Assembly (NCBI GenBank): GCA_963703955.1 | Contig: CAVPGK010000011.1 | Span: 64,001 to 128,000 of the forward strand | Origin: Nitrospirota bacterium | GTDB taxonomy: Bacteria; Nitrospirota; Nitrospiria; Nitrospirales; Nitrospiraceae | Direction: 5' to 3' | Length of the DNA stretch: 64,000 nt | In this document: one piece after another, positions 1 through 64,000 of the stretch | Position numbering within the stretch: position 1 is the first letter of the stretch | Layout: the number at the start of each line of letters is the position of its first letter | The notes under the pieces: generated by a model | What the model saw: only the letters and a program-made list of their open reading frames with translations | What the model was told of the DNA's origin: nothing | Databases searched by the model: none | Position numbers and translations under genes: made by a program

Positions 1-27
1 CTCGCTCTTTTTCCTACATGTCCTCAT
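1..27 (-). CDS. 5' end of a gene running off the left edge (MRTCRKKSE...), product unknown
   Basis: ATG at 27-25 with GGAGG RBS at 38-34; downstream of the structured leader at 82-186. Confidence 0.5.
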
Positions 28-81
28 CCGATGCCTCCGTTGTGTCAGACGAAGTGTTGTGTGCGGCTGGACCTCAGGGCG

Positions 82-186
82 AAAAAAAACGCCCTCCCGG
101 TCCATTCCCTGAACCAAAAGGACGTCATTGTCCCAATGTTTAAGCCGTGCCCCGAAGAGAAGGACTCCGTTGTCCTCCTCTCCCCC
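82..186 (-). promoter_or_regulatory. ANTAR-type tandem hairpin leader overlapping an intrinsic terminator
   Basis: Minus strand: GGAC-AACGGA-GTCC (175-162) and GGAC-AATGAC-GTCC (133-120), hexaloops with A1/G4 and C-G closing pair; second hairpin overlaps stem ACGTCCTTTTGGTTC...GACCGGGAGGGCGT plus U8 (89-82). Confidence 0.75.
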
Positions 187-202
187 ATTGCACAGCTGCG
201 CG

Positions 203-232
203 CTTATAGTCTGATCTCTTTCCTAATGTCAA
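203..232 (-). promoter_or_regulatory. sigma70-like promoter for the ANTAR leader
   Basis: TTGACA (232-227), 18 nt, TATAAG (208-203). Confidence 0.55.
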
Positions 233-473
233 GGGTTACCACATCGTACCGTCTGGATAATTGCTTATGGAAGCAGTCGTCGTGGTGGGTTCAGAACAGA
301 TTCTGATGGTACTAGTGGACTGTAACAACAAAATCGAGAGTAAACGCGATGCCGGGGATTAGCGTACTTCGCTTACGCGTGTGGCTTCTATTTGTATATG
401 CAGAATCGAACACTACCGAATATTCGTTACAGTCCACTAGTGGTCCCAATCATGCCGAACTTGGAAGTCTACC

Positions 474-1560
474 TTGCACGCCGTCAATATCGTTTTCACT
501 CCCGGTTTCTTCTCTTGTTGTGCTAGACTAGCGCCGCATCTGGTGAGGTCGTCCAGCGTTGTTCTCGAAACGATCAATCATTGCAATCGCACTGAGGGGT
601 TGCTCTCAGCATGTACGTCCTCCCCTCGCCCCGAAGTCATGATTCATGAGAGTCCGAGGGGGGCCGTGTATCTTGAGCGAATCGCCGACCGGGCTGTGCA
701 AGCAACCCACCCCATCTCGCTGGATGAGGGTCTGATCACTCGAATCTTTCGCGGTGTCCTGGTGGTGGCTGACAGGATCACACTTCAATCGCTGTTCGGC
801 AGCGAAGCGAAGACGGCCCGAGCTTTCTCCGATGAGGATGCCGCTTTCGTCGCTCCTCAGGTTGCAAAAGCGTTTTTGCAGGCTAGGCCGGACCAGCAGG
901 TCGGCTTCCGTCTTCTTTATGCGGTCAGTCCTATTTCGTATCCGGCCGGTGGCGGGGCCGCCGTGGGCTCAACGGCCCCGTTCCCAACCAGTCCGCAGAC
1001 ACAGACTACAGTGGGTGCTTTGTACGTCAATGGCTTGTCGGTTCACCTGACACTCAAGGAGTTTCAGTACGGACCGACCAGCGCCGACACCATCGGCGGT
1101 CCCAATCGGTACTATCCAGACCGGACGGGATTTGATTCGCGCGAGATTGCTTTCGTCCCACGGACAGCGGAACGCCCCGACATCTACAAATCCACAGGGG
1201 CTATTTGGCCAGCCACAGTCGAAAACCGTTGTGATCGATTATCAACTCCTGGCGAAACTTCCGGTCGGACTAACACCCGGCTTTGCCCCGGTTTCAATGA
1301 GTGAAACGTCCGCGCAGCTTCAGGCAAAAGAAGAGGCTGCCGCGTTGGTCGCGAGCCCGCCGGCCAAATCGGCCGAGAAATCGCCGTCGGATTCCGAAGA
1401 GGTTCAGTTGCTGAAGGATCTCGTGATCAAGAAGGATATGGAGCTGGAGGCCTTGAAGAAGGAGCTCCGCAACACGCAGCGTCAGTTATCGGAACGCGAA
1501 GCGGAGCTTCAAAATCAGACGAAGCGGAAGGGCAAGCCCACGCCGAAGGCACAGGAATAG
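474..1560 (+). CDS. Hypothetical probable lipoprotein with C-terminal coiled coil, split by a frameshift near 1197-1200
   Basis: ORFs 474-1304 and 1132-1560 join naturally (...PDIYKST/GLFGQPQSKTVVIDY...) at a G run; LSAC lipobox-like motif near 603-614; start uncertain. Confidence 0.55.
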
Positions 1561-1581
1561 TGGGTCGGAGATACAAGGTTC

Positions 1582-2295
1582 TCAGAGGACTTCGATGAGT
1601 TCCCGATGCAGCAGCACTAAATGACTGGAGAGGGGCTCGCGGTAGTTCATCCGGCAGTAGCAGGCATACGTCACATAGGTGTCCTGCAGGCAATAGTCGG
1701 CGATATCCTTCCCTTGACCCTTCGCCCACATCTCGGCCACCTGTTTTCCACTCCCCGATTTCGTTTCGACGTTGAGGGCCCTCGCCAACACATCTAACTT
1801 TACCCAGCCGCGGGTCTCCCAATTGCTCCAGAGCGCCATGGTGTCATAGACCGGTTCAGTCCGAAACTTGACCAAGGGAATCTCACAACTGGGCCTGATC
1901 TGTTGAATGGTCGACCGTTTCCTGATGAAGGGCAGATCGAACCCTAGTCCGTTATGGGTAATATAGAGAGACGGACGAAGCTGCGCCAGTCTGGCCCAGA
2001 ACTGACGCAGCAATTCTTTCTCATTGGGTCCGTACCATGAAATGGCGCCCTGGGGATCCATCGCATCCGAGAACATGATCAAGCCGATGCAAACAATGCG
2101 GCTGAACGTGCCATCGAAGGATGATTTTTCATAGAGTTCGTCTTCGCTCCGCCTCCGTTCATCCGCTTCCGCCCGGGTAAACAAATCCTCCGCATTCTGC
2201 TCTTCCGTGCAAGCAGCCGATGGGGTCAGACCCACAATTCTCGCCCATTCTTCGCGCGGCGCCTGGACTGTTTCAATGTCGAGCGCTACCTTCAT
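1582..2295 (-). CDS. DnaQ/PolB-like 3'-5' exonuclease domain protein
   Basis: LDIET (ExoI), HNGLGFDLPF (ExoII), YCLQD (ExoIII). Confidence 0.85.
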   Translation of the reverse strand: MKVALDIETVQAPREEWARIVGLTPSAACTEEQNAEDLFTRAEADERRRSEDELYEKSSFDGTFSRIVCIGLIMFSDAMDPQGAISWYGPNEKELLRQFWARLAQLRPSLYITHNGLGFDLPFIRKRSTIQQIRPSCEIPLVKFRTEPVYDTMALWSNWETRGWVKLDVLARALNVETKSGSGKQVAEMWAKGQGKDIADYCLQDTYVTYACYCRMNYREPLSSHLVLLHRELIEVL

Positions 2296-2342
2296 AGGAT
2301 TAAATCCCAGCGACTTATCATCGGCCTGGAAAGCACTGACGG

Positions 2343-2904
2343 CTAGGAGCCTTCCTCAACCAGCGACCTCCACATGATACTGGCATCCTGATAGGTTCCA
2401 TCATCCTTTCGAACGGCGCCCGGAATGACCCCCAATTCTACAAACCCCAGGCTCTTCCAGAGACGCCGCGCCGGCTGGTTTTCAGAGAAGACGAGATTGT
2501 AGATGACGCTTCGATAACCCAATTCCCTGGCGTATTGCAGCATTGTAGCGCCCAAGAGCCATCCTAAGCCCCTGTTGCGCCACTCATGAGCTACGATGAA
2601 GCCGGCATTGGCCACCTGTCGAGCCCGCCCTGGCCAGTTCGGCTTCAAATAAGAAGGCACCGAGCATGCCTGCGTCAAGCGTGCGGTCTAGCAAATACGC
2701 CGCAACCGTGCTCTTTCCGCGGAACCAATACTCCATGAAATCGTCATGGTCCGGAAAGCGATCGTGCGGATAGGACGTTCCTTCTTCGACAATCGCCCGG
2801 TACAACCGGCGCAACGGCTCCACGTCATGCTGGTCGGCCAGTAGAAGCCGAATCGGCGTCCCGTCTTTCAACCTGGCGATGATCGGGAATTGCAAGGACC
2901 TCAC
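2343..2904 (-). CDS. GNAT-family N-acetyltransferase, frameshifted near 2655
   Basis: ORFs 2584-2904 and 2343-2678 join as GAF/YLKPNWPGR...ANAGF...RNRGLG...N.PA..LW..LGF; one extra T. Confidence 0.8.
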
Positions 2905-3308
2905 GTGTCGATACGAGGACCTCTCAACGCTTCAATGACCGGTTGGTCCGCAACAGGAAATTCAAAATTGATTAGCTCTTCCGCTGTCACCCATCGGCAT
3001 TCTTCACAACCAAGTGGTTGCGGCTGGCCCTTTTCAATCGAGCAGAAGAAAAAATACAATTCGACTAGCTTCTCCGGGTAGGCGTAACGCACTACCCGGT
3101 AGGGAAGTGGTAAGGCAATCTCAATGCCCAGTTCCTCTCGAAGCTCGCGGCGCAAACAATCTTCCATAGTTTCACCCGGTTCACGCTTCCCTCCCGGAAA
3201 TTCCCACAGGCCTTCCAAATGGACACCCACCCTTCTTCGGGTGATCAAATAGCGACCCGCCTGTCGGATGAGGCCGGCTACAACTTGTACAGGGTGGCTA
3301 TCTGGCAT
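2901..3308 (-). CDS. mutT: 8-oxo-dGTP diphosphatase (NUDIX)
   Basis: WEFPGGKREPGET...RELREELG Nudix box. Confidence 0.85.
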   Translation of the reverse strand: MPDSHPVQVVAGLIRQAGRYLITRRRVGVHLEGLWEFPGGKREPGETMEDCLRRELREELGIEIALPLPYRVVRYAYPEKLVELYFFFCSIEKGQPQPLGCEECRWVTAEELINFEFPVADQPVIEALRGPRIDT

Positions 3309-3329
3309 GGGGACCGGCGAAGAATGGAG

Positions 3330-4052
3330 CTAACGTTTGCGCTCAAATGGATAGGTCTTGCACATATCCTTCAGCGGACAGAGCAGACAATAAGGGTCTC
3401 GGGCGCTGCACACGGTCGCCCCGAAGTCCATCAGTGCCTGGTTGAAATCATACCCCTTGCCTTTGGGAATAAGCGCCTCCGACAAGGACCAAAGCCGAGT
3501 CTTCTGTGTTTTGGGATCGCCGGTGCCGATAAATACTCGGTGCAGGAGACGCATGACATTAGTGTCCAAGATGGGCGCATCTTCATTAAACGCAAACGCC
3601 CGAATTGCCCCGGCCGTGTAGCGGCCGATCCCCTTGAATGACAGCAGTTCGACCGGGTCCTTTGGCAGCGCACCGCCGTAGCGCGCCATCGTCTCGCGGG
3701 CGATGCCATGCAAACGATGCGGACGAATGTTGTACCCGAGGGGATACCACGTCTTCCTAACTTCTTCAGGTGCCGCCTGCGCGAGAACCGCAAGGCTGGG
3801 ATAGCGCTCCAGGAATTCGTGATATTTGGGTATCACCCTCTCAACCTGGGTTTGTTGAAGCATCACTTCGGAAACCAGGATTTTGTAAGGATCTGACGTC
3901 TTGCGCCACGGAAGATCCCTCCCGAACTGCCGATACCACTTCAACAACCGGGTCTGAAAGCGCCTCTTCGTAGCGGCGTCTACCGACACTGCGGGCTTTC
4001 TCGATTTGGGATTGGAGTGAGGTTGTTGTAAAGCGGATTGTTTCCGAGACAT
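3330..4052 (-). CDS. mutY: A/G-specific adenine glycosylase, short form lacking the C-terminal domain
   Basis: RDLPWR, VSEVMLQQTQV, GIGRYTA, NQALMDFGATVC, Fe-S motif CSARDPYCLLCPLKDMC; start uncertain (4052-4100). Confidence 0.9.
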   Translation of the reverse strand: MSRKQSALQQPHSNPKSRKPAVSVDAATKRRFQTRLLKWYRQFGRDLPWRKTSDPYKILVSEVMLQQTQVERVIPKYHEFLERYPSLAVLAQAAPEEVRKTWYPLGYNIRPHRLHGIARETMARYGGALPKDPVELLSFKGIGRYTAGAIRAFAFNEDAPILDTNVMRLLHRVFIGTGDPKTQKTRLWSLSEALIPKGKGYDFNQALMDFGATVCSARDPYCLLCPLKDMCKTYPFERKR

Positions 4053-4345
4053 CGATGGATTCCGTGGCACCATTGTAGGAGGGGGTGACATGAAATGCAA
4101 TCCGACTCCTGTGATCGCATCACGCAGAAATGAGCGGACTCATTTGAATCAGAGACGTAAACCTGATCGAAGAACGGATTCGACTTGGGGTCCCGATCAA
4201 GTTAGGGTCCGTTTTCAACTCAGTAGAGGCACGCTCAAAGGGTCATGGCGAGAAGTTGAACTCCGGATGCGCAGGCAAGGGGATAAATCTTGGAGGATGA
4301 AACTGAAGTTTGATCAGCAACGATGGATGGGCACGGAGAAGCAGT

Positions 4346-5263
4346 CTACAGACACACACGATTGCGACCATCTCTTTTCGCTTTGTAGAGATTTCTGTCT
4401 GCACCAGTCATCGCAATGTCGAGGCCGCCTGGGTCATCAACTGGGTTGAATGTTGTGCCGCCGACACTTATCGTGACTGAGACTGAACCTGAGAGCTCTT
4501 CAATAATAACTGGCGAAGACTCGACTGCTAGACGAATTCTCTCGGCCACCGTCCGCGGATCCGTAACAGGAGGATGCAACAGTAGAATGAATTCCTCCCC
4601 CCAGCGACCTAGTAGATCGCCCGGACGAGTTTGCTGCCGAAGTATTCCGGCCACATGTCTCAGCACCTGATCCCCGATAGAATGCCCCCATTCGTCATTC
4701 ACCTTTTTAAAGTGATCGAGATCAATCAGGAGCACCTCCACCATCTCATGCGCCTGAACCGCCCGCCACCAAATGCGCTCCGCCAGTACGCTCCAGCCTC
4801 TGCGGTTTAGAAGTTCGGTGAGTGGATCCACTGTAGCCTGATGCTCAAACAACTCCTTCAAACGGCGATACTCATCCTCACGCCGTTTCCCCTCTGTGAT
4901 ATCGGTTATGGTTTCCACCGCCAAGACCTTCTGACCGCTGCGAATCGGAGCCCACTGAATCAACATTGACCGACCGTCGGGTAGCGAGACCTCAGAACTT
5001 GTCACTCGTCCCGTTTCGAGCGCCTCACCTGCCTTACAGAAAGAACAACGCTCAGGGGCCTGGGCAATGTTCTCATGGCAACTTTTCCCGACGATGTCAC
5101 CGAACATCGCGCACCCTGACGCATTCTGGAACCGAACCTGCCACTGTTGTGTATCAATGAGGGAAATCACGGCCGGGCTGGCATCTACGAGTTCTTTAAT
5201 ACTGAAGCTATCGTGCCCAGAATTGGCGTCTTGTTCGTGGAAATCGGGTGGCTGAGGTTTCAT
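4346..5263 (-). CDS. PAS-GGDEF diguanylate cyclase-like protein (signature reads RWGEEF)
   Basis: DPLTELLNRR, DLDHFKKVNDEWGHSIGD, VTISVG, ADRNLYKAKRDGRN; N-terminal PAS-like region. Confidence 0.85.
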   Translation of the reverse strand: MKPQPPDFHEQDANSGHDSFSIKELVDASPAVISLIDTQQWQVRFQNASGCAMFGDIVGKSCHENIAQAPERCSFCKAGEALETGRVTSSEVSLPDGRSMLIQWAPIRSGQKVLAVETITDITEGKRREDEYRRLKELFEHQATVDPLTELLNRRGWSVLAERIWWRAVQAHEMVEVLLIDLDHFKKVNDEWGHSIGDQVLRHVAGILRQQTRPGDLLGRWGEEFILLLHPPVTDPRTVAERIRLAVESSPVIIEELSGSVSVTISVGGTTFNPVDDPGGLDIAMTGADRNLYKAKRDGRNRVCL

Positions 5264-5655
5264 CGAGAACCTCTTAACGGAGAGCAACCGAACTAGCCCT
5301 GTGAGAAGGCACGCATCTAACATGCCACCCAGGGTATTGGCAATTCCACTTGATGAACTCCCATGCCTCTGAATGAAATCAACCCCTTGCCGGCCAGAGC
5401 AAGAGCACGAACAGGAAGGGCTTAGGGCGCTGAACATCCATCATCTAGGAAACCGTCTCACTGAAATTCCCAGTGATACACGATGAGACAGTGATCAAAT
5501 ATGAATAACATAGCGCGTAGGAGTTTCCCCCTTGTCCCAATGAAGTTATGGAACCTGCCAAACCCCTGATGCCGAGGCATGGACTATTGCATCAATCAAT
5601 GGCACAACAGCGCAACAGGAAGGATAAGAATGATGACAAGATGAAGAGTGGAGGT

Positions 5656-5732
5656 TGGTGCGCCCGGCAGGAATCGAACCTGCGACAACCAGCTTAGAAG
5701 GCTGGTGCTCTATCCAACTGAGCTACGGGCGC
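5656..5732 (-). tRNA. tRNA-Arg(TCT)
   Basis: GCGCCCGTAGCTCAGTTGGATAGAGC...CTTCTAA...GGTTCGATTCC...CGGGCGCACCA cloverleaf, encoded CCA. Confidence 0.97.
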
Positions 5733-5877
5733 GAGGAGTTGGTTCAGCTAGCCAGTGGAACGAACCACGAGTGGCATTTGCAAGAACCCAGTCTTACAAA
5801 CCATCCTAGGAAATGATTCATTGCGGAACGATCCGATGGTCATGAACTGAGGTCCGTCAGAACAAACTGGCTTGGGG

Positions 5878-5956
<79 letters not shown>

Positions 5957-6089
5957 ACGCTTGAATTCCAACCACTTACAGAATGCCCTACCGCAGGAGA
6001 ATCTGCAACTGTTATTAGACTGTGTGTACTCCTGGAGCTTGGCTGCTGCCGCGTGAAGGGTCCTCGGGCTCAATCGTGCTGTACCGCCG

Positions 6090-7000
6090 ATGCATCTACT
6101 CACTCTTATGCCTGACGATCCTCATGGCCGTAGTCGTATCAACCCCTGCCTTGCGCAAATTGGTACTCGCGGTGTGGCGAAAGTCGTGGAGGCGCCAATT
6201 GCTAATTCCAGCTCCTCGGCAGGCGGCGGCAAACGCGGTCGTCTGGTTCTTCCAAACTTCTCTTATACAGAAACACATGATTGGTGTCTAGGCGTCGCTC
6301 GCGCCATAGCTCGACGAATATCTCGCAAACCTCGTCAGTCATCGAAACCACCCATGTATCGCAGTTCTTGGTCTTCCGTAAGGTGAACTCCTTCCGGCGC
6401 ATATCCACGTCCGCCACTCCAGCTTCAACAGCTCCCCTCGACGTGGCCCGACAGCATGAGCAACAATCTAAAGCCTTCGCAAATGAGGCGCTGCTGTCGC
6501 CTTGAGCCGAAGCCATTCGTCCATGCTGGCAATCCGGTCGCGCTCATTCTTTGGATCCGGCTTCTCAACATGGCTGGCAGGATTATCCTGCAGGAGCGTA
6601 AATCTCGGGCTTCGAGCCACATTGAGCATGTGCGTTAACACGGTATGGTCGTGGTTGATCGTTTGAGTTGTCACCGGCAACCCGCTATCCTTTCGCTGCC
6701 ATCCGCACTTCTGACACGCTGCTAGGGTCACACTGTGTTGCACTGAGTAAAGGGGATCCGTTTGTGCTGTACCCGTTGAGCGCGGTAGTCCGCCACATCC
6801 TACGGACTGTCGACAGGAGTGTTTTGTCACTGAAGAACTCGACCAGGTTCTCGACCTTTAGCTTCCTATCCTTGTAACCCTAACCTCCTCACCTATTCGA
6901 GTTGGAGATAGGTCTCGGCCCATTGCCGGAATGTTGTCGCTTGAACCCTTACAACTGATGGGCTCGGCTCTCGACCTGACAGTAGGCGCGTCTTAAATTT
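6090..7000 (-). pseudogene. Tyrosine integrase pseudogene
   Basis: Fragments in several frames: TFRQWAETYLQL, TINHDHTVLTHMLNVA...NP, RKTKN, LHDFRHTASTNLRKAGVD...RHKS; internal stops and frameshifts; ends approximate. Confidence 0.85.
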
Positions 7001-7249
7001 GAGGCGGCTTCCCAAGCCCCCGCAAAAACGTAACCTGCGTCAGGAACATTTGCGCACCAGTTTTTTGACCTTGCAAACATTGGGGAATCAAAACGGGGGA
7101 AGGTCTCAGTCAGGGCATAGAGCGGAGCGAGCATCGTACCGTACAACCGTGGCGTGCGCTGGTTCATGTTGCTTTTAGTGGGACAGAGAACGAGGATCAG
7201 AAGCCAGAGGGTTTAGGACGGCCTGGCGGATAGGGTTGATGGGCACAAG

Positions 7250-7296
7250 TAAAAGAAAGGCGGGTACCGAGTCAGAGACCGAGCACCCGCCTTTCT
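7250..7296 (-). terminator. Intrinsic terminator
   Basis: AGAAAGGCGGGT...ACCCGCCTTTCT hairpin followed by T run on the minus strand, downstream of 7354-8670. Confidence 0.65.
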
Positions 7297-7353
7297 GGGG
7301 TCGCGCTAGAGTTACATCTTTACTGACAGCAATCGTTCCACCGGCCAGGCTCT

Positions 7354-8670
7354 TTACTTGACACTATGGAAGCACTCCTTCACTTTCGTCCATGTACCTT
7401 CCAGGATCGCGTTGGCCCATCCGGCCAAGTGTTCCGCTACCTCCATGAGCCGCTCGGCTTTGTTTTCCAAGCGTTCCGCTTTCTTAGGTTTCTTGTCAGC
7501 CAGGTTATCGGCACGCTCTGATAGGCGTTCCGACTTGACGGTGAACCGCTCGGCCACGTGCAGAAGCTTATTGGCGATGCGTTTCAGCTTCGGCGAGATA
7601 TCGGATGGTTCAGTTGGCGGAGGCGGGGGCGGTCCGTATTTCGCATTTGCCGCCTGCCGCCAGATGACATAATCGAAACTCCCCATGTAGTTTTCATTGA
7701 ATTGCCTGGCTTCAGTTAACGATGCGCCTTTCACTCCACCTGCAAAGATCTGGTCTCCTCGGTCGCGATAGAGGGTATCTCCTGTTTCGAGATAGTACCA
7801 AGCGTAGGCTGGCGCGATCAGTAGGTTGTGACTAGGTTCCCCTCGATCCGACGCATTTTCGTTATTCAGATAGAAGGCTTGCTCATTCGAACGCCAAGCC
7901 GTATCCCATAGTCCGTCGAGTGCCAATTTGATCTTTGGCGGGATCCGGGGATCTGATTGATGGGCATGGGCTTGAATGAGCGCCTGCAGTGTCAATCCAA
8001 CCATAAACGGCTGATGCGGATATTGGCCCGGGGTCTCCCACAGGCGTTGGGTATACCACTGATCAATATGACCCAGCGCCTGCGTGACGTAGGTGTCATA
8101 CTTCATCTTTCTAGGCTCACCCAGATCCTCTGCGTCGATAAGGGTCATGAGCGCGTACGCCACCTCAAGGCTCACACGGTACGATTGAGTGAGAACGTCG
8201 GAGAAGTTGCCACGCGCATAGATGCTATTTTGGGAGAGTAGCCCGACCGCCCTTTTGGACGATTCGTCAGTCGTCTGGCTGTAATCCATCTTGAGTCCCA
8301 TGGTATGTAGCCGGTCGCCGGGCACATTACCGTTCTTCGGTAACACAAATCCGTCTCGATAAGCTGTTTCAGCTAGATTGGCGCAGAACTTCCATGACGG
8401 ATCACTGGTGTACATCGCCATTTGATAGTACACCCGTTCCGCATCATAGTCTGTGTTGGCCAGGCGCTCAGTAGAAGTACCTGTCCCGGCGTTCATGACC
8501 CCGCAATGTTGCTTTCCAAAGTCCGTCATGTGGGTCTCCCACAGGGCCAGTTCGGGAATAGGCACAGGATCGACGGCCGCAATAGCCTGTTGTGGACACA
8601 GCATGAGGAATCCGATCAGAACTACGTAGAGGAGATTCATCCCAGGCTTTGAAAAGGCTTGTGTGCGCAT
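7354..8670 (-). CDS. Secreted hypothetical protein (helical, aromatic-rich domain + polyPro linker + coiled coil)
   Basis: AGGAGG RBS before ATG 8670; signal-peptide-like N-terminus ending AIA-A; PPPPPP linker. Confidence 0.8.
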   Translation of the reverse strand: MRTQAFSKPGMNLLYVVLIGFLMLCPQQAIAAVDPVPIPELALWETHMTDFGKQHCGVMNAGTGTSTERLANTDYDAERVYYQMAMYTSDPSWKFCANLAETAYRDGFVLPKNGNVPGDRLHTMGLKMDYSQTTDESSKRAVGLLSQNSIYARGNFSDVLTQSYRVSLEVAYALMTLIDAEDLGEPRKMKYDTYVTQALGHIDQWYTQRLWETPGQYPHQPFMVGLTLQALIQAHAHQSDPRIPPKIKLALDGLWDTAWRSNEQAFYLNNENASDRGEPSHNLLIAPAYAWYYLETGDTLYRDRGDQIFAGGVKGASLTEARQFNENYMGSFDYVIWRQAANAKYGPPPPPPTEPSDISPKLKRIANKLLHVAERFTVKSERLSERADNLADKKPKKAERLENKAERLMEVAEHLAGWANAILEGTWTKVKECFHSVK

Positions 8671-9384
8671 GAGGTTCCTCCTTTCAGCGTCGCATACTGG
8701 CGGCACTTTGCCGAACAAGCCGCTGTTGCATCTCGGCAGCATACGATGGGTCCAGAGCAACTTGATTAACCGGCATTTCAACGTGCCGAGCACAATGCCA
8801 CTCCCCGGAATGCCTTATTGAGCATTTCTCATGCCCTTACCGCTTTCTTCCACGTTTCATAAGTGTTTTGAAAAAGGGCTTTGGAGGGTCATGTCCAGAG
8901 TTGTGCAACGACAACTAATTGCCGGTCCAGAAACCCGCCCAATTTTTGTCTCAAAGGCAACGAAATTTTTGTTGAGGTGCGCAATGTCTTGGAGCACATC
9001 ATTAGGGCAGGATGGAGCAGCGACGAGGAGACTGAACGGTGATCAAGTAGAGTGGGCGAGCCCGGAAGAAGCCACAGAGTCAAGTATCTGGTGATCAGGT
9101 GGACTCATTCTGTTGTGTTCACTTAGGATCCGTTCACAAGACCTAATTGGACTAAGCAAGGTCTTGAGGTGGCGTGATGGCTGCTATACCAGGTTGGTGA
9201 ATCGAAACGACGACCGTCCAACATGGCTCAGAATTTGTTGGGATACCGGGTGGGGTTAGAAAGCAGCTGGCATTCAATTGTTATCAATGGACACGCGCAG
9301 TACGTATCGTCTCCTCCCGTCGTCGAACCTGTGGATTCTTGCGAGGGTGTCATCCTCTGGTAGACTTGATGTCAGTCCAGGTCA

Positions 9385-9792
9385 ATGGAGGAGGATCCCG
9401 TGTCGACCGGATTTACCATTCGCTCGTATCGCCGGTTTCCGGTCCAGTGTCCCGTCGATTACCGAAGCCCTGATTGCGTCGGGAAAGGCATCGTGCGGAA
9501 CCTGTCCCGCAGTGGTTGGCGGGTCGAAGGAAATCATATTGTCACGCCAGGGATGATCTTGATGTTGGCCGTGTCATTCCCAGGTGAAAGCGTCCCCCTC
9601 ATGGTCGAGAAAGCGATCGTCCGATGGGTCCAGGCGCGCGCCTTCGGCATCAGAATCATCGAGATGCGGCCAGCAGACGCGGCGCGACTCAGACGATTCG
9701 TGACGCTGCTTGAACAAGTGGGTCAGTGTCCTCCTGATTCGCCTCCGTTTCCCCACGGCCGGCGACCTATTCCACCAGCACCCAAGTCGTGA
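9385..9792 (+). CDS. PilZ domain protein
   Basis: RSYRRFPV (RxxxR) and NLSRSGW (D/NxSxxG) motifs. Confidence 0.8.
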   Translation: MEEDPVSTGFTIRSYRRFPVQCPVDYRSPDCVGKGIVRNLSRSGWRVEGNHIVTPGMILMLAVSFPGESVPLMVEKAIVRWVQARAFGIRIIEMRPADAARLRRFVTLLEQVGQCPPDSPPFPHGRRPIPPAPKS

Positions 9793-10137
9793 GGGGTGCA
9801 CTGCTCTCCGATCGATCGCATACGGTTGTGGATTCTCACTGAGGGCGTGGCGAACACCCCGCAGATGATCGACCAGACCTTCGATGCGGAAGTCATCATC
9901 CACTACCGCAATCGCGCATCGCCTTATTGACTGGCTGTAGTTCAACGAGGTTTTGTTAGCGAGCCCGAAATTTTCGGGGGGGGGGGGGTAACTGTTATTC
10001 CACTGTTAGAAAGACGCACAAATCAGGCTGGAATGCGACAAAATGAGGAAAGGAGAGATCAATGAGTAAGTCGGCCTTACTCTAGAAATAACAAGGGGAT
10101 TGCCCAAGCATTCACTACTTAAGCAATCACCCTATAG

Positions 10138-10181
10138 CTGCTCCCAAAGCAGGTGCGCCTACCAAGCTGTGCTACGCCACG
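10138..10181 (-). repeat. Decayed 5' half of tRNA-Pro (att site)
   Basis: CTGCTCCCAAAGCAGGTGCGC identical to the tRNA for 21 nt, then 1 insertion and 3 substitutions; starts 3 nt after the rdgB stop. Confidence 0.9.
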
Positions 10182-10184
10182 TCC

Positions 10185-10796
10185 CTATTTCCATTCTACA
10201 CTCCGAATCATTTCCTTTAATTGTGCGAACGCCTTCGCTCTGTGACTGATACGATTCTTCTCGGCTGTAGTCAGTTGCGCCAATGTCTTCCCCAGGTCAG
10301 GGACAACGAACACCGGGTCGTATCCGAACCCATCTGTACCGGCCGGCAATTCAGCAATCACTCCATTAAGAATACCCCTTGCGACATCGACTTCTGGGGT
10401 TGATGGCCTGGCGACCGCGGTCACCGTCGTGAAGCGCGCGGTTCGCCGAGCGGCCGGCACTCCTTCTAGCTCACGAAGCAATTTACGCCAATTGTCTTCA
10501 TAGCTTGCCTGCTCGCCCGCATAACGCGCGGCGTAGATTCCTGGACGTCCGCCGAGCGCATCTACAGCCAACTCGGTGTCATCGGCTACCGTCGGTAGTC
10601 CCGTGTAGTCGGCAATGGTTACGGCCTTCTTCACGGCATTGGCCTCACAAGTATTACCATCTTCGATCACCCTCGGAGCATTCGGAAATTCTGCCAATGT
10701 CCGGACCTTGATCCCAAGGTCGCTCAGAAGAGCCGCAATCTCGGTACCCTTATGAACATTTCGCGTGGCCAACACGATTTCCTTGATCAGCGGCAT
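10185..10796 (-). CDS. rdgB: Non-canonical purine NTP pyrophosphatase (XTP/dITP)
   Basis: ATRNVHK, NAVKKA, PGIYAARY, GFGYDPVF, KNRISHRAKA; follows rph. Confidence 0.95.
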   Translation of the reverse strand: MPLIKEIVLATRNVHKGTEIAALLSDLGIKVRTLAEFPNAPRVIEDGNTCEANAVKKAVTIADYTGLPTVADDTELAVDALGGRPGIYAARYAGEQASYEDNWRKLLRELEGVPAARRTARFTTVTAVARPSTPEVDVARGILNGVIAELPAGTDGFGYDPVFVVPDLGKTLAQLTTAEKNRISHRAKAFAQLKEMIRSVEWK

Positions 10797-10908
10797 GCCG
10801 TTACCCAACACCACAAAAGAGGAACCACCTTATTTTTTAAAGCACGCATGCGCCGGGCACGTTCCAACTGCGTGAGCGCAGCCAGCGGTCCGCCCTCTTC
10901 ATTCCTCC

Positions 10909-11652
10909 TCACTCAAGACTCCCAATTAAATCCTTTTGCAGGGCGATTAGATTTTGGATGGCCTCCCAACCCAGCCCCAAAAACTCTTCCAGATCTTTTT
11001 TTTCAAACGGGACGTGTTCAGCCGTTCCCTGCACCTCTACAAATCTCCCTCGGCCTGTCATAACCAAATTCATGTCGACCTCGGCCAGAGAATCTTCTTC
11101 ATACGCCAAATCCACGATCACTTCTCCTCCGACCTTTCCCACACTTATGGCCGCAAGATAATCCGTGAGCGGCCGCTTCTTGATCAACTTCTTCTGCTTA
11201 AGGACGGTAAAGGCGTCTGCCAGGGCGACGAACGAGCCTGTGATTGAAGCCGTCCTGGTCCCTCCATCTGCTTGAATGACGTCACAATCGATCCAGATGG
11301 TGCGTTCCCCCATTTCAGCGGTATCGGTAACAGCTCGTAATGACCTTCCGACCAATCGTTGAATCTCAAGAGTACGGCCGCCCTGTTTTCCTTTGACGGC
11401 CTCGCGTTGCGTGCGATCGTGAGTTGCACGCGGCAGCATGGCATATTCGGCTGTCACCCACCCACGCCCCTTATCTTTCAGAAATGGCGGAACTTTTTCT
11501 TCGACTGAAGCGGTGCAAATGACTTTTGTCCCTCCCATTTCGATGAGTACTGAGCCTTCGGCATACTTGATGAAATCCCGAGTGATCTTCAGCGGCCTGA
11601 TCTGATCCCTACGGCGCCCATCTCCGCGCACAAGAGGCGCACCACGATTCAT
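10909..11652 (-). CDS. rph: Ribonuclease PH
   Basis: [41 protein letters not shown]. Confidence 0.97.
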
Positions 11653-11708
11653 GAAAATCTCCTCTGTGATCAGGAAATTTGGCATTATAGAGAAGGGAGA
11701 GGGAAAGA

Positions 11709-11873
11709 TCAATTCAATGAGGGTGGGCGGGATGACTCTTGGTCCTCTCCCGAGTCTCCCGTGCCACGTTGCCGGCGTTGATGGCCTAGATACATACGTA
11801 CTAACAGCAATCCAATAATAAGAGCGCCGACCGCAACAACGAATACGTTTTCATAGGGGAATAGATAAGGCAT
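11709..11873 (-). CDS. Small single-TM membrane protein
   Basis: One hydrophobic helix followed by a basic tail. Confidence 0.5.
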
Positions 11874-12189
11874 GCCGCACTCCATGGACCCGACCGTCTG
11901 AAGATTATAGGGTCTGGAGATTATGGGATGCCACTCCAGGATGACTTGCATTTTGAATACAGCCAATCGATTATTGGACCACCGCCGCACAAATTTGTAC
12001 GCAAGTCTAGTCTGTGATCAGGCTGGGGATCCTAGTCGACAAGAAAAAAAACTTCTTTGTCCACAGCAAGTTGCGAGCTCTTCTTGGGAAACTGATCAAG
12101 AAAAATCGAGTCGGTACAAAAATTGCCCACACAACCTCTTCTTCGGTTGACACATCAGCAAAAATCATCGATGTTAGAGTGGCCCGCCT

Positions 12190-13266
12190 ATGGAAAACAC
12201 CAACATTCTCATTGTCGATGATGAACTTCCGATCCAACGGATGTTGGGCCGGTTGCTCGAGCAGTACGGGTACTCCTGCACACTCGCCTGTAACCCCAAG
12301 GAAGCCCGCCTTCGCCTGGATGAAAAGGAGTTCGCCCTCATCCTGTGCGACGTCAACATGCCGGGCGAGTCCGGGCTTGACTTGGTCAAGCATGTCCTCC
12401 AGGAATACCCGCATACTGCCGCTGTGATGGTCACCGGTCTCGACAATCCCCAACTCGCCGGTACCGCACTTGAAATCGGCGCCTATGGGTACGTCCTCAA
12501 GCCCTTTGAATCCAATGAAATCCTGATCAACGTCGCCAACGCCTTGCGGCGGCGACGCCTTGAGATTGAAAACAAGGCTCACCGGGAGAAATTGGAACTG
12601 ACGGTCCTCGAACGCACCGCAGCCCTTCGGCACGCAATCGACAGTCTGGAGCGCGCTGAAAAGGAACTGCGGTTGTCACGAGAAGAAACCATCCAGCGCC
12701 TGGCAATCGCAGCCGAATATCGGGATGGAGCCACGGCTCAGCATATTCAGAGGATGAGCCACTATTGCAGTCTGCTGGCTCGCCGGTACGGCTTGGATTC
12801 GCATCAGTGCGAACTCATTCGTATTGCCAGCCCCATGCACGACATCGGAAAGATCGGCACACCGGACCATATTTTGCTGAAACCGGGCAAATTCACACCG
12901 GATGAATTTAAAGCCATCGCCCTTCATCCAGAAATCGGTTACCGTATCCTGTCAGGCTCAGGCGCCGAATTGCTTAAGCTCGCCGCGACGATTGCCTGGA
13001 CCCACCACGAAAAGTTCGATGGCAGCGGCTACCCGCGGGGACTGTGCGGTGAAGTCATCCCTCTGGAAGGTCGGATTGCTGCCATTGCCGATACGTTCGA
13101 TGCCTTGACAAGCAAGCGCGTCTATAAACCCGCCTTCCCCATTGACCAGGCCATCGACATCATGCACAAACGTCGGGGCAAGGACTTTGACCCCGATTTA
13201 CTGGATATATTTCTCAACGAAATGGACGAAGTACTGACGATTCGCAACCAATATTCGGATGCGTAA
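12190..13266 (+). CDS. REC + HD-GYP cyclic-di-GMP phosphodiesterase response regulator (RpfG-like)
   Basis: IVDD...CDVNMPG...KPF receiver; MHDIGKIG; HHEKFDGSGYP. Confidence 0.93.
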   Translation: MENTNILIVDDELPIQRMLGRLLEQYGYSCTLACNPKEARLRLDEKEFALILCDVNMPGESGLDLVKHVLQEYPHTAAVMVTGLDNPQLAGTALEIGAYGYVLKPFESNEILINVANALRRRRLEIENKAHREKLELTVLERTAALRHAIDSLERAEKELRLSREETIQRLAIAAEYRDGATAQHIQRMSHYCSLLARRYGLDSHQCELIRIASPMHDIGKIGTPDHILLKPGKFTPDEFKAIALHPEIGYRILSGSGAELLKLAATIAWTHHEKFDGSGYPRGLCGEVIPLEGRIAAIADTFDALTSKRVYKPAFPIDQAIDIMHKRRGKDFDPDLLDIFLNEMDEVLTIRNQYSDA

Positions 13267-13290
13267 AGTGTCATGCGTTCAAGATTACAT

Positions 13291-13320
13291 TTGACAATCG
13301 AGAGGGAGTGCGGTTACAGT
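13291..13320 (+). promoter_or_regulatory. sigma70-like promoter
   Basis: TTGACA-18 nt-TACAGT upstream of the 13450 ORF. Confidence 0.5.
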
Positions 13321-13449
13321 AATGGCCGCGCATGCCGGTGAGTCCTCAGGTATTCCTGCCAGGTACTGCATCCGGTTTACTCACATCAGGTTGGTACCTC
13401 GAGCCCAGTCCGTCGACTGTCACGTTTAGAGCAAAAAGGGGTGTATAGG

Positions 13450-13935
13450 ATGAGCACGTCAAGCGTCACACGTAACTGGATTGCATATATCACCGAAGCG
13501 TTGGTCACTTCCGGAGCCATGCCGGCATGGGAAGCGACTGAATATCTCATCAAGAATCTATTCAGCGAGTCACCAAACCCACGGCTCCACGAGACCAAGG
13601 CCCCCTACGAAGCCATCTATCAGTTTCTCCATCGGATCTACAGCCCGCTCGTTGAAGCCGCCACACGGTCAGTGGACCTCCCGCTCTCTTCAATGATCCA
13701 CATTTTCACCGACATCAGCCTAATCAGTAATTCGGCAGTCTTGGTGGTGTACTTCCCCGGCGAAAATCAACCTCATCAACTCCTGTTGCTGGACTCCACA
13801 AGGGCCTGGGACCTCGTCTTTTCGGACGCCGAGGCATTTAACAAGTGGGCTGAAGAGCGCTATCGGTGGGTGGTCGACGCGTTGAAATCCACCGGGGTCG
13901 GAGTGCCTGCACCATCTCTTGTCGCCGGCATCTAA
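13450..13935 (+). CDS. Hypothetical protein
   Basis: Clean ORF with upstream promoter and downstream hairpin. Confidence 0.65.
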   Translation: MSTSSVTRNWIAYITEALVTSGAMPAWEATEYLIKNLFSESPNPRLHETKAPYEAIYQFLHRIYSPLVEAATRSVDLPLSSMIHIFTDISLISNSAVLVVYFPGENQPHQLLLLDSTRAWDLVFSDAEAFNKWAEERYRWVVDALKSTGVGVPAPSLVAGI

Positions 13936-14000
13936 TTGTTAGGCTTCTGGATCTGAGCGGTAGGATCTGATTTCGAGGTGTTCTGCTGACTCAAGGTGAT

Positions 14001-14037
14001 GGGTCCCCCCAGGAGCAGATCTGCTCCTGGGGACCCT
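14001..14037. terminator. Hairpin between convergent genes
   Basis: GGGTCCCCCCAGGAGCAG-AT-CTGCTCCTGGGGACCC inverted repeat. Confidence 0.55.
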
Positions 14038-14057
14038 CCTCTTCCTCTAGCCTGCGC

Positions 14058-17000
14058 TCAGTCCGGCTCATAGTTCAAGTTTGGCGCCAGCCACCGCTCG
14101 ATGGTGCGAAGATCCATCTGCTTTCGCAATTGGTAATCAACCGTTTGATCGCGCCCGATTTTACCCACCGCAAAATATCTCGATTCGGGATGTGCGAAAT
14201 ACCACCCGCTCACGGAGCTTGCGGGATACATCGCAAAGCTCTCGGTCAAGTGGATGCTCGTATGTTTCTCGACCTCCAATAGATTGAAGAGCAACCGTTT
14301 CTCCGTGTGGTCCGGACATGCCGGGTACCCTGGCGCGGGACGAATACCGCGGTACCGTTCGCGAATGAGATCGTCATAGCTTAACTGCTCCTGAGCACCA
14401 TATCCCCAGTCCTCGCGCGCTCGTTTGTGTAGAAATTCTGCGAACGCTTCCACCAGACGATCCGCCAACGCTTTAGCCATAATGGAATTGTAATCATCAT
14501 GATCCTTTTCGAATCGCTCACACAAGGCCTCAATCCCAACGCCCGCTGTCACGGCAAACCCTCCCAGATGATCAGCCAGCCCTGTTGAACGAGGCGCAAC
14601 AAAATCGGCCAACGCCTGATTGAACTGACCGGCTGGCTTTTCCATTTGCTGACGCAGAGTATGAAACGTGGTCAGAACTTTCGTCCGGGATTCGTCGGCG
14701 TACACTTCAATATCATCGCCCACGCTATTGGCCGGATAGAACCCGTATACGCCTCGGGCCGTCAGCGACCCGTGGCCCACAATACCCTGTAACAGCTCTT
14801 GGCGCATCTGCAAAAAGTTCTCTAGCCTTTTCGCCGATGGCAGAGTCTTCAAGAATACTGGGATATCGACCCCGCAGTTCCCACGCATGAAAGAACGGGG
14901 TCCAGTCAATGAAGGGGACAAGCTGGTCGAGCGGAACCCTGTCAAGAACACGCACGCCGATGAATGCGGGCCGAGGAAGATCTCCGGCTTTCCAATCTAT
15001 CGGCGTCTTCCGCTCGCGCGCCTGAGCCAAGGTCAACAGTGTTTTTGGCCCGCGATCCCGGTGCACCTGCCGTACGTGATCCTGATCGAGACGATTTTTT
15101 TCCGTGAATGCAGGCTTCAACTCAGGGTTAATCAGGTGGCTCACGACCCCGACCGCCCGCGATGCATCCAAGACATGAATCACCGGTTGGGCGTAGGCAG
15201 GAGCGATTTTAACGGCCGTATGGGCCTTGCTCGTCGTCGCGCCGCCGATCAGGAGAGGGACCTGAAATGCCTTCGCGCTTCATCTCGCGCGCCACATGCA
15301 CCATCTCGTCCAGTGACGGCGTGATCAGGCCGCTGAGGCCGATCATATCCACCTTCTTCTCGCGCGCGCGGTTTCAAGAATCTTCTCGCACGGCACCATG
15401 ACGCCGAGATCAATGACTTCATAGTTGTTGCACCCCAGCACCACGCCCACGATGTTTTTGCCGATATCATGGACATCTCCCTTGACCGTGGCCAATAGGA
15501 TTCGTCCCTGGGCCTTGTGCTGGTCGGACGCCTGCTTCTCCGCCTCCATAAAGGGCAGCAGATAGGCCACGGCTTTTTTCATCACGCGCGCGCTCTTCAC
15601 GACCTGCGGCAGAAACATCTTCCCCGAGCCGAACAGATCGCCCGACCACGTTCATGCCGGCCATCAACGGACCTTCGATAATCGTGCAGCGGCTCTGGTA
15701 TCGTTGTGCGGGCCTCTTCCACATCCGCTTCGATGTAATCCACGATGCCTTTGACCAGCGCATGTGACAGACGCTCTTCGACAGAGCCACTGCGCCAGGC
15801 ATCTTCCTGATCAACGGCCTTGTCCTTGCGCTTTGACGGTTTCGGCAAACGTCAACCAGCCGTTCGGTTGCATCGGGGCGACGATTCAGCAGCACATCCT
15901 CGACGCAGTTCAAGCAGGTCTTTGGGAATCTCTTCGTAGACCGCCAGTTGACCGGCATTGACGATCCCCATGTCCAGCCCGGCTTGGATGGCATGGTAGA
16001 GAAAGGCCGAGTGCATGGCCTCGCGCACGACGTTGTTTCCGCGAAACGAGAACGAGATGTTGCTGACCCCGCCGCTGACTTTGCAGTGCGGCAAGCTTGC
16101 TTTGATCCGGCGCGTCGCCTCGATGAAATTCGACGGCGTAGTTATTGTGCTCCTCCATCCCGGTGGCCACGGTCAGGATATTGGGATCGAAGATAATGTC
16201 CTGCGGGGCAAACCCGACCTCCTCGAGTCAAGAATCCGATAGGCGCGGGTGCAGATCTCGATCTTGCGTTCTATCGTGTCGGCCTGCCCTGCTTCGTCAA
16301 ACGCCATGACGACGACCGCCGCGCCATATCGCCTGATCAGTCGCGCGTGATTCACGAAACGCTTCTTCGCCCTCCTTCAGGCTGATGGAGTTGACGACGG
16401 GCTTGCCCTGAACGCATTTCAATCCCGCTTCAATCACCGACCACTTCGAGCTGTCGATCATGATCGGCACGCGCGCAATGTCCGGCTCGGACGCGATCAG
16501 ATTTAAGAAACGTCGCCATCGCCTCCGCAGAATCCAGCATGCCTTCGTCCATGTTCACGTCGATGATCTGCGCACCGCCCTCGACCTGCTGTCGCGCAAT
16601 GGCCAATGCCGCTTCAAAATCACCGCTCAGGATCAGCTTGGAGAACTTCGGCGATCCCGTGACATTCGTGCGCTCGCCGACGTTGACGAAGTTTGAGTTT
16701 GGACGAATCGTCAAGGGCTCCAGACCGCTTAGCCGGGTATAGGGTTCAGGACAAGACCGCACGCGGGGTCGGAGTCCCGCACCACCTTCGCGATGGCCTG
16801 GATATGCGCCGGCGTCGTCCCGCAACACCCGCCGACGATGTTCAACCACCCGTTTGTCCGCGAAATCTTGGAGGTCCGCCGCCATAATGTCGGGCGTTTC
16901 GTCGAAGCCGCCGAAAGGGTTGGGCAATCCCGCATTGGGATAGCAGCTGATATAGACGGGTGCAATCTGCGCCAGTTCTTCGATGTACGGGCGCATCTGT

Positions 17001-17767
17001 TTCGCCCCGAGCGCGCAGTTGATCCCCACGCTTAACAGAGGTGCATGCGAAATGGAATTCCAGAAGGCTTCGATGGTCTGTCCCGACAGGGTCCGGCCGC
17101 TTCGGTCGGTGATCGTGACAGACACCATCACTGGGACACGCCGGCCGTGCGTATGAAAATAGTCCTCGATGGCGAACAGCGCCGCTTTAAGGTTCAGAGT
17201 GTCGAAGACGGTTTCAGTCAATAAGAGATCGACGTCTCCATCCATCAGCCCACGGACCTGTTCGGAATACGCTGCCACCAACTGGTCGTAGGTCACCGCC
17301 CGAAAGGCCGGATTGTTGACATCGGGCGACATGGAGGCCGTACGATTCGTCGGTCCGATGGCCCCGGCCACGAAACAAAAGCGCGTTGGATCTTTGGCCT
17401 GTACTGCTTCGACCGCCCGGCGGGCAACGGTCGCTCCAGCGAGATTGAGGTTGTAGACCTGATCCTCCAACTTGTAATCGGCCATCGAGATAGACGTGGA
17501 ATTAAATGTATTGGTTTCAATGATGTCGGCCCCCGCCTCAAGAAATTGGCGATGGATCTGCTCGATCAGATCCGGCCGGGTGAGGCAGAGGAGATCGTTA
17601 CAGCCTTTGAGATCGCTGGGATGATTGGCGAATTGCTTCCCGCGGTATCCGGACTCATCCAGACGATGGCTCTGGATCATGGTCCCCATCGCCCCATCGA
17701 TGATTGCGATACGCTCGGACAATATCCGCTCTAAGTGATCGACATCCTTGTCCATTTTTCTATCCAT
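14058..17767 (-). CDS. metH: Cobalamin-dependent methionine synthase, many frameshifts (likely sequencing error, possibly pseudogene)
   Basis: [77 protein letters not shown] spread over frames in the correct order. Confidence 0.95.
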
Positions 17768-17851
17768 AGATTAGATACCATCGGCCTGGTGACTATACTG
17801 GATCGATTGCCGACCTCGCAAGGTAAGCCATTCAGAGCCGGCCGCGCTGTC

Positions 17852-17880
17852 TTGACATTACTTTGACCCGCCGATACGAT
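17852..17880 (+). promoter_or_regulatory. sigma70 promoter
   Basis: TTGACA-17 nt-TACGAT; implies the next gene starts at about 17890. Confidence 0.65.
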
Positions 17881-17889
17881 GCTTGCACA

Positions 17890-18690
17890 GTGTTGGATCA
17901 ACGATTGAGACATGTTCCTTCCTCTTTCATTATCCCATACCTTTTCTCGAGCGTTCTCCTTCACGCTTACATTTTTGTCCCGACCTGGGCCGTCGCTGAA
18001 CCCTACTTTGAAGATGGATTTATCGGGTTGGCGCAAAGCGAGTTGCGCGAAAAACTCGGGCCGCCCCAGGCGGTTCGCGACCGTAAGGCCGCGTTGCGCG
18101 TATTCAATTACTATTCATTTAATGACTGGGAAGCGTATTACAAGAAGCTGGTCGCTCCTCAGAATGGAGAGGATGTCTACAAGTATAAACGAGATGGGAT
18201 TGATATACGGTATTCATTCGGCTATGCACTTGATCCAAATGACTCGAGCGAGTCGCCCACGCTTCACGTCAAACTGGTTGACATTGAGTTCTCGCCATCC
18301 GTGCCCTTGGAGCGAATTCCGGCCATTGTCCCGGAGTTCCGCCCGCCGGCGGAGCCGACCGCCCCGGCCTTTCGGTCGAACATTTGGGTCCTTGTATTTA
18401 AGGGGCCGCCATCACCCAATGCGCGGGAAATTGTACTGGAGCGGGGCAGAGAGAATCTGGACTGGTCGCTGGCGTATCAAATGTTTTCAATGCAAGGGCT
18501 ACCTGAGTTTTTGACGGCCAGAGTGCCGATTGATCGAATGGAGATCAGCGCCCAGAGTATTCAACTGATTCGGGAACGCCAGCGTTTGACGCATGAGCCT
18601 ATCATGAATCCATTTTCCTTGGAATTCGCCCAGCGCCCGTCCCCTGCGCCGACGACTAAGAAAATTCCCGTGCCGAAATACGCCGACTAG
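17890..18690 (+). CDS. Exported hypothetical protein
   Basis: Long ORF with signal-like N-terminus (…WAVA-E); start uncertain. Confidence 0.7.
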   Translation: MLDQRLRHVPSSFIIPYLFSSVLLHAYIFVPTWAVAEPYFEDGFIGLAQSELREKLGPPQAVRDRKAALRVFNYYSFNDWEAYYKKLVAPQNGEDVYKYKRDGIDIRYSFGYALDPNDSSESPTLHVKLVDIEFSPSVPLERIPAIVPEFRPPAEPTAPAFRSNIWVLVFKGPPSPNAREIVLERGRENLDWSLAYQMFSMQGLPEFLTARVPIDRMEISAQSIQLIRERQRLTHEPIMNPFSLEFAQRPSPAPTTKKIPVPKYAD

Positions 18691-18801
18691 CGCCGATCCG
18701 ACTTTTTTCACTTCGCCTCCATTCACTTTGTCCTGGCGGAGCGCGTTTCTGTCGAGAATCTTGGCGAATAGTCGCCTGGCTCTAGCCGCACGAGCACGGA
18801 T

Positions 18802-19161
18802 CTATCCATCGTCGTATCTGATATCTGTCGAATCCCCCAGAGAGAGATAGGGCTCGCCCCATTGATTTGGGCTCTCTATGTCCCAATCTTCCGCCAGTGA
18901 GACAGGCTTTAGACGAATTCCCCAGATGCCACCATAGACCAGGTGAGTTAGGCCGGCTCCGGAATCCTCGACGAGTTGAGCAAGGGCTGGACAGCACGGA
19001 TTCTCGGGATCGTCACTCCATCCTGTCACCCAACACCATTCGCCTTGTGCGCTGCGCTCATGACTCTTGACTTGAATGATCTGCCGAGCCGGTCCGATCT
19101 CGTGAAACCGAGCGAAGACTCCCTGCTCACAATTCGAATTGCTTTCAACTTCAACCAGCAT
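18802..19161 (-). CDS. Hypothetical protein
   Basis: Protein-like ORF with ATG start. Confidence 0.65.
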   Translation of the reverse strand: MLVEVESNSNCEQGVFARFHEIGPARQIIQVKSHERSAQGEWCWVTGWSDDPENPCCPALAQLVEDSGAGLTHLVYGGIWGIRLKPVSLAEDWDIESPNQWGEPYLSLGDSTDIRYDDG

Positions 19162-19329
19162 CGGATCTCAGCCTTGCTTTCGGACCAAGAAAACGGTATC
19201 TCCCTTCATTCTATCTCTCAGAGAGGTAGGTTCCGTCACGCAAGCGTAAAAGGGCAGTTCAGGCTTTCCCTCTCTTCCCCTTCTTGACTGCGGCGTTACG
19301 CCGCTGCTAGAGTAATTGCCCTCAACCCA

Positions 19330-19848
19330 ATGGCACCACAAAGTCCGACACAGAACACTCCCCCACATGCGGGTCTTGCGTCCATTGGGGTCACCCCTGA
19401 CACGTCCGCGGATTCGGACAATATCTTTCAGCCCGCACCGAAGCCCTTTTTGTGTCGCCGCCCGGTTCGCATTGGGATCTATATTTTTCTCGCCCTCGTG
19501 CTCCTGTTCATGATTGGTTGGCGATACATTCCTGGATGGCTGGACCCCACGTTTGAGAAACACATCGCTGAGAAACGGGTGATGGTCGGGATGAGCCGTC
19601 AGCAGGTGCTAAAGGCGTGGGGCTCGCCGTACACGATGAACGTCTCGCATACCAACGACGGGATTCGTCGCGAGGAGTGGATCTACGAAGACTGGGAAAG
19701 CCCGTCGGATGTGAAGCACCGGTATCTGTACTTTGAAGAGGGCACGCTCATCGGCGGCTGGTACTATTCTTCCGATCCCGGGAAGAAAGCTGCTCCGCCG
19801 AAACGCTCTTTTCACGACCCCAAGGCTCTCAAAGAGCTGGAAAATTAG
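19330..19848 (+). CDS. Membrane-anchored BamE/SmpA-like fold protein
   Basis: TM helix then GMSRQQVLKAWGSP...EEWIY...YLYFEEG. Confidence 0.65.
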   Translation: MAPQSPTQNTPPHAGLASIGVTPDTSADSDNIFQPAPKPFLCRRPVRIGIYIFLALVLLFMIGWRYIPGWLDPTFEKHIAEKRVMVGMSRQQVLKAWGSPYTMNVSHTNDGIRREEWIYEDWESPSDVKHRYLYFEEGTLIGGWYYSSDPGKKAAPPKRSFHDPKALKELEN

Positions 19849-20078
19849 CGGTCGCGACGACGCGTATCCGCTATTGCACCCTTCAGAATCTCGCCTACCA
19901 AGGTTCGAGCTCGGTCAAGATCAGATTCATGGACCATGACGACGCAGGTTATGCCGCCGTACAAACTGCCGAAGTGCTCGTTCTGGACAAAGTAGGGGAT
20001 GTTGCTCCCATCCAGGAGGCTTTTCATTAACACCAGTTCCCCCGTGTCCTTCGGTTCAATCAGCTTGGCCAATCCCAT
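19845..20078 (-). CDS. DUF2007-like small protein
   Basis: MKSLLDGSNIPYFVQNE...VMVHESDLDRA pattern. Confidence 0.7.
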   Translation of the reverse strand: MGLAKLIEPKDTGELVLMKSLLDGSNIPYFVQNEHFGSLYGGITCVVMVHESDLDRARTLVGEILKGAIADTRRRDR

Positions 20079-20086
20079 ATGACCCT

Positions 20087-20530
20087 TTAGGGAACGGAGG
20101 ATTCGCTCATCTGCCGGTCAAGTTCATCGAAGAAGATTCGAATATTGCGGGCATTCTGACCGAAATCACCCCGCCCTACCCGGGAGGCCGACCGGACATG
20201 AACGATCGTTCTTTCCGACTGCTCTGCGATTCGGATCAGGACATCGTCCACAAACCGAAGAACCAAGGTCCTGGCTTCGGCACGAATCTCACCCTGCTCC
20301 TCCGTATACTTCACCAGCGACCATCGCGGCAAGCGGTTGACTACATGCAGAGCTGCGTCGAAGACCCGGGTCGTCGTCGCGCGATAGACGTGCGGGGTGA
20401 TATCGGAATATTCCGGTGTGCGTCCCGTCTCGACTACGTTGATCATCGGCCATTGCCGCAGCAACACTGCTGACACGCCGATGATGCCCAGCAACAAAAG
20501 GCCGAAGGCGGTCATGATCTTGCCACTCAA
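20087..20530 (-). CDS. DUF1499 family protein
   Basis: LRFVDDV...VHVRSASRVGRGDFGQNARNI. Confidence 0.85.
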   Translation of the reverse strand: MSGKIMTAFGLLLLGIIGVSAVLLRQWPMINVVETGRTPEYSDITPHVYRATTTRVFDAALHVVNRLPRWSLVKYTEEQGEIRAEARTLVLRFVDDVLIRIAEQSERTIVHVRSASRVGRGDFGQNARNIRIFFDELDRQMSESSVP

Positions 20531-20697
20531 GCGCGCACCCTTGTCATCTCTCGCAAGACTGGTATCATTCTACGGGGATGACGAAGAGTTCCGCAATCGA
20601 TGGGTCAGGCGCTGCGTTGATTTTCTTCCGAATGGTGCATACAGTGGGCGTCGCGTCCAGGACGGTTGAAGGCAGAGATTGGATCGAGAAGGGACGA

Positions 20698-20982
20698 TCA
20701 GGGAGTTTCGGTGATCTGGACCCGGCGCTCTTTCCCGGGACCTCCCGAAACCGTCAGGACCCGCTTCCACTCTCGCACCTGATAGATGGCCCACGCGTTC
20801 GGTTGCCCCTTGTACAGCGCGTCCGGATCCTCGCCGGATGCATTGAGGTGGATGGGTTCCGTAAACCCTTCGTCGAGGACATAGTCCAACAGGCAGTCCG
20901 TGGTGAAGCCCTTGCCTCGGAGAGAGATATCCGCGAGCAGATTCAAAATGTCCTCTGATTGCTGAATAGTAATGGGGTCCAT
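20698..20982 (-). CDS. Hypothetical protein
   Basis: GGAGG RBS, clean 94-aa ORF. Confidence 0.7.
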   Translation of the reverse strand: MDPITIQQSEDILNLLADISLRGKGFTTDCLLDYVLDEGFTEPIHLNASGEDPDALYKGQPNAWAIYQVREWKRVLTVSGGPGKERRVQITETP

Positions 20983-21014
20983 GCAAAGCCTCCAACTTCG
21001 AGCGGATTGTATCG

Positions 21015-21803
21015 ATGGCCAATGAGGGAAAGCAAGGTATCACCGTGAAGAACCAAAAGACGAACCCTTTCAGGGAACGGCTCCTTCGCATCATGGATCA
21101 CAAACATCATTGGGCTTGGTCCTATTTCGGCGGTAACGCGCTCACCAAAGCCCAACTAAGAATCCATTTTCAGCAGGAGTATGTTGTCTACGTGCGCGAC
21201 TTTCCCGTGTTCCTTGCTCGCATCCATGGACAGAATCCTCCTCCTGACGTCCGGCGGATGCTCGCCGAGAACATTTACGAAGAGGATACCGGCGGGCTTT
21301 CAGTAGGACGTTCTCACCCTGACCTTTTTTTGATGATGATGGAAGGATTAGGGTACGCTCCGGAAGACTTTCAAAACATCACCATGTTTCCGGCCAGCCG
21401 CTTGTACAGACAGTGGCTGGATCGCGTCTCCGCCAATAAGGATTGGGTGGTCGGTGCAGCGGCTCTGACGATTTTTGTCGAAGGCAGCATCAATGACCGC
21501 CAGGAAATCCTTACCCCCTCATCGCCTAAAAAACCGGCTGAGGTCGAGGACGTTGTCAAGAGACATCCCCTCGTCCAACATTACGGACTGTCCCCGGACC
21601 GTATGGACCTCGTCCGCGCTCATCAGATGGTCGAAGCAGGACACCGCCACGACGCGTATCACATGATCGTCAACCATGCCATGGGACCAGGGCAGCAAAG
21701 CCAGGTGGTCGCCTGCCTAACGAAATCATTGCGCTTGTGGTTACGGTATAGAGACGGCATCGCGCGCGCTTGCGGATTGAAGAAGCGTGTCACGGGAACA
21801 TGA
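21015..21803 (+). CDS. PqqC/CADD/TenA-like heme-oxygenase-fold iron redox protein
   Basis: ENIYEEDTG...H, FVEG, H...EAGH ligand pattern; start 21015 or 21045. Confidence 0.8.
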   Translation: MANEGKQGITVKNQKTNPFRERLLRIMDHKHHWAWSYFGGNALTKAQLRIHFQQEYVVYVRDFPVFLARIHGQNPPPDVRRMLAENIYEEDTGGLSVGRSHPDLFLMMMEGLGYAPEDFQNITMFPASRLYRQWLDRVSANKDWVVGAAALTIFVEGSINDRQEILTPSSPKKPAEVEDVVKRHPLVQHYGLSPDRMDLVRAHQMVEAGHRHDAYHMIVNHAMGPGQQSQVVACLTKSLRLWLRYRDGIARACGLKKRVTGT

Positions 21804-22443
21804 CGTAGTCCAATCTCTCGATGCGCACGACCGGCATCACCATACCGCGCCCTGGCTCTTCATGCGCGAAGTCGTAGATGACGCATTCCTCGGCCACGAG
21901 CCGGCCGGTCATGACCACGTCGATAGCAATCCGTTCCCCTCTTCCTACTCGTTCCCGCAACGTCTTTCGAAGTGATGGAGGGGGAACAGCCACGAGGTTC
22001 GACGGCAGACCATCGGGTTTGAATCGGACCAATCCCCATTGAGTTTCCACTACCTTTGGCCCGACTGCGACGGAAAAGCCACCGCTGCGTGGATCGTACT
22101 CGGACAATTCTCCGGACCACAAGAAGGTCAGCAGGGTCATCGGACCATCGGTCAGACGCGTCCGGTCTCGCGTCCGATTCAGGGTAAACAGCCGCTCATC
22201 ATGGCCACTGCCATCCGCACCATAGAGACTCCTCCAATCCGGGGGCTCGCGGTCCAATGATCCCAGAAATTGTTCAATTGAAACAGGATCGTCAAGCAGC
22301 AGGGTATTTTGAGGAAGAACCCACCATGGGCCGGCGTGGTCACTCTTCACCAAGGGACGCACCCCGATCTCGTCTTTGCCGAACACTGGGCGTGTCGGCG
22401 ACGCTAGCCAACAGATCACAACGACCAGAATCAACGTTCGCAT
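21790..22443 (-). CDS. Exported hypothetical protein
   Basis: Signal-peptide-like N-terminus. Confidence 0.65.
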   Translation of the reverse strand: MRTLILVVVICWLASPTRPVFGKDEIGVRPLVKSDHAGPWWVLPQNTLLLDDPVSIEQFLGSLDREPPDWRSLYGADGSGHDERLFTLNRTRDRTRLTDGPMTLLTFLWSGELSEYDPRSGGFSVAVGPKVVETQWGLVRFKPDGLPSNLVAVPPPSLRKTLRERVGRGERIAIDVVMTGRLVAEECVIYDFAHEEPGRGMVMPVVRIERLDYVMFP

Positions 22444-22466
22444 CGATTGACCGCATCGGCGACGGA

Positions 22467-22802
22467 TCAGCCTCGCCCCTTTGTGCTCTCGGTCAGCCTC
22501 CGCTCAAATGCGGCGCGTACCGCATGGACGGAAGGGTGTTCCGTGGTCAGGACGCCGGCATCGATAAGGACATCCAGACGTGGCGAGGGATCCAGGCGGC
22601 GGACGGAAGTCTGATCGAGGTTGTTAGCCGTTTCCAGGACCTGCCGGTAGGTTTCCAACCAGGATTCGGTAATGGCGCATAAGCCGGCGTCGGTCGGCTT
22701 CATACGGCCAAGCTTGACTTCGTGCAGAAGCTTGACGATGGGATCCGTCAAAGAAAGCCTCTTGACGGCTTGATCGACAGACTGCAAGCTCGCGTCGGTC
22801 AT
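22467..22802 (-). CDS. Hypothetical protein
   Basis: ATG 22802 directly after the zinc-ribbon gene; helical. Confidence 0.6.
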   Translation of the reverse strand: MTDASLQSVDQAVKRLSLTDPIVKLLHEVKLGRMKPTDAGLCAITESWLETYRQVLETANNLDQTSVRRLDPSPRLDVLIDAGVLTTEHPSVHAVRAAFERRLTESTKGRG

Positions 22803-22809
22803 CCCTGCG

Positions 22810-23034
22810 CTAGTTGGTTGAGCAGGAACCTGGCCCGCGAGGATCTCCGCATGTGCCGCAGGGTCCCATCCCACCGGAAGAATGCCACGGACTGGTTCCT
22901 CCCACGCCGAACGCGGAGAACTGTTTGTCCAGTGCTGTGGCTTTGCAGGAGGGACAGGCCGGAACGGTTGATCCATGAACGATCGTCTCAAAGCGATGGT
23001 TGCATTCCCGACAAATGTATTCGAAGATGGGCAT
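22810..23034 (-). CDS. FmdB-family zinc ribbon protein
   Basis: MPIFEYICREC...CPSC; AGGAGG RBS and TATAAT upstream. Confidence 0.88.
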   Translation of the reverse strand: MPIFEYICRECNHRFETIVHGSTVPACPSCKATALDKQFSAFGVGGTSPWHSSGGMGPCGTCGDPRGPGSCSTN

Positions 23035-23112
23035 GAGTCCTCCTTGACTATTGATTCTATTATAAGGCTGCAACCAGCGCATCGCAACGATGTCGGGGGA
23101 GCGGAGGCAGGC

Positions 23113-23379
23113 ATGTTTCAAGAAGAGAAGACCTTCACCGTTCGATTCAGCCTCGAGGCCAATTTTCCCGAAGACTACGATGGCGACGAGGATAATCACG
23201 TCTGGGTACAGGATTGGGAGAGACGAATCAAGCCGGAGGTCATTAAGGTAATCTTTGGGTCTCTCCGGCAGCATCCGACCTGGACCGCTCATGTTCGGAA
23301 CCGCGGGCTTTCCCCGCTCGATGAAATTGAGATTGCCATGGAGAAGAGGGTGTCTCAGGATCCATCGCGGTCGACCTAG
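23113..23379 (+). CDS. Hypothetical protein
   Basis: GGAGG RBS before ATG 23113. Confidence 0.7.
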   Translation: MFQEEKTFTVRFSLEANFPEDYDGDEDNHVWVQDWERRIKPEVIKVIFGSLRQHPTWTAHVRNRGLSPLDEIEIAMEKRVSQDPSRST

Positions 23380-23423
23380 TCCTATCTTGATTCTGGTCTC
23401 ATGATGCAGGAGGATCGGGTTCC

Positions 23424-23870
23424 ATGAAAGCTTCCTATCTCGGTCACGTCGTCTTTTATGTGAAGGACTTGGAACGCTCTCTCGCGTTCTATCGGGATCT
23501 GTTGGGTTTTCATGAGGTCGGGCGAGCATTCGGGGGAGCCGCGGCTGCGCTCACATCAGGCCGCACGCATCATGAACTGCTGTTGATCGAAGTTGGCGCG
23601 GCCCCGGCTCCTCCCTCCGGCCGGCGCCTGGGTCTATACCATATCGGCATTAAGATCGGCGATTCACTGAGCGAGCTTCGCGAGGCAAAGGCGGATCTCG
23701 AACGATCCGGCATCGCCATCACGGGCATGAGCGATCACACGGTGAGCCAAAGTCTATATCTGGCCGATCCAGACGGCAATGAAGTCGAGCTGTACGTCGA
23801 TGCCGATCCGGCGCTCTGGAAGCAGAACCCGTCGGCGGTGCTTGCGCCGATCAAACCACTCAGATTGTAA
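23424..23870 (+). CDS. VOC/glyoxalase family protein
   Basis: LGHVVFYVKDLERSLAFY...GLYHIG...LYLADPDGNEVELY. Confidence 0.9.
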   Translation: MKASYLGHVVFYVKDLERSLAFYRDLLGFHEVGRAFGGAAAALTSGRTHHELLLIEVGAAPAPPSGRRLGLYHIGIKIGDSLSELREAKADLERSGIAITGMSDHTVSQSLYLADPDGNEVELYVDADPALWKQNPSAVLAPIKPLRL

Positions 23871-23871
23871 C

Positions 23872-23975
23872 AGGATGCTGAACCTCCCTCAATTTCGTTT
23901 CTCGCCTGCGGCCTCGTTGCATCGGGAAGGGGTATGTTCTGGCACTCCGGGGGTGACATTCTTATTATGAGCGTC
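23872..23975 (+). repeat. Degenerate copy of the MITE-like repeat
   Basis: AGGATGCTGAA end and TTCTCGCCTGCGGCCT...TCGGGAAG core shared with 41084-41250. Confidence 0.65.
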
Positions 23976-25100
23976 GGGTCATACATTCATGTCCCCTTCT
24001 GTCGGGCACGCTGTCACTTCTGCGCGTTCTATCTTCTGATCTACCGCACCAATCATGCACACGCGTATTTGAACGCCCTCTCGCAGGAGATTCGCCTCCA
24101 TGCAGCTCAGAACAGCCTTGAGGGTCGTCCGCTGGATACTGTCTACTTCGGAGGCGGCACCCCGACCACCTTAAAGCCTGCTCACCTTTCCATGATTCTG
24201 GAATCTGTTCGAGACCATTTCGGCTTGTCTGAGCAAGCGGAGATCACGCTCGAGGCTCATCCGGACACGGTGACTGTAGAAGGTCTTGTTGACCTCCGAC
24301 AAGCTGGGTTTAATCGGATCAGCTTGGGAGTTGAGACGATGGATGGAAAAGAATTAATCCGGATCGGGCGCTGGACGTTGCCGGCTAGAGTCCGCACTGC
24401 TGTTGGTGAAGCCCGCACGGCGGGCTTTGAGAATATCAATCTCGACCTGATATACGGTTTGCCCGGTCAGGAATTGTCAAGCTGGCGAGCAACCTTGGAA
24501 GCAACCATCGCGCTGAATCCTACGCATATCTCTTGCTACGCGCTAACCGTTGAAGAAGGAACGCGCTTGGAACGAGGACTTCATCTCGGCGAATGGGCCG
24601 AGGCTGACAGCACGCTACAATTCGCGATGGAGAAGGAAGCGACACGACAGTTGGCCACCGCCGGGTTTCAGCACTACGAGATCTCCAATTTTTGCCGACC
24701 AGGATTTGCGTGCCGACACAACCTTCTTTATTGGACTGGTGGAGATTACCTGGGGCTGGGGCCCAGTGCACAGTCTTACCTGAATGGGCGCCGCTTCGGT
24801 AACATCGGCAATCTAGAAGGCTACCAGACGACCCTCGGCGCCGGACGGCTACCTGTCGCCCAGATCGATCACCTGAGCCCGGAGCAGCGTTGGCGGGAGA
24901 CCATCGTGTTCGGTTTACGCCTCACCGAGGGTATTGATCCCGAGGCCATGGGTCTTCACGCCCAGGCGGATGATCCTGGATGGTATGAAGAACTCAAACG
25001 GATGATTGGTGAGGGCTTCGTGGAACAGCGCACGGGCCGGATCAGGCTCACCGAAATGGGGCGGCGGTTCGCTGACTCAGTGGCCGTTGCCCTGCTCTAA
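23967..25100 (+). CDS. hemW: Radical SAM heme chaperone (HemN-like)
   Basis: YIHVPFCRARCHFC, YFGGGTPT, YEISNF, HNLLYW, GLGPSA. Confidence 0.9.
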   Translation: MSVGSYIHVPFCRARCHFCAFYLLIYRTNHAHAYLNALSQEIRLHAAQNSLEGRPLDTVYFGGGTPTTLKPAHLSMILESVRDHFGLSEQAEITLEAHPDTVTVEGLVDLRQAGFNRISLGVETMDGKELIRIGRWTLPARVRTAVGEARTAGFENINLDLIYGLPGQELSSWRATLEATIALNPTHISCYALTVEEGTRLERGLHLGEWAEADSTLQFAMEKEATRQLATAGFQHYEISNFCRPGFACRHNLLYWTGGDYLGLGPSAQSYLNGRRFGNIGNLEGYQTTLGAGRLPVAQIDHLSPEQRWRETIVFGLRLTEGIDPEAMGLHAQADDPGWYEELKRMIGEGFVEQRTGRIRLTEMGRRFADSVAVALL

Positions 25101-25108
25101 CTGAGTCG

Positions 25109-25531
25109 TCACGATTCAGCTCGCTCCAGTGTCGTCACCCGAAATTCTGTCCTTCCGAGAAACTCCTTGTTGGCATAGAGCTGAATTTCATATCGTCCCG
25201 GAGCCGGAAATTGCACGACGGGGATATTGATCCCGAAATCGCTGATGGACAGCCTGTCGCCAATAACCGCGGACAAGCCCGCCTCCACCACCAGGCTGTC
25301 AGATTCGGAGTGGACCAGTCGGAGCACCATGTCGTACTGGCCTTCCGCATCGGTCAGGCAGAAATACACACCCATCTTGTGATGCACGCATGGAAAGCTG
25401 TGCGCCCAGATATGGGTAAAGGTTCCGATCAGACTCTTCTTGTTAGTGGACCGATCATCGATCACCATATCGCACACCAAGAGCGCGGTGAGCGATGGTT
25501 TTGTTGCACTCATGTCAATCTTCTCGGTCAC
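25109..25531 (-). CDS. Hypothetical beta-rich protein
   Basis: LLVCD...KKSLIGTF...FPAPGRY pattern; coupled to the upstream gene. Confidence 0.7.
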   Translation of the reverse strand: MTEKIDMSATKPSLTALLVCDMVIDDRSTNKKSLIGTFTHIWAHSFPCVHHKMGVYFCLTDAEGQYDMVLRLVHSESDSLVVEAGLSAVIGDRLSISDFGINIPVVQFPAPGRYEIQLYANKEFLGRTEFRVTTLERAES

Positions 25532-25534
25532 CGA

Positions 25535-25912
25535 TCAGCGGGTCAGCAGGAAGTGCAACGCCGTATCGGCCAGAATGGCCGCCCACGCCGTCATATTGAG
25601 CACGACCAGCGAGCGATCCTTGCGCCACACGTGGAACAGCGCCAGCGCGATGGCAACCTGGGTCAGAAGGGAAAAAGGACGATGGACGTTCGCGGACATT
25701 CCACCGCGCTCACTGGCGACTGCCGCCACCGCCGCCAAGAGGTAGCATCCCAGCGCCGCGCCTTGTAACCAGACCGCGGTCGTTCCGCTCTCGCGACGAA
25801 CGACATGGACCAACGCCCACGTCAAGGAAGCCACAACAATCAACAGCAGGAGGGGAAACAGTGGCCAGAGAACCTTCGCGCTCAAGTACCACGGCGCATG
25901 GACGGTGGTCAT
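25535..25912 (-). CDS. Four-TM membrane protein
   Basis: Four hydrophobic segments. Confidence 0.65.
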   Translation of the reverse strand: MTTVHAPWYLSAKVLWPLFPLLLLIVVASLTWALVHVVRRESGTTAVWLQGAALGCYLLAAVAAVASERGGMSANVHRPFSLLTQVAIALALFHVWRKDRSLVVLNMTAWAAILADTALHFLLTR

Positions 25913-26063
25913 GGTCTTCTCCCGGAGCAAGCGCGCAAGACTCTATCAACCAACCCTCTGACAGTCAACGCCGGCATCCGGGGCCAAAAGTCCGTTTCTC
26001 TTGACAAACCTTTGGATGTGGTTGTAGGAAAGACAAGGGGTGTGTCAGTCGTGAGAGGTCATT

Positions 26064-26276
26064 ATGCCTATCAACATGGACCCGAAGAAACGTCGAAGGA
26101 AAGCCGAACCTTCCGCCGGCGAGTCAGAGACCGACTCCAATCTCCACGGCTCCAACCAGGCGGAGTCGAAGCCGTTCGGCGAAGAGAGCGAGGAGGATCG
26201 TCAGAAATCTCTGGCCGATGCCGAGTTGAAAAATCTGTGGGACGCGACCGAGGTGATCGACATGGACACCTGGTGA
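26064..26276 (+). CDS. Small acidic hypothetical protein
   Basis: TTGACA upstream at 26001, GAGAGG RBS. Confidence 0.55.
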   Translation: MPINMDPKKRRRKAEPSAGESETDSNLHGSNQAESKPFGEESEEDRQKSLADAELKNLWDATEVIDMDTW

Positions 26277-26368
26277 CAAATTTCTTACGTGTGATCAATA
26301 TGTCGGATCTTCAATACCTCAAGTATTCTTCCAACCACTGTAAGAGTTTGTTTCACCTTCAGCAGCAA

Positions 26369-27445
26369 TCAGGCCGGCAGGAAAAAAAAGGCGATCGCTA
26401 GGATCACATAGACTCCGACCAGCATGACGCCTTCCATCCAGTGAGATTCCCCGTCCATCGCGACGAACCCTACGATCAGGACCGAGACTGTCACCGCAGC
26501 CACCTCAAACGGGGTAAAGATCAGGTCGAGCGGCGGGCCGACGACATAGCTGACAAACACCAGAATGGGGGCGACGAACAGGGCGATTTGCAGGCTGGAC
26601 CCGACGGCAATATTGAAGGCCAGGTCCATGTGGTTTTTCATTGCGACCAGGACCGCCGTCGAATGTTCAGCCGCGTTGCCCACCAGCGCCACCAAAATCA
26701 CGCCGACGAAAACCTGCGTCAGCCCGAGCCGAGCCGCCGCCGGTTGTACGGCGCCGACCAGCAGTTCACTCATGACGGCGATCAGAATCGTCGCGATGAG
26801 CAACACGATGGTCGCCCGCCGCCGGCTCCAGGGCCGCTCACCCATGGGGTGGGAATCAGCATCTCCGGCGAAGAGATGCCAGTGGGTTTTCAATGAGAAG
26901 ACCAGGCTCAACACATAGATGGCAAACAGAACGATGGAGATTTCCAGACTCAGCTCCCGTTCCACCTCGACACCTTGCTGAGAGGCGGTCAGATGAAACA
27001 GCGCGGGGACAACCAATCCCACCGCGGACAGGAGAAGAAGGCTGGCCCCCATCCCGGCTGCCGTAAGGTTAAACCGCTGGCGTTTGTACCGGAGGCCTCC
27101 CGCGACCATCGACAGGCCGAGCACCAGAAGAATGTTGCCGATGATGGACCCGGTAATGGAGGCCTTGACCACATTGTGTAGCCCCTCTTGCAAGGCCATA
27201 ATGGCGATAATAAGCTCCGCTGCGTTCCCAAAAGACGCGTTGAGTACCCCCCCCAGGCCGGCGCCGACACGACTCGCCAGATGCTCCGTCGCTTCACCCA
27301 TCAAACCGGCAAGAGGAACAATGGCCAGAGCGGAGGTGATGAAAACAAACAGCGGATCGGCGTGACCAAACTCAAGAGCTAGTGCAATGGGGAGAAACAC
27401 CAGGAGGGCATGAATAGGTTTCACGGCCGGAGGCCATCGCGCCAT
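26369..27445 (-). CDS. cax: Ca2+/H+ antiporter
   Basis: [34 protein letters not shown]. Confidence 0.93.
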
Positions 27446-27480
27446 GAGCGCACCGTACCATAGAGGTTTGTGAGTTGTCG

Positions 27481-28161
27481 ATGAGTTCACTTTCCAAACC
27501 ACATGCCCTGTACTATCCCTTTCATCTGTGTCACGAACGAACGCTCGACCTCATACTGACCGAATATACATCGGTGCACTTCCGGGACTACATGGCGCTG
27601 CAATTGACGGCGATGAGTGGAACCACAGCGTTCGCGGACCGGATGGGAGACTACCATGCCGATCTATTGCGAGGTGGCCGAATCGTTCATGGGCATTCGG
27701 TCAGTGGTCCGCTGAATTCCTCGATGATCGCTGCGATTGACCGTGACCTCGCTGATCCCACCTGGCGCTTTCTGCTCCACGATGCCCTCATAGAAGATCG
27801 ACGGTTTCAACGCGGCTTGTTCGACCTCTCACACGGCGTGATGATCGGAACGACTATGGTCCCCGGTCCGGCCGCCCTGTTGCGCCTGACAGAGGTGTTC
27901 CGTGCTCATGAACCCTGGTCTGTGGAGACGCTCCGCAGTCTCAGCAGGAAGCGAACAAGCATGGACGATGGATATGCGTATGAATACGGTTTGGCCATGG
28001 TCAAGACATCCGCATCACTGGCTTATACGATTCAACTCTGTCTGCAGCATGGTCTAGAGGCAGTCACCGACTCCCAAGTGCATTATCGGTTGCTCGCACG
28101 CACCTGCCTCAGGGACGACGTGGACCTTCGCAATCGGGTCCTGGAACGAGAGGGTTACTGA
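27481..28161 (+). CDS. Hypothetical protein
   Basis: Long ORF, ALYYPF N-terminal motif. Confidence 0.7.
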
Positions 28162-28234
28162 GCCAGCCGGCGAAGAAAGCCTGGGTCCAGGCGCAGCTTG
28201 GCACTCGGTAGGTCCAGGCTGTAAGATGATCTCT

Positions 28235-28531
28235 ATGTCTGACTCACGGTCAGCCGTCACCATACCCAGCACAATCGAGGATCAGGCGACCAGCACAGGC
28301 GATGGCCTCGAAGCTCGAGTCACAGTCTATAACTGCAATTGCCACACCTATCAGCAAGTGATTACCTTGTTTTGCCAAACGATCCCCGGCATGAATCCAA
28401 ACCGCGCTTTTGAATTGGCTTGGCGCATCGACCATGAAGGCAACGCAATCGTCTACTCGGGTGAATGGAAGACCGCGGAGGACATTGCGAAAAAACTGAT
28501 ATCGGGCGGGTTGCGGGTTACAGTGCAGTAG
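28235..28531 (+). CDS. clpS: ClpS-like adaptor
   Basis: VYNCNCHTYQQV...A..LAWRIDHEGNAIV. Confidence 0.85.
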   Translation: MSDSRSAVTIPSTIEDQATSTGDGLEARVTVYNCNCHTYQQVITLFCQTIPGMNPNRAFELAWRIDHEGNAIVYSGEWKTAEDIAKKLISGGLRVTVQ

Positions 28532-28586
28532 CCCCCGGGCCTGAGGAGAGGTTTACACCTCAACACCCGGGGACTTGCGATGAATA

Positions 28587-28898
28587 TTACCGATGGGCTA
28601 TCTTTCGGCCTGGTCTCCTGGCCGCAAGACGTCGGGATGTACGAGATGATCTCAAACTAACCCGTTTGCTTGCCGGGGCTTTTCCGGACTTCTCATGCAT
28701 GGTCGGAAGGGTCGGCAGCCGTTTAGCTTTGGACAGTGACTCTCCACTGTAGACCCTCACCTGGTAGAGCTCGAACAGCCGATTAATGGCTTTTGGGTCC
28801 CCTTTTCTCGCCAAGTTGAGGAGGCGTCGTCGCTGGTTCATTTCTTCTTCTTCAGTATGAGAAGCCGCTCGACGTTCCATGCGCACACCTTTCTCCAT
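28587..28898 (-). CDS. Basic hypothetical protein
   Basis: LLNLARKGDPKAINRLFELY helical motif. Confidence 0.55.
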   Translation of the reverse strand: MEKGVRMERRAASHTEEEEMNQRRRLLNLARKGDPKAINRLFELYQVRVYSGESLSKAKRLPTLPTMHEKSGKAPASKRVSLRSSRTSRRLAARRPGRKIAHR

Positions 28899-29304
28899 CT
28901 GGGTGAGATGGTTTGTCCGACCCCAAAACGAGTTGATTGTACACCAAAATTTGGCATTTTTCTAGAGATTTAGGAATAACAGGCTCTATCCCTACCCAAT
29001 GGACCGGAAAGATCACTGCGTCTCACCATTTAACATATTGACTCCACACAGATTTCAAGGCATCAGCTCTTTTCGTGCGTAAAAAGGCACGAGGGACAAT
29101 TTGTCCTTATCGTGTAGTGCCTCCACCTGACCGCCGAAGAACCGCCCTACCGCATCCACTAGTTGGTAGGTTGGCTTGCCGCTTTGAGATCACTGATCTC
29201 AGGTCACCATCTATCCCTGAAGTTGTGCTCACGCTGAAGCCCGCTTATAATCACCGCACAAATCCTTGACCATCAACCGAAGTCCGCAGCAAAGGAGTCC
29301 ATCA

Positions 29305-29979
29305 ATGGAGATGTATGCCCGTGAAAAGACCGGAACAGAGGTTCAGGATGACGCGAAGGCCCGGTCACTGCTTCGGCAAGCGTTTGAAAAGACAGCGCGA
29401 TGGCAAACAGACTTCAAAGGCTTTACGTCCGACCTGAAGGTTAACGTGAACGGCAAAGAATTGAGAGGAACCGTAACCGCAAAAGGCCCGCGTGACGTGA
29501 AGGTTTCGCTCGGGGACCCCGAGTTGGAGAAATGGGCGGAAGGTCAGATCGGTATGATCGTTGTACATCGAGGGCCGCGAAGTTTTGAAGATTCCGATGG
29601 AAAATACTCCTTAACCCTGGGAGACGATACCGACCATCCGCTTGGGCCTCGTTTGAATATTCACGGCGACGGCATGCATTCGTTCTACAGGGTCAAGGGT
29701 GACCGGATCACTCAGATTAACCGGACCATGCCTCACATGGCGTTCACGATCAATGTCGAGGAGAGCACCGTCACACAAGAGGGTAAATTCCTCACAACCC
29801 GGTATACCGTGTACTATTTCTCGCCGAAGGACGGGAAGCTGACCAACGTCGAGAGTTTCACCGACTCCCATACTCGGGTAGCCTCTTCAGATCTGCCGGC
29901 CACGCGTCGGATCATCTCTTATGAGAGTGGGGAGGTCGTCGTCAAATCCCTGATGTTTGAGAATCACAAGATGCTGTAA
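29305..29979 (+). CDS. DUF3386-like protein
   Basis: ARSLLRQAFEKTARW...F.GF..D, VHRGPRSFE..DG, SFYRV...ITQINR; AAGGAG RBS. Confidence 0.75.
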   Translation: MEMYAREKTGTEVQDDAKARSLLRQAFEKTARWQTDFKGFTSDLKVNVNGKELRGTVTAKGPRDVKVSLGDPELEKWAEGQIGMIVVHRGPRSFEDSDGKYSLTLGDDTDHPLGPRLNIHGDGMHSFYRVKGDRITQINRTMPHMAFTINVEESTVTQEGKFLTTRYTVYYFSPKDGKLTNVESFTDSHTRVASSDLPATRRIISYESGEVVVKSLMFENHKML

Positions 29980-30226
29980 TGGGCCTGAGACCTAGTAACC
30001 ACGGAGCGTAAAAGGTAATGGCCGGATACGTTCGCATCGGGCGAATGATCGATAATTGCCAGCCCTGCTCGCAAGGTCGCCGCTCAGAGTCTCGTTGCAT
30101 GGTTGTTGTGGTTACAAGTAGACTGCTAGTATGTTTGGTCAGTATCGTCTGATCCAAACAGGTCATCACATAGGATTGCTAGGATGGCTCCTGCGGCTTC
30201 CAAGCGGAAACTAAGGAGACGAGGCT

Positions 30227-30850
30227 ATGAACCCAGCAGATGACACCCAAGAAATGAGGGCAGGGACTCAAGGGCCTAAGGGGAGTTCGCCCCGCGAAGA
30301 CAAGAAGAATCCGACCATGCAAGCGGGGCCGGAAAATGCTGAGAGCCTTGACAAGGTAAGAGACATTCTCTTCGGATCTCAGTCTCGGGAATATGACAAA
30401 CGACTCTCCCGCCTTGAAGAAAGTCTCATCCAAAGATCGTCGGAACTGAAGAATGATTTGAAGGCGCGGTTTGAGTCTCTGGAATCCTATCTTGAGAAGG
30501 AGGTCGAATCGTTAACCAATCGAATAAAAGTTGAGCATGATGAACGGGCAGAGTCGGTTAAAGAGCTGATGCGAGAATTGAAGGATCTAAGCAAAATCGT
30601 TGAGAAGAAAGTAACTCAGCTCGATGACCAAGCTAATAAGGAACACCGTGAGTTACGTCAACGAATCTTGGATCAGCACAAGACCTTGTTCGATGAAATC
30701 CAACAGAAGAATGAGACATTAACACAGGCTCTTGGTCAGGCTGTTCAAGAACTCCGTGATGAAAAAGTGAATCGGACACTGCTCGCGGATCTATTAGTAA
30801 AATCTGCTATGTGCCTGAACGATGAACTAAAGATTGCCGGCAACAAATGA
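30227..30850 (+). CDS. Coiled-coil protein of the GTPase module
   Basis: LDKVRDILFGSQSREYDKRL N-terminal motif, long heptads, KVNRTLLADLL. Confidence 0.85.
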   Translation: MNPADDTQEMRAGTQGPKGSSPREDKKNPTMQAGPENAESLDKVRDILFGSQSREYDKRLSRLEESLIQRSSELKNDLKARFESLESYLEKEVESLTNRIKVEHDERAESVKELMRELKDLSKIVEKKVTQLDDQANKEHRELRQRILDQHKTLFDEIQQKNETLTQALGQAVQELRDEKVNRTLLADLLVKSAMCLNDELKIAGNK

Positions 30851-30985
30851 CCGAACAATGGACTTTTTCTTGTTTTCTCTACAATAGTCCCAAACCTTGA
30901 CTGGTTTGATGACCATCGAGAGTTTGTATAGGTCTGATTGACTCTCCTTGCAACACTGCTTAGCTCTAACGTGAGGAGCCGGGCA

Positions 30986-32800
30986 ATGTCTGATTCTTAC
31001 CGTGGGTCAGTTCCCCAAGAGTCCTCCACCACTCCGCAGCATGCCGAAAGAGATCTTGAGAATCTTCGCCGGTTGCTTCTGGCACCCGAGCAGGCCAAAT
31101 TGGGAAAGCTGGAGGAACGTCTGGAGAGATTACATATCGTAGATGCCAAGACAGTAGCCCAGGTATTGCCGGATGCAATTCGCCATCGGTCCAAGCAGGA
31201 TCAACATCTAGCTAGCTCCCTAGCGCCCATTATCGGTGACACCTTCGTTCGGGCCATTAAAGGCTCCCCTCAACTGATAGTCGATGCCATTTACCCCATC
31301 TTGGGGCCGGCGATCAGAAAGGCCATCATTACGGCCATTCAGGGGATGGTGCAGTCGCTCAACGAAACCCTCGAACACAGTTTGTCATGGCAAGGTTTGC
31401 AATGGCGACTTGAGGCCCGGCGCACTGGGAAATCCTTCGGCGAAGTGGTCTTGCTGCACACGCTCCAATTTCGGGTTGAGGAGGTATTTCTGATTCAGAG
31501 GGAAAGCGGCATCCTTCTGCGCCATCTCTACCATCCGAAGGTGCAGGCTCCTGCAGGCCGCGACGAAGATCATATAGCCAGCGTGTTCACCGCGATTAAG
31601 ACCGCCGTGCAGAAGTTTGTGGGCGATTCGTTCCGTGTTTCCAAAGAAGACACGTGGAAGTCCTTTGAGACACACGGAGGTCTGTTAGTGTGGGTCGAAC
31701 CTGGTCCAAAGGCAATTCTAGCTGGAGTCATCCGGGGAATACCCCCTGCACAATTACGGTCTGTATTCCAGGACGTTCTAGATACCATTCATGTCGAGAT
31801 GAATGAAGCCCTCCACAACTTTCGAGGTGATTCAAGTGCATTTGAAGCAGTTGATGACCACCTCACCAGGTGTCTGGAAGAAGGAAGGGCCAAGACTTCA
31901 GTGGGGTCACGCAGTATTTTATCCAAAACTTCTCCGGCTGTGTGGCTGGCCATGGCTGTTTTGTCTGGTCTCCTCGTCTGGGCGATTTTCGCCTATCTAG
32001 ATCATCTGCGTTGGAAGAACTTTTTTGAATTGGCCGGGAATGAGCCTGGCGTCGTTATTACGTCGGTACAGAAAGAGAACGGCAAATCTGTTGTCCGCGG
32101 GTTTCGGGATCCATTGTCCTCTCAGCCTGACAGCTTGGCCCAACAAGTTGGTCTCACACTTGACTCGCTTGTCTTCGAGCTTGAACCGTATCAGGCTCTT
32201 ACACCCGACATCATCAAGAAGCGAGCGATATCGGTTCTTCACCCTCCTGATTCCGTGACGATCTCTGTCCATCAGGAAAACAGTAAAACCACCTTGGTGG
32301 CGACAGGATCTGCTTCTCGTGAGTGGATCACGCGATTTCGGGAAATTGCTCTAGTTATTCCGGGAGTCGGTGAAATCAAAGAAAACGATTTGCACGATAA
32401 TAGCTTGATCGCGTTTGAAGAGATGAAGAGGGAAATTGAAGCGCATCAGTTTACATTCGAACAAGGAAGCTCGGCTCTTTCGTCGGAGACAAAGGAAGAG
32501 ATAGCCATTCTCTCAACGACCATTGGAAAGATCGATAGGTTGGCTCGAGAACTGGACAGACGGGTCCGGATTGAAGTCTATGGGCATACGAGCAAGGAAG
32601 GGTCTTTTGAACTCAACAGGCGTTTAGGTCTTGCGAGAGCTCAAACCCTATTTACTGCTCTTAATACCAAGGATCTCAAGATGACACAGATTCTTCCTTT
32701 AGGAGCGAGGTCAAGTCGCCCCTTGTTACCTGAGAAGAAGGATGAAACCCTATCGACGAATCGACGTGTTTCGCTGCATGTCATCGTGCAGACCCCATGA
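30986..32800 (+). CDS. Membrane protein: cytoplasmic helical + longin/roadblock-like domain, 1 TM, periplasmic OmpA-like C-terminus
   Basis: GAGGAG RBS; TM AVWLAMAVLSGLLVWAIFAYL; F.QGSS.L...EVYGHTS.EG...NRRLGLARA...NRRVSL. Confidence 0.85.
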   Translation: MSDSYRGSVPQESSTTPQHAERDLENLRRLLLAPEQAKLGKLEERLERLHIVDAKTVAQVLPDAIRHRSKQDQHLASSLAPIIGDTFVRAIKGSPQLIVDAIYPILGPAIRKAIITAIQGMVQSLNETLEHSLSWQGLQWRLEARRTGKSFGEVVLLHTLQFRVEEVFLIQRESGILLRHLYHPKVQAPAGRDEDHIASVFTAIKTAVQKFVGDSFRVSKEDTWKSFETHGGLLVWVEPGPKAILAGVIRGIPPAQLRSVFQDVLDTIHVEMNEALHNFRGDSSAFEAVDDHLTRCLEEGRAKTSVGSRSILSKTSPAVWLAMAVLSGLLVWAIFAYLDHLRWKNFFELAGNEPGVVITSVQKENGKSVVRGFRDPLSSQPDSLAQQVGLTLDSLVFELEPYQALTPDIIKKRAISVLHPPDSVTISVHQENSKTTLVATGSASREWITRFREIALVIPGVGEIKENDLHDNSLIAFEEMKREIEAHQFTFEQGSSALSSETKEEIAILSTTIGKIDRLARELDRRVRIEVYGHTSKEGSFELNRRLGLARAQTLFTALNTKDLKMTQILPLGARSSRPLLPEKKDETLSTNRRVSLHVIVQTP

Positions 32801-33459
32801 CTGGCCGATCGATGAACTCCACAGAAACTCAACGCAGTAAGAAGGTATGCATGCTAGGAGCCACGGCTGCTGGCAAGACGTCCCTTGTTAGGCAATATGT
32901 GTATGGAATGTTTGATAAAGAATACAAGACGACTATTGGAGTGAATGTAGAACGGATGGATGTAACTGTGGATGGTCAGGTAGTGAAGCTCACTATGTGG
33001 GACCTTGAGGGGTATGATGATCCTCTCGATGAATATAGAAAGGATTATATACCGGGTGCCCATGGGTATGTGTTAGTGGTAGATGGGACACGCCCAGAGA
33101 CATTGGATGTCGCAAGGAGCCTTCAGCAACTCGCGCAGGACATTCTTGTTGAAGCGGTGCCATTTGTCGTCGTTCTCAATAAGCGCGATTTGGAGGGGAG
33201 ATGGGCGTTGAGCCGAGGGATTTCGAACAAATTGTCTCAAGAAGGATGGACGGCGTACGAGACGAGTGCTAAGACGGGCAAGAATGTCCCCGAGGCCTTT
33301 CAGATTCTAGCCAGAAAAATGCTTGAGATAGATGAGATCAAGGAAAAAGGAGGAGGAGAAACGATGAGAGTCGAAGGGGATAAGAGCATTCAAACAACAA
33401 AGGAACCTGACTTTTCTGATCACGTCAGAGGGATTGGTGATGATATTCTTAGACGGTAG
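32797..33459 (+). CDS. Ras/Rab-like small GTPase
   Basis: G1 GATAAGKTS, G2 YKTTIGV, G3 WDLEG, G4 NKRD, G5 TSAK; ATGA overlap with upstream gene. Confidence 0.93.
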   Translation: MTGRSMNSTETQRSKKVCMLGATAAGKTSLVRQYVYGMFDKEYKTTIGVNVERMDVTVDGQVVKLTMWDLEGYDDPLDEYRKDYIPGAHGYVLVVDGTRPETLDVARSLQQLAQDILVEAVPFVVVLNKRDLEGRWALSRGISNKLSQEGWTAYETSAKTGKNVPEAFQILARKMLEIDEIKEKGGGETMRVEGDKSIQTTKEPDFSDHVRGIGDDILRR

Positions 33460-33641
33460 GCACAACCGTTATCCATGTTCAGAGATCTCCGAGAAGTTAA
33501 TCGTTCAACCGCTGGTCAAGATGAAGTTTGAATTGGGGAATGTCTGTGTTTCTGATCAATCACATGCCCTTAACTGGTCGCTTCAAGGCACGGTGATTCC
33601 TAAGGGTGTGATCTTCTTGGAGTCGACCTGCCGTTCCTGAC

Positions 33642-34460
33642 ATGAATAGCAGCATCTCATATCAGTTGTTCCCAGCCCTAGACACCCTGGTTTTTCGACG
33701 CTCCGAGGAGAACGCAGATTTTCAGCTTATGGGTTCTCCGCCGGATTGGGTTCACTCTCTTAAAGGCCAGCTTTCAGAGCGCTGGGATCCTTCTCAATTC
33801 TTGGAGCAATCTTGTTTTCTGCAGCACTTTTTACGGAGAGCCAAGAGATTTTGGGACGAGAATCAAAGCGGTCAATTGGAATCTGGTCCATGGGAGGAAC
33901 CGACGCTCAAGGGTGAAACATACGATCTAGAAGCGATGGCTCTTGCTATTGGGACGAACAAGGTTCTAGTGATTAGGAAACTAAGCCCGCAGATTCGTTC
34001 CCGTCTTCAAGAAGCCAGGGAAAAGAGTCTCCAGCTACAACGGCAGGGCCTTCTGGAAGAACGATTAAGGGAGAGTGAAAAAGCTCGGGATGATTTACTT
34101 GTTATTTTGGATCAACTGCAGGTGGGCGCATTTTTGACCGATACTAACGGACGGGTAACCTTCATGAATCAATGGGGGCGGCGCGCGTTAGGAAAAACAA
34201 CACTGGAGATCGTTGGTGGACAATGGGATCGAGTGGTTCCCGTCTCGAAAGACGGGCTTGAGGCCCTCATGTCTATGCTTCATCAGCCATCGGCAAGACG
34301 CCAGAGGGTTCCCATTCAATTTAGTCGACAAAATGGATCACGAGTTTTTCTGGAAATCGATGTTCAGGACGACCCTAGGAATTCGCGGCAGAAAATCTTC
34401 TTTCTCTATGATGTGACAGGAGTGCAGTACCTCCGCCGTCCATTGGCAGAACATCTATAG
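33642..34460 (+). CDS. N-terminal sensor-like domain + PAS domain protein without output domain
   Basis: ILDQLQVGAFLTDTNGRVTFMN...LG...EIVG...FLYDVT. Confidence 0.75.
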   Translation: MNSSISYQLFPALDTLVFRRSEENADFQLMGSPPDWVHSLKGQLSERWDPSQFLEQSCFLQHFLRRAKRFWDENQSGQLESGPWEEPTLKGETYDLEAMALAIGTNKVLVIRKLSPQIRSRLQEAREKSLQLQRQGLLEERLRESEKARDDLLVILDQLQVGAFLTDTNGRVTFMNQWGRRALGKTTLEIVGGQWDRVVPVSKDGLEALMSMLHQPSARRQRVPIQFSRQNGSRVFLEIDVQDDPRNSRQKIFFLYDVTGVQYLRRPLAEHL

Positions 34461-34465
34461 TCTTC

Positions 34466-35604
34466 TAGTGTAGTGCGTCATAAATAACTTGACGTATATG
34501 TCCAGACCTCTCTATCTTCTGGAGCATGAGAACCGCGGCCCCTATCCAGCTGTCCCCTATGGAGCGCTCGGCCCTGAGGACATGGGCCCAGGGTCGGCGT
34601 GTCCCCTTTCGCCTGGTGCAGCGAGCGCGGATCGTCCAGTTGGCGGCCGATGGCGTCAGCAATCAGGGAATCGCCCGAACATTGACCATCTCCAGACCCA
34701 CGGTGCAGCTTTGGCGGGAGCGGTTTCTGGCTCTGCGCTTGGCAGGGCTCGAAAAGGATGCGCCACGTCCCGGTCGTCTGCCACGCATCCCCGAACGCAA
34801 AGTGCGGGCCGTCGTCGAGGCGACACTGCACACGACCCCACCGGCTGCGACCCACTGGAGCACCAGGAGTATGGCGAAGGCCCAAGGCCTCAGCGAAGCG
34901 ACGGTGCGGCGGATCTGGAGGCGATACCACCTCAAGCCCCATCTCATCAGGACCTTCAAGCTCAGCCGGGACAAGCAGTTTGTCGAGAAGCTCTACGATG
35001 TCGTGGGGCTCTATCTCAATCCCCCGGACAAGTCCTTGGTCCTGTGCGTCGACGAGAAAAGTCAGGTCCAAGCCCTCGACCGCACCCAGCCGGGCCTTCC
35101 GTTGAAGAAGGGCCGTTGTGGCACGATGACGCACGATTACAAACGCCATGGCACGACCACCTTGTTCGCAGCCCTGAGCATGCTCGACGGCCAGGTGATC
35201 GGCGACTGCATGCCGCGGCATCGACATCAGGAGTTCATTCGCTTCCTCGCAAAGATCGAGGCCGAAACCCCGTCCGAGCTCGCGTTGCATCTGATCGTGG
35301 ACAATTACGGGACGCACAAGCACCCACGGGTGAAAGCTTGGCTCCGGCGGCATCCGCGGGTCCATCTGCACTTTATCCCAACCTCCAGTTCCTGGCTGAA
35401 CCTGGTCGAGCGCTGGTTCCGCGATCTCACCGACAAGCGCATCCGGCGGGGCAGCTTCCAGCATGTGCGGGAATTGATCGCTGCGATCACACAGTACCTG
35501 GACCATCACAATCAGAGCCCCCGGGTATTCGTGTGGACCGCCTCGGTGGGGAATATCTTGACCAAAGTCGCCCAATGTAAAGAAGCGTTAGACGCACTAC
35601 ACTA
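34466..35604 (+). mobile_element. IS630-family insertion sequence, complete
   Basis: 12-bp perfect TIRs GTGTAGTGCGTC (34468-34479)/GACGCACTACAC (35591-35602), TA duplication in CTAG context. Confidence 0.95.
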
Positions 35605-35605
35605 G
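34526..35605 (+). CDS. IS630 transposase
   Basis: HTH, CVDEKSQ, HDYKRHGT, IVDNYGTHK, SWLNLVERWF (DDE). Confidence 0.96.
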   Translation: MRTAAPIQLSPMERSALRTWAQGRRVPFRLVQRARIVQLAADGVSNQGIARTLTISRPTVQLWRERFLALRLAGLEKDAPRPGRLPRIPERKVRAVVEATLHTTPPAATHWSTRSMAKAQGLSEATVRRIWRRYHLKPHLIRTFKLSRDKQFVEKLYDVVGLYLNPPDKSLVLCVDEKSQVQALDRTQPGLPLKKGRCGTMTHDYKRHGTTTLFAALSMLDGQVIGDCMPRHRHQEFIRFLAKIEAETPSELALHLIVDNYGTHKHPRVKAWLRRHPRVHLHFIPTSSSWLNLVERWFRDLTDKRIRRGSFQHVRELIAAITQYLDHHNQSPRVFVWTASVGNILTKVAQCKEALDALH

Positions 35606-35873
35606 ATTCTCCTTAGCAGAGCTTGCTACCTTTGTGTACAAGAAGAGAGCCTCCATAGTCAGGCGACCGTCCTCATTAGGGATCAAGTTGCCAAGTTACA
35701 AAAATAAGGTTTATTACAGCTATTGCTCGGGACAGAACACCATAGAGCGTCCAAACGATAAAAAAACGACCTGTCTTCATCAGTTATAGCCATAAGGATG
35801 AACGCTGGAAAACCCTTTTGGTGACGCATCTCGATGTGCCTCAAAAGCAAGGGCACTTTATTCTAAATGGGTG

Positions 35874-36617
35874 CTACAGCCCTTCGCCGCTGGTTCCTCC
35901 CCCGAACCCCCCGAAGTTTCCGCTAAATCCGCCCTGGCCGCTTCCCCAAAATTCGTCGCGATGGAGTCGCTGAAACGGATGGCGAAGGTCGGGACGGCTG
36001 ATCCACCACAAGAACGCCAAAGCTCCGGCCCCGGTGAAGAGCGTGAGCACGATGCCCACGCCTTTCAGATGAGATCGCGGCGGGTCCCCCACCCGAATCT
36101 GCTGCATAACGGACGCGAAAGAGACGGTTGCCCGATAGAGTCCCTCGCCGTAATGGCCGGCGCGGAACGCCGGCTGAATGTACAGGCGACCGATATCCTC
36201 AACCGCTTGCGGGGTCACAACCGCGGTCAACCCTCGTCCCACGGACACGGCAGCTTGGCGGTTGTCGAGAACCGCTAGGATCAGCATGCCGTGATCGCGC
36301 GACGCCGTGCCCACCCCCCAGCGTTCATAGATGGCTGTCGCATATTCATTAGCAGTCTTGTAGGGGGCCACGGAATGAACTGCGACCACCACCATTTCTA
36401 CGCCGGTTTTGCGTTCGAGATCCTGACAGACGGATCGGATGCGATCTCTCCAATCCGGTTCTACCTTGCCCGCAAAATCGCTCACATAACCCAGCGGTTC
36501 CGGCAATGGGCGTCGATCCGGGCCGGTGCTTTCGGCCGCTAGCGGCAGAAGCACGCATGCCGATACGATGAGGCAGCGGACAGAGCGAAGGCCACAGTTG
36601 GAATCGACGCGCCTCAC
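35874..36617 (-). CDS. TPM (DUF477) domain protein
   Basis: GYVSDFAG, WGVG...DHGMLIL, Gly-rich tail. Confidence 0.85.
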   Translation of the reverse strand: MRRVDSNCGLRSVRCLIVSACVLLPLAAESTGPDRRPLPEPLGYVSDFAGKVEPDWRDRIRSVCQDLERKTGVEMVVVAVHSVAPYKTANEYATAIYERWGVGTASRDHGMLILAVLDNRQAAVSVGRGLTAVVTPQAVEDIGRLYIQPAFRAGHYGEGLYRATVSFASVMQQIRVGDPPRSHLKGVGIVLTLFTGAGALAFLWWISRPDLRHPFQRLHRDEFWGSGQGGFSGNFGGFGGGTSGEGL

Positions 36618-37384
36618 GGATGTTTCGCCGTGCTCGGGTGAGTACTCCATTCGGAGAGCGTCTGCAAACACGCAACGTAGCGTTCAAACAGTCGAGGCAT
36701 TTCGACCGGTCCTGGAGTCACCACACCTCGTTTCAAGTTCCACACCTCTTGAAGGACGGTTGCATCGATCCCAAAGCGTGCCGGAAGGTCTTTGAGTAAA
36801 GCATCCGTCGAGGGAGGTATCTGCAGTTCCCTCACACGATACTGCCCCCGCAGACTAGGAAGCAAGGTTGTCAAGGAAAGGGGAAGCAAGATGGCGAGGG
36901 CCTCAGACTTCGCTGCACCTTCCACAAAGCGCTGTCGGAGCCTCATGAGATTGCCCATGATCTCCTGTCCGCATTGTGCGGCCAGGTTTCCCCTGTCGAT
37001 TCGAAGAGACGGAAACGGGTCGTGCCCTACCAACAGTACGTGGGACTCTTGAATCTCCACGCACTCTAGTGGAAAGAACTTCTGTGAATTCTCGATTTCA
37101 TTCTCTGTCAGAAAGAGCGGGACAACCAATTTTTCCGAAGCCCAGCGCCGGTGGGTCTTTGCGTATCGTTGGAGCAGATCCAGATCGTGCTGCCCAAGTA
37201 GGAACACCAGGTTGAGATTGGATCTCCCCTCGAGAAATTCTCCTCGGGCTGCGCTTCCGTAAAGGATCACTCCTTCCAAAGCGGCGCCGAAGACACTGGT
37301 GACTTCTTTCACATACTTGCGAAGCGTCTCACGGACGTCCTCTGGAAGATCAGGGGGAATCCGTTCGCTCAGTCGAATGGTCAT
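36614..37384 (-). CDS. Nucleotidyltransferase-fold protein
   Basis: VILYGSAARGEF...SNLNL (canonical DxD reads NxN). Confidence 0.75.
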   Translation of the reverse strand: MTIRLSERIPPDLPEDVRETLRKYVKEVTSVFGAALEGVILYGSAARGEFLEGRSNLNLVFLLGQHDLDLLQRYAKTHRRWASEKLVVPLFLTENEIENSQKFFPLECVEIQESHVLLVGHDPFPSLRIDRGNLAAQCGQEIMGNLMRLRQRFVEGAAKSEALAILLPLSLTTLLPSLRGQYRVRELQIPPSTDALLKDLPARFGIDATVLQEVWNLKRGVVTPGPVEMPRLFERYVACLQTLSEWSTHPSTAKHP

Positions 37385-37390
37385 GAAAGT

Positions 37391-38752
37391 TCAACCGGGT
37401 TGGATCACCGCTTCAGGAGGCAAGCGATCGGCATGCAGGTCCGGCAATAGCCCCGCGGCGATGAAGCGGTCGACCAATCGGAATGGGGGCTGGGCTCGAA
37501 GCCCCGCCGTGGCCGACAACACCTGATAACGGAGTCGCCGGTTTCGGTCGAGCGTCTTGAACACGCGGTCTCGCAGGTAGCCGACGAGGGGATTGGCGGT
37601 ATTCCAGAAAAGGGCTTGTTCATCCGCGAGCCGCTGCAACATCTCCACATGAGGCCTGCGGGCCCGTTCGAACGACGCCAGCGCGGATGCGGAACAATCG
37701 TTGCGTTCCAAGCAGGTCGGGATCAGATCCGCAAGGGCGATCGCGTCAACCATCGCCTGCATGCGACCTTGCGAGGCGTGCGGATTCATTGCGTGGGCGG
37801 CATCGCCGATCAACGCTGCGCCGTCCGCAACCCAGGTGTCCGTGTGGACCCTGCCCGTCGGCATATAAGCTGTCTGGCTCCAGTCAACGAGATTTTCGAA
37901 CGTCGAGGCAAGATCGGGAACAATTTTCGCCCATTGCTCCCGTAAGACCGCGAGTCCGGCAGCCTTCACCCGGGGCATGGAGTCGGCCGGGATCATGTAA
38001 AACAGGTACACCTTTCGTCCGGCCGTAGGAAAGATACCGAGGATGGTACGACGGCCGACGAAGTACCGGGCCTCCGTCCTTTCATTCTGGCCCTCGAGGA
38101 TGGCGATCAGGTAGGCTTCCGGATATCGGTGCAGGCGAGTGGGAATGCGAAGCGCGTCACGAACCTTCGACAGCGCGCCGTCAGCGCCCACGACGACCTT
38201 CGCCGAAATGGTCATCTGACGGCCGGCCTGTGCAGCCTCCACGCCGACAACCCGATTGCCTTCCCGCAAGACTTTCTTGAACTCGGCTCCATAACGAAGC
38301 GCGCCGGGCGCCTGATCGTCCAGAGCCTTGAGGATGACGTGATGCGCCGCGTTGGGCAGTGTGACGATCGCGCGGTTGTATGGCGGCGGTAACATCCCAT
38401 AATCGACGGTGCACAAACGATTGGACCCACTCATGCCAGGCGTTATATCACCCACCCGCTTTGAACTGGCTGTGACCAGTCTTGTTCCCATGTGACCCGC
38501 CTCTGCTCCACCCGCGCGACAAAAGTGAAAATGCCGGACGGGCCGCACGGCGTCGGCGGGAAGTTTTCCAAGGATCCCCAAACGGTCCAAGACCTGCTGC
38601 CCGTTCGGCTGCAGGATCTCGCCGCGCAAGCCGGTGGGAGGCCCCGGAGCCTGTTCGAGGACAACGACGCTGACACCCTTTTGAGCCAGCGCGAGGCCGA
38701 GCACCGCGCCTCCACCTCCAGCTCCGACAATGACGACATCGGTATGTTCCAT
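37391..38752 (-). CDS. FAD-dependent monooxygenase (UbiH/FAD_binding_3-like) with ~28-aa insert
   Basis: VIVGAGGGG, VVGADG..SKVR, LIGDAAHAMNP..SQG. Confidence 0.9.
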   Translation of the reverse strand: MEHTDVVIVGAGGGGAVLGLALAQKGVSVVVLEQAPGPPTGLRGEILQPNGQQVLDRLGILGKLPADAVRPVRHFHFCRAGGAEAGHMGTRLVTASSKRVGDITPGMSGSNRLCTVDYGMLPPPYNRAIVTLPNAAHHVILKALDDQAPGALRYGAEFKKVLREGNRVVGVEAAQAGRQMTISAKVVVGADGALSKVRDALRIPTRLHRYPEAYLIAILEGQNERTEARYFVGRRTILGIFPTAGRKVYLFYMIPADSMPRVKAAGLAVLREQWAKIVPDLASTFENLVDWSQTAYMPTGRVHTDTWVADGAALIGDAAHAMNPHASQGRMQAMVDAIALADLIPTCLERNDCSASALASFERARRPHVEMLQRLADEQALFWNTANPLVGYLRDRVFKTLDRNRRLRYQVLSATAGLRAQPPFRLVDRFIAAGLLPDLHADRLPPEAVIQPG

Positions 38753-38768
38753 CAGCGCAGCCCCATGG

Positions 38769-39308
38769 TCATTGCCATGTCTGGTATCGGACCTGATCTC
38801 GCCACATCAATAAGAATTTGTCGCGCGCTTTGGCGCTGGTCACGGGATCGGTGATGACATCCAAGCGTTCGTCGTTATAGCGATGCCCGCTCGTGGTGAG
38901 GTTCATAGAGCCGGACGTGTTGATCACGTCATCGATGACGACCTGCTTCATGTGCATGAGGCCTTCGTGTTGGTTGACCCGGATAGGAATACCCGCTAAT
39001 CGCAACGTGCTCAACGCAGCCAGTTGCTTGGGATCGTTTAATTTCTCTCGGTCTGTGATGATGCGCACATCGATCCCGCGCTTCTTCGCTGATACCAACG
39101 CCTTCACGGCCGGCGGAAACGTAATCCCGTAGATGGCGACGAAGATATATCGACGGGCTCCGTCATAAATCGACACCAGTTTGTCACCTGGCAGATCGTC
39201 CGGGGCATAATAAATCTCGATGGTCCCGGCTTCGGTCGCCGGCACGACCCAACCGAGACCGACGACACAACACAGCACCAATATGCCACGCGCAACCATG
39301 AGCGCCAT
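38769..39308 (-). CDS. Secreted single-HKD phospholipase D/Nuc-like protein
   Basis: Signal peptide, MHMKQVVID...SGSMNLT. Confidence 0.85.
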   Translation of the reverse strand: MALMVARGILVLCCVVGLGWVVPATEAGTIEIYYAPDDLPGDKLVSIYDGARRYIFVAIYGITFPPAVKALVSAKKRGIDVRIITDREKLNDPKQLAALSTLRLAGIPIRVNQHEGLMHMKQVVIDDVINTSGSMNLTTSGHRYNDERLDVITDPVTSAKARDKFLLMWRDQVRYQTWQ

Positions 39309-39319
39309 CCCAAATCGTC

Positions 39320-39697
39320 CTAGTCGGCCTCGAACACCGCCTTAAAATGATCCTCAGCGGCATCCCACGCCTGCGGAGAGGTTTTACTCAGCCAGTCACG
39401 AAGGTACGCTTTCTGGCCAGGAGTCAGAATCTGTTTGATCTGATGGGAGCGGCCTTGCATGGGCTGAAGAAATCCCGCGCGTTTGTTGAAATCCAGTGTG
39501 GCGGTTCTGACATAGATATTGGTGTACGCGGTCGGGGTTCCTTGCGTTTCATCCCCTTGAATCCAGACCGAGATGAACTTTTCCAGCTTCAACCCTTCGC
39601 TGTCCAGGGCCGGATCGGTGTCATGAAACAATTCGTTTTCCGATTGCGGCAAGGGCGCGTTATCCTGAAACCGAAACATGAAATTCTGATTCCACAT
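39320..39697 (-). CDS. Hypothetical protein
   Basis: AAGGA RBS, clean ORF. Confidence 0.7.
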   Translation of the reverse strand: MWNQNFMFRFQDNAPLPQSENELFHDTDPALDSEGLKLEKFISVWIQGDETQGTPTAYTNIYVRTATLDFNKRAGFLQPMQGRSHQIKQILTPGQKAYLRDWLSKTSPQAWDAAEDHFKAVFEAD

Positions 39698-39885
39698 GGT
39701 CGTCCTTAGATGAAACTGACGGTCAGCAGGGGTACGGTGGTTGGAACGCGTTCCGGCTCAGTCTTGCGCAAGGAGTCGGCATACTGGAGGGGAAGCACGG
39801 GCAATGTCAAGAGCCTGAGAATCTGAGAAGTGTCGGTGTCAAAGAGGTTCCCAATTAGTGTGACATCGAACACTCGAGCCATCTT

Positions 39886-39915
39886 CTTGACAAGGTCGAG
39901 CGCAGTTTGTTAGCG
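39886..39915 (+). promoter_or_regulatory. sigma70-like promoter of the sulfur-carrier operon
   Basis: TTGACA at 39886 with downstream TGTTAGCGT (extended -10-like). Confidence 0.45.
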
Positions 39916-39957
39916 TTTAGAATTCTCGTTTCCGAAAGCATACTTAGGGAGACCTCG

Positions 39958-40158
39958 ATGGTCGTGAAAATCAATGGAAAGCCCGAGGAGGTCCACGGGG
40001 CGACCGTCCTTGATCTCCTCAGCGCGAAGAGCATCGATCCGCACATGGTGGCGGTCGAATTGAACTCGAAAATGGTGGAGCGTGACCATCTTGCGACCAC
40101 CGCGGTGAAGGAGGGCGACCAGTTGGAATTTCTCTTCTACATGGGGGGTGGCGGGTGA
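39958..40158 (+). CDS. thiS: ThiS-like sulfur carrier
   Basis: KING...VAVELN...EGDQLEFLFYMGGGG. Confidence 0.88.
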   Translation: MVVKINGKPEEVHGATVLDLLSAKSIDPHMVAVELNSKMVERDHLATTAVKEGDQLEFLFYMGGGG

Positions 40159-41084
40159 CCGCATCGGCCCACAAGGAAATTACGGAGCTCATCGGCGGCA
40201 CACCCCTGGTCCGCTTGAACCGACTATCCAAAGACGGATCGGCGACGATTCATGCGAAGGTCGAATCGTTCAACCCCGGCGGGAGCGTCAAAGATCGGAT
40301 CTGCCTGAACATGATCAATGAGGCGGAGCGCCAGGGTCGCCTCAAACCCGGCGGCACCATCGTGGAACCCACCAGCGGCAACACGGGGATCGGCCTTGCG
40401 TTGGTGGCGGCCGTTCGCGGATACAAATTGATCCTGGTCATGCCCGAAAGCATGAGCATGGAACGCGCGAGTTTGCTCTCCTCCTACGGCGCGCAGTTGG
40501 TGTTAACTGCGGCATGGGAAGGGATGAAAGGCTCGATCAAAGAGGCCGAGAGCATTGTCGCCCAGAACCCATCGTATTTTATGCCCGATCAGTTCTCAAA
40601 CCCAGCCAATCCGGCCATCCACAGACAGACCACGGCAGTGGAGATTTGGGAAGCGCTGAATGGCAAGATCGACGCCTTCGTCGCGGCGGTTGGGACAGGC
40701 GGAACGATTACCGGCTGCGGAGAGGTCTTTAAGGAACGCAATCCCCACGTCAAGGTTATTGCGGTTGAACCCGCCGGCTCGCCGGTTCTCTCCGGCGGAG
40801 ACCCCGGCCCGCACAAGATTCAGGGCATCGGCGCCGGGTTCATTCCAAAGGTTTTGAATCGGTCGATCCTCGACCGAGTGATGACGGTGACCGACGACGA
40901 GGCTTATCAGACTTCGAAGCTGCTGGCCAAGAAGGAAGGACTTCTGGTCGGTATTTCTGCGGGCGCCAATGTGTTTGCCGCCCAGAAGGTGGCGGAGGAA
41001 CTCGGACCCGGGAAGAATGTGGTCACGATCCTCTGTGACACCGGCGAACGGTATATTAGCATCGAGAAGTATTTTAATATCTAG
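40155..41084 (+). CDS. cysK: Cysteine synthase A
   Basis: NPGGSVKDR, EPTSGNTG, GTGGT, HKIQGIGAGF, DTGERY. Confidence 0.95.
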   Translation: MTASAHKEITELIGGTPLVRLNRLSKDGSATIHAKVESFNPGGSVKDRICLNMINEAERQGRLKPGGTIVEPTSGNTGIGLALVAAVRGYKLILVMPESMSMERASLLSSYGAQLVLTAAWEGMKGSIKEAESIVAQNPSYFMPDQFSNPANPAIHRQTTAVEIWEALNGKIDAFVAAVGTGGTITGCGEVFKERNPHVKVIAVEPAGSPVLSGGDPGPHKIQGIGAGFIPKVLNRSILDRVMTVTDDEAYQTSKLLAKKEGLLVGISAGANVFAAQKVAEELGPGKNVVTILCDTGERYISIEKYFNI

Positions 41085-41250
41085 GGCTGCTGAAAATGGC
41101 CCCCAACTTCGTTCTCGGCTCGAAAGAATCCTCAACGTACCCCAGAGGGTACGCCTCCGGTTTTTTCTCGCCTGCGGCCTTGCTCGGGAAGAGGTGCGTC
41201 TCGGCGCGCCTGGGGAGGCGGGTGTGATTGCTGGCCATTTTGACCAGCCT
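41084..41250 (+). repeat. MITE-like element with 18-bp imperfect TIRs
   Basis: GGGCTGCTGAAAATGGCC ... GGCCATTTTGACCAGCCT (15/18 complementary); homologous to 23872 and 53246 copies. Confidence 0.8.
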
Positions 41251-41278
41251 CTTTGCTTGCAAACAGACACCTACTGAA

Positions 41279-42103
41279 ATGGAATTTACGGACGACCAGA
41301 TCACCCGCTACAGCCGGCACATCCTGCTGCCCGAAGTCGGCGGTAAGGGGCAGAAAAAGATTGCCCAGGCGAGAATCTTAATCGTAGGCGCCGGCGGCCT
41401 GGGCTCGCCTGCGGCATTATATTTGGCGGCGGCAGGTGTCGGCACGATCGGCCTTATCGACAGCGACGTGGTGGACCTCTCGAATCTCCAGCGCCAGGTT
41501 ATCCACCACACACCGGATCTGGGGCGTCCCAAAGTGGTGTCTGCTCAGGAGAAGATTGCCGCGATCAATCCCGACGTCAACGTGGTGATGCACCCGGATC
41601 GCCTGGTCGCCGACAATGCCTTGGATATCATCCGTGGATATGACGTCGTCATCGACGGCGTCGATAACTTCCCTGCAAAATTCTTGATCAACGATGCCTG
41701 TTTCTTTGCGGACAAGCCGTTGGTGCACGGAGGGATCCTTCGTTTTGACGGACGAGTCATGACGATTGTTCCAAAACGGTCGGCCTGCTATCGATGTGTC
41801 TTCAAGAACCCGCCGCCTCCCGGTCTGGTTGCGAGTTGCCAGGAAGCCGGGGTGATCGGCGTGCTCGCCGGCATCATCGGAACCATTCAGGCGACGGAAG
41901 CGCTCAAGCTTGTCTTGAAGATCGGTCAGCCGTTGACCGACCGCATGCTCGACTTCGACGCTAGGCGGACAGTCTTTCGGGAGATCAAGACCAGGCGGAA
42001 TGCACGCTGCCCGTTGTGCGGAGACGCTCCGACGATTACGGAACTGTTTGACCACGAGCCTGAGTCGTGCGACCTGAAGCCTGCAGCGGCCGCTCAGGAC
42101 TGA
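41279..42103 (+). CDS. moeB: MoeB/ThiF E1-like adenylyltransferase 1
   Basis: RYSRHILL, GAGGLG, SNLQRQ, CYRC, SCQEAG, CPLC; no rhodanese domain. Confidence 0.9.
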   Translation: MEFTDDQITRYSRHILLPEVGGKGQKKIAQARILIVGAGGLGSPAALYLAAAGVGTIGLIDSDVVDLSNLQRQVIHHTPDLGRPKVVSAQEKIAAINPDVNVVMHPDRLVADNALDIIRGYDVVIDGVDNFPAKFLINDACFFADKPLVHGGILRFDGRVMTIVPKRSACYRCVFKNPPPPGLVASCQEAGVIGVLAGIIGTIQATEALKLVLKIGQPLTDRMLDFDARRTVFREIKTRRNARCPLCGDAPTITELFDHEPESCDLKPAAAAQD

Positions 42104-42200
42104 AGACTGAGTGCTGAGGACTGAGAGGCAAAGCCCCTTGATTGATCCTTAGAATCTCAGACCTCAGGCCCTGTGACTCAGATCCAAGAATGGTGATGCG

Positions 42201-43451
42201 ATGACGAAGATGAAGGCGCTCACGTGCCGGGAATGTGGCAAGGAATATCCAACCAAAGCCATTCATGTGTGTGAAATGTGCTTTGGGCCCTTGGAGGTCA
42301 AGTACAACTACGATGAGATCAAAACGACCATCTCGCGTCGGAAGATCCAAGACGGGCCGAACAGCATGTGGCGCTACATTGATCTCCTCCCGATTGAAGG
42401 GCCGGCCACCGTCGGACCGCACGCAGGCTTCACGCCCTTGGTCCGGGCCAGGAATTTGGGCGCCTATCTGGGGCTCGATGAGCTGTACATCAAAAACGAC
42501 ACGGTGAATCACCCGACCCTCTCGTTTAAAGACCGAGTCGTCGCTATCGCGCTCACCCGCGCCCGCGAACTCGGCTATGAAACCGTCGCCTGCGCTTCAA
42601 CTGGAAATCTGGCGAACTCCGTCGCCGCGCATGCGGCCGCGTCCGGAATGCAATGTTACGTCTTCATTCCGGGCGACCTTGAGGCAGCAAAGGTCCTGGG
42701 AAATTTGATTTACCGTCCGAATGTCGTCGAGGTCGAGGGAAATTACGACGATGTCAACCGCCTCTGCAGCGAAATTGCGGCCGAGCACCGCTGGGCCTTC
42801 GTGAACATCAACATCCGTCCCTACTACGCCGAGGGCTCCAAGACCCTCGCGTTCGAGACGGTTGAGCAACTTGGGTGGCGTACCCCCGACCAGGTTGTCA
42901 TCCCGATGGCGTCCGGTTCGTTGCTCACTAAGATTTGGAAAGGCCTCAACGAGCTGCGCACCGTGGGCCTGATCGACCAGGTACGGACCAAAATCAATGG
43001 GGCACAGGCTGAAGGTTGTTCGCCGATCGCTACTGCGTACAAGGAAGGCCGTGACTTCTTCAAGCCGGTCAAGCCGAAAACCATCGCGAAATCCTTGGCC
43101 ATCGGTAACCCAGCCGACGGGTACTATGCGTTAAAGACGACGGCCGAGAGCCGGGGCGCGATGGACATGGTGTCCGACGATGAAGTGGTTGAAGGCATCA
43201 AGCTCCTCGCCCAGACCGAAGGAATTTTTGCGGAGACCGCCGGCGGTGTCACGATCGGCGTCTTGCGAAAGCTCGTCAAGCAGAGCATCATCAAGAAAGG
43301 CGACGTGACTGTGGCCTACATTACGGGCAATGGGTTGAAAACCCAGGAGGCGGTGATCGACGCCGTGGGTCGTCCGGTCCGTATCCAGCCGAGCTTGGTG
43401 AGCTTCCAGAAAACGTTCAAGATGGGCAAGAACGGAGGCGGCGACGCATGA
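42201..43451 (+). CDS. thrC: Threonine synthase-like PLP enzyme
   Basis: N-terminal CxxC...CxxC, PTLSFKDR, ASTGN, EGSKT, ITGNGLK. Confidence 0.9.
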   Translation: MTKMKALTCRECGKEYPTKAIHVCEMCFGPLEVKYNYDEIKTTISRRKIQDGPNSMWRYIDLLPIEGPATVGPHAGFTPLVRARNLGAYLGLDELYIKNDTVNHPTLSFKDRVVAIALTRARELGYETVACASTGNLANSVAAHAAASGMQCYVFIPGDLEAAKVLGNLIYRPNVVEVEGNYDDVNRLCSEIAAEHRWAFVNINIRPYYAEGSKTLAFETVEQLGWRTPDQVVIPMASGSLLTKIWKGLNELRTVGLIDQVRTKINGAQAEGCSPIATAYKEGRDFFKPVKPKTIAKSLAIGNPADGYYALKTTAESRGAMDMVSDDEVVEGIKLLAQTEGIFAETAGGVTIGVLRKLVKQSIIKKGDVTVAYITGNGLKTQEAVIDAVGRPVRIQPSLVSFQKTFKMGKNGGGDA

Positions 43452-43726
43452 TCAAGGTTCGAATTCCCACGCCCCTGCGGCCCTTGACGAAAGGGCAGGG
43501 CGAGGTCGAGATCAAGGGTGCCAGCGTGGCGGAGATGATCGACAACCTCGATACGTCCCATCCCGGTCTGAAAGATCGGCTCTGCGATGAAAACGGTGAG
43601 TTGCGTCGTTTTGTCAACGTCTATGTAAATGAAGAAGATATTCGGTTTCTCAAGGGGAAAGAAACTCTCCTGAAAGATGGGGACGAGGTATCAATCGTCC
43701 CCGCCATTGCAGGAGGGGGGTCGTGA
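43448..43726 (+). CDS. MoaD/CysO-like ubiquitin-like sulfur carrier
   Basis: IPTPLR...RRFVNVYVNEEDIR...IVPAIAGG-GS. Confidence 0.9.
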   Translation: MIKVRIPTPLRPLTKGQGEVEIKGASVAEMIDNLDTSHPGLKDRLCDENGELRRFVNVYVNEEDIRFLKGKETLLKDGDEVSIVPAIAGGGS

Positions 43727-43962
43727 CCAGTTTACGATTTCACATCCGTTTCCCTGAGGAAAAAATCAAGGAACCGATCATCTACCAGATCGGCCATGAG
43801 TATAAGGTCGTCACCAACGTCCGCCGCGCTGATGTCCGGGAGACCACCGGATGGATGGACGTTGAACTGACCGGGGAAACCTCCGAAATCGAGCGCGCCG
43901 TCGAGGGCATGCGCAAGAAAGGGGTCTTGGTGGACCCCATCGAGTTGAACGTCGTCGAATGA
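43723..43962 (+). CDS. NIL domain protein
   Basis: FPEE...EPIIY.......NVRRADV....GW. Confidence 0.85.
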   Translation: MTSLRFHIRFPEEKIKEPIIYQIGHEYKVVTNVRRADVRETTGWMDVELTGETSEIERAVEGMRKKGVLVDPIELNVVE

Positions 43963-44033
43963 AGGGGAGCTTTCAGCGATCAGCCCATCAGCTTGGGGAC
44001 ATGTCATGATCCAACGCCGATAGCTTCACGAAA

Positions 44034-44837
44034 ATGGACTTCACCGATACGCAGATTGAGCGCTATAGCCGGCATATCATCTTGTCGGAAGTCGGAGGCA
44101 AGGGGCAGAAGAAACTGTTCTCCTCCAAGGTCCTGGTGATCGGCGCGGGAGGGTTGGGGTCACCCGCCGCCCTCTACCTTGCCGCGGCCGGCATCGGAAC
44201 GCTGGGCTTGGTGGACGGCGATGTGGTCGACCTGTCTAATCTCCAACGGCAGATTCTTCATACGACCGCGAGTGTCGGAACACCAAAAGTTGAATCCGGC
44301 CGGCAGACGTTGGCGGCGTTGAATCCCGACGTGACCATCAAGACTTACCAGGAGAATGTGGCGGCCGACAACATCATGCGGTTATTACTAGAGTATGACA
44401 TTATTCTGGACGGGTCTGACAACTTCTCGACGCGGTTTCTGGTTAATGACGCCTGTTATTTTGCCAAGAAAACGCTCATCTCGGGCAGCATTTTCCGGTT
44501 CGAAGGTCAGCTCACCACCATTAAGCCTCACGAAGGCTATCCTTGTTATCGGTGCTTGTATCCCGAACCGCCTCCGGCCGGCCTCGTGCCGAACTGTCAG
44601 GAGGCGGGTGTCCTGGGCGTCTTGGCGGGCACCATCGGCGTCCTTCAGGCAGCCGAGGCGATCAAAGAAATCCTGGGCATCGGCGACACGCTTGCCGACC
44701 GACTGTTGATCTATGACGCGCTCGAGATGAAATTTCGAAAGGTCTCCCGTCCCAAGGCTCCCGACTGTCCTCTTTGCGGAGCAAATCCGACCATCCGAGA
44801 CCTCAGCGGTGACTACGCGGTCACGTGCGCGATTTGA
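44034..44837 (+). CDS. moeB: MoeB/ThiF E1-like adenylyltransferase 2
   Basis: RYSRHIIL, GAGGLG, SNLQRQ, CYRCLYPEPP, NCQEAG. Confidence 0.9.
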   Translation: MDFTDTQIERYSRHIILSEVGGKGQKKLFSSKVLVIGAGGLGSPAALYLAAAGIGTLGLVDGDVVDLSNLQRQILHTTASVGTPKVESGRQTLAALNPDVTIKTYQENVAADNIMRLLLEYDIILDGSDNFSTRFLVNDACYFAKKTLISGSIFRFEGQLTTIKPHEGYPCYRCLYPEPPPAGLVPNCQEAGVLGVLAGTIGVLQAAEAIKEILGIGDTLADRLLIYDALEMKFRKVSRPKAPDCPLCGANPTIRDLSGDYAVTCAI

Positions 44838-44838
44838 C

Positions 44839-45330
44839 GTGTCGACGCCTGCGCCCGTCTTGAGTATTCCCCAGTCAATCCTCGATGACATGATCGTCCA
44901 TGCGCGCGAGCTCGATCCGTCCGAATGCTGTGGCCTGCTTGCCGGAATCCAAGGTACGGTAACGCATCAGTACCGGATTACCAATACCGTCGCCAAAGAC
45001 CGCCAGGCAATGCAGGTGTTCGAGCAAGCCAACGTTAAGCAGTTGGGTCATCTATCAGAGAGAAGCCGCGCGGAGGTCGCCTATTTTATGGATCCCAAGG
45101 AGATGCTGGCGGCCTTCAAGGACATGCGGGAGCGACAGACCGAATTGACCGTGATCTATCATTCGCACACCCACTCGCCCGCCTACCCATCGACCACCGA
45201 TATCGGCCTAGCCTACTATCCGGACGCCGCCTACATCATCATTTCCTTTGAAGACAAGACAAAGCCGGACATCCAGGCTTACTGGATTAGGGACCGCAGC
45301 GTCGTCCCGGCCGTTTTCCAAGCCATTTGA
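44839..45330 (+). CDS. JAMM/MPN+ (Mec-like, M67) metallopeptidase
   Basis: ECCGLLAG, YHSHTHSPAYPSTTD. Confidence 0.9.
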   Translation: MSTPAPVLSIPQSILDDMIVHARELDPSECCGLLAGIQGTVTHQYRITNTVAKDRQAMQVFEQANVKQLGHLSERSRAEVAYFMDPKEMLAAFKDMRERQTELTVIYHSHTHSPAYPSTTDIGLAYYPDAAYIIISFEDKTKPDIQAYWIRDRSVVPAVFQAI

Positions 45331-45437
45331 TCGATCGTTATCGGAAGCCTCTTCATCGTTCAAAGAACGTCCAAAATGGGCTGGACCACCGACGCCAACG
45401 GTGCCATAATGACGCCCCCAGGGTAGAGGAGAATCGC

Positions 45438-45767
45438 ATGCGGACCGTTCAACGGCGAATGTTGTTGGTGCTGGGACTCATCTTGGTCACAGCGCATGGA
45501 GCGGCCTCCGCTGAGGACAAGAGCATCTTCAGCCCGATCATTCACGTCGACAAGGAAAAAGGTTACATCGTCGTCTCGTCGGACGGAAAAGTCTTTGCCG
45601 TTGAAGTCGATGAAAACGCGAAACCTCACCTGGAGAAACTTCCGGTCTCCGGTATGATCGATATGGTCGTGGAAGTCAGGCCTGGCACCACTCCCCTACT
45701 GAAAAGATGGAAAGTGGCAGGTGGAGAGTCTTCCTGCAAGCAGTTTGACGGAAAGACCTGCAAATAA
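45438..45767 (+). CDS. Small exported protein
   Basis: GAGGAG RBS, signal peptide ending ASA. Confidence 0.7.
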   Translation: MRTVQRRMLLVLGLILVTAHGAASAEDKSIFSPIIHVDKEKGYIVVSSDGKVFAVEVDENAKPHLEKLPVSGMIDMVVEVRPGTTPLLKRWKVAGGESSCKQFDGKTCK

Positions 45768-45804
45768 CGATGATCTGGAGGGTCAGTAGCGGCGACTCAC
45801 CGGG

Positions 45805-45978
45805 TTATTCCGAACTGCCGAGCATGTCATCAATCAGCGGTCGATTGATGTCCGTGCAACCCGGACAGATCGCATCAAACAAGGCTTCGTGGTCAGCCAC
45901 ATAATTGCGCGCATCCACTAGCTTATCAGTAATGACGTGGTCATAACAGGTGTCACAGAGCATCATGAAGCCGCGCAT
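45805..45978 (-). CDS. Small CxxC...CxxC protein
   Basis: CDTC and CPGC; start uncertain. Confidence 0.55.
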   Translation of the reverse strand: MRGFMMLCDTCYDHVITDKLVDARNYVADHEALFDAICPGCTDINRPLIDDMLGSSE

Positions 45979-46087
45979 CACGGAAACCGTTTTTCGTCCC
46001 TGGCTACCTAGCATTTTACCATCCCATTATTTATGAATCGTCAGGCTGGTCTCTTCGCCCCTTCCGAATGAAGGTTGAACGATTATC

Positions 46088-46282
46088 TCAGACCGAGCCT
46101 TTCTGCTGAGCCACCCAAAAATCCTCGGTCTCCAACTCGATCCCGCATCGCGGGCATTCGAAAGGCTGGTCAGGCGGCGGCACCGACATTTCTTTCTCTT
46201 CCACCCGGCCCTGGCAGACATGATACCAGTGGCCGCCGGCATGCTCATGGTCCAGAGGATCGTATTCGAACTTGAGCACCAT
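46088..46282 (-). CDS. Small zinc-ribbon-like protein
   Basis: AGGAG RBS; HVC...CPRC. Confidence 0.6.
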   Translation of the reverse strand: MVLKFEYDPLDHEHAGGHWYHVCQGRVEEKEMSVPPPDQPFECPRCGIELETEDFWVAQQKGSV

Positions 46283-46440
46283 GGCCACTCCTAACCAAAC
46301 AAGTGTCGCCCCACCCATCCCTCGTCATGACAATCTTCTCCAAGTGGTCAACTCAACAGCTGAAATATGCGCACGACGATCGGGCGCGTTGCGCGCGGGC
46401 GCAGAGACCGGACCAGACCCTGTTTCAAGCACTCCTATTC

Positions 46441-48165
46441 TCAGATCTGGAACTGCGCCTCGTACAGCCCCGCATAGACCCCTCCACGCGCAAGAAGAGT
46501 CTCATGAAGACCTTCTTCAACGACCCGGCCGCGGTCCACCACCACGATCCTGTCGACGTCATGCAAGGTCGAGAGCCGGTGGGCAATGATGAAGGTTGTG
46601 CGCCCTTGCGTCAGTGCGACCAACGCCTCTCGAATCTTGACCTCCGTCTCTGTATCGATGTTGGAGGTCGCTTCATCAAAAATCACGATCGGCGGGTCCT
46701 TCAGCAGCACGCGCGCGATGGACACCCGTTGCTTTTGCCCTACCGACAGTTTGACGCCCCGTTCGCCGATCCACGTGTCATAGCCATCGGGCAGATCCAT
46801 GATGAAGTCATGCGCACGAGCCGCCATCGCCACTTCTTGGATCCGCGCCTGGTCTGCCGTCAGATCGCCGTACGCGAGATTCTCCCGCACCGTGCCGTTG
46901 AACAGGAACGGCTCCTGCTGAACCAAACCGATATGGTCGCGGAGAAATGCCAGCGGCAGGTTTCGAAGATCGTACCCGTCGATGGTAATCGCGCCGGCTT
47001 GCACATCGTAAAACCTCATCAGCAACTTGAGCATGGTGCTCTTACCCGCGCCGCTGGGACCGACCAGTGCAAGTCGTTCCCCCGGCCTTACGGCAAGCGT
47101 GACATTCGTAAGGACCGGCACATCCGACCGGTAATGAAATCCCACGCCGTCAAACCGCACTGCACCGATGAGCCGTGCGGTCGTTCTGAGAACCCCAGGA
47201 TAGTCCTGCACCTCCGGCACCGCATCGAGGACCTCGAAGACTCGTTCGCTAGCCGCCAGGGCATGCTGCAGCATGTGATTGACAGAGTGGATCTGATTGA
47301 TGGGCACATAGAACAGGGCGAGGTACCCGAGAAACATGACCAACTCGCCTACCGTCAGCGCGCCGGCCTGCACCTCGTGAGCCCCATGCCACAGGATGAG
47401 GACCGTTCCGAGGCTTCCCACAAAAATCATGCTCGGTGAATAGACGGACCAGAGGCACATGGCGTTGAGATTACTATCACTGTAGCGTCGGCTCAGGACG
47501 TTAAAGCGATCCCGCTCGTATTTCTGGCGATTGAATCCGATGGTTTCCCGAATGCCGGAGAGCGCGTCCTGCAGATAAGCATTCAACTCAGCGGCGCTCC
47601 GCCTGATGTCATGGTAGTATCGATGGACGCGCTTCGTGAACACCAGCGCGGAGACGATCAAAAGCGGAATCGGAATGAGCGACAGCAGGGCGAGCTTCCA
47701 GTTCAAGGCAAACAGCAGGATGGTAATAGCGATCAGTGTCAGTGATGCGGTGAGCAACCCTTCCACTCCGTCGATAAAAATGCGCTCGACATGCTCGGTA
47801 TCGTTATTGACCCGGGACATGATCTCTCCGGTCGAACGGTTCTCGTAATAGCTGAGCGATAGTCGCTGCAAAGCGCTGAACACCTGCTCCCGCAGATCGA
47901 ACACGACGCGCTGCTCAAGCGTATTGTTCAACCGGATTCGCAACGAGGCGAAGACATTCTTGAGGGCATACGCCACCAAGAGCCCTCCGATCACCCAGGG
48001 CAACAGGCCAGGACGGCTTGCGTGGATGACATCGTCAATAACGACTTTGGTCAACCATGGCGGCACCAGTTCAATGGCGGTCGTGAGCCCCGCGCAGAAC
48101 AACGTCGTCAGAGCCAGCAATCGATAGGGTTGAACGTATCGGAGGATGCGCAGGAGAGGCTTCAC
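46441..48165 (-). CDS. ABC transporter, fused permease/ATPase (MsbA-like)
   Basis: TMD + GPSGAGKS, LSVGQKQR, FDEATS, IAHRLST. Confidence 0.93.
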   Translation of the reverse strand: MKPLLRILRYVQPYRLLALTTLFCAGLTTAIELVPPWLTKVVIDDVIHASRPGLLPWVIGGLLVAYALKNVFASLRIRLNNTLEQRVVFDLREQVFSALQRLSLSYYENRSTGEIMSRVNNDTEHVERIFIDGVEGLLTASLTLIAITILLFALNWKLALLSLIPIPLLIVSALVFTKRVHRYYHDIRRSAAELNAYLQDALSGIRETIGFNRQKYERDRFNVLSRRYSDSNLNAMCLWSVYSPSMIFVGSLGTVLILWHGAHEVQAGALTVGELVMFLGYLALFYVPINQIHSVNHMLQHALAASERVFEVLDAVPEVQDYPGVLRTTARLIGAVRFDGVGFHYRSDVPVLTNVTLAVRPGERLALVGPSGAGKSTMLKLLMRFYDVQAGAITIDGYDLRNLPLAFLRDHIGLVQQEPFLFNGTVRENLAYGDLTADQARIQEVAMAARAHDFIMDLPDGYDTWIGERGVKLSVGQKQRVSIARVLLKDPPIVIFDEATSNIDTETEVKIREALVALTQGRTTFIIAHRLSTLHDVDRIVVVDRGRVVEEGLHETLLARGGVYAGLYEAQFQI

Positions 48166-48243
48166 TCAGGCTCAGTTTTAAATGTTGAGTTCTGAATTTT
48201 GAATTGCACGAAGAACTCACAACTCAAAACTGAGAACCTACGG

Positions 48244-48774
48244 TTAAATAACAGCGGCATGTTCCTTCCGCCAGAACTGGTCAAACTCATCAAGTTGAGT
48301 CAGAGTAGAGAGGTCGGTCATGCGATCCAGAAACACCTTGCCCATCAAGTGATCCAATTCGTGCTGGATACAGACTGCAAGGAGCCCGCTCGCTTCGAAA
48401 TCCAGCTGCGCTCCGTGGCGATCAAGCGCCTGCGCTCGAATCATCGAGGGACGGCTCACTTTCCCTCGCAAACCGTCCACACTCAGGCACCCTTCCCAAT
48501 TCTCGACCTGCTGCGGCCCGTAGTACACGATGACGGGATTGATAAGCACGGTTTGGGGAAAACCACCCTCCCCGCGGTATTCCATCACGACGATCTGTTG
48601 TGAGCGGGACACCTGCGGCGCCGCCAAGCCGATGCCTTCTGCATCAGTCATCGTCTCAAACATATCGTCGATGAGTTCCTGCACTACCCGATCGTTGATT
48701 TCGCTCTGGGGCACAGGATCCGCTATTTTTCGAAGGCTCGGATTTCCTAATTTCGCGATGGTCAAAAGAGCCAC
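48244..48774 (-). CDS. def: Peptide deformylase
   Basis: GIGLAAPQV, EGCLS, QHELDH. Confidence 0.96.
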   Translation of the reverse strand: MALLTIAKLGNPSLRKIADPVPQSEINDRVVQELIDDMFETMTDAEGIGLAAPQVSRSQQIVVMEYRGEGGFPQTVLINPVIVYYGPQQVENWEGCLSVDGLRGKVSRPSMIRAQALDRHGAQLDFEASGLLAVCIQHELDHLMGKVFLDRMTDLSTLTQLDEFDQFWRKEHAAVI

Positions 48775-48874
48775 AGCAACCTCGGGTGGATACGTTCATG
48801 AGAGCAACACATTAAAATAACACAGCCGTTCCCGACCTCGCAACCGAGGCCGGGGTGCGCATCCGTTGCGAGCC

Positions 48875-49678
48875 CTATTGGAAAGTCTTCCTCGATCGCC
48901 GGGGCTCAGGCAATTCCAGGGTCTCCTTATTCGCATTCCACCAGTCGATCCATTCTTGCGCCCACTCGGCTCGTTCCTGTTTCGTCGAGCTATCCCAGTC
49001 GTGCATTTCACTCTCGTGTCTGGTGAGCAGCCACAGGGAATTGATCGCGGTGATCGATACAAATCGTTCCTCATCGGGCAAGAGATCAATCAGGACCGGC
49101 ACGACCGACTTTTGGCGCACATAGCGCGCTTCAAAGGCGGCGGATTTTCTGATACTGGCGTTAGGATCCTTCGCCATCGACTCGATGGCTGTGGGGGCCA
49201 CATTCGGATCCAGCCGTACCGCCCCGCGCAACGCATGCTCACGGATCCGTGGCATTTCATTCGTTTGCTTGGCGGCGTCGATCAACGCGGGCGCCGCGGC
49301 AGGGTCCTTGATTATGATCATGGTTTCAATCGCGTTGTATCGAATGCGCGGACTGGGCATCGTCAATGCCTTCACCAAAACTGGGACTGCCGGCGGACCC
49401 AGATGGACAAACTCGCCCATAGCCCAGAATTCCTGTTTGCCTTCGAGCAGCGGTAGCAGCGCCTCAGCCCTCTTGAGCTCTTCCGGATCCAGCGGTTTTG
49501 AAGACGGCGGGATCGAGGTATCGGGAACCGGTTGGGACTTGGGAGGCGCCTCGTAAGGTAGCTGCGCGAGCGTCACCGACCCTCGTTCCGCCAGAACGAC
49601 CACAGAGGCCCACCAGCCGGCCGTCAGGCTGATACCAACAAGCCCTCCCCAGAGAAGGTGTCGAACCTTGTGCGTCAT
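48875..49678 (-). CDS. Exported HEAT-repeat protein
   Basis: LGPPAVPVLVKAL..., repeated IR..A helices. Confidence 0.8.
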   Translation of the reverse strand: MTHKVRHLLWGGLVGISLTAGWWASVVVLAERGSVTLAQLPYEAPPKSQPVPDTSIPPSSKPLDPEELKRAEALLPLLEGKQEFWAMGEFVHLGPPAVPVLVKALTMPSPRIRYNAIETMIIIKDPAAAPALIDAAKQTNEMPRIREHALRGAVRLDPNVAPTAIESMAKDPNASIRKSAAFEARYVRQKSVVPVLIDLLPDEERFVSITAINSLWLLTRHESEMHDWDSSTKQERAEWAQEWIDWWNANKETLELPEPRRSRKTFQ

Positions 49679-49699
49679 GGAAATCCTTTCTTCTGTCGG

Positions 49700-52600
49700 C
49701 TAATGCTTGTCGCCCTCTCTGTATGATCCGTGGCGATGGACCACCTGATACAGGACGGGAAACACGACGAGAATCAACACCGCGGCCGTCAGCATCCCTC
49801 CGACGACCACACGCGCCAGCGGCTGCTGCGCTTGCGATCCGATGCCGGTGGCGACGGCTGCGGGCAGCAGGCCGATCGCCGCCCCCAAAGTAGCCATCAA
49901 GACAGGCCGCATCTGGACATCGGCGCCTTTTACGATGGCTTCCGTTAACGGCATCCCGGCGGCACGAAACTCGCCGATGCGAGAAATCAAGAGGACGCCT
50001 CCCAAGATCGCCACGCCGAGCGTCGAAATGACGCCCACCGCGGCGGAGATGCTGAACGGCGTGCCGGTAATCACCAGCGACAGAACCCCCCCGATCAATG
50101 CGAAGGGGACCGTGGCCAAGACGAGCAGGGCGTCGCGCAGCGAGGAAAATGTAGTGTACAGCAAGAAGAGGATGACCAACAGGCTTAGCGGAACGATGAT
50201 GGTGAGGCGCTTCTGTTCGCGCTTGAGCTGATCGTATTGTCCCGCCCATTCGATGCGATACCGCTCCGGCAGCTTGATTTCCTGAGCCAGGCGGGCTTGC
50301 GCTTCTTCCACCGTGCTCGCCAAGTCTCTCCCTCTTACGCTGAACTTGATTGGGATGTACCGCTCATTGTTTTCCCGATAGATGATGAAGGCTCCGGTTT
50401 GCGTCGTGATAGTCGCGAGCTGTTTCAGCGGGATTCTCGCCCCATCCGGCGTGTTCACCAGAATATTCCCGATCGCCTGTAGGTCCTGTCGAAACTCCGG
50501 CAAAAAGCGCACGACAAGGTCGAACGACCGCTCCCCTTCGAACACGCGACTGACGGCCTGCCCCCCGACCGCCGCCTGCACCACGGCATTGACATCGGAC
50601 ACGAGCAACCCGTAGCGGGCACAAGCCTGGCGATCAACTTGGATCAGGAGGTTGGGCTGTCCCATCAGATGAAAAATTCCGAGATCCTTGACACCCACGA
50701 CCTGTTTCATCATCGTTTCGATTTCTCTTGCTTTTGCTTCCAATACCTTCAGATCAGGACCAAACAGTTTAATGGAATTTTCCCCCTTGACGCCGGACAT
50801 GGCTTCCTCGACGTTGTCCTGGATCACCTGGGAGAAGTTGAACGTCACACCCGGAATCTTGACGAGCAATTTCTCGATGTCTTCGATCAGCGCATCCTTG
50901 GTTGTGACCTCCGGTCGCCATTCCTTACGGGGTTTCAGGCCGACGAGGAATTCGGCGTTGAAAAAGCTGGTCGGATCGGTCCCGTCATCCGGCCGGCCGA
51001 GCTGGGAAACCACGTTGACCACCTCGGGAAACCGGCGAAAGATATCCTTGACCTCCGTCGTCAACCCACTCGCCTGCTCGAACGAGATGTCCACCGGCAT
51101 CGTGGCCCGAACCCATAAATTCCCTTCCTCGAGGGCCGGCATGAATTCGCCGCCGATGAACTGCATCGCCACCAGAGCCACCACAAGCAGCGCCAAGGCC
51201 CCGCCGACAACCACTGTCTGGCGCTTCAACGCCTTGTGAAGAACGGCCATGTACACGCGCCGGATAACCCGAACGATCGCGGTATCATTTTCGGCAAGAG
51301 GTCCTTTCAGCAAATAGGCGCACATGGCCGGCGCCAGGGTAAACGCGATAATGAGGGCCCCGAGCAAGGCAAATCCGTACGTGATTGACATGGGGGCGAA
51401 GATTTTACCGGGGACGCCGGTCATCGTGAACAGCGGGATGAATGCGACGACGATGATGGCCGTCGAAAAGAAAATCGGCCGACCGACCTGCCGCGCCGCC
51501 CGAACGATGTGTTGCGGGGCTGTCAAGGCCGCGCCCAGATGGTGGCTGATGTGAAAGAAGATACTTTCAACCATGATCAGCGCCGCATCCACGATGATGC
51601 CGAAGTCGATTGCCCCCAACGAAATGAGATTCGCGGACTGCCCGATCATCACCATCATCGAAAAGGTGAATAGGAGCGAGAGGGGAATTGTCACCGCCAC
51701 AATCAGCGCGGCACGTAGGTTTCCCAAAAAGGCGAAGAGGATCACAAACACCAACACCATCCCGCTGATCAGAATATCCGTGACCGTCTCGATGGTCGTG
51801 CGGAGTAGAAGCGTTCGATCGTAAACGGTCTTAACCTGCACGCCTTTGGGAAGCTTCCAAGTGTTGAGGTCTTCCACCTTACGCTTGACCTGTTCGAGCA
51901 CAGGGAGCGCCTGGGCTCCCCGTTGAAGCAGTACTACTCCTTCCACCACATCGTCGCGATCGTCGATCCCGACCTTTCCAAGGCGCACCTGATGGCCGAC
52001 GCTGACACGCCCCAGATTCCTGACGAAGACCGGAGTGCCGCCCTTTTCAGCGACCATGATCGTTTCAATGTCGTCCAGGCTGTCGATCAGGCCCACGCCC
52101 CGCACGTTGTAATTCTGAGCCCCGACGGTCAGATAATTTCCGCCCACATTGGCGTTACTGTTGCCCACGGCCGTCAACACTTGCGACAAGGTCACGCCAT
52201 AGCTCAGCAGGGCCCCGGGGTTGAGGTCGACATGGTATTGCTTGGTCGTGCCCCCGAATCCGGTCACGTCGATCACGCCGGGCACCCGCTTGAACTCGCG
52301 CTTCAGCTGCCAATCCTGGATCGTCTTCAGATCCGTCAGGCTCTGCCCATCGCCGACGAGTTCATATCGATAGATCTCGGCCAGCGCCCACCAGGGGGAC
52401 AGCGTGGGCTGGACCTGTTCGGGAAACGTCATCATCGCCAGGCGGTTCAGGACCTCCTGGCGATCGATGAAATAGCGGGTCCCGAAATCAAAGTAAATCT
52501 TGATGTCGTTGAGCCCGAAGATCGACAGTGAGCGGATCGCCGTCAAACCCGGCATCCCCGTGAGCGTCACCTCGACGGGAATCGTGATATGGCGTTCGAT

Positions 52601-52780
52601 TTCTTCAGCCGACCACCCTGGGTATTGGGTAATGACTTCGACCATGGGTGGGGACGGGTCCGGGTACGCTTCCACGTTCAAAATGTGAAACGCGTACAGA
52701 CCGCCGAACAACAAAATTACGCCCAATGTGCAGACGAGGATCCGCTGCAGCAATGCAAATTCGACCAATCGGACGATCAC
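49700..52780 (-). CDS. czcA: CusA/CzcA heavy-metal RND permease
   Basis: EAYPD, NLISLGAIDFG, MRPVLMAT, QQPLARVVVGG. Confidence 0.93.
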   Translation of the reverse strand: MIVRLVEFALLQRILVCTLGVILLFGGLYAFHILNVEAYPDPSPPMVEVITQYPGWSAEEIERHITIPVEVTLTGMPGLTAIRSLSIFGLNDIKIYFDFGTRYFIDRQEVLNRLAMMTFPEQVQPTLSPWWALAEIYRYELVGDGQSLTDLKTIQDWQLKREFKRVPGVIDVTGFGGTTKQYHVDLNPGALLSYGVTLSQVLTAVGNSNANVGGNYLTVGAQNYNVRGVGLIDSLDDIETIMVAEKGGTPVFVRNLGRVSVGHQVRLGKVGIDDRDDVVEGVVLLQRGAQALPVLEQVKRKVEDLNTWKLPKGVQVKTVYDRTLLLRTTIETVTDILISGMVLVFVILFAFLGNLRAALIVAVTIPLSLLFTFSMMVMIGQSANLISLGAIDFGIIVDAALIMVESIFFHISHHLGAALTAPQHIVRAARQVGRPIFFSTAIIVVAFIPLFTMTGVPGKIFAPMSITYGFALLGALIIAFTLAPAMCAYLLKGPLAENDTAIVRVIRRVYMAVLHKALKRQTVVVGGALALLVVALVAMQFIGGEFMPALEEGNLWVRATMPVDISFEQASGLTTEVKDIFRRFPEVVNVVSQLGRPDDGTDPTSFFNAEFLVGLKPRKEWRPEVTTKDALIEDIEKLLVKIPGVTFNFSQVIQDNVEEAMSGVKGENSIKLFGPDLKVLEAKAREIETMMKQVVGVKDLGIFHLMGQPNLLIQVDRQACARYGLLVSDVNAVVQAAVGGQAVSRVFEGERSFDLVVRFLPEFRQDLQAIGNILVNTPDGARIPLKQLATITTQTGAFIIYRENNERYIPIKFSVRGRDLASTVEEAQARLAQEIKLPERYRIEWAGQYDQLKREQKRLTIIVPLSLLVILFLLYTTFSSLRDALLVLATVPFALIGGVLSLVITGTPFSISAAVGVISTLGVAILGGVLLISRIGEFRAAGMPLTEAIVKGADVQMRPVLMATLGAAIGLLPAAVATGIGSQAQQPLARVVVGGMLTAAVLILVVFPVLYQVVHRHGSYREGDKH

Positions 52781-53165
52781 CGCGTCACCTTCTCAGCCGT
52801 CACACGCTGACCGCCCCTTCCTCCGTGCAGGAGGGCATAGAGCACGGGGAGGACCACGAGAATCAGCACCGCCGACGTGACCATGCCGGCCACCACCACG
52901 CGGGCCAGCGGCTGCTGAGACTGAGATCCGATCCCGGTCGCTACCGCGGTCATGAGCACCAGGCACATGCGAGACTCCGCGCCTTTCGAGATCGCCGTTT
53001 CGAGATCAAGGCCTACCGCAACCAGGACTGTGCTTTCCAAATCACGACTCCTCACGCTGAATTTGATCGGGACAGAAAGAAGGCGTACAGGCCGCTGACA
53101 AGAAGGGTCAGAATGAATATGAGCACCTGTTGGATGAGGGCAAACTCGACCAGGCGGGCAATCAT
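52777..53165 (-). pseudogene. Internally deleted czcA paralog remnant
   Basis: MIARLVEFAL...GLYAF joined to VPIKFSVRSRDLESTV and C-terminal AVATGIGSQSQQPLARVVV, all matching parts of the adjacent CzcA. Confidence 0.88.
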
Positions 53166-53245
53166 CGTCTAGGATGCCGCAAACTATTTTCTGGTGTCAA
53201 AACATGGATGATGGAAAAAGGGACAACCAGGATACGGATACGAGA

Positions 53246-53544
53246 AGCCTGCTCAAAGAGGTGCGTCATCACGCCCGCCCACCCCAGGCGACACCTCACC
53301 CAACCCGCCCTACGCCTGCCAAGACAGGCTGTTTTCCCCCGGACGCGGGCCTTCCCGATTACACCCACTCACCCCAGGCGATAGTCACCCAACCCACGCG
53401 ACACCTGCCAAGATAGGCTGTTCTCCCACGGGCGTGTCCCTTCCCGAGCAAGGCTCTGGGAGTTTGGAAATCAAGCCGTGCAGTGTGCGTGCGTTGAGAC
53501 CTCCACACGACTGACAACCAAGCGGGGGCCTTTTTCAGCGGCCG
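53246..53544 (-). repeat. Expanded MITE-like element with two ~89-bp tandem internal modules
   Basis: Minus strand GCTGAAAAAGGCCCCC...GCCTTGCTCGGGAAG...GCCTGGGG...TTTGAGCAGGCT; modules about 53270-53358 and 53360-53447. Confidence 0.8.
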
Positions 53545-53549
53545 ATAGG

Positions 53550-54698
53550 TCACCCCTTCGCTTCCTTGGCCTTGAGCAAGATGGCGCCCTTGGTGACGAC
53601 CCGCTCTCCCGGTTTCAAGCCTTCCAGAATCCGCACGAGATCAGCCGAGGCGGTCCCGACTTTGACCTCATGTTTCACGTACCGATCTTCTCCTTCCACC
53701 ACATAGACGTATTCTTTTCCGTCGATCTCCAGGACTGCCTCCTTTGGAACAGCGATGAAGGAAGCTCCGTCACCGAGGTCAATGTTCAGCCTGGCAAACA
53801 TCTCCGGCTTCAATTTGTGCTCCTCATTATTGACCCAGGCGCGGACTTTGATGGTTCGAGTATTCGGATCCACGACATCACCGATAGCGGCAACCGCGCC
53901 GGGAAAGATAACCCCTGGGTAGGCCTCGACGGTGACGGTGGCCACCTGGCCTCCATGCACCAGACCGAGATCGCGCTCATAGACGTCCGCCACGACCTGT
54001 AACACATCCAAATCCGCCACGGTGAAGAGCACTTGTCCTGGGTCTCCTCCAACCGACTGCCCTGGCGTGACCGTTCGTTCGACGACCGTGCCGGTGAGGG
54101 GACTTCTCATTTCGAAGCGAGAGGTGATCTTCTGCTCGGCCAGCGGCTTTTCCAATTCAGCGGCCGGCACTCTGAGGGACAGCAGGCGCTCCTTGGCGCG
54201 ACGGAATTCGGCCTGCGCCTTGATGGCATCATTTTCCGCTTGCTTCAGATCCTTTTGAGACAGAGCCTTGCTTTCGTACAGATCCTTCGCCAGTTCGTAG
54301 GCTCGTGTGACATAGGTCAGTTCGGAATGTTCTTTCATGAATTCGGAATAGGCTTGCGCGATATCGGGGCTGTCCACCACCAAGAGAATTTCTCCGACCT
54401 TCACACGATCGCCCAATCTGGCCCGGACTTCCAGGACCCGCCCCTGCACTGGAGAGGACACCCTTGAATAGCGATCTTCACCGTAGGCGACTTTCCCGGC
54501 CAGACTCAGGACAGGCTTTCCCGGAGCCGCGGACACAGTGGCGGTTTCGATCCGGCTTGCGAGTTCTGTGGTCTGATTCGGCACCTGGCTGATCGCGGGC
54601 GTGGCGGCGTTCGAGGCGACCGGCTCTTCGGTCCGACCGCAGGCGGTCAGACTGGCGCAAGCGCCCACGATCAGCGCTGTTTTCAGCCACAGGTTCAC
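53550..54698 (-). CDS. RND periplasmic adaptor (CzcB-like lipoprotein)
   Basis: LTAC lipobox, SPVQGRV, TRTIKVR, LKPEMFA. Confidence 0.92.
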   Translation of the reverse strand: MNLWLKTALIVGACASLTACGRTEEPVASNAATPAISQVPNQTTELASRIETATVSAAPGKPVLSLAGKVAYGEDRYSRVSSPVQGRVLEVRARLGDRVKVGEILLVVDSPDIAQAYSEFMKEHSELTYVTRAYELAKDLYESKALSQKDLKQAENDAIKAQAEFRRAKERLLSLRVPAAELEKPLAEQKITSRFEMRSPLTGTVVERTVTPGQSVGGDPGQVLFTVADLDVLQVVADVYERDLGLVHGGQVATVTVEAYPGVIFPGAVAAIGDVVDPNTRTIKVRAWVNNEEHKLKPEMFARLNIDLGDGASFIAVPKEAVLEIDGKEYVYVVEGEDRYVKHEVKVGTASADLVRILEGLKPGERVVTKGAILLKAKEAKG

Positions 54699-56023
54699 GA
54701 TCCGATCTCCCGCCCAACCGCGCTTTCAAGGAGAAAGACGTTTCGCTGGTAATTGAAGAGCGTCTCGATGTAATTTTGTTGGATCGTCTTGGATGTTCGC
54801 GCCGCGTCCAGCAATTCGATGATGGTGGCGCCTCCACGCTCATACGCCTTTTCGACGATCGTCAGCGTCAACCGTGCATCCTCCAACACGCCAGCCCGAT
54901 AGGCTTCCACTAGGCGGCGGCTCTGAATGAGATTGCGGTACGCGATATCAACCTGGCTTTCCACCTCGATCAACGTTTTCTTGAGGTCGGCCTCCGCTAC
55001 CTTCATGGACACTTCCGCTTGCGCAATGCCTCCCTGATTACGATTGAAGAAGGGAAGCGGCACTCCCACGCTCAGCCCATACTGCTGGGGATTGTCCGGG
55101 CCTATCGCACCCTGGACCGCAAACCCGCCTCCCAGCGTCACATCGGGGTAGCGGTAGGCTTTGGCCAACTTCAGGTCGGCCAACCGTTGCGATTGGGTCA
55201 AACGTTTCACGCGAATGTCCGGTCTGGCCTCCAAGGCGACGGTCTGGAGGTGCTCCACATCCGGTTCCACTCGATGATAGTCCAGTTCCGTCGTGAGAAG
55301 AAGGTCGGTGGCCGGCGTCAGCCCCAACAGGACGCGAAGATCGTTCCGAGCCGTATCCGACTCTTGAATGGCCTGGATGACTTGCGATTGAAAATCGACG
55401 ACCTGCAGACGTATCCGGATGAGATCGACTTCGGCGATATAACCTTTCTTGAACCGAATCGAGTTCACCTCCAGAATCCTGGCGAATCGATCACGATTTT
55501 CTTCAGCAAGGGCTAATCGACGCTGTGCCAATTGAACGCGAAAGTAAGCGTCCTTGACGGTGACCCCCAACTGGCGGATGGCGTTCTCGAAATTTCCTTC
55601 CGACGATTGCGCGCCGAACGCAGCGCTCTCGATCCGATAGCCTCGCTTGCCCGCCATCTCAAAGAGTTGTTGCACGTTGGGGTAGATTTGCGCGCTGTTC
55701 GTTAGTGTGCGGCCTTGCGTAAACGATGCCACGGTGCCGAGGGAAAAGACGGGATTTGGAAACAGCCTCGCGGTAATTTGTTGTCCGCGAGCATAGTCGA
55801 TCCCGAATCCGGTCATGATCAAGTCGAGGTTCTGTCGGAGAAACAGCGCGAGGGCCTCGTTGAGGCTGAGACGGAGGATAGACGGCGCAGGAATCGCGGT
55901 CTTCGGCCCCTCGGGACCGGCCGCGAACGCTGTTCCAGAAGCAAGCCAGACCCACGCCGTCAGACTGGCGATCATCACACAGAATCGGTCTCGGGTTCGA
56001 GCGGCCATGGGGGTCAGCATCAT
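54695..56023 (-). CDS. TolC/CzcC-like outer membrane efflux protein
   Basis: PNP, PLPFFNRNQG, Y..G...IIELLDA. Confidence 0.9.
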   Translation of the reverse strand: MMLTPMAARTRDRFCVMIASLTAWVWLASGTAFAAGPEGPKTAIPAPSILRLSLNEALALFLRQNLDLIMTGFGIDYARGQQITARLFPNPVFSLGTVASFTQGRTLTNSAQIYPNVQQLFEMAGKRGYRIESAAFGAQSSEGNFENAIRQLGVTVKDAYFRVQLAQRRLALAEENRDRFARILEVNSIRFKKGYIAEVDLIRIRLQVVDFQSQVIQAIQESDTARNDLRVLLGLTPATDLLLTTELDYHRVEPDVEHLQTVALEARPDIRVKRLTQSQRLADLKLAKAYRYPDVTLGGGFAVQGAIGPDNPQQYGLSVGVPLPFFNRNQGGIAQAEVSMKVAEADLKKTLIEVESQVDIAYRNLIQSRRLVEAYRAGVLEDARLTLTIVEKAYERGGATIIELLDAARTSKTIQQNYIETLFNYQRNVFLLESAVGREIGS

Positions 56024-56125
56024 CTTATCATGATACCGATTGTATTGGCAGTATTTTAATCTACTGTTCGAGGGGTGAGGCCCGACGCATAGAGGATTCC
56101 GCGGGACCTGTTTCCGTGTCCCGCG

Positions 56126-57199
56126 CTAGTGAAGTTTGAGCTCGGTCCACGCCCGATCGTAGAGCCGGATAGCCTCCCCCACGTCACGCATCCATTCGAG
56201 TCTCTCAAACGCGGAATCCGGAGGATAGATCGCCGGATTGCTTTGGATTTGTGCCGAGAGCAGCTCCTTGGCCGCTCGGTTCGAGGAGGCGAAGAACAGA
56301 CGATTGGTCGTTCGCGCGGAGACCTCCCGATCCAGCAGATAGTTGATGAACCGCATGGCCAGATCCTTGTTCCGTGAAGATTTGAGCACAACGAGACAGT
56401 CGGACCAGATGGTGCCTCCTTCTTTAGGAATGACATATTTGATGGATGGCCGCTCGGCCGTCGCGCGTGCCACGGCACCTCCCCACCCATGGGCCAGCAT
56501 GACTTCTCCGGATACGAGAAGTTGGGTGTAGTTTTCACTGGTGTAGACCTTGACTAACGGCTTCTGATCGAACAACCTCCGTTTTGCCGCTTCGATCGTC
56601 GCCGGATCACTGGCGTTCAGCGACTCGCCGATCGCCCGCAGCGCGACCCCCATCACTTCCCGCTGATCGTTCAGCATGCTGATCTTCCCCTTATACCGAG
56701 GGTCCCAGAGGATCGCCCAACTGTCCGGCGGAGTCGGCAGCTTCTCGGAGTCATACCCGATTCCCACTGTGCCCCAGAGGTAGGGGACGGAATACCGGTT
56801 GTCGGGGTCAAACGGCAAGTGTTGAAGCTGCCCGATCACATAGGCCATGTTCGGAATCATCGTCAAATCCAGGTCCGCCAGAAGTCCTTGCCGTGCCATA
56901 ATCGAGACCATGAAATCGGATGGGGCTGCCACGTCGTACCCCGTGGCGCCACTTTGTAATTTGGCGAGCAATTCTTCGTTGCTGCCGAAGGTGTCTACCA
57001 CGACCTTGACACCCTGGACCTTTTCGAACTCGTCGATGACCTCCGGTCCGACATAGTCCGACCAGGTGAAGTAATACAGGAGCCTAGGCGTCTCGGCCTG
57101 GGGAGTCGGCTTGGGCCCATCTTCAGGTGCTTGCTGGCAGGCAAACAGGCTGATCGTCAGGCACAACGTGAGGAATGTCGGATGCGGTGATTGTGTCAT
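56126..57199 (-). CDS. potD: Polyamine ABC substrate-binding protein
   Basis: WSDYV, SNEELLAKL, PYLWGTVGIGY, PKEG. Confidence 0.9.
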   Translation of the reverse strand: MTQSPHPTFLTLCLTISLFACQQAPEDGPKPTPQAETPRLLYYFTWSDYVGPEVIDEFEKVQGVKVVVDTFGSNEELLAKLQSGATGYDVAAPSDFMVSIMARQGLLADLDLTMIPNMAYVIGQLQHLPFDPDNRYSVPYLWGTVGIGYDSEKLPTPPDSWAILWDPRYKGKISMLNDQREVMGVALRAIGESLNASDPATIEAAKRRLFDQKPLVKVYTSENYTQLLVSGEVMLAHGWGGAVARATAERPSIKYVIPKEGGTIWSDCLVVLKSSRNKDLAMRFINYLLDREVSARTTNRLFFASSNRAAKELLSAQIQSNPAIYPPDSAFERLEWMRDVGEAIRLYDRAWTELKLH

Positions 57200-57306
57200 G
57201 CGGCCAGTTTCGGAGGCGAATTTGGTGATTTGTTGATTTATTAATTTACGGTTTGCTTTAGGAGTCGGAAAATCAGCCGATCATCAGGTCAATAAATCAA
57301 CAATTT

Positions 57307-58083
57307 TCAGTTCACGTCCTTCCTTTGAAACATCATCGACAAACCGATGAGTCCCATTGAGACCAGGACCAACACGGCAGACAAGGCATTGATCACGGGA
57401 GATATGCCGGACTTGATCATCGAATAGACCTTCAACGGCAGCGTGGTGGAACCGGGTCCGCCAGTGAAGAATGTCACAATGAAATCATCGAGGGAGATCG
57501 CAAACGCCATCAAGATGCCTCCGATGATCGCTGGGCTCAAAAGAGGAAGAGTCACACGCCTGAACGCTTGCCAGGGGGTCGCCCCTAGATCGTACGCCGC
57601 CTCCTCGAGTCGAGGGTCCATCTTTCGGAGTCGCGCCCGGATGATCACCATGACGACCGGCAGGTTGAACGCGGCATGGCCGATCGTCACGGTTACTAGA
57701 CTCAGCGGCAGCTTGATGGTCACAAAAAACAGCATCAATGCGACGCCGAGCATGATTTCCGGCACCACGAGCGGCAGGACTAAGCCGACTTCAACCAGTT
57801 GCTGGCCGCGGACCGAAAGACGCTCGACGCCTACGGCCGCCGCGATGCCCAGCACGGTTGCAATCACCGTGGAAGCCATCGCCACGACCAGGCTGTTGTG
57901 CACCGCCGCCAGCAGCGACTGATCGGAACCCAATTCCCGATACCATTGCAGCGTAAACCCGGTCCAGGTCGCGGAGACACGCGAGGCGTTGAAGGAAAAC
58001 GCCACCAAGATTGCGATGGGGGCATAGAGAAACAAGAGGTTGGCCAGGCTGACACCGAGCAGCCACCCGCGCGGAGTCTTCAT
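57307..58083 (-). CDS. potC: Polyamine ABC permease
   Basis: FLYAPI..FSFN, EEAAYDLGA, SLDDF. Confidence 0.9.
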   Translation of the reverse strand: MKTPRGWLLGVSLANLLFLYAPIAILVAFSFNASRVSATWTGFTLQWYRELGSDQSLLAAVHNSLVVAMASTVIATVLGIAAAVGVERLSVRGQQLVEVGLVLPLVVPEIMLGVALMLFFVTIKLPLSLVTVTIGHAAFNLPVVMVIIRARLRKMDPRLEEAAYDLGATPWQAFRRVTLPLLSPAIIGGILMAFAISLDDFIVTFFTGGPGSTTLPLKVYSMIKSGISPVINALSAVLVLVSMGLIGLSMMFQRKDVN

Positions 58084-58973
58084 CGCCGTTGCTCGATGCC
58101 GAGGAGCGTCGCGCCTGATCGGATATAGCCCACCACCCCCGCGAGCACGAGTGCCATTAAAACGAACGATATGGCCGAGCCGAACGGCCAGTCCCTCACG
58201 ACCAAGTATTCATGCTGGATCAGATTGCCGACCATCATGGTCCTGGCTCCGCCCAATAGATCGGGCGTAAGGAAGGCCCCAACCGACGGAATGAACACGA
58301 GCAGACACCCGGCGATCACCCCCGGTTTGGTCAGGGGCAGAATCACGCGCCAGAAGACCGGCCATCCGGTCGCGTAAAGATCCCAGGCGGCCTCGACCAC
58401 AGACAGATCCAGCCGCGCAAGCGCGGCATACAGCGGCAGCGCCATAAACGGAAGATACCCATAGACGAGCCCGATCAGGATCGCAAAGTCCGAGTAGAGA
58501 ATCTCAATGGGAGATGAGATGAGCCCGAGTTGCGTCAGCGTCGTATTCAGCAAGCCTTCCGTACGAAGGATGAAGATCCACGCGTAGGTCCGAACGAGGA
58601 AATTGGTCCAGAACGGAATCATCACCAAGAGCAGCCACGCCCCCTGCCAACGAGTCGGACAGCGAGCGATGAAATAGGCCAAGGGAAATCCGAGCCCAAG
58701 ACAGAGTCCCGTAGTCCCGAGGGCCAGGAGAAAGGAGCGAAGATAGACCCACATGTAGAGTGGATGGAAAATTTCGGTGTAGTTCGACAGGCTGAAGGTC
58801 CACTGGACACCGCCATACGTGCCACGTGCGGCAAAGCTGATCACGAACACCAACAGCAGAGGAAGGAAAAAAAAGGCGAGCATCCACAGGATCGCCGGCA
58901 CGAGCGGCCACTGTGATGCGCGGAAGACCGAGGAATGATCTGATGCGGTCCAAGGCGATCCGTTTGAACTCAC
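58080..58973 (-). CDS. potB: Polyamine ABC permease
   Basis: IPFWTNFLVRTYAW, YLPFM, RDWPFGSA. Confidence 0.9.
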   Translation of the reverse strand: MSSNGSPWTASDHSSVFRASQWPLVPAILWMLAFFFLPLLLVFVISFAARGTYGGVQWTFSLSNYTEIFHPLYMWVYLRSFLLALGTTGLCLGLGFPLAYFIARCPTRWQGAWLLLVMIPFWTNFLVRTYAWIFILRTEGLLNTTLTQLGLISSPIEILYSDFAILIGLVYGYLPFMALPLYAALARLDLSVVEAAWDLYATGWPVFWRVILPLTKPGVIAGCLLVFIPSVGAFLTPDLLGGARTMMVGNLIQHEYLVVRDWPFGSAISFVLMALVLAGVVGYIRSGATLLGIEQRR

Positions 58974-60058
58974 TCGGGGAGGACCACTCCATCTAGGACA
59001 TGCCACTGGACACATACCGCCTCACCTGCCCGAAATCGCTTCTCGTCGGCTTTGGCGTTCGGCACATGGACCTTCCATTGCACGCGGTCGGAAACGCGAA
59101 CCCAATAGTGCATCTCACTGCCGTTGTAAATGGCCTTGTCGATTCGAGCCGGAACGGCGTTTTCGTACCCATTCGGCTTCCGCTCCCGCGACACGTGCAG
59201 TCGCTCCGGACGCAGCACCAGTGTCATCTGGGCGGTTTCTTGGACGCCGGCCGGGCGAGGCGCGTACACATCGGGAAGATCGGGCGCGGTGACGATACAC
59301 TGAGTCCCGTTGACGGCCGACACGCGGCCGGTCAGATAATTGGACACACCGATGAAATTTGCGACAAAGAGGGAAGTCGGAGATTCATAGATTTCCTGCG
59401 GAGAGCCTATCTGCAGGACACGCCCCTGGTTCAGGACGGCGACCCGATCCGACATCGCGAGCGCTTCTTCCTGGTTATGTGTCACATACACAAACGTCAG
59501 CCCCACGTGCTCCTGGATGGCTTTGAGTTCGACCTGCATGTCCAGACGCAGTTGTTGGTCGAGCGCGCCCAATGGCTCGTCGAGCAGCACAACGGCCGGA
59601 CGATTGACCAGGGCGCGAGCCAAGGCCACCCGTTGTTGCTCACCTCCCGATAACTGCTCCGGCAGCCGGTCCCGCTTATCCCCCAGCTTCACCATATCGA
59701 GCGCAGCCCGGACTCGTGTGGCGATCTCGGGTTTCGGAAGGTGACGCATTTCGAGGCCAAACGCGACGTTACCGCGCACAGTCAGGTGTGGAAACAAGGC
59801 GTAGTTCTGAAAGACCAGATTGACGGGCCGCCGATGGGGGGGAATGTGTTGCATTCCACGCCCTTCGATCAGAATCTCTCCCTGATCGGGGCGCTCAAAT
59901 CCGGCTAGCAGGCGGAGGATGGAGGTCTTTCCGGAACCGCTCGGGCCGAGGAGTGAGAAGAACTCCGCTTTCCGAACCGCGAAAGAACAGTGGTCTACCG
60001 CAAGCGTTGCGCCGTGATACTTGACGAGATCTCGTATTTCGACGCTGGAATCGATCAC
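58970..60058 (-). CDS. potA: Polyamine ABC ATPase
   Basis: GPSGSGKT, VFQNYALFPH, LSGGEQQR, LLDEPLGALD. Confidence 0.92.
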   Translation of the reverse strand: MIDSSVEIRDLVKYHGATLAVDHCSFAVRKAEFFSLLGPSGSGKTSILRLLAGFERPDQGEILIEGRGMQHIPPHRRPVNLVFQNYALFPHLTVRGNVAFGLEMRHLPKPEIATRVRAALDMVKLGDKRDRLPEQLSGGEQQRVALARALVNRPAVVLLDEPLGALDQQLRLDMQVELKAIQEHVGLTFVYVTHNQEEALAMSDRVAVLNQGRVLQIGSPQEIYESPTSLFVANFIGVSNYLTGRVSAVNGTQCIVTAPDLPDVYAPRPAGVQETAQMTLVLRPERLHVSRERKPNGYENAVPARIDKAIYNGSEMHYWVRVSDRVQWKVHVPNAKADEKRFRAGEAVCVQWHVLDGVVLPE

Positions 60059-60143
60059 GAATGGCTAATCGTGACACGTGAACGAGAAGGCGCCGGTCGT
60101 CACCCTCTCTCGGTCATTCGTGGATACGATGAACGGATATGGC

Positions 60144-60419
60144 TCACGACCCCGAGCCGAATGAATCGGTGCGGGTCCGCTTCCTGATGCGAAGCTTGGC
60201 TTGATGCTGACGCAGGAGCTCACGACGGAGGACTTCCCTGTCCTCCGCCACGATCTTCACCAGGCGATCTTCATCCTCAGCGTGATCCCGAACGAGTTCC
60301 GAAAGCTTCTGCACCTGCCGCTCGAGACGATCAAGCCGCCAGAGCAGGTTTTCGAATCCGACGAGCACTTGGCCGTTCTTCTGCACTCGAGCCGATTTCG
60401 TGAGCGGGCCCCTTGGCAT
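60144..60419 (-). CDS. Coiled-coil hypothetical protein
   Basis: AAGGAGG RBS before ATG 60419. Confidence 0.65.
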   Translation of the reverse strand: MPRGPLTKSARVQKNGQVLVGFENLLWRLDRLERQVQKLSELVRDHAEDEDRLVKIVAEDREVLRRELLRQHQAKLRIRKRTRTDSFGSGS

Positions 60420-60535
60420 CTGGTCCTCCTTGGCGACCGTAGGATGAACGGGATCGATTTCTGTGGCTAGTATCCTCATCATCGACTGCAGTGTCAACCT
60501 TTCTATTTGGTCCTTATCCTGCTAGAATCCACCCC

Positions 60536-61774
60536 ATGCAAAATATTATGACGATGGTTCTGGCTGGGGGAAAGGGTGAGCGCCTCAATCCGCTGACCCA
60601 GTATCGGGCCAAGCCGGCCGTCCCCTTCGGGGGGAAGTATCGCATCATCGATTTCACCCTCAGCAATTGTCTGAACTCCGGTCTAAGGAAGATCGCGGTC
60701 TTGATCCAATATAAATCGCATTCGCTGGACCGCCATATCCGCCTGGGTTGGAACATGTTGAACGGCGAGCTCGGCGAATACATCGCATCCATTCCTGCGC
60801 AGCAACGCCTCGGCGAAGATTGGTACAAGGGCACTGCGGACGCGGTCTATCAAAACCTGTTTCTTCTCGACAACGAGCAACCGAAATACCTCCTGGTCTT
60901 GGCGGGCGATCACATCTATAAGATGAACTATGCCGAGATGGTGGATTTTCTCATCGCGAAGAAAGCGGATGCGGTGGTCGGCGCCATCGAGTTTCCGCTG
61001 GCCGAGGCCAGTCGCTTCGGCGTCATCGGAGTGGATGAAGAGTGCCAGATATTGCGATTCGATGAGAAGCCCAAGAATCCCATGCCGGTGCCGAGCGATC
61101 CAACCCAAGCCTTCGTTTCGATGGGGATCTATCTATTCAAGACTGATGTCATTCGCGAGCGTCTGACCGAGGATGCCGCGCGGGAGACCAGTCACGACTT
61201 CGGGCGGAACATTATTCCGAGCATGATCCAGAGTCATCGGGTGTTCGCGTTCAAGTTTCAGGACGAGAACCGAAAATCCGTCAAATACTGGCGGGACATT
61301 GGGACACTGGACGCCTACTGGGAAGCCAACATGGACCTGGTGGCCGTCGATCCCCTGTTCAATCTGTATGACCAGGACTGGCCAGTCCGAACCTACCAGG
61401 GCCAGTTTCCTCCGGCCAAATTCGTCTTCGCCCAGGACTACCAGGGCGGCCGTATGGGAGTGGCCTTGGATTCGATTGTTTGCGGCGGATGCATTATTTC
61501 AGGTGGTCGGGTGCAGAACTCCGTTCTATCCCCGAACGTCGTCGTGCAGGATCATGCCGAGGTCAGAGAGTCGGTCGTCATGGAAAACGTCATCATCGGC
61601 GAATATGCTCAAATTAGGCGCGCCATCATCGATAAGGATGTCATGATTCCGCCGCATACGGAGATCGGATACGACATAGAAGCTGATCGCCGTCGCTTCA
61701 CGGTATCCGATTCGGGGTTGGTGACCATTTCCAAGGGGATGAAGGTACATGCCTCCCTCCATCCATCCGGTTGA
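60536..61774 (+). CDS. glgC: Glucose-1-phosphate adenylyltransferase
   Basis: LAGGKGERL, RAKPAVPFGG, GTADAV, GDHIYKM, YWRDIGT. Confidence 0.96.
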   Translation: MQNIMTMVLAGGKGERLNPLTQYRAKPAVPFGGKYRIIDFTLSNCLNSGLRKIAVLIQYKSHSLDRHIRLGWNMLNGELGEYIASIPAQQRLGEDWYKGTADAVYQNLFLLDNEQPKYLLVLAGDHIYKMNYAEMVDFLIAKKADAVVGAIEFPLAEASRFGVIGVDEECQILRFDEKPKNPMPVPSDPTQAFVSMGIYLFKTDVIRERLTEDAARETSHDFGRNIIPSMIQSHRVFAFKFQDENRKSVKYWRDIGTLDAYWEANMDLVAVDPLFNLYDQDWPVRTYQGQFPPAKFVFAQDYQGGRMGVALDSIVCGGCIISGGRVQNSVLSPNVVVQDHAEVRESVVMENVIIGEYAQIRRAIIDKDVMIPPHTEIGYDIEADRRRFTVSDSGLVTISKGMKVHASLHPSG

Positions 61775-63605
61775 TCTGATCGGTGCCCTTCGCCACAAGC
61801 ATCTCACACCGGCCATCGTCTTTCTGACATCGCGTCGCGCTTGCGACGAGGCGATCCAAGCCTTTCAACGAAGCCAGGCCGTCCTACCTGCCGCCCGCCA
61901 GCGCGCCATTGCGTCCGTTCTGGACCGTCTGGTCGCTCAATACCCCAGTATCGGCGAGCATCCCCTTCTGCCCACCGTGACCCACGTGGGGGTCGCGGCT
62001 CATCACGCCGGCCATCTCCCGTCATGGAAAATTGCCATCGAGGAATTGATGCGGCAGGGCTGTTTAGATGCGGTCTTTGCCACGACCACGCTGGCGGCCG
62101 GCGTAGATTTCCCCGCGCGGACGGTGGTCCTCACCCAATCGAGTGTCCGCAAGACCCGGGATTTTACCGACCTGACGATCGGCGAGGTCCAGCAACTCGC
62201 CGGCCGAGCTGGCCGGCGCGGCAAAGACCTCGTCGGTTTCGCCGTGGTGACGCCTTCTCCATATATCGACCTGGGGGTGATCACCCGCGGGCTTACCGGA
62301 CAACCGGAGCCGATCGACAGCCAGTTTGTCATTTCCTATCCGATGGTCTTGAACCTCCTCAAGGCACACCCACTCGAGCACATACAGGCGATTTTGGCGA
62401 AGAGCTTTGCGCAGTTTCAGCTCAATCGACGCGCCGAATCGCTGGAAGGAAAATTGGACGCGCTTCACATGCAGATGCAACCCTACGGGCCCCGCGTCTG
62501 CACGGACTGGATCACGCAATGGCAGGTCTTCGACCATGCCAGAAAGCAAAAAGCCCATCGCGTTCAGGTCAAACGCCGTGAGACGCCCGAGCTGACTGCG
62601 CGCCTCCACTTCCTCACACCCGGACGCGTCGTGGGATTGCCGAAAGCACGGGGGATCGTTCTCCGACAGTACCGCAGTCGCGGTCAGCGAGCTCCCATGA
62701 TCACGGTCCTCCGCCCGGACGGCGCGATTACGGAATGCCCGGCGGCCATAGTGACGCAAATCTTCGACCGCGCCTATGAGGTGGCTGAAGCAGCGGTCTA
62801 TCCCTGGTGCACGCCGAAAAGCTTGGATGATTTGCTCCAGCACCTGACGGATCTCCCTCCGCGAATCCCCGTGTTGCCGATCCTGGTTCAACCAGAGCTT
62901 GAAGAAAGCGAGATAGCGCATACCCTGACCGACGAATTCCCCTGCCCCACCTGCCCTTCTCGCCCGGCATGCCAGAAGGATCATGCCATAGCATTGCGTT
63001 TGCGACAGGAGATTCATCGGCACACCAAAACGATCCTGGCGCTCCGGACGGGGCTGTGGCACCGATTCCAGGCCCGTGCCGAGGCGCTCCAGCAGTTCGG
63101 CTATTTGACGCCGACCTGTCATCTCACGGAAGACGGCGAATGGGCACGGCTCATCCGCATCGACCATTCGCTCCTCATCACCGAACTCATCCGGGCCGAC
63201 GCCTTCACCGGAATCGAACCGCAGGGTCTGGCCGGCGTCATGGCGAGTATCGCGCACGACGACGATCGCCCGGGTGCCTTTCCTCGCATCAGTCCGGGGC
63301 TTGCCTCACTGCTAGGGCAAGTCAGGCAGCTTGCGGAATCGTTGGCGCCGCACGAGGACCCGCCATTGCTCAGGGCGGATGTGGCCAGTCTGACGGAACG
63401 TTGGATCGGGGATCCGACGCTCACGTGGATCGGCCTGTGCCGCACCACGACGATGGCGGAAGGTGATATCTACCGGTTGTTGGCTCGAACGCTCGAGTAC
63501 CTGTCCCAGATCCATCAATTGTATGAAACCCATCCGGGACTGGCGGAGATTGCAAGTCGAGCGATTAAGAATCTGCGGCGGGGCGTGCTTGAGGAATTAC
63601 CCTGA
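61749..63605 (+). CDS. Ski2/HelY-like helicase C-terminal half (RecA2 + DSHCT), no Walker A/DExH
   Basis: AIVFLTSRRAC, HHAG, ATTTLAAGVDFPART, QLAGRAGRRG, EGDIYRLL. Confidence 0.88.
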   Translation: MPPSIHPVDLIGALRHKHLTPAIVFLTSRRACDEAIQAFQRSQAVLPAARQRAIASVLDRLVAQYPSIGEHPLLPTVTHVGVAAHHAGHLPSWKIAIEELMRQGCLDAVFATTTLAAGVDFPARTVVLTQSSVRKTRDFTDLTIGEVQQLAGRAGRRGKDLVGFAVVTPSPYIDLGVITRGLTGQPEPIDSQFVISYPMVLNLLKAHPLEHIQAILAKSFAQFQLNRRAESLEGKLDALHMQMQPYGPRVCTDWITQWQVFDHARKQKAHRVQVKRRETPELTARLHFLTPGRVVGLPKARGIVLRQYRSRGQRAPMITVLRPDGAITECPAAIVTQIFDRAYEVAEAAVYPWCTPKSLDDLLQHLTDLPPRIPVLPILVQPELEESEIAHTLTDEFPCPTCPSRPACQKDHAIALRLRQEIHRHTKTILALRTGLWHRFQARAEALQQFGYLTPTCHLTEDGEWARLIRIDHSLLITELIRADAFTGIEPQGLAGVMASIAHDDDRPGAFPRISPGLASLLGQVRQLAESLAPHEDPPLLRADVASLTERWIGDPTLTWIGLCRTTTMAEGDIYRLLARTLEYLSQIHQLYETHPGLAEIASRAIKNLRRGVLEELP

Positions 63606-63665
63606 TGGAAACCCTCAGTCATCCCGCAAGTAGCTGATGGCTGAGAATTAAAACTTTGTCAGGCC

Positions 63666-64000
63666 ATGACTACCGACGAACTCGAGAAAATCCTTGCCGA
63701 GCAGCCCGTCGGGCGTTTGCACCGGCTCGCAAGAGGTCGTATCCGTCGGCACTTCCGGCTCGGGAAGCGGCGTCTGATAGAAGCGCTGTTAAGGCATGCA
63801 TCAGAAAACCGCGCTGGGCTGGAATCGGACCTCTCCGCTTTGATGCGCGACGAGCCGAAACGGGATGAATCCCCACATCGCCGGAAACCAGAATTTCAGA
63901 AGCACGAACGGCACCTCGAACGCCACCTATCCGGTCGCATCGCAGGAGATCCGGCGGAAGCCGACCTCACCGCCTTCCTATCGGGGATCGGGATTCCCCC
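63666..64000 (+). CDS. Partial ORF running off the right edge (possible N-terminal half of the helicase)
   Basis: Open frame MTTDELEKILAEQP...FLSGIGIP, no stop before the window end. Confidence 0.65.
   Translation, partial: MTTDELEKILAEQPVGRLHRLARGRIRRHFRLGKRRLIEALLRHASENRAGLESDLSALMRDEPKRDESPHRRKPEFQKHERHLERHLSGRIAGDPAEADLTAFLSGIGIP

What the first reader, a model, noticed from the sequence alone, without database searches (positions are those of the whole stretch)
30227..34460. Four-gene Rab-like GTPase signalling module tethered to the cell envelope
Seen: co-oriented coiled-coil protein, 1-TM protein with OmpA-like C-terminus, stand-alone small GTPase with all five G motifs and a Rab-like switch I (YKTTIGV) coupled by ATGA overlap, and a PAS protein. 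The block is visibly more AT-rich than its flanks and abuts an IS630. Established: stand-alone non-MglA Ras-like GTPases (Rup type) exist in bacteria but are functionally uncharacterised; OmpA-C domains bind peptidoglycan. Inference: a peptidoglycan-anchored receptor controls the GTPase, which signals to the partner protein, giving a eukaryote-like trans-envelope GTPase switch acquired horizontally.
Basis: partly seen in the sequence, partly recalled or inferred. Interest (0 to 1): 0.85.

Follow-up and report, generated by a model that had tools for sequence, protein, structure and literature searches.

The report
Bacterial Rab-like switch with longin partner
This is a copy of a known but untested bacterial four-gene GTPase signalling cluster whose output gene is cut short, and modelling suggests that its membrane protein carries a longin domain, the fold that controls Rab GTPases in eukaryotic cells.

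Summary
The four genes are real, co-oriented and compositionally atypical. Linkage holds in 50 of 66 well-flanked loci from many phyla. What is new here: (1) the family's unnamed cytoplasmic domain models confidently as a longin fold (best Z 13.1, above roadblocks at 8.5), the platform of eukaryotic Rab GEFs/GAPs; a GTPase-longin co-fold gave only weak support (0.45, controls 0.00). (2) The glutamine-bearing domain is PAS-like, with conserved Gln123 and Arg126 on the next helix. (3) Gene 4 is truncated: order-level relatives carry a sigma-54 AAA+/HTH output; this copy and 6 close relatives stop just before it, and the stop precedes the IS630. (4) The block sits in a site empty in relatives and groups with low-GC modules of the same order: transfer within Nitrospirales, not from afar. 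Nothing is shown biochemically.

The parts
30227..30850 (+). Gene 1, DUFY of Group 1 Rup; 207-aa helical (predicted coiled-coil) cytoplasmic protein with conserved N-terminal motif K.RDILFG.Q
   Evidence: ORF; homologue in 75 of 88 GTPase loci; motif conservation; paper section 18
30986..32800 (+). Gene 2, DUFX-TM-OmpA of Group 1 Rup; 604 aa: helical stalk, longin-fold domain, one TM helix, periplasmic BON-like repeat, OmpA_C-like domain
   Evidence: homologue in 79 of 88 loci
31469..31885 (+). Longin-fold domain of gene 2 (residues about 162-300), strand-strand-helix-strand-strand-strand-helix-helix
   Evidence: AlphaFold2 model, block pLDDT mostly 78-98 with one loop near 61; Sec22b longin Z 13.1, rmsd 2.3, 120 aligned; all 8 Foldseek hits at E<=0.001 are longin-fold chains
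31937..31993 (+). Single predicted transmembrane helix (residues 318-336)
   Evidence: Kyte-Doolittle peak 2.26, the only one above 1.6 in the four proteins
32207..32395 (+). BON-like periplasmic repeat (residues about 408-470)
   Evidence: aligns with the repeat of homologue P0174 that scores Pfam BON E 1e-8; no BON hit on this protein itself
32453..32761 (+). OmpA_C-like domain (residues 490-592), motif GHTS..G...N..L..RA with Ser for the usual Asp
   Evidence: PF00691 E 1.1e-7; motif tally D36 N8 S4, 29 unmatched, of 77; alignment
32797..33459 (+). Gene 3, Group 1 Rup small GTPase, Rab-like, no G3 glutamine, no C-terminal cysteine; switch I and II diverged from the family
33642..34460 (+). 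Gene 4, truncated output gene: PAS-like domain (1-115), helix with Gln123/Arg126, PAS domain (161-259); sigma-54 AAA+ and HTH absent
34469..35601 (+). IS630 element between CTAG copies, inserted 4 bases behind gene 4's stop; neighbour, not part of the system
   Evidence: (copies on C4 99.5%, C22 97.9%)

Best explanation
A Group 1 Rup GTPase module whose output gene is truncated. SHOWN (computationally): family identity, linkage, folds, truncation, insertion site. INFERRED working model: gene 2 sits in the inner membrane, held at the cell wall by its BON-like and OmpA-like periplasmic part. Two copies pair through their helical stalks, probably with gene 1 as coiled-coil partner, so that two longin domains form a platform under the membrane. 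The platform binds the unprenylated GTPase and controls its nucleotide state, most likely as exchange factor (my odds: GEF 50, GAP 25, plain docking 25). The GTP form then binds the PAS-like domain and following helix of gene 4, whose Gln123 and Arg126 supply in trans what the GTPase's G3 lacks, so gene 4 is effector and off-switch at once. In most Nitrospirales that protein is a sigma-54 activator; in other phyla a kinase, HD-GYP or GGDEF-EAL protein. In this lineage the AAA+/HTH half is gone, so the protein can at most reset or buffer the switch, and any output must be in trans. The block came into the DUF3386-TPM spacer from a lower-GC lineage of the same order.
For: Paper definition matches gene for gene and lists Nitrospira defluvii NIDE0273. 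50 of 66 well-flanked loci have all four genes, 60 of 66 have genes 1-3. Longin fold: Z 13.1 Sec22b, 12.3 CPLANE chain C, 10.6 Mon1-Ccz1, 10-11 TRAPP, 10.4 Lokiarchaeote longin, each aligned through the last helix; roadblock-only chains 7.6-9.0 (bacterial ones 8.1-8.5) and shorter. Family GTPase profile is closest to Rab23, an Asgard Rab and Rab7 among solved structures. Co-fold GTPase + longin: weak support, 0.45 against best control 0.00 (counts in full report). One family member has two longin repeats in one chain (P0141). Gln123 64 of 66, Arg126 61 of 66. Outputs among 63 gene-4 homologues: kinase 28, sigma-54 19, HD-GYP 5, GGDEF-EAL 2, none 9. Same stop in 7 of 7 cluster members at 92-96% identity. 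Empty site in 5 of 8 relatives where both flanks were fetched. Tree 100/100 with low-GC modules.
Against: No biochemical or genetic data exist in the searched literature for any member. The longin call rests on one predicted model; by sequence it is not significant (Fuz_longin_1 in 6 of 76 members, best E 0.0089; no longin among 14 PDB sequence hits). The co-fold pass is weak, one of three runs scored 0.00, and may come from likeness to solved longin-Rab complexes. The Y-K/R switch-I motif needed by Mon1-Ccz1-type GEFs is in only 5 of 88 family GTPases, and the closest relatives read YE. Ser for Asp in the OmpA motif weakens the peptidoglycan-binding claim for this copy. Sister modules have lost gene 4 altogether, and 10 of 66 loci have genes 1-3 without gene 4 nearby, so gene 4 cannot be an obligatory GAP. 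The genome is 82% complete.
Confidence: 0.6

Rival explanations
1. Decaying remnant: after transfer the module lost its output half and is drifting; the short gene 4 is a pseudogene not yet erased.
For: Gene 4 ends exactly before the AAA+ domain; sister modules lack it genome-wide (G036 99% complete, G395); the GTPase departs from 18 of 74 conserved columns, median 5, second most of 88; OmpA Asp replaced; IS630 inserted right behind.
Against: All four frames are open; 7 of 7 cluster members keep the same open short frame at 92-96% identity (though the cluster is selected for likeness); the N-terminal domain departs at only 1 of 23 conserved columns; sister modules kept genes 1-3 intact over long branches; output-less gene 4 occurs in 9 of 63 loci.
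Confidence: 0.25
2. The longin platform is the GAP (as MglB for MglA, or FLCN/NPRL2/SMCR8 complexes), and gene 4's conserved Gln/Arg only relay the signal along the PAS-helix axis.
For: Longin and roadblock platforms include GAPs; the longin has conserved polar residues (Arg250 68 of 76, Asp214 73 of 76, Glu238 71 of 76); genes 1-3 persist without gene 4.
Against: GEF activity is the more typical longin role (passage); I did not show that any conserved Arg lies where an arginine finger would; the 2014 paper favours gene 4's Gln.
Confidence: 0.25
3. Rewired three-gene core: in this subclade the GTPase's changed switch regions serve a new effector encoded elsewhere (for instance a positional or polarity role at a wall-anchored site), independent of gene 4.
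For: Switch I/II changes and a one-residue switch-II insertion are shared by the window, L011 and L020, the clade in which gene 4 is cut or absent.
Against: No candidate effector found; no second Gln-PAS domain in this genome; the intact REC-sigma-54 paralogue on C8 is only a speculative trans partner.
Confidence: 0.2
4. One reading: a novel eukaryote-like module acquired from a distant source.
For: Atypical GC and codon use; patchy presence (9 of 61 genomes).
Against: Described in 2014; nests inside a Nitrospirales clade (20 rows, 99% SH-aLRT); gene 4 homologues in 93 of 370 family genomes.
Confidence: 0.03

Closest known systems
Group 1 Rup system (Wuichet & Sogaard-Andersen 2014, PMC4316618)
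   Same: Same gene order DUFY > DUFX:OmpA > Rup, G3 without Gln, fourth gene with an invariant N-terminal Gln; Nitrospira defluvii is in its table.
   Different: Fourth gene here has no output domain; in Nitrospirales it is a sigma-54 activator, a type the read sections do not name; the paper left DUFX and the Gln domain without a fold; this GTPase has diverged switch regions.
Eukaryotic longin platforms for Rab GTPases (Mon1-Ccz1/Rab7, Fuzzy-Inturned/Rab23, TRAPP/Rab1)
   Same: Longin fold next to a GTPase whose family profile is closest to Rab23 and Rab7 among solved structures; switch-I Tyr invariant (88 of 88) and the Phe four residues before it aromatic in all 88.
   Different: One longin per chain, fused to a TM helix and periplasmic domains; presumably a homodimer; Y-K/R motif not conserved; GTPase has no prenylation cysteine; no significant sequence likeness.
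MglA-MglB (Myxococcus, Thermus) and the actinobacterial conservon
   Same: Operon-linked small GTPase with a roadblock/longin-superfamily partner and, in the conservon, a membrane-linked signalling gene.
   Different: GTPase is Rup/Rab-like, not MglA; partner has longin rather than roadblock topology (MglB Z 8.1, aligned only to residue 264 of the model) and is membrane-anchored.
Asgard archaeal longin and roadblock-longin proteins
   Same: Fold match to a Lokiarchaeote longin dimer (8yqg, Z 10.4); nearest Pfam-named Atlas cluster is Promethearchaeota, score 0.76, a lead only.
   Different: Asgard GTPase genes generally do not lie in operons with longins (passage); here linkage is tight.

Membership tests
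Group 1 Rup | Single-domain Ras-superfamily GTPase with eukaryote-like G1-G5 | tested here: met
Group 1 Rup | No catalytic Gln after G3 DxxG | tested here: met
   DLEGYDD; residue after DxxG over 92 aligned sequences: E68 Q7 D6 A4 R4 L2 Y1
Group 1 Rup | Neighbouring coiled-coil gene (DUFY) and DUFX-TM-OmpA gene | tested here: met
   same order as the paper's table
Group 1 Rup | Fourth gene with N-terminal invariant Gln | tested here: met
   Gln123, 64 of 66, the other two are gaps; that this is the paper's Gln is inferred, its logo figure was not visible
Group 1 Rup | Fourth gene carries a signal output module (typical, not used in the paper's neighbourhood table) | tested here: not met
   ends before the AAA+ domain; missing half not found in the 82%-complete genome
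Group 1 Rup | Placement in the paper's Group 1 clade | tested here: inconclusive
   the paper's own sequences were not fetched; the module groups with Nitrospira loci and is alignable with Nostoc and Mesorhizobium loci, genera in its table
Longin domain | Topology of two strands, helix, three strands, two helices, with the extra C-terminal helix that roadblocks lack | tested here: met
   model elements E148-157, E163-168, H180-200, E212-214, E219-225, E229-237, H241-263, H270-280; longins align to 286, roadblocks to about 260; definition
Longin domain | Sequence-level homology to named longin families | tested here: inconclusive
   Fuz_longin_1 6 of 76 (best E 0.0089), Intu_longin_1 2 of 76, Robl_LC7 2 of 76; none in PDB sequence search
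Longin domain | Dimer platform that binds a small GTPase | tested here: inconclusive
   monomer co-fold weak pass 0.45 vs 0.00; dimer not modelled
Tri-longin RabGEF (Mon1-Ccz1 type) | Three longins per subunit and a Y-K/R substrate motif | tested here: not met
   one longin per chain; Y-K/R in 5 of 88
MglA family | MglB (Robl_LC7) gene within four genes | tested here: not met
   no Robl_LC7 hit at cut-off for the four genes or their direct neighbours; no MglA among the best 60 PDB hits
Roco protein | Roc fused to LRR and COR | tested here: not met
   220-aa stand-alone ORF; neighbours carry no COR or LRR
Eukaryotic Rab | C-terminal prenylation cysteines (recalled) | tested here: not met
   protein ends without cysteine

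The most novel reading that the evidence does not exclude
Group 1 Rup systems are a bacterial, operon-encoded longin-Rab-like switch: a wall-anchored longin dimer loads the GTPase, and a PAS-linked helix supplies Gln and Arg fingers in trans. They would be a working prokaryotic counterpart, perhaps a relative, of the longin GEF/Rab pairs of eukaryotes, in a domain family of over 4000 sequence clusters that has no Pfam model; the short gene 4 here would be the naturally isolated GAP module.
Probability: 0.4. Interest if true: 0.8.

Novelty: new variant of a known kind. Interest (0 to 1): 0.52.

Why it matters
The 2014 paper found Group 1 Rup to be very similar to Rab/Ran/Ras/Rho and could name no regulator. 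A longin domain in the adjacent membrane protein gives a concrete candidate and a simple assay, and bears on where the longin-Rab partnership of eukaryotic membrane traffic came from: a 2013 review passage states there are no longin domains in prokaryotes, and later passages place them in Asgard archaea. The truncated gene 4 and the sister modules without it are natural dissections of the system. The cluster itself is known, so the locus alone is ordinary.

Tried and rejected
Single-protein scan of genome contigs and close-relative scan of metagenome contigs found nothing, so DNA around the 85-89% relatives was never seen: no dN/dS, no view of their IS status. Split-gene idea: the best match to the missing AAA+ half (C8:2751-4322, 57-63%) is an intact receiver-AAA+-HTH gene, not the lost half; the DNA behind the IS does not encode it. 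IS-caused truncation rejected as direct cause: the stop lies before the CTAG target and is shared by 7 of 7 cluster members; an older IS-linked deletion is not excluded. Search for longer gene-4 relatives gave 2 distant hits, a weak negative. No fusion of the longin with the GTPase or the Gln domain among the best 150 representatives. Promoter/terminator scan at chance level; no Rfam match. ESM Atlas: no hit at 0.9. Read-laying: 4 runs of short contigs; a soil RNA run had pieces on genes 1-3 and none on gene 4, but it is a small-share run, contigs only, and DNA may be in it, so it is not used as evidence; no joint skipping the IS was listed. Gene 1 versus gene 2 N-terminal likeness is weak. 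The GTPase-gene 4 complex, the longin dimer and the periplasmic fold could not be modelled with the jobs available.
Full report
Observation. Gene 2 has one hydrophobic segment at residues 318-336 and a C-terminal OmpA domain (E 1.1e-7); gene 3 is a Ras-family GTPase (E 8.6e-28); gene 4 has a PAS domain (E 7.3e-7); an IS630 follows. The ATGA overlap is in the sequence and is common in the family (an in-frame ATGA/GTGA overlap in 25 of 67 loci where gene 2 directly precedes gene 3). The block has GC 0.492, in the lowest 0.1% of 3210 genome windows, and the genes' GC3 and codon scores lie in the lowest 0.7-3.5% of 1899 long ORFs. The host is inferred to be a Nitrospiraceae-like bacterium from the named genomes with which its family relatives group; the assembly is 82% complete.

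The module is known. Wuichet & Sogaard-Andersen (PMC4316618; I read the abstract, sections 12, 16, 17, 18, 19 and the Rup Group 1 rows of supplement file 3; figures and supplement file 1 were not visible) define Group 1 Rup as a GTPase without the G3 glutamine, encoded with a coiled-coil protein, a protein with an unnamed domain followed by a TM helix and OmpA, and an output protein (typically GGDEF/EAL or kinase) with an invariant N-terminal Gln proposed to act in trans. Its table has 27 members, among them Nitrospira defluvii NIDE0273. I tested the linkage on 88 loci picked by the GTPase (80 from GTDB, the best of at least 590, and 8 from relatives; a ninth, distant locus L019 was left out): gene 2 in 79, gene 1 in 75, gene 4 in 65, all four in 57; among the 66 loci with at least 3 kb upstream and 1.5 kb downstream, 50 have all four, 10 have genes 1-3 only. 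The loci span Nitrospirota, Cyanobacteriota, Acidobacteriota, Pseudomonadota, Bacteroidota and others.

The unnamed domain is a longin fold. An AlphaFold2 model of gene 2 residues 15-300 from a 76-row alignment (mean pLDDT 80.7, pTM 0.54) has a helical stalk followed by two strands, a helix, three strands and two helices. Foldseek's 8 hits at E<=0.001 are all longin-fold chains (COPI, AP sigma, TRAPP, Sec22b). The independent wide search ranks Sec22b (Z 13.1, rmsd 2.3, 120 aligned), a CPLANE chain (12.3), VAMP7 (11.9), TRAPP subunits (10-11), Mon1-Ccz1 (10.6) and a Lokiarchaeote longin (10.4) on top, aligned through the last helix; roadblock-only chains score 7.6-9.0 (MglB 8.1, a Streptomyces roadblock 8.5) and stop near residue 260. 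The extra C-terminal helix is what separates longin from roadblock (passages). Against this: sequence evidence is below significance (Fuz_longin_1 in 6 of 76 members, best E 0.0089; nothing longin-like among 14 PDB sequence hits), and a shared fold shows no function. The domain is common: 5909, 4310 and 1511 clusters at E 1e-3, 1e-10 and 1e-30; one member has two copies in a 329-aa chain, another three. The family GTPase profile is closest to Rab23, an Asgard Rab and Rab7 among solved structures, with no MglA in the best 60. One co-fold of the GTPase with gene 2 residues 134-300, GTP and Mg gave 'weak support': score 0.45 (runs 0.47, 0.45, 0.00), best of 3 controls 0.00; the mark was reached by 116 of 157 solved complexes and 2 of 215 mismatched pairs, but at 0.60 or under by only 18 of the 157 and by both mismatches; runs agree in at least 0% of contacts, partner pLDDT at least 70; likeness to solved longin-Rab complexes may explain the pass, and a monomer was used where known platforms are dimers. 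The Y-K/R substrate motif of Mon1-Ccz1-type GEFs (passages) reads YK here but occurs in only 5 of 88 family members, and the closest relatives have YE, so that mechanism is not a family trait.

Periplasmic part. Residues about 408-470 align with the repeat that scores as BON in a longer homologue. The OmpA-like motif has Ser where Asp is commonest (D36, N8, S4, 29 unmatched of 77); that the Asp helps bind peptidoglycan is recalled, not tested. Wall anchoring of this copy is therefore plausible but weaker than assumed.

Gene 4. Its first 115 residues model as a PAS-like fold (pLDDT 90.2; all top hits PAS/LOV but Z only up to 8.8) followed by a long helix that carries Gln123 (64 of 66), Arg126 (61 of 66) and Leu130 (63 of 66). 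A Gln and an Arg on one helix face recall the two fingers of TBC RabGAPs (passage); this is my inference and was not modelled. Among 63 complete homologues the output is a histidine kinase in 28, a sigma-54 AAA+/HTH in 19 (all Nitrospirales or relatives of this genome), HD-GYP in 5, GGDEF-EAL in 2 and absent in 9. In the family, 93 of 370 genomes match gene 4, and 90 of 98 matches lie in open frames of 581 codons or more. Here the protein stops exactly where the AAA+ domain begins. The stop (34458-34460) lies 4 bases before the CTAG target of the IS, and all 7 members of its 90% cluster, 92-96% identical, end at the same residue, so the cut is neither an assembly slip nor the direct work of this IS copy. 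The missing half was not found in the assembly; the best match is an intact receiver-AAA+ paralogue on C8. The two sister modules (G036, 99% complete, and G395) have genes 1-3 and no Gln domain anywhere. These three GTPases are the most diverged of 88 (18, 17 and 21 departures from 74 conserved columns; median 5), mainly in switch I and II.

Origin. The flanking DUF3386 and TPM genes were both in view in 8 of 11 fetched relatives; 5 have them about 0.5-0.65 kb apart and 3 have 2.3-3 kb between them, with none of the four genes. Three of these genomes (G011, G018, G024) carry the module elsewhere. The module nests in a Nitrospirales clade (20 of 76 rows, SH-aLRT 99, quick tree). A three-gene tree of 24 rows places it at 100/100 with L011, L020, L016 (another family of the order), L089, L023 and L031, apart from own-family modules L012-L015; four of these sisters have module GC 0.45-0.47, and in 18 other Nitrospirales loci with usable flanks module GC is within 0.04 of flank GC. 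They also share the Ser motif. Transfer within the order from a lower-GC lineage is the simplest reading; long-branch attraction was not tested and no donor is named. The IS630 has two further copies at 98-99.5% and host-like codon use.

Novelty check. 'Rup GTPase' and six member locus tags occur only in the 2014 paper; 'bacterial longin' and combined longin/OmpA/neighbourhood searches gave nothing on this family. The library lacks most subscription papers. Tempering passages: a review table lumps longin/roadblock as present in bacteria (PMC4917890); a 2026 preprint finds 48% of longin/roadblock signature proteins in clusters spanning all four lineages it compares (PMC13734099); another notes profilin-longin-like domains with GTPases across life, partly unpublished (10.64898/2026.10.19.760177). 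Of PMC3747258, PMC10933270, PMC3521125, PMC4915359, PMC12290439, PMC12383261 and PMC5216073 I saw search passages only.

Verdict. A real, known kind of system in a new, output-less variant. The locus is ordinary as a Group 1 Rup member; the longin fold of its membrane protein and the Gln/Arg helix of gene 4 are the additions worth testing.

Noticed in passing
G000:C8:2751-4322 (L100, - strand): Intact receiver-sigma-54 AAA+-HTH gene whose AAA+ half is 57-63% identical to that of gene-4 relatives, far above other paralogues (about 44%); same subfamily, possible trans partner.
   Followed up: partly
G000:C8:4540-12000 and C20:89216-96786: About 7.5 kb present twice at 97% identity; duplication or strain mixture in the assembly.
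   Followed up: no
L063:2201-3234, L069:6300-7528: Two Rup GTPases in tandem in Gemmatimonadota loci that lack gene 4 nearby.
   Followed up: no
P0141 and P0134: Family members with two longin repeats in 329 aa, and three in a 2171-aa CARDB/DUF5915 protein; origin unnamed. Atlas neighbours of the domain include archaeal clusters (score 0.83, lead only).
   Followed up: partly
L034, L038, L076, L084, L086, L090, L093: Stand-alone 145-200 aa Gln-PAS proteins without output domain; in L076 and L084 the gene lies upstream of gene 1.
   Followed up: partly
window 30350-30385 and 31060-31095: Genes 1 and 2 begin with similar helical motifs (DKVRDILFG, ENLRRLLLA); weak profile cross-hits suggest a shared dimerisation helix.
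   Followed up: partly
window 29980-35870: The DUF3386-TPM spacer holds 2.3-3 kb of other DNA in 3 of 8 relatives, perhaps an insertion hot spot.
   Followed up: partly
P0154, P0174, P0202: Gene-2 homologues of about 915 aa with six or more BON-like repeats between membrane and OmpA domain: periplasmic length varies widely.
   Followed up: partly
window 39907-42103: ThiS-like, CysK-like and MoeB-like genes in a row, conserved in relatives (names recalled from the translations).
   Followed up: no

Follow-up and report, generated by a model that had tools for sequence, protein, structure and literature searches.

A previously unnamed cytoplasmic domain of a membrane protein, encoded next to a Rab-like GTPase in a Nitrospirota bacterium, is predicted by structural modeling to fold as a true longin (residues 163-299). 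We consider it probable that this domain dimerizes and docks the GTPase, Rup, as a GEF-type platform on the inner face of the membrane and is not a catalytic GAP. The window, that is, the whole 64,000-nucleotide stretch of DNA analyzed, contains the following features at this locus.

30227..30850, + strand: 207-aa coiled-coil protein, corresponding to the DUFY of Group 1 Rup (only weak helical-bundle Pfam matches, none over cut-off)
30347..30418, + strand: residues 41-64 of the coiled-coil protein, a conserved N-terminal motif (across 73 sequences, R45 and G50 do not vary)
30986..32800, + strand: DUFX:OmpA, single-pass membrane protein, 604 aa (ORF, Pfam, hydropathy)
31055..31123, + strand: N-terminal motif of the membrane protein resembling that of the coiled-coil protein, residues 24-46 (weak profile match)
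31295..31465, + strand: conserved segment preceding the longin, residues 104-160 (W140 and R141 invariant)
31472..31882, + strand: predicted longin domain, residues 163-299 (AlphaFold2 model, Foldseek, VIA-align)
31565..31630, + strand: helix alpha1 of the longin (residues 194-215), predicted to be the face for GTPase docking and dimerization (conservation, erosion, insertion)
31931..31999, + strand: transmembrane helix, residues 316-338 (hydropathy)
32453..32761, + strand: OmpA-family domain of the peptidoglycan-binding type, residues 490-592 (PF00691, 32.6 bits, cut-off 27.2)
32797..33459, + strand: Rup (Ras/Rab-like) GTPase, 220 aa (PF00071, E 8.6e-28)
33642..34460, + strand: fourth gene, 272 aa, a conserved N-terminal domain followed by PAS (PAS_9 over cut-off)
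34465..35601, + strand: insertion sequence, outside the Rup system (3 copies in the genome)

The locus is the published Group 1 Rup system, which Wuichet and Sogaard-Andersen catalogued by computer analysis in 2014 (PMC4316618). The consulted portion of that survey describes Group 1 as a coiled-coil DUFY, a DUFX:OmpA protein with an inner-membrane helix, a Rup GTPase that lacks the Gln of G3, and an output protein whose N-terminal part has an invariant Gln, proposed as the GAP residue; a kinase or GGDEF/EAL output domain in the fourth gene is typical of the group, not strict. The window has the DUFY neighbor, a DUFX with helix and OmpA, a Gln-less GTPase whose 220 aa fit the Group 1 range of 150 to 240 aa, and the Gln of the fourth gene. 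In the part of Table S2 consulted, Nitrospira defluvii NIDE0273 is entered as Rup Group 1 with the arrangement Rup<DUFX:OmpA<DUFY, in a row that lists no fourth gene (PMC4316618). The same four parts and the N. defluvii row mean that the system was already known, the Group 1 assignment being based on neighborhood, motifs, and the Nitrospira row. What the window adds to the published description is a DUFX that is a predicted longin, membership in a divergent subtype, and a fourth gene with PAS and no output domain. The operon had been published, and the predicted longin fold of its DUFX is the new part.

The closest named homologues, among the matches listed, come from Nitrospira and Nitrospirales, so that the host probably belongs to this order. 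Related genome stretches numbered 491, and in the best 80 of them the coiled-coil gene lies directly upstream in 76 loci, the GTPase gene adjoins downstream in 67 and lies within the locus in 73, and a homologue of the fourth gene was found in 56. Rearranged operons, with the GTPase gene on the opposite strand, upstream or downstream, occur in L037, L053, L061, L063, and L080. The insertion sequence, which we take to be IS630-like, starts 4 nt past the stop of the fourth gene; a contig from run X1 joins position 34464 to 35602 and preserves the empty site.

The initial annotation, which did not identify the locus as Group 1 Rup, had proposed a longin/roadblock-like fold from five sequence motifs and a guessed order of elements. 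All five motifs were found at residues 164-269 (DNA 31475-31792) of the ORF at 30986-32800, where they precede both the single hydrophobic segment at 316-338 and the OmpA-family domain. An AlphaFold2 model of the domain (pLDDT 84.9, pTM 0.79) predicts strands at 163-171 and 177-182, a helix at 194-215, strands at 226-229, 233-239, and 243-250, and a helix at 255-277, in agreement with the guessed order of two strands, a helix, three strands, and a helix. An extra predicted helix at 284-299, absent from the initial list, completes the longin pattern, and DSSP assigns the longin element order to the model. The Foldseek check that the annotation had suggested returned longins as the top matches (Sec22b, VAMP7, and Ykt6), VIA-align agreed, and in whole-domain superposition of the model solved longins ranked above other folds. 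The longin half of the proposal therefore stood, by model, Foldseek, and VIA-align, and the roadblock half fell on the wrong arrangement of helices. Identity with roadblock/LC7 (MglB) was rejected: the model has two helices after the sheet, whereas the roadblock of MglA/MglB in Myxococcus and Thermus is a circular permutation with an N-terminal helix. The domain in the window also differs from MglA/MglB in being membrane anchored and in that its putative partner belongs to the Rup/Rab branch, not to MglA.

By sequence, identity to eukaryotic longin GEF platforms is 6 to 20%, with no profile match to them over cut-off. No member of the domain family reached a Pfam longin or roadblock cut-off. 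PF19036 (Fuz_longin_1) was one of 29 families, most of them chance hits, that matched members at all, and it did so in 3 of 81 (best E 0.0084); it passed its curated cut-off in 0 of 50 genomes, and its best match fell on the domain in 2. With residues 22-300 as query, 3263 clusters (50% identity) matched at E <= 0.001, and the domain is therefore not a chance feature. Longin SNAREs and adaptor chains, which are not known to regulate GTPases, are among the best structural matches, so that the fold leaves function unfixed.

The evidence that the predicted longin is the partner of the adjoining GTPase, as the initial annotation held, is indirect and consists of co-occurrence, conservation of alpha1, its erosion in a genome that has no GTPase match, and joint change of longin and GTPase in one subtype. 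As had also been stated, the membrane-protein gene lies directly upstream of the Rab-like GTPase gene, which overlaps its stop codon (32797-32800). Of 401 genomes of the phylum, 52 contain the domain, and the same 52 contain the GTPase; in an overlapping sample of 101 relatives, each was found in 14 genomes and both together in 13. This co-occurrence reflects inheritance of whole operons among kin, and it would apply equally to the conserved segment 104-160 and to the coiled-coil protein, so that the longin is not singled out. As to genomes in which the two part, G081 has a GTPase match and no domain was found; in G082 and G092 the GTPase matched twice, the additional match in G092 containing a stop, and no second domain was found; and G425 carries an intact GTPase beside a broken domain.

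Helix alpha1 is the most conserved element of the domain, with small residues at i, i+1, i+4, and i+5. In Mon1-Ccz1 and TRAPP, according to the portion of PMC5216073 consulted, Rab binds to a surface made up of the alpha1 helices, and exchange is lost when bulky residues are introduced at i and i+4. The small residues of alpha1 could serve dimer packing alone. The 99% complete genome G005 contains the coiled-coil and membrane genes, and no Rup match was found in it. Of the conserved positions, 2 of 16 remain in its alpha1, compared with 35 of 51 elsewhere in the domain; the worst-conserved windows extend from alpha1 into beta3. G005 is a single genome. In its operon (L100:2261-4676), the N-terminal region is partly lost and the TM and C-terminal part are kept; it may be a decaying relic.

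Erosion centered on alpha1 and beta3 in a genome that has no GTPase match and still has the coiled-coil gene argues against a longin without any GTPase contact, which would merely dimerize the membrane protein or bind the coiled-coil protein or its own helical stalk. Longin SNAREs, which fold back on their SNARE helix, provide a model for such a role, and the top structural matches are the longins of Sec22b, VAMP7, and Ykt6. In addition, L059 and L070, both without an adjacent GTPase, keep alpha1 at 15 and 14 of 16 positions; no Rup was found in the MAG of L059, and only a weaker GTPase elsewhere in the genome of L070. The archaeal-type homologues described below likewise keep the motif, mostly without a GTPase neighbor. 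Against these points stands also the joint change of alpha1 and the switch regions in the divergent subtype, and we regard a longin without GTPase contact as highly improbable.

The window belongs to this divergent subtype together with L097, L098, and L163 to L166, making seven paired loci. In all seven, alpha1 is extended by an insertion of four residues, and a conserved Asp is replaced by Lys or Arg; in their GTPases the basic patch after G2 is altered and switch II is 1 to 2 residues longer. Both quick FastTree trees (0.96 and 0.87) group the seven with L167 and L168 in a single clade, and the change therefore represents one event. The coiled-coil protein of the subtype deviates at 3 of 21 conserved positions. 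The genomes of L163 to L168 also encode a canonical GTPase, so that the divergent operon is the second one there, and alpha1 and the switch regions differ between the two operon copies, which suggests that the two would form insulated paralogous pairs. A charge swap across the longin-GTPase interface in the divergent subtype is speculation.

The Rup GTPase has G1, G3, G4, and G5, with Tyr where Gln would follow DxxG. The G3 Gln is also missing from 64 of the 67 neighboring GTPases (from the best 80 of 491 loci). The best solved relatives of the GTPase family profile are Rab23 and a Thorarchaeota Rab. A second, weak GTPase match in the genome of the window (G000:C10:169421-169942, E 3.5e-5) lies in a 1009-aa frame. 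In the fourth protein, Q123 is kept in 53 of 56 homologues and R126 in 54 of 56, and its N-terminal domain shares one open frame with the GTPase in L164:2225-3442 (-) and L166:2101-3348 (-). The fourth protein of the window matches the 594-aa homologue of L001 only up to residue 283 of that homologue and stops after PAS, where the L001 homologue has a sigma-54-type output domain. The loss of the output domain is independent of the insertion sequence because the stop of the fourth gene precedes it.

These residues bear on whether the longin might be an MglB-like GAP or GAP cofactor, which would bind Rup-GTP and, alone or with the segment 104-160 and its R141, form an off-switch at the membrane. 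In that segment, W140 and R141 are kept in 148 of 148 relatives and R111 in 145 of 148. The only highly conserved Gln found is that of the fourth protein, two loci having this protein and the GTPase as a fusion, and the longin has no invariant Gln. Moreover, the GTPase resembles Rabs and not MglA, and longins act more often with GEFs, so that we consider this GAP reading rather unlikely. The available text of Levine 2013 treats longins as platforms, not catalysts, and in the partial sources consulted longins bind GTPases on alpha1 and act mostly with GEFs. Given this description of longins and the conservation of the missing Gln in the fourth protein, the GAP half of the "GEF/GAP" role first proposed is less probable than the GEF half, at least for the longin on its own. 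The association of longins mostly with GEFs and the position of the Gln in the fourth protein, fused to the GTPase in L164 and L166, therefore favor docking of the GEF type.

Besides R141 and W140, E143 and R146 are conserved in the segment at 31295-31465, the conservation of which equals that of the longin. The topology of the membrane protein was assessed by hydropathy, which peaks (19-residue window, 2.26) at the helix 316-338, with four K+R before it and two after. A hydrophobic segment follows the domain within 70 aa or less in 141 of 148 relatives, and none was found ahead of the domain in any of the 148. The PF00691 match at residues 490-592 is over cut-off (E 1.1e-7). Between the TM and the OmpA domain, the periplasmic region 32020-32425 contains two similar short alpha/beta repeats, for which no Pfam match was found and which we presume to be BON-like.

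The N-terminal motifs of the coiled-coil and membrane proteins, which the initial annotation had noted as similar, are each conserved within their own families. When the two profiles, 33 columns each, were aligned in register, the score was above chance and weak (16.4, probability 31%). None of 100 column shuffles reached 16.4 (maximum 14.4), 12 other stretches taken from the coiled-coil protein scored no higher than 12.4, and alignment of the whole profiles of the two proteins gave a probability of only 2.7%. On this evidence, a common origin of the motifs is plausible, and it is possible that the two proteins would co-assemble through them.

A clearly homologous domain was found in 47 metagenome loci (profile probability 99.9%, E 5.5e-31), at the C-terminal end of giant single-pass surface proteins and also in AAA/TPR proteins. 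In L121:207-3197 and L154:2137-4827, it lies within the N-terminal part of AAA/STAND-type TPR proteins; L130:33-4764 encodes a giant PKD/Ig surface protein with the homologue at its C terminus. Archaea-specific neighbors, isopentenyl phosphate kinase and aIF2-alpha, were over cut-off in four loci (53 ORFs scanned). Among the archaeal-type loci with at least 800 nt downstream, 27 of 33 have no GTPase nearby and keep the alpha1 motif. Five near-identical loci (L120, L123, L124, L128, and L130) encode the domain, then a Rab-like GTPase with the G3 Gln intact, and then a TRAPPC3-like V4R gene, the folds of a minimal TRAPP core. These five loci are probably archaeal; no archaeal marker was found in them themselves.

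On the reading that we favor, a GEF-type docking platform, the periplasmic OmpA part would be held on peptidoglycan and the state of the envelope passed on through the membrane helix. Two longins would pair via beta3 and alpha1. The docking site for the GTPase would lie at the cytoplasmic membrane, on its inner face; there the side of alpha1 lined with small residues would bind the Rup switch regions and favor GDP release. Rup-GTP would then bind the N-terminal domain of the fourth protein, which would supply the missing Gln to Rup and switch its own output, in Group 1 Rup a kinase or c-di-GMP enzyme in the text consulted (PMC4316618). The coiled-coil protein may join the N-terminal stalk via the shared motif.

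Erosion, co-occurrence, and coupled change show contact at most, not catalysis, and so would also fit a passive tether that fixes Rup at a peptidoglycan-anchored site and leaves its nucleotide cycle unchanged. The description of longins as noncatalytic platforms agrees with a tether, as does the need of TRAPP exchange for the Bet3 tail in the partial sources available. Conversely, the coiled-coil protein is the one other conserved member of the operon that could be an exchange factor, and the Mon1-Ccz1 longin pair catalyzes exchange by itself in the portion of PMC5216073 consulted. We therefore judge a purely passive tether unlikely.

In the available parts of PMC3747258 and PMC5216073, the eukaryotic TRAPP Bet5/Trs23, Mon1-Ccz1, and CPLANE longins are soluble heterodimers in larger complexes, whereas the longin in the window is part of a single-pass, wall-anchored membrane protein and presumably a homodimer, its GEF role being putative. 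In Asgard MK-D1, GTPase genes generally lie outside operons with longin genes according to the text consulted of PMC10933270; unlike the Asgard longins (PDB 8yqg; 10.1101/2020.10.19.343400, seen in part), the pair in the window is a fixed bacterial operon. No longin assignment for bacterial Rup DUFX was found in the literature searched, and the consulted portions of PMC4915359, PMC10936438, PMC13408092, and 10.1101/2020.10.19.343400 make no mention of a longin in bacterial Rup systems; a Thiomargarita preprint, in its available part, remarks on the operon and assigns no fold. A wider proposal, which we put forward only tentatively, is that the protein is a bacterial, membrane-anchored, cell-wall-reading homodimeric longin GEF, a counterpart of TRAPP and Mon1-Ccz1, with divergent pairs insulated via alpha1 and the switches and an archaeal-type sister operon holding minimal TRAPP parts.

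Group 1 Rup proteins are described, in the part of the 2014 survey consulted, as the prokaryotic GTPases closest to Rab/Ras/Rho/Ran and were uncharacterized there; 0 of 121 Rup sequences were coupled to MglB, and DUFX was given no fold (PMC4316618). Because MglB is missing, the regulator of Group 1 Rup had been a question. With a predicted longin tied to Rup in several bacterial phyla, there is a candidate for this regulator and a surface to mutate, and Nostoc, Anabaena, and Fischerella are cultured hosts. Levine 2013, in the text available, held that prokaryotes lack longin domains, and later work found them in Asgard archaea. The present assignment would weaken the case that pairing of a longin with a Rab is a hallmark of Asgard archaea and eukaryotes alone.
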